Virus record (IMG/VR): IMGVR_UViG_3300031413_000601
DNA from: an uncultured virus (IMG/VR IMGVR_UViG_3300031413_000601)
Taxonomy: Duplodnaviria > Heunggongvirae > Uroviricota > Caudoviricetes
Strand: one strand, 5' to 3'
Length of the DNA stretch: 20,000 bases
In this document: in pieces, positions 1 to 20,000 of the stretch
Layout: each line of letters starts with the position of its first letter
Position numbering within the stretch: position 1 is the stretch's first letter
The notes under the pieces: model-generated
What the model saw: the letters and a program-made list of their open reading frames with translations, nothing else
The model's database searches: none
Told to the model about the DNA's origin: nothing
Position numbers and translations under genes: made by a program

Positions 1-1940
1 GGATCCAGCATGCGCAGGCCGATGTCCACGATCTGGTAGTCCACGCCCTGGATTGTGACCAGGCCGAACCGGTCGCGGCTGGTCACGGTAGCCAGCGGAG
101 AATCTGGCGACTGATCCTGATCGGTTCCGTAGTACGCGAGCAGGAAGGCGCGCACCTCGGCGTGGTGCTGGCCGCCGGCGCTGATTGTGTGAAGCGGCTC
201 TTCGACGCTGGCCGTGCTGCTGGTGCCGCGCAACTTCACCAGGCTGCTGGTAACGATGCCGGCAGTGGCGCCGCTCGCGGTGATCGTATTAATCGGATGC
301 TCGACGTCGCGGATGCCGTGGCTGAAACGTTTGCCGCCTTCCTTGCCTTCGCCGTGGCCCATATGACTCAGGTTCGCCGTCACTACCGCATGGCGATTCT
401 CCGTAGTGATGGTTTTTACTGGCTCATCGGGCAAGTGGCCGCGAGCGTCGGTCGGGCGCTTATCGCTGTAGTAAGGCTGCAAGTGCGCCGCCACCAGGCT
501 GTGGTGGTCGCAGCTGGTGATGGTGCCGATTGGGTCGTCTAGATCGGAGCCGACGACGCCGGTGTAATGCTTCGCAAGGAAAGCGGTTGCCAGGGCCTGA
601 TTGCCGGCGGCCGTGATCGTAGGCACTGGCGCCGTGGCCTCTGCCCCAGGATGGCCCGTGGTGTTGGTCATCACGAACGGCGCCAGTTCCACGGTGGAAA
701 CCGAAAAGTGGCCGCCCTTCACCTGGGCACAGACTGTGCGCAGCGGCTCGTCCACGGCCATCACGCGCTGGTTGGCGGCGTTGGCGTGTTCGTTCAAGAA
801 TGCGCTGACCAGCGCAGCCTTGCCGCCGCCAGCGGTGATCGTGCCCAACGGCTTCTCGATGTCGAGCGCGCGCGGCGCCTGGCCCTCACGCTCACCGTAG
901 CCGACCTGCACCATCGAGGCCACGGCCAGCGCCTTCTCGCCGCGCTGCGCGCCGGTGATGGTGCGGAACGGCTCGTGAACGGATTCATTGCGGTCGCTGC
1001 CCTGGTGCGTCACCGGAACAATGGTCGGCACGACCACGGCGCGGTGGTTCTCTGTGGTCAGCGTGCCGAACGGCTGCGCAGCTGGCACCGGCTTGCCGGA
1101 ATAGATCGGGCCACCCTGCCCCACAATGAACGGCGCGGGCGCGTCCACCACGTAGCGCATGATGCCCTTGGCGATGCGCCGCAGCGTGGCCGGCGCCAGC
1201 GGGCGCTTGCGCTCGAAGATCGATGGGCAAGCAATATCCCAGTCGATGCATTCGGCGGCCGTGCGGTGCGGCAGCAACTTCCCGGCCAGGACGCCGGGCG
1301 AGGTCGGCGCGCCGTGCGTCGGCGCCGGCCAGCGGATAGGAAGGCCATCGCGACGAGCGACCAGGAAGAAGCGCTTGCGAATGGTTGGGGTGTCGTAGTC
1401 GCTGGCGCGCAGCTCGCGGTGGTCGACCATGTAGCCATGGGCGCGCAGCTGGCGCAGGAAGCTCTCGAACGTTTTGCCTTTCTTCGCCGGGTCCGGACGG
1501 AAATTACCGTCAGCGTCTACAAGCAGTGGGCCCCAGGTCTTAAATTCTTCGACGTTCTCGAGCATGATCACGCGCGGCTTGCACTTCGCAGCCCAGCGCA
1601 GTGTTACCCATGCCAAACCGCGAATATTCTTCGCCACCGGTGTGCCGCCCTTGGCTTTGCTGAAATGCTTGCAGTCAGGCGACAGCCAGACCAAGCCCAC
1701 GGGCTGGTTGTTCGTCACCTTGATAGGGTCGACGTCCCACACGCTCTCGCACAGGTGCTTCGTGTGCGGGTGGTTCATGGCGTGCATCGCCAGCGCTTCG
1801 GGGTCGTGGTTGATAGCGATATCGACCGGACGGCCGAACGCTTCTTCCAGGCCGGTGCTGGTGCCGCCGCCACCGGCGAAGTTGTCGATTATCAGCTCGT
1901 GGCCCAGATCTAGGGACATGGTGAAATCATCGCGCCTCAT
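1..1940 (-). CDS. Phage DNA (cytosine-5) methyltransferase, >646 aa, 3' end outside the window
   Basis: Manual translation from ATG 1940 (ATGA overlap with the upstream stop): MRRDDFTMSLDLGHELIIDNFAGGGGTSTG (motif I), WLSPDCKHFSKAKGG (catalytic motif IV), IMLENVEEF (motif VI), and ...DIGLRMLDP at the window edge. Not in the ORF track because there is no stop codon in the window. Confidence 0.95.
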   Translation of the reverse strand, partial: MRRDDFTMSLDLGHELIIDNFAGGGGTSTGLEEAFGRPVDIAINHDPEALAMHAMNHPHTKHLCESVWDVDPIKVTNNQPVGLVWLSPDCKHFSKAKGGTPVAKNIRGLAWVTLRWAAKCKPRVIMLENVEEFKTWGPLLVDADGNFRPDPAKKGKTFESFLRQLRAHGYMVDHRELRASDYDTPTIRKRFFLVARRDGLPIRWPAPTHGAPTSPGVLAGKLLPHRTAAECIDWDIACPSIFERKRPLAPATLRRIAKGIMRYVVDAPAPFIVGQGGPIYSGKPVPAAQPFGTLTTENHRAVVVPTIVPVTHQGSDRNESVHEPFRTITGAQRGEKALAVASMVQVGYGEREGQAPRALDIEKPLGTITAGGGKAALVSAFLNEHANAANQRVMAVDEPLRTVCAQVKGGHFSVSTVELAPFVMTNTTGHPGAEATAPVPTITAAGNQALATAFLAKHYTGVVGSDLDDPIGTITSCDHHSLVAAHLQPYYSDKRPTDARGHLPDEPVKTITTENRHAVVTANLSHMGHGEGKEGGKRFSHGIRDVEHPINTITASGATAGIVTSSLVKLRGTSSTASVEEPLHTISAGGQHHAEVRAFLLAYYGTDQDQSPDSPLATVTSRDRFGLVTIQGVDYQIVDIGLRMLD

Positions 1941-2122
1941 GTGAGCCTCGGCTTCTGTGGATTGGCGAAGTGGGCACAAGGTGGCGATTCTCTTGTGTAT
2001 TCGAGCGGACCAAAGCACTGCAAGCGTTCCAATTCAGCTGAAGTGAACATGCGGGTGGGCAGAACTTCTTCGACCAGTTCCCAGATAGGCGCCACGGGTT
2101 TGGTGATCAGGTCGCGCTTCAT
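1937..2122 (-). CDS. Hypothetical phage protein, 61 aa
   Basis: ATGA overlaps at both ends within the - strand operon. Confidence 0.7.
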   Translation of the reverse strand: MKRDLITKPVAPIWELVEEVLPTRMFTSAELERLQCFGPLEYTRESPPCAHFANPQKPRLT

Positions 2123-2460
2123 GGTCGGGCTCCAGCAGCGCGGCGCACGATGCGCACCGGTGCGTGATACGGCGTGCCGCGGTAGGCTGGGCCAGCCACC
2201 TGCCCCACGTATGGCGCGGGGGCGGGTCTGGTGAGCGCGGCGCGTGCGGCGTCGGTCAGCGAGTAGATATTGCCGACCAGGCGGACGTTACCGCCGATCA
2301 TGAAGTCGAAAATGTGGCGCAGCGGCGTTTCGATGCCGCCCTTGTGGATGTCGAAATTGGCGCGTTCGCAGACCTGGTAGAAGGTACCTGGGCGGTCGAG
2401 CAGCGCGAGAAGGAGCTTGTGGGAGCGGGTACCGGTTGCGGGGAAGGTAGTGCGCGTCAT
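2119..2460 (-). CDS. Hypothetical phage protein, 113 aa (possible winged-helix N-terminus)
   Basis: ATGA-coupled at both ends; helical N-terminus followed by YSLTDAAR. Confidence 0.75.
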   Translation of the reverse strand: MTRTTFPATGTRSHKLLLALLDRPGTFYQVCERANFDIHKGGIETPLRHIFDFMIGGNVRLVGNIYSLTDAARAALTRPAPAPYVGQVAGPAYRGTPYHAPVRIVRRAAGARP

Positions 2461-2666
2461 GGTTGGCCCGCCTTTCCGTCGAGGTTATCGGCGGCGCCAC
2501 GCAGTTCGTTGCGCGCTGCGTACTCGGCGCGCTGGGCGTCGCGGTCGCGTTTATCGGCCAGGTGGGCGCGGTCTTTCTGGCGCCAGTTCTGAATTTTTCG
2601 CAAGGCTGTAGCCTCCGGCGTGCCGGATTTAGCCGGCGCCGGTTCATGTTGTGTTATATTTCGCAT
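2457..2666 (-). CDS. Hypothetical basic helical protein, 69 aa
   Basis: ATG 2666 preceded by AAGAG; stop overlaps the next start. Confidence 0.7.
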   Translation of the reverse strand: MRNITQHEPAPAKSGTPEATALRKIQNWRQKDRAHLADKRDRDAQRAEYAARNELRGAADNLDGKAGQP

Positions 2667-2693
2667 TGAATTTCTCTTGTGATGAGGGTTCTG

Positions 2694-2719
2694 AAAGCCG
2701 CGCGCCAACGCGGCTTTTT
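2694..2719. terminator. Intrinsic-terminator-like hairpin, possibly bidirectional
   Basis: AAAGCCGCG-cgccaa-CGCGGCTTT perfect 9-bp inverted repeat; T5 run on +, only TTTC on -. Confidence 0.6.
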
Positions 2720-2851
2720 CTATTTCTGCTCCGCCTTTGCAACGTCGCGCATGATTTGCTCGAACTGCTCGCGCGGCATGACGTGGCCGGGTTCTGGCGG
2801 CAACGCGTCGGCGCCCTGCCCTGCGGTGTCTTGCTGAGAAAGGGCCGTCAC
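2720..2851 (-). CDS. Small hypothetical protein, 43 aa (MTALSQQDTAGQGADALPPEPGHVMPREQFEQIMRDVAKAEQK)
   Basis: GTG start overlaps the TGA of the upstream gene (GTGA); TAG at 2720-2722; below the ORF-track cutoff. Confidence 0.65.
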   Translation of the reverse strand: MTALSQQDTAGQGADALPPEPGHVMPREQFEQIMRDVAKAEQK

Positions 2852-3090
2852 TTCGATTCCACCTTGCTCAGCGCTGCGCGCATCACCGCGACTGGGAAGT
2901 TGAACTGCTCGTGCGCCTTCAAGATCATGCTGTCGCCGAACGGCAGGCGGCCATGGCGAATCTTGCTGATGACGGGTGGCGCGACCCCGAATGCACGCGC
3001 CAGCGCGGCATCATTCTTCAACTTCAGTTCCTCGGTCAGGTAGTCGAGAAGCTGGCTTGCTCCCGGCTGTGCCTGGGCTGCTATTGACAT
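2848..3090 (-). CDS. Small HTH (XRE/Cro-like) DNA-binding protein, 80 aa
   Basis: GGAG RBS before ATG 3090; LKNDAALARAFGVAPPVISKIRHG helix-turn-helix. Confidence 0.85.
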   Translation of the reverse strand: MSIAAQAQPGASQLLDYLTEELKLKNDAALARAFGVAPPVISKIRHGRLPFGDSMILKAHEQFNFPVAVMRAALSKVESK

Positions 3091-3143
3091 ACGGTTCTCC
3101 ATCGTTTGTATCGCCGCGCGAGGCGGGGCGCGGCTTCCCGTGT

Positions 3144-3848
3144 TCAGTGGTGCGCCTGCATGGCCAACTGGTACTTGGCGAATTCGCCCGCCACCCAGCT
3201 GACACCTTTCGGCGTGAAGCGCATGCTGTTGAAGGCGTGTTCGTTCTTGGTGGAGACACCGGCCTTTACTTCGAATCGGCCGGCGTTCATGTGCTCGGCG
3301 TGCGGTGCCAACTCGCGCCCGAGGCGGTAGGCGATCTTCTTCTCCAGCAGAAACTGCCGGAATGCGTTCTCCTTCGCCTTGAGCACCTTGCACACCTGGC
3401 GGAAGCCCAGGAGGCCCGAGGCGTCGACGTAACGATCAACAAACTCAACGGCCGGCGCGGCGGCGGCCAGCGCGGCCTGCTGCTGCTCGATCAGCTCCGC
3501 CTGCTCGGCGGCCAGGCGCAGCGCGCCCGAAAGGGTGTGCGGCACCACAGGTGCGGGAAGCGCAGCGGCGGCCTCGAGTTCCTGCCAGCGATCGACCAGG
3601 CGCGCCGTAAATAGCGGCGACAACTGCGCAACGATCACGAAGCTGTCCCGCTTCCCAACACGATAATGTCGGATAGTGCGCGGGCCGGCGCCGGGATTCG
3701 ACACTTCCTCAACCTGAGGAAGTTCGATGGCGCCACTTTCGTGCAAACCGTTGATGGTGCGCAGGACGTTGTCATGGCGCTTATCGGTCAAGTCCGCGAT
3801 CTCGCGGCTGGTCATCGTTTGCGGTGCTGCTGGGTCGATCAATTTCAC
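3144..3848 (-). CDS. Phage antirepressor, Rha N-terminal domain plus KilAC/ANT C-terminal domain
   Basis: MTSREIADLTDKRHDNVLRTI (Rha-like); APAVEFVDRYV...FRQVCKVL...FTPKGVSWV (KilAC); AAGGAG RBS before the GTG start. Confidence 0.92.
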   Translation of the reverse strand: MKLIDPAAPQTMTSREIADLTDKRHDNVLRTINGLHESGAIELPQVEEVSNPGAGPRTIRHYRVGKRDSFVIVAQLSPLFTARLVDRWQELEAAAALPAPVVPHTLSGALRLAAEQAELIEQQQAALAAAAPAVEFVDRYVDASGLLGFRQVCKVLKAKENAFRQFLLEKKIAYRLGRELAPHAEHMNAGRFEVKAGVSTKNEHAFNSMRFTPKGVSWVAGEFAKYQLAMQAHH

Positions 3849-3895
3849 GGTGGCTCCTTTGCGTTGGTGCTATACCCGGCCGGTGTCGAAGCTAT

Positions 3896-4168
3896 TCACA
3901 TGCGCATGTGATGACGCGGCGCGCTGTAGTTGGCGCGGCCCGGCAGCAACATGGCCATGTTCTGGCCAGCCTTGGGCCATTCCGCTTGCGAGCGACGCTG
4001 CTTATCATTGCGAAAACGCGCTGACCAATCGTTCGCCAGCTCGCGAAGGGTCCGGCTCTGGGATTCGCCAACTTCTGCGCATGCGGCGCTGAATTCGCGA
4101 TACTCGTCCTCGTTCAGCAAGACTTTCGCGACGAGGACGCGGGGTTTCGGCATCTTGGTTCGGTTCAT
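3896..4168 (-). CDS. Hypothetical protein, 90 aa, possible ribbon-helix-helix regulator in the cII-like position
   Basis: Strong AAAGGA RBS; VAKVLLNEDEYREFSAACAEVGESQSRTLREL fits a beta-alpha-alpha pattern. Confidence 0.7.
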   Translation of the reverse strand: MNRTKMPKPRVLVAKVLLNEDEYREFSAACAEVGESQSRTLRELANDWSARFRNDKQRRSQAEWPKAGQNMAMLLPGRANYSAPRHHMRM

Positions 4169-4242
4169 GGTTTTTCCTTTAAAAGTGATTCAGGCTTTCA
4201 GGTGATGCGGATGATGCTGGTGGTACAAATTCGGATTGGTGG

Positions 4243-4614
4243 TCAGCCAGGAAGGCCGGACGAGGCGGCGCCGGTAGCAGGCGTGATGAACTCGGCGGCG
4301 TGGTCACCCTGCTTCGCCAGCACTTCGAGCAGCGTGTTTTGCTTGCGCAGCTCGGCCAGGATCAGGTCTTGGGTTTCGTCGGACATCAGTTCGGAACTCA
4401 CGAACTCGCCCTCTTGCGCAAGCAGCGCGTCGTTGATCGCGGCTTCGGCGCCGCGCGCGGCGTCGCTCAGCCGGTCAATCTTCGCTATCGCGGCATCCAG
4501 CGGTGCGCTGTCGATCTCGAAGTTGAGTTCCATCGTGATGACGCTCGGCGCGAGCTTGGCCGGCGCCGGAACGTAGCCGAGCAGCTTAGCGATGCGGTTG
4601 AGTGCGGCCTTCAT
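4243..4614 (-). CDS. Hypothetical helical protein directly downstream of cro, 123 aa
   Basis: ATG 4614 overlaps the cro stop (ATGA); GGAG upstream. Confidence 0.8.
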   Translation of the reverse strand: MKAALNRIAKLLGYVPAPAKLAPSVITMELNFEIDSAPLDAAIAKIDRLSDAARGAEAAINDALLAQEGEFVSSELMSDETQDLILAELRKQNTLLEVLAKQGDHAAEFITPATGAASSGLPG

Positions 4615-4847
4615 GCGGCGTCTCCAGTGCGATTGAGCTGAGTCAAGGGGGCCGCCGTCAGCGGCGCGCACGCTGTGCGATGCAACTCCGTGATCGCCAA
4701 GAGTGTGCTGCCCTTGCAGTCGTCCTGGCCATTGAGGATGCGGTTGACCGTGGGCTGCGAGGTGCCGAGTTCTTCCGCAATCTTCACTTCGCTCCAGCCG
4801 GTGGCGCTTTTGATCTCCGTGAGGAGTGTCGAAATTTTCTTGTCCAT
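4611..4847 (-). CDS. cro: Cro-like HTH repressor, 78 aa
   Basis: WSEVKIAEELGTSQPTVNRILNG HTH; divergent from cI. Confidence 0.9.
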   Translation of the reverse strand: MDKKISTLLTEIKSATGWSEVKIAEELGTSQPTVNRILNGQDDCKGSTLLAITELHRTACAPLTAAPLTQLNRTGDAA

Positions 4848-4853
4848 GCTCGC

Positions 4854-4882
4854 ACTCTATACGCGAATGGATAAGCAGTCAA
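4854..4882 (-). promoter_or_regulatory. pR-like sigma70 promoter for cro
   Basis: TTGACT (4882-4877), 17 bp, TAGAGT (4859-4854), then 6 nt to the cro ATG. Confidence 0.8.
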
Positions 4883-4928
4883 TACCTGAATGAATAGAAA
4901 GTTGTACTCGCTTATACGTGTACGTATA
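4858..4928. promoter_or_regulatory. OR-like operator region, three 16-bp sites (4858-4873, 4881-4896, 4913-4928)
   Basis: TATACGCGAATGGATA, AATACCTGAATGAATA and TATACGTGTACGTATA; imperfect palindromes TATnC-N6-GnATA, repeated at pL. Confidence 0.85.
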
Positions 4929-4930
4929 GT
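4902..4930 (+). promoter_or_regulatory. pRM-like promoter for cI
   Basis: TTGTAC (4902-4907), 17 bp, TATAGT (4925-4930), then 7 nt to ATG 4938. Confidence 0.8.
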
Positions 4931-4937
4931 CCCGACC

Positions 4938-5648
4938 ATGACAATCGCATCCCGCCTCGACGAAGCAATGCATGAAGCTGGGTTTCCATCCCAGAGCGCG
5001 CTCGCGCGCGCATCCGGCATCCCGCAACCCACCATCAATCGAATACTGAAAGCAGTTGGAGTGAAAGGACCGGAGTCCTCGACAGTTGCCGCCCTTGCTG
5101 CAGCATGCAATGTCTCATTCAACTGGCTGAACGAGGGCATCGGCCCCAAGGCGCGCGGCAACGACGGCACCGCTACGGCGACAAACTTCCCTCACCAAAA
5201 AGTTGCTATCGCCGAGCCAGGAGATCCCAACAGCTACTTCATCAAGAAGGTTAAGTTGCAGCTGCGAGCGGGTGTGACTGGGTTTCAAACCGTCCCTGAC
5301 ATCTATGACGGTGACACCGTGAGCCTGGCGAAGAATTGGGCGGATCGAAAAGGGTATAACCCCAAGGCCTTGATCGCACTCACCGTGGCTGGCGAAAGCA
5401 TGGAGCCAAACCTGTATGCGGGCGATGTTGTGATCGTCAACACTGCCGACATGGAGAAGAAGGACGGCGCCGTTTATGCATTTAACTACGACGGCGAAGC
5501 CGTCATTAAACGGTTAGTCAAGGAGCGCGGGGAATGGTGGCTGTTCTCGGACAACTCTGACCAGGCAAGGCATCGTCCCAAGGGGTGCGCTAGTGTGGAC
5601 TGCGGAATTATCGGCCGAGTTGTGAAGCGCGAGACTGATCACATTTAA
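4938..5648 (+). CDS. cI: CI-like phage repressor (XRE HTH plus S24 autopeptidase), 236 aa
   Basis: SQSALARASGIPQPTINRIL HTH; RAG cleavage-site-like Ala-Gly; VAGESMEP (catalytic Ser) and VIKRL (catalytic Lys). Confidence 0.95.
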   Translation: MTIASRLDEAMHEAGFPSQSALARASGIPQPTINRILKAVGVKGPESSTVAALAAACNVSFNWLNEGIGPKARGNDGTATATNFPHQKVAIAEPGDPNSYFIKKVKLQLRAGVTGFQTVPDIYDGDTVSLAKNWADRKGYNPKALIALTVAGESMEPNLYAGDVVIVNTADMEKKDGAVYAFNYDGEAVIKRLVKERGEWWLFSDNSDQARHRPKGCASVDCGIIGRVVKRETDHI

Positions 5649-5723
5649 CGAAGCGGTGACAATTCGATGGTTTTCCAGAAGCCAATTCTTTTTATAATAG
5701 CTGTTTGTCATTGTTAGGTAGCG

Positions 5724-6146
5724 ATGAAGATTTTAGGCATCTTGATCTTGGCTGCGGGCCTTGCCCTGGGACTTTATTCGATCACGATGGACGTCTCAGT
5801 GAGCGTAGCTGCCAGGGACTATGGGTATGGCATTCAGACGCCGGCAATGGAGGTGGCCAACCTCGACAAAATGTCGCAGCGCCAGAACCTCATGATCTTC
5901 TCCGGAATCCTTTCAGTGGTGGGAGCAATCCTCTTGGGCTTCGCCTCTATGCAGCCCAAAAGCTCGATGGCACCACCGCCTGCAGAGGCAACTCCTTCAG
6001 CCATCGATGAACACCGAGAATTTATGGATAAACTCCTCGCATCGCCCAATACGCCCGGCAGCTTCTCGATATGCCCCAAATGCAGGCATATGGGTGGCGG
6101 CGATGATGTGGCGTGCACTCGGTGCGGCGCGGTGTTGCCCGCATAG
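5724..6146 (+). CDS. Cargo membrane protein, two hydrophobic helices plus C-terminal zinc ribbon, 140 aa
   Basis: Hydrophobic N-terminus and LMIFSGILSVVGAILLGFA; CPKC-x10-CTRC; AGGT RBS; TATAAT at 5693-5698. Confidence 0.85.
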   Translation: MKILGILILAAGLALGLYSITMDVSVSVAARDYGYGIQTPAMEVANLDKMSQRQNLMIFSGILSVVGAILLGFASMQPKSSMAPPPAEATPSAIDEHREFMDKLLASPNTPGSFSICPKCRHMGGGDDVACTRCGAVLPA

Positions 6147-6221
6147 CAAATAGCGCGCGAGCCATCTGATGCGCGACACGCAATTCGGCCGTAGTTTACA
6201 TTTAACATCCATAGGACCACC

Positions 6222-6983
6222 ATGGGATCGGTGAAGGAAAGAAAGCCCGCCGCCCGAGGGCCCGGAGCAAAGCCAACAATCAAAACACTTCTGAGCCAGC
6301 GCGAGCTTGAGAATGCCGGCGCGAATTTCGAAGCTTTCATAAAGGCCACTCGTCAGCAGAATGAACTCGCCACGGGACTATACGCTCGATTGAGCGCCCT
6401 TGGCCTGGAAGGCCTGACGACAAGGGAGGAGTTTAGAGATGCGGTGCGGGGAACGAACTTAACCACGGAAGACGGGGCAAAACGATTTGTTGAACTTTTG
6501 GCTTTGGCTAAGGAGTTTGCGTCACTCACACCTCCGATTGAAGAAGTACCGGGCGCGAGACTCGAACCCGAAAGTTCTGTGGTTGACAGTTCACCAACAA
6601 AAGAAGAAGATCACCCTATGAGCGCTCCAACCCGCGAGGAAATCGACACCAAACTAGAACTCATCGAAACTCGGATGGACGGGCGAGTTGCAGCCATCGA
6701 AAGCTCAGTACGAGCTGCGATCGCCGAATCGCAGGAGACCAGGCGCGACATCAAGGGTTTGAGGTGGACTATCATCTTCACCGCTGTCGCGACCGTGGTC
6801 GGGCTGTGGGGAGTAAATGCCGCAATCTTTTCGAATATGGTGGCATCGTTCGAATCGGGCAAGAGTACGGCGACAGCGCAGGCCGAGGTGAAGAAGCAGA
6901 CCGAGGAGACGGCAGCACTGATTAAACGCATGCAGGAAGATCTGGATGCCCGGAAAACAGCAGTTCCGCCGGCTGGAAAATAG
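6222..6983 (+). CDS. Cargo protein, 253 aa: helical N-module, coiled coil, single TM helix, coiled coil (alternative start at 6618)
   Basis: AGGA RBS before ATG 6222; TM WTIIFTAVATVVGLWGVNAAIF; followed by a terminator. Confidence 0.85.
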   Translation: MGSVKERKPAARGPGAKPTIKTLLSQRELENAGANFEAFIKATRQQNELATGLYARLSALGLEGLTTREEFRDAVRGTNLTTEDGAKRFVELLALAKEFASLTPPIEEVPGARLEPESSVVDSSPTKEEDHPMSAPTREEIDTKLELIETRMDGRVAAIESSVRAAIAESQETRRDIKGLRWTIIFTAVATVVGLWGVNAAIFSNMVASFESGKSTATAQAEVKKQTEETAALIKRMQEDLDARKTAVPPAGK

Positions 6984-6996
6984 CCCCCCCACCATC

Positions 6997-7019
6997 AGCC
7001 CGCAACTGCGGGCTTTTTT
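6997..7019 (+). terminator. Rho-independent terminator closing the cI-cargo (immunity) transcript
   Basis: AGCCCGC-aact-GCGGGCT followed by a T run. Confidence 0.9.
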
Positions 7020-7097
7020 GTGCCCCCCTCCCCACTGCAAGTCATTAAATCCCGTCCGCACAACTAACACCCAATGCTTGAAAATTTTTTCCCATAC

Positions 7098-7139
7098 TAT
7101 CCATTCGCGTATTGACTTATCTATTCGTTCGCGTATAGT
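7098..7139 (+). promoter_or_regulatory. pL-like promoter with two OL-like operators (7098-7113, 7122-7137)
   Basis: TTGACT (7112-7117), 16 bp, TATAGT (7134-7139); TATCCATTCGCGTATT is 15/16 identical to the reverse complement of 4858-4873; second site TATTCGTTCGCGTATA. Confidence 0.88.
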
Positions 7140-7175
7140 TCAATCCATCGACACACCAACAGCGATGGAGAAGGA

Positions 7176-7256
7176 ATGTCACCAGCCGAACTTGCAGCAC
7201 TTGCAGAAGCCCAGCACCGCGGTGATGCCGCATACGCCGCCCAGGTGCGGAAATGA
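7176..7256 (+). CDS. First pL ORF, 26-aa peptide MSPAELAALAEAQHRGDAAYAAQVRK
   Basis: GGAGAAGGA upstream; stop overlaps the next ATG (ATGA). Confidence 0.6.
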   Translation: MSPAELAALAEAQHRGDAAYAAQVRK

Positions 7257-7594
7257 TCGCCCTGATCGTGGGCGTACCTGGCGCCGGTAGCAGCTTCAAC
7301 TTCACCGACCTGGCAGCCGAGACCGTGACCGCCGTGAAGCGCGGCGCGCGCCTGGCACTGGTCCAGCCAGCACCTGCTGCAGCAGACGGGCGCCAGACAG
7401 TGGCCCAGTTCTGCGCCGATCGCGGCGTGAAACGCACCCTCGCCGAAATGAGCGGCATCGGCCGCAGGGCTGCAGCGCTGAGCCGCGCTGACGGCCTGCT
7501 GATTGGCCGCGTTTTTGAGTGCTACGGGGAGGTGAACACCTACGAGCCGGCCGTGCTGGCCATCGCCTTCGCCGCCGCCGAGGCCGCGCAATGA
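7253..7594 (+). CDS. Hypothetical protein, 113 aa; C-terminus resembles a phage antirepressor-type C-terminal DNA-binding module
   Basis: GRRAAALSRADGLLIGRV...YGEVNTYEPAVL; ATGA coupling at both ends. Confidence 0.75.
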   Translation: MIALIVGVPGAGSSFNFTDLAAETVTAVKRGARLALVQPAPAAADGRQTVAQFCADRGVKRTLAEMSGIGRRAAALSRADGLLIGRVFECYGEVNTYEPAVLAIAFAAAEAAQ

Positions 7595-7962
7595 ATGCCC
7601 CGATCAACATCGCTCTACTGCAGGCCGCCGCCAGCGTCGCTCCGATCAGGCCGCGCGCCGAGCAACCGTCGGTAGCGCCCGGCAGCCGCGTGCTGGTCGT
7701 CGGCCACGAACACGACGGCGTGCTGCTGGACCTGCACGGCACGCTCGACGTAGCCGGCTATGACGTGACGGACGTGACGCTGACCGGTGAAACGGTGGCG
7801 CTGACCGTCCTCTTCTCCCGCGACCAGCTGCTGCAGTTCAACGACTGGTGCGACCACAACTTGCCCAGCGCCCACGAGCTGCGCCTGGTATCGATCGACG
7901 AAGCGCGCATCGAGCGCCGCGAATGGGAACGCAACTTCAACGTGGAGCGCCCACCGATGTGA
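7591..7962 (+). CDS. Hypothetical phage protein, 123 aa
   Basis: ATG 7591 overlaps the upstream TGA; GC3-rich codon usage. Confidence 0.8.
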   Translation: MNAPINIALLQAAASVAPIRPRAEQPSVAPGSRVLVVGHEHDGVLLDLHGTLDVAGYDVTDVTLTGETVALTVLFSRDQLLQFNDWCDHNLPSAHELRLVSIDEARIERREWERNFNVERPPM

Positions 7963-8013
7963 TCTCTCGCCGGATGTTGCAGGTAATTCACCCAACAAAT
8001 TTAGGAGTCTATC

Positions 8014-8352
8014 GTGAAGAAAATCATTGTAGTAACCGCGCTGTTGACCGCCCTCGCCGCTCACGCAGCACCAGTCGAAAAGCAGTGCGCCGCGCTGGCC
8101 AAGGTCGCTGATGTTGTCGTGCTGTTGAAGGCCCAGGGTGCACCGGAAGCACAGGTACAGAAAGAGCTTAACGGCGAGAAGCCGGACCGCCGCCTGGGTC
8201 AAGCCATCCGCGACGTGTACGCCGGCGCCAGCTCTGCGCAGGTCAAGGCCGAATGCCTGGCCGATGCCGCGCCGGGCCCGCTGCGCCCTGGTCGCACTCC
8301 CACTGACTCGAACGGCGCGCAATCGATCAGCGACGTGCTGATCACGCACTAA
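8014..8352 (+). CDS. Small secreted or periplasmic protein, 112 aa
   Basis: TAGGAG RBS, GTG start; signal peptide MKKIIVVTALLTALAAHA|AP; two Cys. Confidence 0.85.
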   Translation: MKKIIVVTALLTALAAHAAPVEKQCAALAKVADVVVLLKAQGAPEAQVQKELNGEKPDRRLGQAIRDVYAGASSAQVKAECLADAAPGPLRPGRTPTDSNGAQSISDVLITH

Positions 8353-8502
8353 TCCGAATGCGGTCGCCGGGCGCTGCTACCACCCGGCTAGTCATGGCCA
8401 AGCGAAGAAACCGGCCCAGTGGGATCTGAAATGCTCGCGTCGCACTCGCCCCGTGCCGCCGGCCGGCGTATCCGGCCACAACCAACCATAGAAAGGCATC
8501 AC

Positions 8503-8685
8503 ATGGCAGCAGCTACCCCGACCTCTTTCAAACCTGGCCAGAAGGTCACCGTCCGCGCCCGCAGCAAGGTCGTGACCGGCAAGTTCCTCGCAGAGCGCCC
8601 GGGCGCGAAGGGCGTGTACCTCGACATCGACCTGGGCGAAGGCAAGACCGGAAGTTACCGCCCTTCGCAGGTGCAGGCGGCGTGA
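8503..8685 (+). CDS. Small basic SH3/KOW-like beta-barrel protein, 60 aa
   Basis: AAAGG RBS; FKPGQKVTVR...VTGKFL...VYLDIDL...SYRPSQV. Confidence 0.8.
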   Translation: MAAATPTSFKPGQKVTVRARSKVVTGKFLAERPGAKGVYLDIDLGEGKTGSYRPSQVQAA

Positions 8686-8690
8686 CACAA

Positions 8691-8950
8691 CGGCGGCGTG
8701 CAGGCCGCCGGCACTACCCGTCCCGCGCCGGGCAAGCGCGGGAACCACAAGTGATCCGGTTGCAATAAGGGTGGACGGTCCGTCTGCAGACGCGCCGGCA
8801 ATCCGCACCAACCTGCTGGTGTCGCCCGAATACGTGGGCCACGCAGCCGGATCACTTGTGGTGTAGCGCCGAAATGGGAGAAAGACGGCCCTTGAATCCC
8901 ATCTAAAAACAATAGCAGCAGTAGCTGGGCCTGACCGGGGCAGAACCGGT
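8691..8950 (+). ncRNA. Candidate structured non-coding RNA (20-bp duplex enclosing a multi-branch domain, plus flanking hairpins)
   Basis: Inverted repeat 8744-8763/8843-8862 (19 Watson-Crick pairs plus 1 G-U) in a 295-nt gap with no convincing ORF; further hairpins at 8691-8710, 8721-8743, 8874-8902 and 8934-8950. Confidence 0.6.
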
Positions 8951-8980
8951 ACCAACAACGAAACGAACAGGGAGAGCGCG

Positions 8981-9229
8981 ATGCGTGAGGTGAAGATTTT
9001 CAAGTGGGAACAGCAGGTCATCGACGGCGTGCGCAAGAACGTGAAGGTGCTGGATCAAGTGGCGTTGTTCCACCAATTCGGTCAAGAGGCCGACGATGAG
9101 GGGCACTCCAACCCGGTAGCCATCGTGGAGTGCGCTGACGGCCGTGTTGAAACTGTGGTCGCCTGGATGATCCAGTTCGTTGACGCGCCGGGTGCTACGA
9201 CCGCCGAGCCACGGGTGCGTTACGTATGA
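8981..9229 (+). CDS. Hypothetical phage protein, 82 aa
   Basis: GGGAG RBS; FHQFGQE...PVAIVECADGRVETV is a pattern typical of small phage proteins. Confidence 0.85.
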   Translation: MREVKIFKWEQQVIDGVRKNVKVLDQVALFHQFGQEADDEGHSNPVAIVECADGRVETVVAWMIQFVDAPGATTAEPRVRYV

Positions 9230-9450
9230 ACAACGCCCGCCACATCACCGCAGGCCGTGCCTCGCGCCTCGCCGTGTCGAGCGCCCTGGCCTTCGACTAC
9301 CAGGACAGTGGCTTTGAGGATGCGCTCACCGTCGGCAACCTCGACGCGGCTGAGCACGTGCCCGCCGGCTGCTGCTACGGCGCGCCCGCCACCGCCAGCC
9401 GCAACGCCATCCGCCTGCAACTGACCGACCGTGAAGGAGCCGCATCTTGA
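9226..9450 (+). CDS. Hypothetical protein, 74 aa
   Basis: ATGA-coupled to the upstream gene. Confidence 0.7.
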   Translation: MNNARHITAGRASRLAVSSALAFDYQDSGFEDALTVGNLDAAEHVPAGCCYGAPATASRNAIRLQLTDREGAAS

Positions 9451-9563
9451 AGACTCGCTACATCCGCGCCGCGCTGGTCGGCGCCACCGCCGGCTTTGTC
9501 TTGGGTAGTGCCGTCGCCGGCGCGCTCTGGTTCGGCGCCCTGCAATCGGCGGTGTCGCCATGA
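9447..9563 (+). CDS. Small single-TM protein, 38 aa (MKTRYIRAALVGATAGFVLGSAVAGALWFGALQSAVSP)
   Basis: AAGGAG RBS, TTG start overlapping the upstream TGA; stop overlaps the next ATG. Confidence 0.7.
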   Translation: MKTRYIRAALVGATAGFVLGSAVAGALWFGALQSAVSP

Positions 9564-9694
9564 TCTACCAGCTCACCATCAAGCACGCGGACGGCAGCAC
9601 CGAGCGCCGCACGGCCATCGGCAAGCTGGCCGCCATTGTTGACGCGCTGTACGACGCTGGCGCGCTGGGCGTAACCGCCATGGTGCGCACGTGA
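9560..9694 (+). CDS. Small hypothetical protein, 44 aa (MIYQLTIKHADGSTERRTAIGKLAAIVDALYDAGALGVTAMVRT)
   Basis: ATGA and GTGA overlaps at both ends. Confidence 0.75.
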   Translation: MIYQLTIKHADGSTERRTAIGKLAAIVDALYDAGALGVTAMVRT

Positions 9695-9960
9695 GCGCCC
9701 TGGAGCCGGGCCTGGTCGCCCAATTGCTGGCGCACGAGGCGGCGCCGGCCGAGAAGGCGCTGCGCAAAATCGTCTCGCTGTTCACCGACAACGCATTCAT
9801 GAGCGGCCACGAGCTGCGCGTGATGGAAATCGCGATGGAGGGCCTGGGCGCGTCGGCGAGTGAGCGGCGCTTGGCAGTCGAGGCGGCGATCCAGTTGCGG
9901 CGCAACAGGGTCATGGGCCGCTACACCGAACAAGGAAGGGTCGGTCATGAAGCTGCGTGA
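9691..9960 (+). CDS. Hypothetical protein, 89 aa
   Basis: GTGA-coupled start; codon usage like its neighbours. Confidence 0.75.
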   Translation: MSALEPGLVAQLLAHEAAPAEKALRKIVSLFTDNAFMSGHELRVMEIAMEGLGASASERRLAVEAAIQLRRNRVMGRYTEQGRVGHEAA

Positions 9961-10081
9961 AATCCTGACCGTCGGCGCCCTGCTCACCCTGGTGGCGGCC
10001 ACCTACGGCTACATGCAGCAAGCCGATGCCCGCGCTGCGCAGCACGAGCAAGAAATCTGGACCGGCAAGGTCGATAAGTAG
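9947..10081 (+). CDS. Small membrane-anchored protein, 44 aa
   Basis: AAGGAAGGG upstream; MKLREILTVGALLTLVAATYGYM hydrophobic N-terminus. Confidence 0.7.
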   Translation: MKLREILTVGALLTLVAATYGYMQQADARAAQHEQEIWTGKVDK

Positions 10082-10148
10082 CCGGCGCCGCAGCACCACG
10101 AATTTTTCCGCCACCGGCGGCAACAACGAAGTCCACCTGGAGAGAAGT

Positions 10149-11267
10149 ATGAACGCAGTTACGAAAGAAAGCCAAGCCGCTATGCAGTTGGCTCCCGCAC
10201 CCGCTGACCTGCCAATGGTCGCCACCAGTAGCGCCTCGCTGATACTTGACAGCGCGAGCATGGACAGCATTATGCGCCTCGCGGACATCATGGCGAAGGG
10301 CCGCTCTACGATCCCAGAGCACCTGCGCGGCAACGCCGCCGACTGCGCCGCAGTGGTTATGCAGGCCGTCCAGTGGCGAATGAACCCATTTGCCGTCGCT
10401 CAAAAGACCCATCTCGTCAACGGGGTGCTGGGCTACGAGGCGCAACTGGTCAACGCCGTGATCCAGTCGAGTGGCGTCGCTGAGGATCGCTTCAACTACG
10501 AATGGTACGGTCCATGGGAACGGATCATCGGCAAGACCAAAGTCATTACCGTGCCAGCCAAGGCCGACAAAAAAGAATACCAGTTCCGCGTACCGGATTA
10601 CGGCATGGAAGCTGAGGCTGGTCTGGGCGTGCGCGTGTCGTGCACGTTGAAGGGTGAATCGGAGCCTCGCGTTCTTGATCTGCTGCTGGTACAAGCCAGT
10701 GTTCGCAATTCGCCACTTTGGGCGACCGACCCGAAACAGCAACTGGCGTACCTCGCCGTGAAGCGATGGACTCGGCTGCACGCGCCTGATGTGATCTTGG
10801 GCGTCTACACCCCGGATGAACTGGAAGAGGTGAACCGCGAGATCCGCGATATCACCCCAGCGGCTGAGCAAGCCACGGGCGCCGTGCCTGCACCCGAAGC
10901 ACCGCCGGAACTGATTCAGGAAGCGAAAGCTGCCGCGTCCAAAGGTGTTGCCGCTTACCAGAAATTCTGGAGCGACACCGGTGCACCAAACCGCAAAGCA
11001 TTGGCGCCGTATCACGACGGCTGGAAGACTGCTGCCATCGCCGCCGACCAGGGCCGCACCGTCGACGCCGAGACGACCGCCGGCGCCACGAGGCCGCTGT
11101 CTGCGGACATGCAAGCACTGCTGGCCGACCTCACCGCCGACGCCGATGCCGGCGCCGATTTCTTCAACGAAGTATGGGGACGTTTGTCGCCGGCCACGCA
11201 AGACTGCCTGGTCAATGAATATCCCAAGTTGAAGGCCCGCGCCGAGGCTGCTGGAGCGGGCAAATGA
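10149..11267 (+). CDS. recT: RecT/Redbeta-family single-strand annealing protein, 372 aa
   Basis: IPEHLRGNAADC...WRMNPFAVAQKTHLVNGVLGYEAQLVNAVI...NSPLWATDPKQQLAYLAVKRWTRLHAPDVILGVYTPDEL; GGAG RBS. Confidence 0.93.
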   Translation: MNAVTKESQAAMQLAPAPADLPMVATSSASLILDSASMDSIMRLADIMAKGRSTIPEHLRGNAADCAAVVMQAVQWRMNPFAVAQKTHLVNGVLGYEAQLVNAVIQSSGVAEDRFNYEWYGPWERIIGKTKVITVPAKADKKEYQFRVPDYGMEAEAGLGVRVSCTLKGESEPRVLDLLLVQASVRNSPLWATDPKQQLAYLAVKRWTRLHAPDVILGVYTPDELEEVNREIRDITPAAEQATGAVPAPEAPPELIQEAKAAASKGVAAYQKFWSDTGAPNRKALAPYHDGWKTAAIAADQGRTVDAETTAGATRPLSADMQALLADLTADADAGADFFNEVWGRLSPATQDCLVNEYPKLKARAEAAGAGK

Positions 11268-12034
11268 TCGTCTTGAACTGCGCTCAAGGAAGCCCGGAAT
11301 GGCACCAAGCCCGTGCGGGCGTGATCACCGCCAGCATGTTCGTGGTTGCCCGGTCGCGGACCGGCGGCTTGGACGAAAAGCAGCAGGCGTACGTCTCTGC
11401 GATCCGCTCCGGCATGAGCGAAGGCGCTGCCCGCGATCTGGCCGGCTACCGCGCGGCGCCGAAGGCTGAATCCATTCAGCGCGCCATCGAAGGTCTGCCG
11501 GTTGGTGACTTCTCGGAAGCGGCCAAGGCCTACGCCTTCCGCCTGGCCATCGAGCGCATCAGCGGCATGCCACTGGACGAGAGCTTTGAGACCTACGCCA
11601 TGCGACGTGGCCACGAATTGGAGCCAGCGGCGCGGCGCGAACACGAGATTGCCAGCGGCCACATGGTTCAGCGCGCAGGCTTCGTTCTCTCCGGTGACCA
11701 CCTGTTCGGCGCCAGCGCCGACGGCCTGATCGGCAAGGACGGCGGCAGCGAATACAAGTGCCTGATCTCGCCGGAGCGTCTGCAGCGCATTTACATCGAC
11801 GGCGACGCCAGCGAGTTCATGGACCAGGTGCAGGGCTGCATGTGGCTCACGGCCCGGAAGTGGTGGGACTTCTGTGTGTACTGCCCCGCGATGGAAATCA
11901 TCGACAAGCACCTGTGGATGCGCACCTACCAGCGCGACGACGAGTACATCGATCAGATGGTTGAGGAGCTTGCCGAGTTTGAAAAATTGGTCACCCACTA
12001 CGAAACAACTTTACGGATGAAGGAAGCAGCATGA
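11264..12034 (+). CDS. YqaJ-like (lambda-exo family) phage recombination exonuclease
   Basis: QGSPEWHQARAGVITAS, MRRGHELEPAAR, GASADGLI, EYKC, QVQGCMWLT. Confidence 0.95.
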   Translation: MIVLNCAQGSPEWHQARAGVITASMFVVARSRTGGLDEKQQAYVSAIRSGMSEGAARDLAGYRAAPKAESIQRAIEGLPVGDFSEAAKAYAFRLAIERISGMPLDESFETYAMRRGHELEPAARREHEIASGHMVQRAGFVLSGDHLFGASADGLIGKDGGSEYKCLISPERLQRIYIDGDASEFMDQVQGCMWLTARKWWDFCVYCPAMEIIDKHLWMRTYQRDDEYIDQMVEELAEFEKLVTHYETTLRMKEAA

Positions 12035-13485
12035 ACAACCACCCAGCAGAAAACGAAGCAGTCGGCGCCGTCGCAATCCAGGCTGACACGGGCGCGCCGG
12101 CCACCAGTCAACTGATCACCCTCGATCCAGCCAAGTATGTCGCGGAGGTGTTCAAGCCCTTCAACGACAAACTGGAAGCATTGAAGGTCGAAGCCGACGC
12201 GATTACCCCTGACGCCAGCACGACGGCCGGAATGGACGTTTGCATCAAGTATCGCGCCGCTTTCCGTGACGACGTGCGTATCGCCGGCGAGAAGGCCCGC
12301 GCCGACCGCAAGGCACCCATCCTCCAGATCGGCAAGCTGCTCGACACAAAGTACCGCGACCTTCTCGAGGCGGTGGCTCCGTATGAGGCAAAGTTCCATA
12401 ACGCGATCGAGGCGGAGAAGAAGCGCAAGGAAGAATTGAAGGCGGCCGAGGCAGCGCGCGCCGAGCAGATCCGCCTCCGCGTCGTCGCTATCCGCGAATT
12501 GCCGCTCCAGGCCGTCGGCCAGTCGGCCGAAGTGATTGTGAAGATGTTAGCGGCGCTGGAAGCCGACGAGCCCGACGATACATTCGGCGCCATGCTCGAT
12601 GCGGCCAAGACCGCGCGCACCGAGGTGCTGGCCAAGCTCGCCGCGCTGCACGTCACCGCAACTCAAACGGAGGCAGAGGCCGCCCGCATCGCCGCCGAGC
12701 GCGCCGAACTGGCGCAGCTGCGCGAGGCCGCCGCTGAACGCCAGCGCCAGGCGCAAGCCGAAGCCGAGCGCGTCGCTGCTGCACAGAAGGCCGAGGCCGA
12801 CCGCCTGGCCGCGCTGGCCGCCGAACAGGAAGCCGCTGCACTGCGTGAGCGTGAAGCTGCCGCTGCGCGCCTGAAGGCCGAGGCCGACGCTCAGGCAGAG
12901 GCGAATCGCGTAGCTCAAGCCGAAATCGATCGCCAGCGCACGGAACTCGACGCTGCCAGGGCTGCGGCCGACGCCGAGCGCCAAGCGGCCGCCGACCAGG
13001 CTGAGCGCGACCGCGTAGCCGCCGCGACCAAGGCGCAGATGGAGCAGCAGGCTGCCGCCGTCGCCGCCCAGCGCACAGCCCGAGCCGAAGCCGACCGCGT
13101 CGCCCAGCAGGAGCACCACACCCGCGGAAGCGCCCTCGCCGCCGCCCACCAGAGCCTGGCGCAGGAGAAGGCCGCCGCGCTGGCCGACCAGGGCCAGCTC
13201 ACAGACCTGGCGAACGCGCAGACCGGCACCGCCGTCGCCGATGACCTGTTCTCGACCGGCAGCGCCGCGAGCGCCAGCGACGCAACCACTGCGCCGGCAC
13301 TGCGCCTGGGCCAGATCGGCGAGCGCCTCGGTATTTCCCTCACGGCCGACTTCCTGAGCTCGCTGGGCTTCGCGCCGGTGGCCACCGACCGCGCCGCCAA
13401 GCTGTATCACGAAGCAGATTTCCCGCGCATGTGCGCTGCGCTGAGCCGCCACATCGCCACCGTCCAAGCCAAGTATTCCGTTTAA
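12031..13485 (+). CDS. Long Ala/Glu/Arg-rich coiled-coil phage protein with a small conserved-looking C-terminal domain, 484 aa
   Basis: RKAPILQIGKLLD...EAEKKRKEE; long AE/RQ-rich helix; C-terminal LRLGQIGERLGISLTADFLSSLGF...AAKLY. Confidence 0.88.
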   Translation: MNNHPAENEAVGAVAIQADTGAPATSQLITLDPAKYVAEVFKPFNDKLEALKVEADAITPDASTTAGMDVCIKYRAAFRDDVRIAGEKARADRKAPILQIGKLLDTKYRDLLEAVAPYEAKFHNAIEAEKKRKEELKAAEAARAEQIRLRVVAIRELPLQAVGQSAEVIVKMLAALEADEPDDTFGAMLDAAKTARTEVLAKLAALHVTATQTEAEAARIAAERAELAQLREAAAERQRQAQAEAERVAAAQKAEADRLAALAAEQEAAALREREAAAARLKAEADAQAEANRVAQAEIDRQRTELDAARAAADAERQAAADQAERDRVAAATKAQMEQQAAAVAAQRTARAEADRVAQQEHHTRGSALAAAHQSLAQEKAAALADQGQLTDLANAQTGTAVADDLFSTGSAASASDATTAPALRLGQIGERLGISLTADFLSSLGFAPVATDRAAKLYHEADFPRMCAALSRHIATVQAKYSV

Positions 13486-13509
13486 CCCGTTCACCACCAG
13501 GAGCCAACC

Positions 13510-13809
13510 ATGAACGCAAACAGCATCCCGCTCACCCCGGTCAAGTCCAGCAAGCTGCACGCCATCGGCCACGACGCCGCCAGCCAGACCCTGGCCATCC
13601 AGTTCTTCGCCAAGGGCGCGCCCGGCAACGTGTACCACTACGCCAACTTCACGGCGCAGGAATTCACCGCCTTCGCCGGCGCCGAGTCCGTGGGCAAGCA
13701 CTTCATCGCGCACATCCAGCCGCATAAGGACAAGCACCCGTACCAGAACATGGGTGTGCCGGCGGCGCCGGTCGCGGCCGAGACGGCGGCGCCAGGAGTT
13801 GCAGCGTGA
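13510..13809 (+). CDS. KTSC domain protein
   Basis: PVKSSKLHAIGHD...TLAIQF...VYHYAN...F..AESVGKHFIAHI; AGGAG RBS. Confidence 0.92.
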   Translation: MNANSIPLTPVKSSKLHAIGHDAASQTLAIQFFAKGAPGNVYHYANFTAQEFTAFAGAESVGKHFIAHIQPHKDKHPYQNMGVPAAPVAAETAAPGVAA

Positions 13810-14042
13810 GCCGCCGGCCACCATCGGCCGCGCAGTTACAGGCGGCCTGCGACAAGTTCAACGCAGCGCACGAGGTCGGCGCCGCCGTCACCGTGCTGCT
13901 GGACAATGGCGAGGTCCGCGAGACCATCACCACCAGTGAAGCTCAAGTGCTCAGCGGCCACAGCGCCGTGATCTGGCTCGAAGGCATCAGTGGCTGCGAC
14001 CTGCTGGAGCGCGTGGCACCACTCGAGGCGACCGCAGCATGA
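13806..14042 (+). CDS. Hypothetical phage protein, 78 aa
   Basis: GTGA-coupled; TTSEAQVLSGHSAVIWLEGISGC. Confidence 0.8.
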   Translation: MSRRPPSAAQLQAACDKFNAAHEVGAAVTVLLDNGEVRETITTSEAQVLSGHSAVIWLEGISGCDLLERVAPLEATAA

Positions 14043-14070
14043 ACGCGCGCCGCGCAGCGGGAGCACCGCC

Positions 14071-14484
14071 TTGACTCGCCAGACGTTTTTCCTTGTCCAC
14101 GCCGAGGCCCGGCGCCGCGCCGCTGCTTTCGCTGGTTCGGCCCCGGATGGCTGGATGGTCGTCTTCTCCGAGCCGCGCAAGAAGCGCGCCCAAGAAGAAA
14201 AGTATCACGCGATGATCGGCGAAATCGCGAAACAGATCGATCACATCGGCCGCAAGTGGGACGCGGACGACATGAAGCGCCTGCTGGTGGACGAATTTGC
14301 CGAAGAGATGCGCCTGGCCTGCACGCCGCTGCATCACGACGGCCGCGTCACCGTGAGTTTCGACGGGCGCCGCACCGTACAGCTCGGCATCCAGACCGCC
14401 GAGTTCTACGTGAAGGAAGCGGCGCAGTTTATTGAATTTTTGTATGCCTTCGGCACCGCGCGCGGCGTCGTATTTTCAGAATAG
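14071..14484 (+). CDS. ninB: NinB/Orf-family recombination protein, about 137 aa
   Basis: GGGAG RBS plus TTG start; [22 protein letters not shown]...[11 protein letters not shown]...LGIQT...[18 protein letters not shown]. Confidence 0.88.
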
Positions 14485-14491
14485 GATCACC

Positions 14492-15955
14492 ATGTTCAAA
14501 AACCTTCAGATCTACCGCCTCCCGCGCAATTGGCCCATGACCGCCGAGACGCTGGCCGCCGCGCTGGAGCCGCACGCATTCACGCCGGCCAGCAGCAATG
14601 AGCTGGTCCGCCAGGGCTGGGACGCACCTCGCAAGGACGGCGGCCTCGTGCATGCCGTGAACAAGCAAATGCTGATCCGCCTGCGCGGCGAGAAGAAGCT
14701 GCTGCCAGCCACCGTAATCAACCAGGTGACGAAGGCGCGTTCCGCCGAAATGGAAGAAGCGCAAGGCTTCGCGCCGGGAAAGAAGGCGATGAAAGAATTG
14801 AAGGAACGCGTAGCGGACGAGCTGCTGCCGCGCGCTTTCAGCATCGAGTCGAACATCTGGACTTGGATCGATCCGGTGAACGGATGGCTGGTGGTGGACG
14901 CGGCCAGCCCGTCGAAGGCCGACGAGGTGATCAAGTTGCTGCTCAAGGCCGTGGACAAGCTGCCGCTGGAAAGCCTGCGCGTGCAGCGCTCGCCGGTGGG
15001 CGTGATGACCGAATGGCTGCAAACCGACGAGGCGCCGGCCGGCTTCACCGTGGACATGGACGCCACGCTGCGCGCCACCGGCGAGAGCAAAGCCCAGGTG
15101 GCTTACAAACGCCACACACTGGAGCCGGGCGAGGTCCGCCGCCACATCGAGGCGGGCAAGCAGTGCACGCGCCTGGCCATGACCTGGGACAGCAAGATCA
15201 GCTTCGTGCTGGACGAGACGCTGGCCATCAAATCGATCAAGCCGCTCGACGTGCTGACTGAAGAAACGCGCGGCACCAGCCGCAACGATGACGAGCGCTT
15301 CGACGGCGACTTCATGCTGATGACCGGCGAGCTGGCGAAGATGCTGGCGGACGTGGTCGATGCGCTGGGCGGCGAGGCAACGGTGGATTCGCCCGGCGTG
15401 GAGAAGCGCGCAGCGCCGGGCGTGCAGCCGAAGATCGAGCGCGCCGTGCGCCTGAGCGCTGATCTGTACAAGGTCCGCAGTCACTATCGTGACGGGCTGG
15501 CCGAGCTTTATCAGGAAACCATTGAGCCGGCCATCGCGAGCCTGCACGAGAAGATGTCGGTCACCGGCGAGTGCGCGATTACATGCGCCATTGCCCTGGC
15601 CAAGGCCCTGCCGGCGGGATCGCAAGCCGGGCAGCTTTACCTGGTGGCGGCGGTCGAAATCCTGGAGCCAAGCCTGCGGCCAGCAGCCGGAGACGAGCCT
15701 GTGCGCGAGCAGCGCGTGGTGAAGAGCCTGGGCGCCGACATACCCGCTGGCGACGGCAGCGCCACCGATCCGCTGTACGACCAGGCCGTGGCGGTGGTGC
15801 GCACCAACCAGCGGGCGTCGATTTCGCTGGTGCAGCGACACCTGCGCGTAGGCTACAACCGCGCGGCGCGGTTGCTTGAGGCGATGGAGGGTTCGGTAGT
15901 CGGGCCAATGGTCGGCGACCACCGCGAAGTGCTGGCGCAGGGAGCGGCAGCATGA
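14492..15955 (+). CDS. rdgC: Recombination-associated protein RdgC fused, via an extra helical insert, to an FtsK-gamma winged helix, 487 aa
   Basis: [10 protein letters not shown]...[10 protein letters not shown]...LLPRAFS...[12 protein letters not shown]...[18 protein letters not shown]-terminal [11 protein letters not shown]...[25 protein letters not shown]. Confidence 0.95.
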
Positions 15956-16326
15956 GCGCGTGGATCCGATACACCCTTACCTTTGACGACACCTGCAGCG
16001 ATGTCGTGGTCGATGTGCGCGCGCCAGAAAGCGACGAGACAGTCGCCCTGTGCACGATGATCAATGAGTTCTGGGGCGGTGCCGACGACCGGCTTGCTGA
16101 GGCTGACGACGATGTCGTGATCGCGGTGCTCAACATGCTGTGCCGGCGCGCGCTGGCAGAGGAAATCTCCAGTGGCATCGGCGCCGTGTACGAGTTCGCT
16201 GTACGCGGCGTTGAAGGCTGGCCGTTGCTGAACGGATCGAGCGGCATCCGGCTGGTGAGCGTGGAGCGCATCGACTTCGAAAACGAGGTCAGCATCCGGA
16301 AAGAATTGATCGAGGTGAAAGAGTGA
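15952..16326 (+). CDS. DUF2528-like phage protein
   Basis: [12 protein letters not shown]...AVLNML...[17 protein letters not shown]. Confidence 0.75.
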
Positions 16327-17285
16327 GCGAGAACACGAAAATCGAATGGGCAGACCACACGTTTAATCCGTGGGAAGGTTGCACCAAGGTCGGCCCAGGC
16401 TGCGACCACTGCTACGCCGAGACGCGCAACGCGCGCTTCGCTGGGGGCACGGCCGTCAACTGGGGGCCGGGCGCGCCGCGCCGACGCACCAGCGCTGCCA
16501 ACTGGCGCAAGCCGCTGGCGTGGAACGCTGCTGCAGCTGACTTCATGGCGGCGCACGGCCGGCGCCAGCGCGTGTTCTGCGCCAGCCTGGCCGACGTCTT
16601 CGACAACGCTGTAGATCCGCAGTGGCGCTTCGATCTGATGCGCCTGATCGAGCAAACCCCGGCGCTGGATTGGCTGCTGCTGACCAAGCGTATCGGCAAT
16701 GCGGCTGCGATGCTGGATCAGGCGTTGCTGGCGATCAACCACGGCCGTTGGAATTGGCGCGATAACACCTTTCCTAACGTTTGGCTTGGCGCCACGGTCG
16801 TCGACCAGGTCGAGGCCGACCGCGACATACCGAAATTGCTGGCCGTGCCTGCCGCGCACCGGTTCCTGAGCATCGAGCCGCTGCTGGGCGAACTCGATCT
16901 CAGCCTGTTCCTGCACGACGCGCACCTGCCTGTCGGCCAATCCGTTGATTGGGTGATCGCGGGCGGCGAGTCCGGCCCGGGCGCGCGCCCGATGCATCCG
17001 GACTGGGTGCGTGACTTGCGCGACCAGTGCGCGGCCGCCGCCGTGCCGTTCCTGTTCAAGCAATGGGGCGAGTGGACACCTGGCGAATGCGCCGAGAACA
17101 CGCTGGACATGCGGACGGTAGAAGTCGCCGATCTCTCGCTAAATGGCGAATGGCAGTATCAAACCATCGCTGGGAATAGCGAGTTCCATCGCGATGACGA
17201 GCCATCCGTGTACCGCGCCGGCAAGCGCGCCGCCGGCCGCATGCTCGACGGCGTGCAGCACGATGGCTTCCCGAGCATGCCATGA
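16323..17285 (+). CDS. Phage Gp37/Gp68 (DUF5131) radical-SAM-like protein
   Basis: TKIEWADHTFNPWEGCTKVGPGCDHCYAE, VFCASLADVFD, LLLTKR, FLSIEPLLG, WVIAGGESGPGARPMHPDW, FLFKQWG. Confidence 0.95.
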   Translation: MSENTKIEWADHTFNPWEGCTKVGPGCDHCYAETRNARFAGGTAVNWGPGAPRRRTSAANWRKPLAWNAAAADFMAAHGRRQRVFCASLADVFDNAVDPQWRFDLMRLIEQTPALDWLLLTKRIGNAAAMLDQALLAINHGRWNWRDNTFPNVWLGATVVDQVEADRDIPKLLAVPAAHRFLSIEPLLGELDLSLFLHDAHLPVGQSVDWVIAGGESGPGARPMHPDWVRDLRDQCAAAAVPFLFKQWGEWTPGECAENTLDMRTVEVADLSLNGEWQYQTIAGNSEFHRDDEPSVYRAGKRAAGRMLDGVQHDGFPSMP

Positions 17286-17716
17286 ACCCGCGCATTTACA
17301 AGAAGCAGGCGAAGCGCGCGGTGGAGCTGCTGCGCAGCCATGGCGACAGCACCGAATACGTCGCGAGTGAAGAACCTGGTGTGATCGACATCCCGATGAA
17401 GTATCCGCGCATTAAGTGGCTGCGCCGCGCCAACCCTGCGCGTTACAACCTGTGGCAGCGGATTGGCAGCATTCCAGAGCATCACTACCTCAGTTTTGAC
17501 GAATGGGATGGGCATGATGCGCGTACCGGCTGGATTCAGCATTACGACCATGCGCGCCTTCCACCCGACTACTGGGATGGCCCTGAGTGGGGCGACGGTG
17601 GCGGTAAGCCGTGGCCACGTATGTCCACGGCACAACGCATGAGCATGTGGCGCCTCAACCAGATCGCGCCGGGCTGGCGATGGCGCGGCGGCCGCGTGAT
17701 GAAGGTGAAGTCGTGA
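17282..17716 (+). CDS. Hypothetical Trp/Arg-rich protein, 144 aa
   Basis: ATGA-coupled; MNPRIYKKQAKRAVELL start. Confidence 0.8.
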   Translation: MNPRIYKKQAKRAVELLRSHGDSTEYVASEEPGVIDIPMKYPRIKWLRRANPARYNLWQRIGSIPEHHYLSFDEWDGHDARTGWIQHYDHARLPPDYWDGPEWGDGGGKPWPRMSTAQRMSMWRLNQIAPGWRWRGGRVMKVKS

Positions 17717-17811
17717 CGCCCCGCACCTTCCGACGCGTGGCCTGCATCGGCGCACTCAAGCTGTACGGGTTGTGCCTGGCCGCCCTGCTCTGCGACTGGA
17801 TGTCGAAGTGA
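17713..17811 (+). CDS. Small hydrophobic peptide, 32 aa
   Basis: GTGA overlaps at both ends. Confidence 0.55.
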   Translation: MTPRTFRRVACIGALKLYGLCLAALLCDWMSK

Positions 17812-18041
17812 GCGCGCGCGACCCGCTGACGGCGGCCACCGAGCAGGACCAGGCCGACCAGCACGACCTGCGCATCCACCGCGCAATGCAGCGTGCGCTG
17901 CCGGTGATCCACAACGGATTGAAAAAGTTCATCGCCGGCTTCTGCCACCACAGCGGCGATGCGGAAATGGTGGTCTACCTCAAGGGCAGTCCGACACCGG
18001 TGCGGCCATGTGACATTACGATATTGGAGCAACCCCAATGA
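17808..18041 (+). CDS. Hypothetical protein, 77 aa
   Basis: GTGA-coupled start; stop overlaps the next ATG. Confidence 0.7.
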   Translation: MSARDPLTAATEQDQADQHDLRIHRAMQRALPVIHNGLKKFIAGFCHHSGDAEMVVYLKGSPTPVRPCDITILEQPQ

Positions 18042-18760
18042 TTGACCTCGATAAACTTGAAGCGCTGGCGCGCGCGGCGACGCCGGGCCCATGGCATTTT
18101 CTTTTTGTTGAAAGCGACGACAGCGCCTATCCGTCCGACGGATGCCACGTCTACGCCGACAACAAGAAGCCGCTGATTACCGACGATGATGCACCGTGCG
18201 AAAGCGATTCGATCTACATCGCCGCCGCCAACCCGGCCGCTGTGCTCGAGCTGATCGCCCTCGCGCGCCAGGCTACCGGCGTCGGCATAGCCGCCATCCC
18301 GCTGGTGAGCGGCGAGCAGCTGGCGCGGACATTCCCGGTTGCGGAGGAATCTAATTACCCCGAATTCGATGGATTTACTCCGCATTCGGTGCAGCAGCAT
18401 ACGCCACTTGCGATCCACGGCCAAGCTGGCGACATCTTCGACCTGATTCGCGAGTGGGCGCACCTGCCGGAGAACAAGCGCGGGAACGTGGCGCGCCGCA
18501 TTATTAAACACCTGAATCGGACGTACGCGGCTGGCGTTCGCGATACTCGCACTCAGCTGGCCGTTGCGGGCGACGCCAAATTCACGCCATTGGCTCTGGA
18601 GCAGGCCGCCCAGGCGTGCGACCAACAGGCCGATGGCACCAACGGCCCGTACCGCACGGCGTGCTTGCAATGCGCCAACGCGGTGCGCGAGCTGCGCGAC
18701 GCCGCCATTAACGCTGATGACCGGCAGGCGGTCGCAACCGACCAGGGGACCCACCCGTGA
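18038..18760 (+). CDS. Ead/Ea22-like phage protein, 240 aa
   Basis: LDKLEALARAATPGPW...YIAAANPAAVLELI N-terminal signature; GGAG RBS. Confidence 0.85.
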   Translation: MIDLDKLEALARAATPGPWHFLFVESDDSAYPSDGCHVYADNKKPLITDDDAPCESDSIYIAAANPAAVLELIALARQATGVGIAAIPLVSGEQLARTFPVAEESNYPEFDGFTPHSVQQHTPLAIHGQAGDIFDLIREWAHLPENKRGNVARRIIKHLNRTYAAGVRDTRTQLAVAGDAKFTPLALEQAAQACDQQADGTNGPYRTACLQCANAVRELRDAAINADDRQAVATDQGTHP

Positions 18761-19095
18761 AATTCGACGAAAGCGAACTGGCCCGCATTGCCGAACTGGT
18801 GGCAAGCAAAAACAAGAACCCGCTGGGCGAGTTGAACCGGCAACAGATTTGCACCGCGCTTGGCGTGAGCGAATCAACAATCCGGCGGCTCGAACAGCAG
18901 GGAATGCCGTACACGCCAGTGGGAGCGCGCTCCAAACGCTACGACCTGGCAGAATGCAAAAATTGGTTAAAGGAAAACAATACATGTCCATCTGGGACGA
19001 CAAAAACGGCCGCAAACACGTCGGGATCATGGTCGCCGGGAAAAGAGTTCACCGAATCTTGCCGGAAGGTGCAACTACGAGTGATGCCAAGCTAG
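18757..19095 (+). CDS. xis: Excisionase-like winged-HTH protein
   Basis: LNRQQICTALGVSESTIRRLEQQGMP...RYDLAECKNWL; directly upstream of and overlapping int. Confidence 0.8.
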   Translation: MKFDESELARIAELVASKNKNPLGELNRQQICTALGVSESTIRRLEQQGMPYTPVGARSKRYDLAECKNWLKENNTCPSGTTKTAANTSGSWSPGKEFTESCRKVQLRVMPS

Positions 19096-20000
19096 TCGAG
19101 GCTGAGCTTCGCGCGGCGGTGGCGCGGGCACCGAAGGAAAAGAAGGTCGCCATCCCCGGCGATCCGCCGATGCTGCAAATCCTCGAGATCTACATGCAGC
19201 ACTCCGAGACGTTGCGCAGCGCAAGCACTTCTAAACACCACGCGATGCGCCTGATACCGTGGGCTAAAAAGTACCGCGCTAGCCAGGCGCAGGAGTTTGC
19301 TGACCACGTGATTCGTGATATGAGGAAGCTTATCGACGACCCCAAAACAGGAGGTCAGAAGCCGGCGTATGCGGCGGCAACGATCAACCGATCGCTTGCC
19401 TGCGCTAAGAAGGGGCTGACTCTCGCGTGGAAGCGGCGCCTGACGCAAGAAAACCACGGGCTGCGCATCGAGGCGGTATCGGTCAACAACCAACGAGAGG
19501 TATTTTTGACAATAAAGGAAGTGAGCGAAATTGCACAGCACTGCACCAAGCCGGCGCAGGCCGCGATTTGGGCCGCTCTGCTGACCGGCGCCCGCAGGGG
19601 TGAGTTGTTCAAGATTCGGGCCGAGCATATCGGCGTTGACACGATAACGCTGCCCGCCAGTCACACCAAGACCAATCGAATGCGCGTAATCCCGATCATC
19701 CCGGCGCTGCGTCCGTGGCTGGAATACTTCCCCCTCGAACTCACCGTCGACGGCGCAAAGTCGGCTTGGCGCCGCGCCCGGGTGAAGGCAGGCAAGGAAC
19801 ACGTCAATTTTCACGACCTGCGCCACTCTTGCGCCAGCATTATGCTGGGCCTTGGGGTGGACCTATACACGATCAGCAAGATCCTCGGCCACAGCAACGT
19901 ACAAACTACGCAACGCTACGCTCACCTGCAGGTGGACGCGCAACGCGACGCGCTGGGCAAGTTGTCGGCCCTTATAACCCCAGCCGTAGCTCAAAAATAA
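18984..20000 (+). CDS. int: Tyrosine recombinase (phage integrase), 338 aa
   Basis: AAGGA RBS before ATG 18984; LTGARRGE (R), TKT (K), FHDLRHS (HxxR), LGH, TQRY (Y). Confidence 0.96.
   Translation: MSIWDDKNGRKHVGIMVAGKRVHRILPEGATTSDAKLVEAELRAAVARAPKEKKVAIPGDPPMLQILEIYMQHSETLRSASTSKHHAMRLIPWAKKYRASQAQEFADHVIRDMRKLIDDPKTGGQKPAYAAATINRSLACAKKGLTLAWKRRLTQENHGLRIEAVSVNNQREVFLTIKEVSEIAQHCTKPAQAAIWAALLTGARRGELFKIRAEHIGVDTITLPASHTKTNRMRVIPIIPALRPWLEYFPLELTVDGAKSAWRRARVKAGKEHVNFHDLRHSCASIMLGLGVDLYTISKILGHSNVQTTQRYAHLQVDAQRDALGKLSALITPAVAQK

What the first reader, a model, noticed from the sequence alone, without database searches (positions are those of the whole stretch)
8744..8862. 20-bp duplex enclosing a 79-nt cloverleaf-like domain: candidate new phage structured RNA
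Seen: ACCACAAGTGATCCGGTTGC (8744-8763) pairs with GCAGCCGGATCACTTGTGGT (8843-8862). The only mismatch is a U-G wobble on the + strand, which favours function as + strand RNA over a DNA palindrome. The 79-nt interior holds three sub-hairpins (CGTC-tgca-GACG extended by CGGT/GCCG; GCACCA-acctgc-TGGTGT; GCCC-gaatacgt-GGGC), closable by GTG/CAC into a multi-way junction. It has no TTC T-loop, so it is not a canonical tRNA, and no U-tract, so it is not a terminator. Known analogies: P1 c4 and P4 CI processed antisense RNAs, RNase III-processed phage leaders, and HK022 put elements. Inference: an RNase III-released small RNA or a cis-acting antitermination or anti-defence RNA.
Basis: partly seen in the sequence, partly recalled or inferred. 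Interest (0 to 1): 0.75.

Follow-up and report, generated by a model that had tools for sequence, protein, structure and literature searches.

The report
Swappable small-RNA slot in phage operon
The stem is real: it is one filling of a standard RNA 'socket' in the early operon of bacterial viruses, where related viruses carry many different folded RNAs (some tRNA-like) that a host enzyme probably cuts out, though no RNA data yet show it.

Summary
The 20-bp duplex (8744-8763/8843-8862) and three inner hairpins are real; the GTG/CAC closing is not. The element lies in the pL-type early operon of a lambdoid prophage, probably of Duganella. Five distinct homologues keep the fold, with six two-sided changes in the inner hairpins. 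No Rfam family matches. The larger finding: related phages keep the same frame, a 6-8-bp hairpin flush against a 15-24-bp duplex with a near-invariant ACCACA/UGUGGU base, but fill it with unrelated structured RNAs (37 modules, 15 sequence clusters; one class scores as tRNA). In an unbiased recT-anchored sample 15 of 16 close phages carry a module. The E. coli Qin dicBF operon has the same layout, with mapped RNase III double cuts. An in-vivo RNase III matrix moderately favours a cut after bp 8, exactly where the tRNA-like cargos begin. Best reading: RNase III releases a ~105-nt folded RNA from the early transcript, most likely a protein-binding mimic or decoy. Structure and modularity are shown; processing is inferred; the cargo's function is a guess. 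Not c4, put, REP/MITE, tRNA or coding.

The parts
8721..8743 (+). H1: 8-bp hairpin, 7-nt loop, flush against the duplex; 6-8-bp hairpin kept in all modules, loop sequence not kept
8744..8763 (+). 5' arm of the 20-bp duplex; 8744-8749 (ACCACA) is the near-invariant base shared by unrelated cargos; predicted cut after 8751 (range 8751-8754)
8843..8862 (+). 3' arm of the duplex; 8857-8862 (TGTGGT) invariant base; predicted second cut 8856/8857
   Evidence: swap joint 8749->8857
8764..8842 (+). 79-nt class-A cargo (uncatalogued), three hairpins and an A-rich 5' junction
8776..8797 (+). P2: 9-bp hairpin, UGCA loop; 4 pairs with two-sided change
8805..8822 (+). P3: 6-bp hairpin; 2 pairs with two-sided change
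8824..8839 (+). P4: 5-bp hairpin, nearly invariant; not a canonical T-loop
8752..8856 (+). predicted released RNA, 105 nt, 12-bp closing stem with 2-nt 3' overhang (inferred)
8709..8871 (+). possible outer helix 8709-8717/8863-8871 making a three-way junction with H1 and the duplex; predicted here, not kept in the same form in all class-A loci
8934..8980 (+). terminal hairpin 8934-8950, C/A-rich leader and Shine-Dalgarno-like site of the next gene; a hairpin plus this leader closes the region in relatives
7112..7139 (+). sigma-70-like promoter (10 of 12), probable pL driving the operon
   Evidence: inference from gene order
8503..8685 (+). 60-aa ORF upstream, no family; not constant next to the module
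8981..9229 (+). 82-aa ORF downstream (phrog_11000); varies among relatives

Best explanation
The element is one filling of a modular RNA-processing slot in the early-left (pL-type) transcript of a lambdoid prophage. SHOWN: the fold on the operon strand, its conservation, and a constant frame (flush hairpin + 15-24-bp duplex with ACCACA/UGUGGU base) around exchangeable cargos. INFERRED: on induction the operon is transcribed; host RNase III binds the duplex, the flush hairpin stacking under the short base-side helix to complete the second half-site; a staggered cut near bp 8 (8751/8752 and 8856/8857; +/-2-3 nt) frees a ~105-nt RNA clamped by a 12-bp stem and also splits the mRNA. Cargos are exchanged between phages by recombination in the shared hairpin and base sequences. 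GUESSED: the freed RNA acts in trans by shape, as a mimic or decoy for a host RNA-binding protein or defence nuclease, as its tRNA-like sister cargos suggest. My odds per step: real RNA structure 0.92, RNase III substrate 0.75, cargo acting in trans by shape about 0.55 overall.
For: Class A: 5 distinct sequences, 98.8% of 240 cells paired, 6 of 48 pairs with two-sided change, 0 of 500 shuffles as high. Frame: 37 distinct modules in 37 of 38 loci, bp 1-6 near-invariant, bp 7+ free in sequence but paired; 637 WC, 43 G-U, 11 A-C, 12 other on the operon strand; 15 cargo clusters. Unbiased recT sample of 27 loci: 18 duplexes of >=17 bp upstream of recT against 2 downstream in equal lengths; 16 of 18 have a flush 5' hairpin, 2 of 18 a 3' one, background 14%; a module in 15 of 16 close loci. 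Same flanks with different cargo and a contig that swaps exactly 8750-8856. Qin dicBF: hairpin, 1 nt, duplex with base ACCAUAA/UUGUGG; RNase III cuts at 1649182/1649251 (PMC6212723 supplement) lie 11 nt up the 5' arm with about 7 bp below the second cut. In-vivo matrix: window -22.8, best register 8-10 in 31 of 40 arms; register 8 on 20 arm families -158.7 against -186.0 +/- 7.4, 0 of 1000. Rfam tRNA model position 1 falls on bp 9 in 4 of 4 class-C cargos.
Against: No RNA data: expression, ends and cutting are unseen. The outer duplex shows no covariation inside class A (18 of 20 pairs invariant), and 5 sequences at 94% column identity are few and related. The in-vitro box rule gave no enrichment (98 against 95.3 +/- 2.9, 215 of 1000). 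Register 8 was chosen after seeing the data and many families share the base by descent; the register-free test is marginal (27 of 500; 89 of 500 with bp 1-6 fixed). For the window itself register 10 scores best and register 8 is -25.8; on the Qin control my scoring is about 1.2 units lenient and prefers register 10 where the true cut is 12. The matrix is from E. coli, not Duganella. Most cargo interiors do not fold better than shuffles on their own (z between -3.2 and +0.9; class A -1.4). Host rRNA stalks do not carry ACCACA/UGUGGU. Nothing here identifies a binding partner.
Confidence: 0.55

Rival explanations
1. A cis-acting processing site only: RNase III cuts the duplex to split the early polycistron and set stability or translation of the flanking genes; the cargo is a passenger or a folding insulator.
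For: In dicBF the cut makes the 5' end of the downstream 190-nt RNA and affects upstream transcript levels (10.1101/2023.04.14.536235, passages). The frame is constant while cargos are unrelated.
Against: Class-A inner hairpins covary; several cargo classes recur in 3-8 variants behind different flanks; tRNA-like cargos keep D- and T-arms and start at bp 9. A plain loop would serve for processing.
Confidence: 0.22
2. The released RNA is a base-pairing small RNA (c4-, DicF- or PreS-like) whose loops target phage or host mRNA.
For: Closing stem plus hairpins processed from a longer transcript resembles C4 (PMC5320573, passages); DicF and PreS come from lambdoid early-left operons. Loops are nearly invariant in class A.
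Against: No Rfam c4 hit; best match of the cargo in its own genome is a same-strand 14-mer, reached by 25 of 300 shuffles, and loop complements are scattered 6-mers; loops are 4-6 nt; no U-tail. Host mRNA targets were not searched.
Confidence: 0.12
3. RNase P (with 3' trimming), not RNase III, sets the ends; the slot is a decayed tRNA-cluster site and class A a non-tRNA occupant.
For: A cut after bp 8 is also where RNase P would cut the tRNA-like cargos (established knowledge); tRNA-like pieces lie downstream in relatives.
Against: Class A has no T-loop or acceptor/T-arm stack; no CCA follows the acceptor in class C; the paired 8-bp extension and flush hairpin would not be needed.
Confidence: 0.06
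4. A put- or nut-like antitermination element acting on RNA polymerase in cis.
For: Early-left operon; lambda has boxB before its RNase III stem.
Against: About 1.6 kb from the promoter; H1 loop varies freely; one copy only in the record; cargos unrelated.
Confidence: 0.03
5. A DNA-level element: MITE/REPIN, cruciform or recombination site with 6-bp ends.
For: Cargo replaced exactly between the 6-bp ends.
Against: One pair of arms in the one class-A host genome tested, none in two others; no empty allele among 7 new loci found by the downstream motif; G-U bias on the transcribed strand; inner covariation.
Confidence: 0.02

Closest known systems
E. coli Qin prophage dicBF operon: RNase III stems upstream of dicF and between dicF and dicB
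   Same: Lambdoid early-left operon; hairpin 0-1 nt before a duplex with an ACCA/UGG base that loops out a structured domain; double RNase III cut mapped; a short sequence after the Duganella duplex in several loci also occurs after dicF.
   Different: No sequence homology of the class-A element to E. coli genomes; in Qin the known product DicF lies outside the duplex and is a base-pairing sRNA; no library of exchangeable cargos found in the papers I searched.
Lambda N-leader RNase III stem
   Same: Long duplex enclosing a structured domain in the pL transcript, hairpin upstream (its RNase III role is cited in PMC5371410).
   Different: Promoter-proximal, boxB about 17 nt away with a fixed loop; controls N translation (recalled).
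P1/P7 C4 and P4 CI antisense RNAs
   Same: Small multi-stem RNA cut from a phage transcript.
   Different: RNase P, target-pairing loops, Rfam families; none met here.
Phage tRNA-like stable RNAs (for example T4 RNA C/D; recalled)
   Same: Sister cargos C, E and F have acceptor- and T-arm-like ends with an altered or enlarged anticodon domain.
   Different: The window's own cargo is not tRNA-like.
Betaproteobacteria-1 RNA (RF02932)
   Same: Occurs within 1 kb of the slot in two relatives.
   Different: A separate element; not in the window; no overlap with the module.

Membership tests
C4/CI antisense RNA | Match to an Rfam c4 family | tested here: not met
C4/CI antisense RNA | Loops complementary to target sites in the same phage | tested here: not met
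C4/CI antisense RNA | 5' end made by RNase P | not testable with these tools
   no RNA holder
tRNA | Cloverleaf with D, anticodon and T arms | tested here: not met
   window; met for sister class C (35-40 bits)
RNase III processing stem of lambdoid early operons | Duplex with at least 11 bp on one side of the cut | tested here: met
   20 bp; 15-24 bp in 37 modules, hairpin + duplex >= 22 bp in 37 of 37 (rule from PMC1540722)
RNase III processing stem of lambdoid early operons | On the sense strand of the early-left polycistron, between genes | tested here: met
RNase III processing stem of lambdoid early operons | Base-pair pattern of RNase III sites | tested here: inconclusive
   in-vivo matrix favourable but partly post hoc; in-vitro box rule not enriched
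RNase III processing stem of lambdoid early operons | rnc-dependent staggered cut | not testable with these tools
   no RNA reads
HK022 put / nut boxB | Promoter-proximal, fixed loop, copies at both early promoters (features recalled) | tested here: not met
REP/REPIN/MITE | Multicopy in the host genome | tested here: not met
   (3 genomes)
Retron msr-msd | Linked reverse transcriptase | tested here: not met
   none among the 81 ORF scans of the record; small ORFs outside the window not scanned
Intrinsic terminator | Hairpin followed by U-tract | tested here: not met

The most novel reading that the evidence does not exclude
Lambdoid phages of Oxalobacteraceae and beyond run a standard RNA expression socket: a hairpin-capped RNase III stem that cuts out any inserted fold with defined ends, letting phages swap a library of at least a dozen unrelated structured RNAs (tRNA mimics, C/A-rich and unknown folds) as RNA counterparts of accessory anti-defence genes; the window's RNA is one such decoy.
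Probability: 0.3. Interest if true: 0.88.

Novelty: new variant of a known kind. Interest (0 to 1): 0.68.

Why it matters
Variable slots in phage early operons are where anti-defence and host-takeover genes accumulate; here the variable content is RNA. The frame is a simple handle for finding a dozen or more uncatalogued structured RNAs, all testable in culturable Duganella strains, and it gives precise predictions for RNase III cutting of a short stem completed by a stacked hairpin. It also suggests that the domain looped out of the Qin dicBF stem deserves a look as a product in its own right.

Tried and rejected
No RNA holder listed. Reads were contigs only: a 221-nt contig of a run of unknown kind covers just 8730-8950 and a 169-nt contig of a guessed-RNA run stays inside the cassette, but assembly breaks at shared hairpins would give the same picture, so I take this as no evidence. 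blastn of the region against phages and plasmids gave only chance pieces; the element has no match in E. coli genomes. (0 of 119) used a mistyped pattern and a mis-registered structure; both discarded and repeated. Model R1 found 0 of 28 genomes in the genus of G004 and 0 of 5 distant records: uninformative, R1 is class-A specific. 223 of 249 pattern matches had no long duplex and were dropped as chance or unclear. boxB idea for H1: loop not conserved. 'Hairpin + NCCA = tRNA-like end' idea: not separable from the duplex base and C/A-rich leaders. Cut at bp 4: not favoured by Qin mapping or the matrix. Coding: the GTG start at 8771 is GCG in 4 of 5 homologues. Host rRNA stalk likeness: only 5 nt. 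Gifsy-1 and Burkholderia phage vB_E436: no clear module. The Atlas search for the 60-aa ORF gave only hypothetical clusters.

Full report
Setting. The window is the last third of a 60.3-kb virus record. Gene order cro / cI (4890) / small ORFs / recT / exonuclease / rdgC-like / xis / int marks a lambdoid early-left operon on the + strand, with a promoter-like site at 7112-7139. The element sits in the 295-nt gap between ORFs 8503-8685 and 8981-9229. Named genomes carrying the same frame are Duganella callida, D. lactea, D. guangzhouensis, Duganella sp. OV510, an uncultured Duganella and an Oxalobacteraceae MAG; the window's host is inferred from these.

Observation. The duplex and three hairpins are as described, exceed chance and favour the + strand. 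The GTG/CAC closing is not formed. No Rfam family, tRNA or terminator matches.

Homologues of this RNA (class A). Pattern scans of viral, genome and metagenome contigs and a covariance model gave five distinct sequences. On their alignment 98.8% of 240 cells pair and 6 of 48 pairs change on both sides, four in P2 and two in P3; 0 of 500 shuffles reach this, a control that ignores relatedness. The outer duplex is almost invariant within the class.

The frame. Relatives found through the upstream ORF keep the flanks but have a different insert. Scans for the upstream hairpin (17 viral loci; 9 more of a second hairpin type), for the downstream hairpin (18 loci, 7 new contigs) and in Duganella genomes (8 of 119 by pattern; 10 of 119 by model; 6 of 401 family genomes, 2 of them chance-like) gave 38 loci after removing duplicates and chance-like matches; 37 hold a clean duplex, giving 37 distinct modules (L029 has an imperfect one, the first module of L285 was missed by the filter). 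Duplexes are 15-24 bp; bp 1-6 are near-invariant (bp 4 A-U in 37 of 37, the L284 row being counted three pairs out of register), the rest vary freely but pair; G-U outnumbers A-C 43 to 11 (27 to 8 counting distinct cases). Interiors fall into 15 BLAST clusters, two of which look related to others by eye. One class scores as tRNA with an abnormal anticodon arm and no CCA; the others match nothing in Rfam (loci were not scanned). A 6-8-bp hairpin ends 0-1 nt before the duplex in 37 of 37, against 1 of 37 on the 3' side; most of these were found through that hairpin, so I repeated the test without it. Among 27 loci fetched by recT alone (5 are contigs seen before), 18 duplexes of at least 17 bp lie upstream of recT and 2 downstream; 16 of 18 have the flush hairpin, background 14%. 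15 of 16 close loci carry a module, the exception holding only 2.3 kb upstream; 5 of 11 distant loci show the layout with unrelated sequence. One downstream flank group carries cargos A, B, D, E, H and O, and the window's own flank carries A or I; a public contig replaces exactly 8750-8856 by 87 other letters. L025, L285 and L305 hold two modules.

Mechanism. The E. coli Qin dicBF operon has a hairpin, one nucleotide, then a duplex with base ACCAUAA/UUGUGG around a 46-nt domain. RNase III double cuts listed in the supplement of PMC6212723 map 11 nt up this arm, and 12 nt up a second stem before dicB. Scoring 40 distinct arms with that paper's pair table, the best register is 8-10 in 31, and 31 reach -25.5 (27 allowing for my scoring being about 1.2 units lenient); the window scores -22.8 at register 10 and -25.8 at 8. 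Any well-paired stem scores fairly well, so the shuffle controls matter: 0 of 1000 at register 8 on 20 families (chosen post hoc), 27 of 500 register-free, 89 of 500 with the base fixed; the older in-vitro box rule showed nothing. Independent of scores, register 8 puts the invariant A-U pair at D', the position where the paper reports the strongest A-U/U-A preference, and puts the product's 5' end on position 1 of the tRNA model in 4 of 4 class-C cargos. Only 6 bp lie below the second cut, short of the 11 bp a half-site spans (PMC1540722); the flush hairpin could supply the rest by stacking, and hairpin plus duplex is never under 22 bp. All of this is inference. For the window it predicts a 105-nt RNA, 8752-8856.

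Function of the cargo. No antisense target in the phage beyond chance and no conserved ORF; no reverse transcriptase, ligase or RNase among the ORFs scanned. Covariation, recurrence of classes and tRNA-like sisters point to action by shape; a decoy or mimic role is my best guess and is untested. A cis-only processing role is the main rival.

Literature. Ten searches found no description of this RNA or of exchangeable RNA cargos in such a frame; the library lacks most subscription papers. Seen: PMC1540722 passages and parts 2-3; PMC6212723 passages, section 27, supplement part 1 and search rows; 10.1101/2023.04.14.536235, PMC5371410, PMC12197685 and PMC5320573 passages; PMC10690425 abstract start and spreadsheets searched without hits, but its alignment archives and the supplement of PMC5737381 could not be read, so some cargos may already be listed there as candidates. 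put, nut and T4 RNA features are recalled. Earlier scan notes describe similar layouts elsewhere; they pointed me to dicBF and are not independent support.

Verdict. Real, conserved, uncatalogued structured RNA; a new variant of the RNase III-processed stems of lambdoid early operons, whose new feature is the swappable RNA cargo. Interest 0.68.

Noticed in passing
window 8355-8440: A second conserved structured stretch (hairpin with covarying pairs plus a GGGATCTG motif); in L305 and L306 it lies directly before the slot's hairpin (3 sequences).
   Followed up: partly
L032 1416-1497, L022, L023, L314: tRNA-like cargo with D- and T-arms, an enlarged irregular anticodon arm and no encoded CCA.
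   Followed up: partly
L285 (second module), L289, L309, L025 second module, L034, L334: Large cargos (115-178 nt) with tRNA-like ends and multi-hairpin inserts; no Rfam match in those scanned.
   Followed up: no
L018, L019, L024, L027, L006, L202, L274, L276: Commonest cargo (8 variants), with a single-stranded C/A repeat and GGA motifs; possible sponge for an sRNA or CsrA-type protein (recalled analogy).
   Followed up: no
L310 and L288 cargos: Both contain a small hairpin with a GAAAA loop, like lambda boxB in L356.
   Followed up: no
L284 2065-2189 (-), L290 2476-2606 (+): Betaproteobacteria-1 RNA near the slot, once co-directional and once divergent from the promoter.
   Followed up: partly
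L022, L006 3410-3474, L350 1148-1316, L351 4980-5063: Further tRNA or tRNA-like genes and T-arm fragments downstream of the duplex.
   Followed up: no
L357 2672-2760 and 2943-3094 (Qin): Both dicBF RNase III stems loop out structured domains that could be products themselves.
   Followed up: partly
window 8503-8685: 60-aa ORF, possibly a small SH3/KOW-like barrel by eye; no Pfam or PHROG family; Atlas hits hypothetical.
   Followed up: partly
window 14492-15955: RdgC-like protein fused to an FtsK-like C-terminal domain.
   Followed up: no
L324 7685-8185 (-) and 8737-10293 (+): A PEP-CTERM protein and a serine recombinase inside the prophage, besides the tyrosine integrase in the window.
   Followed up: no
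G000:C1 60116-60250: 14-bp hairpin and a weak tRNA-Val call at the record end, after the integrase; possible attachment site.
   Followed up: no
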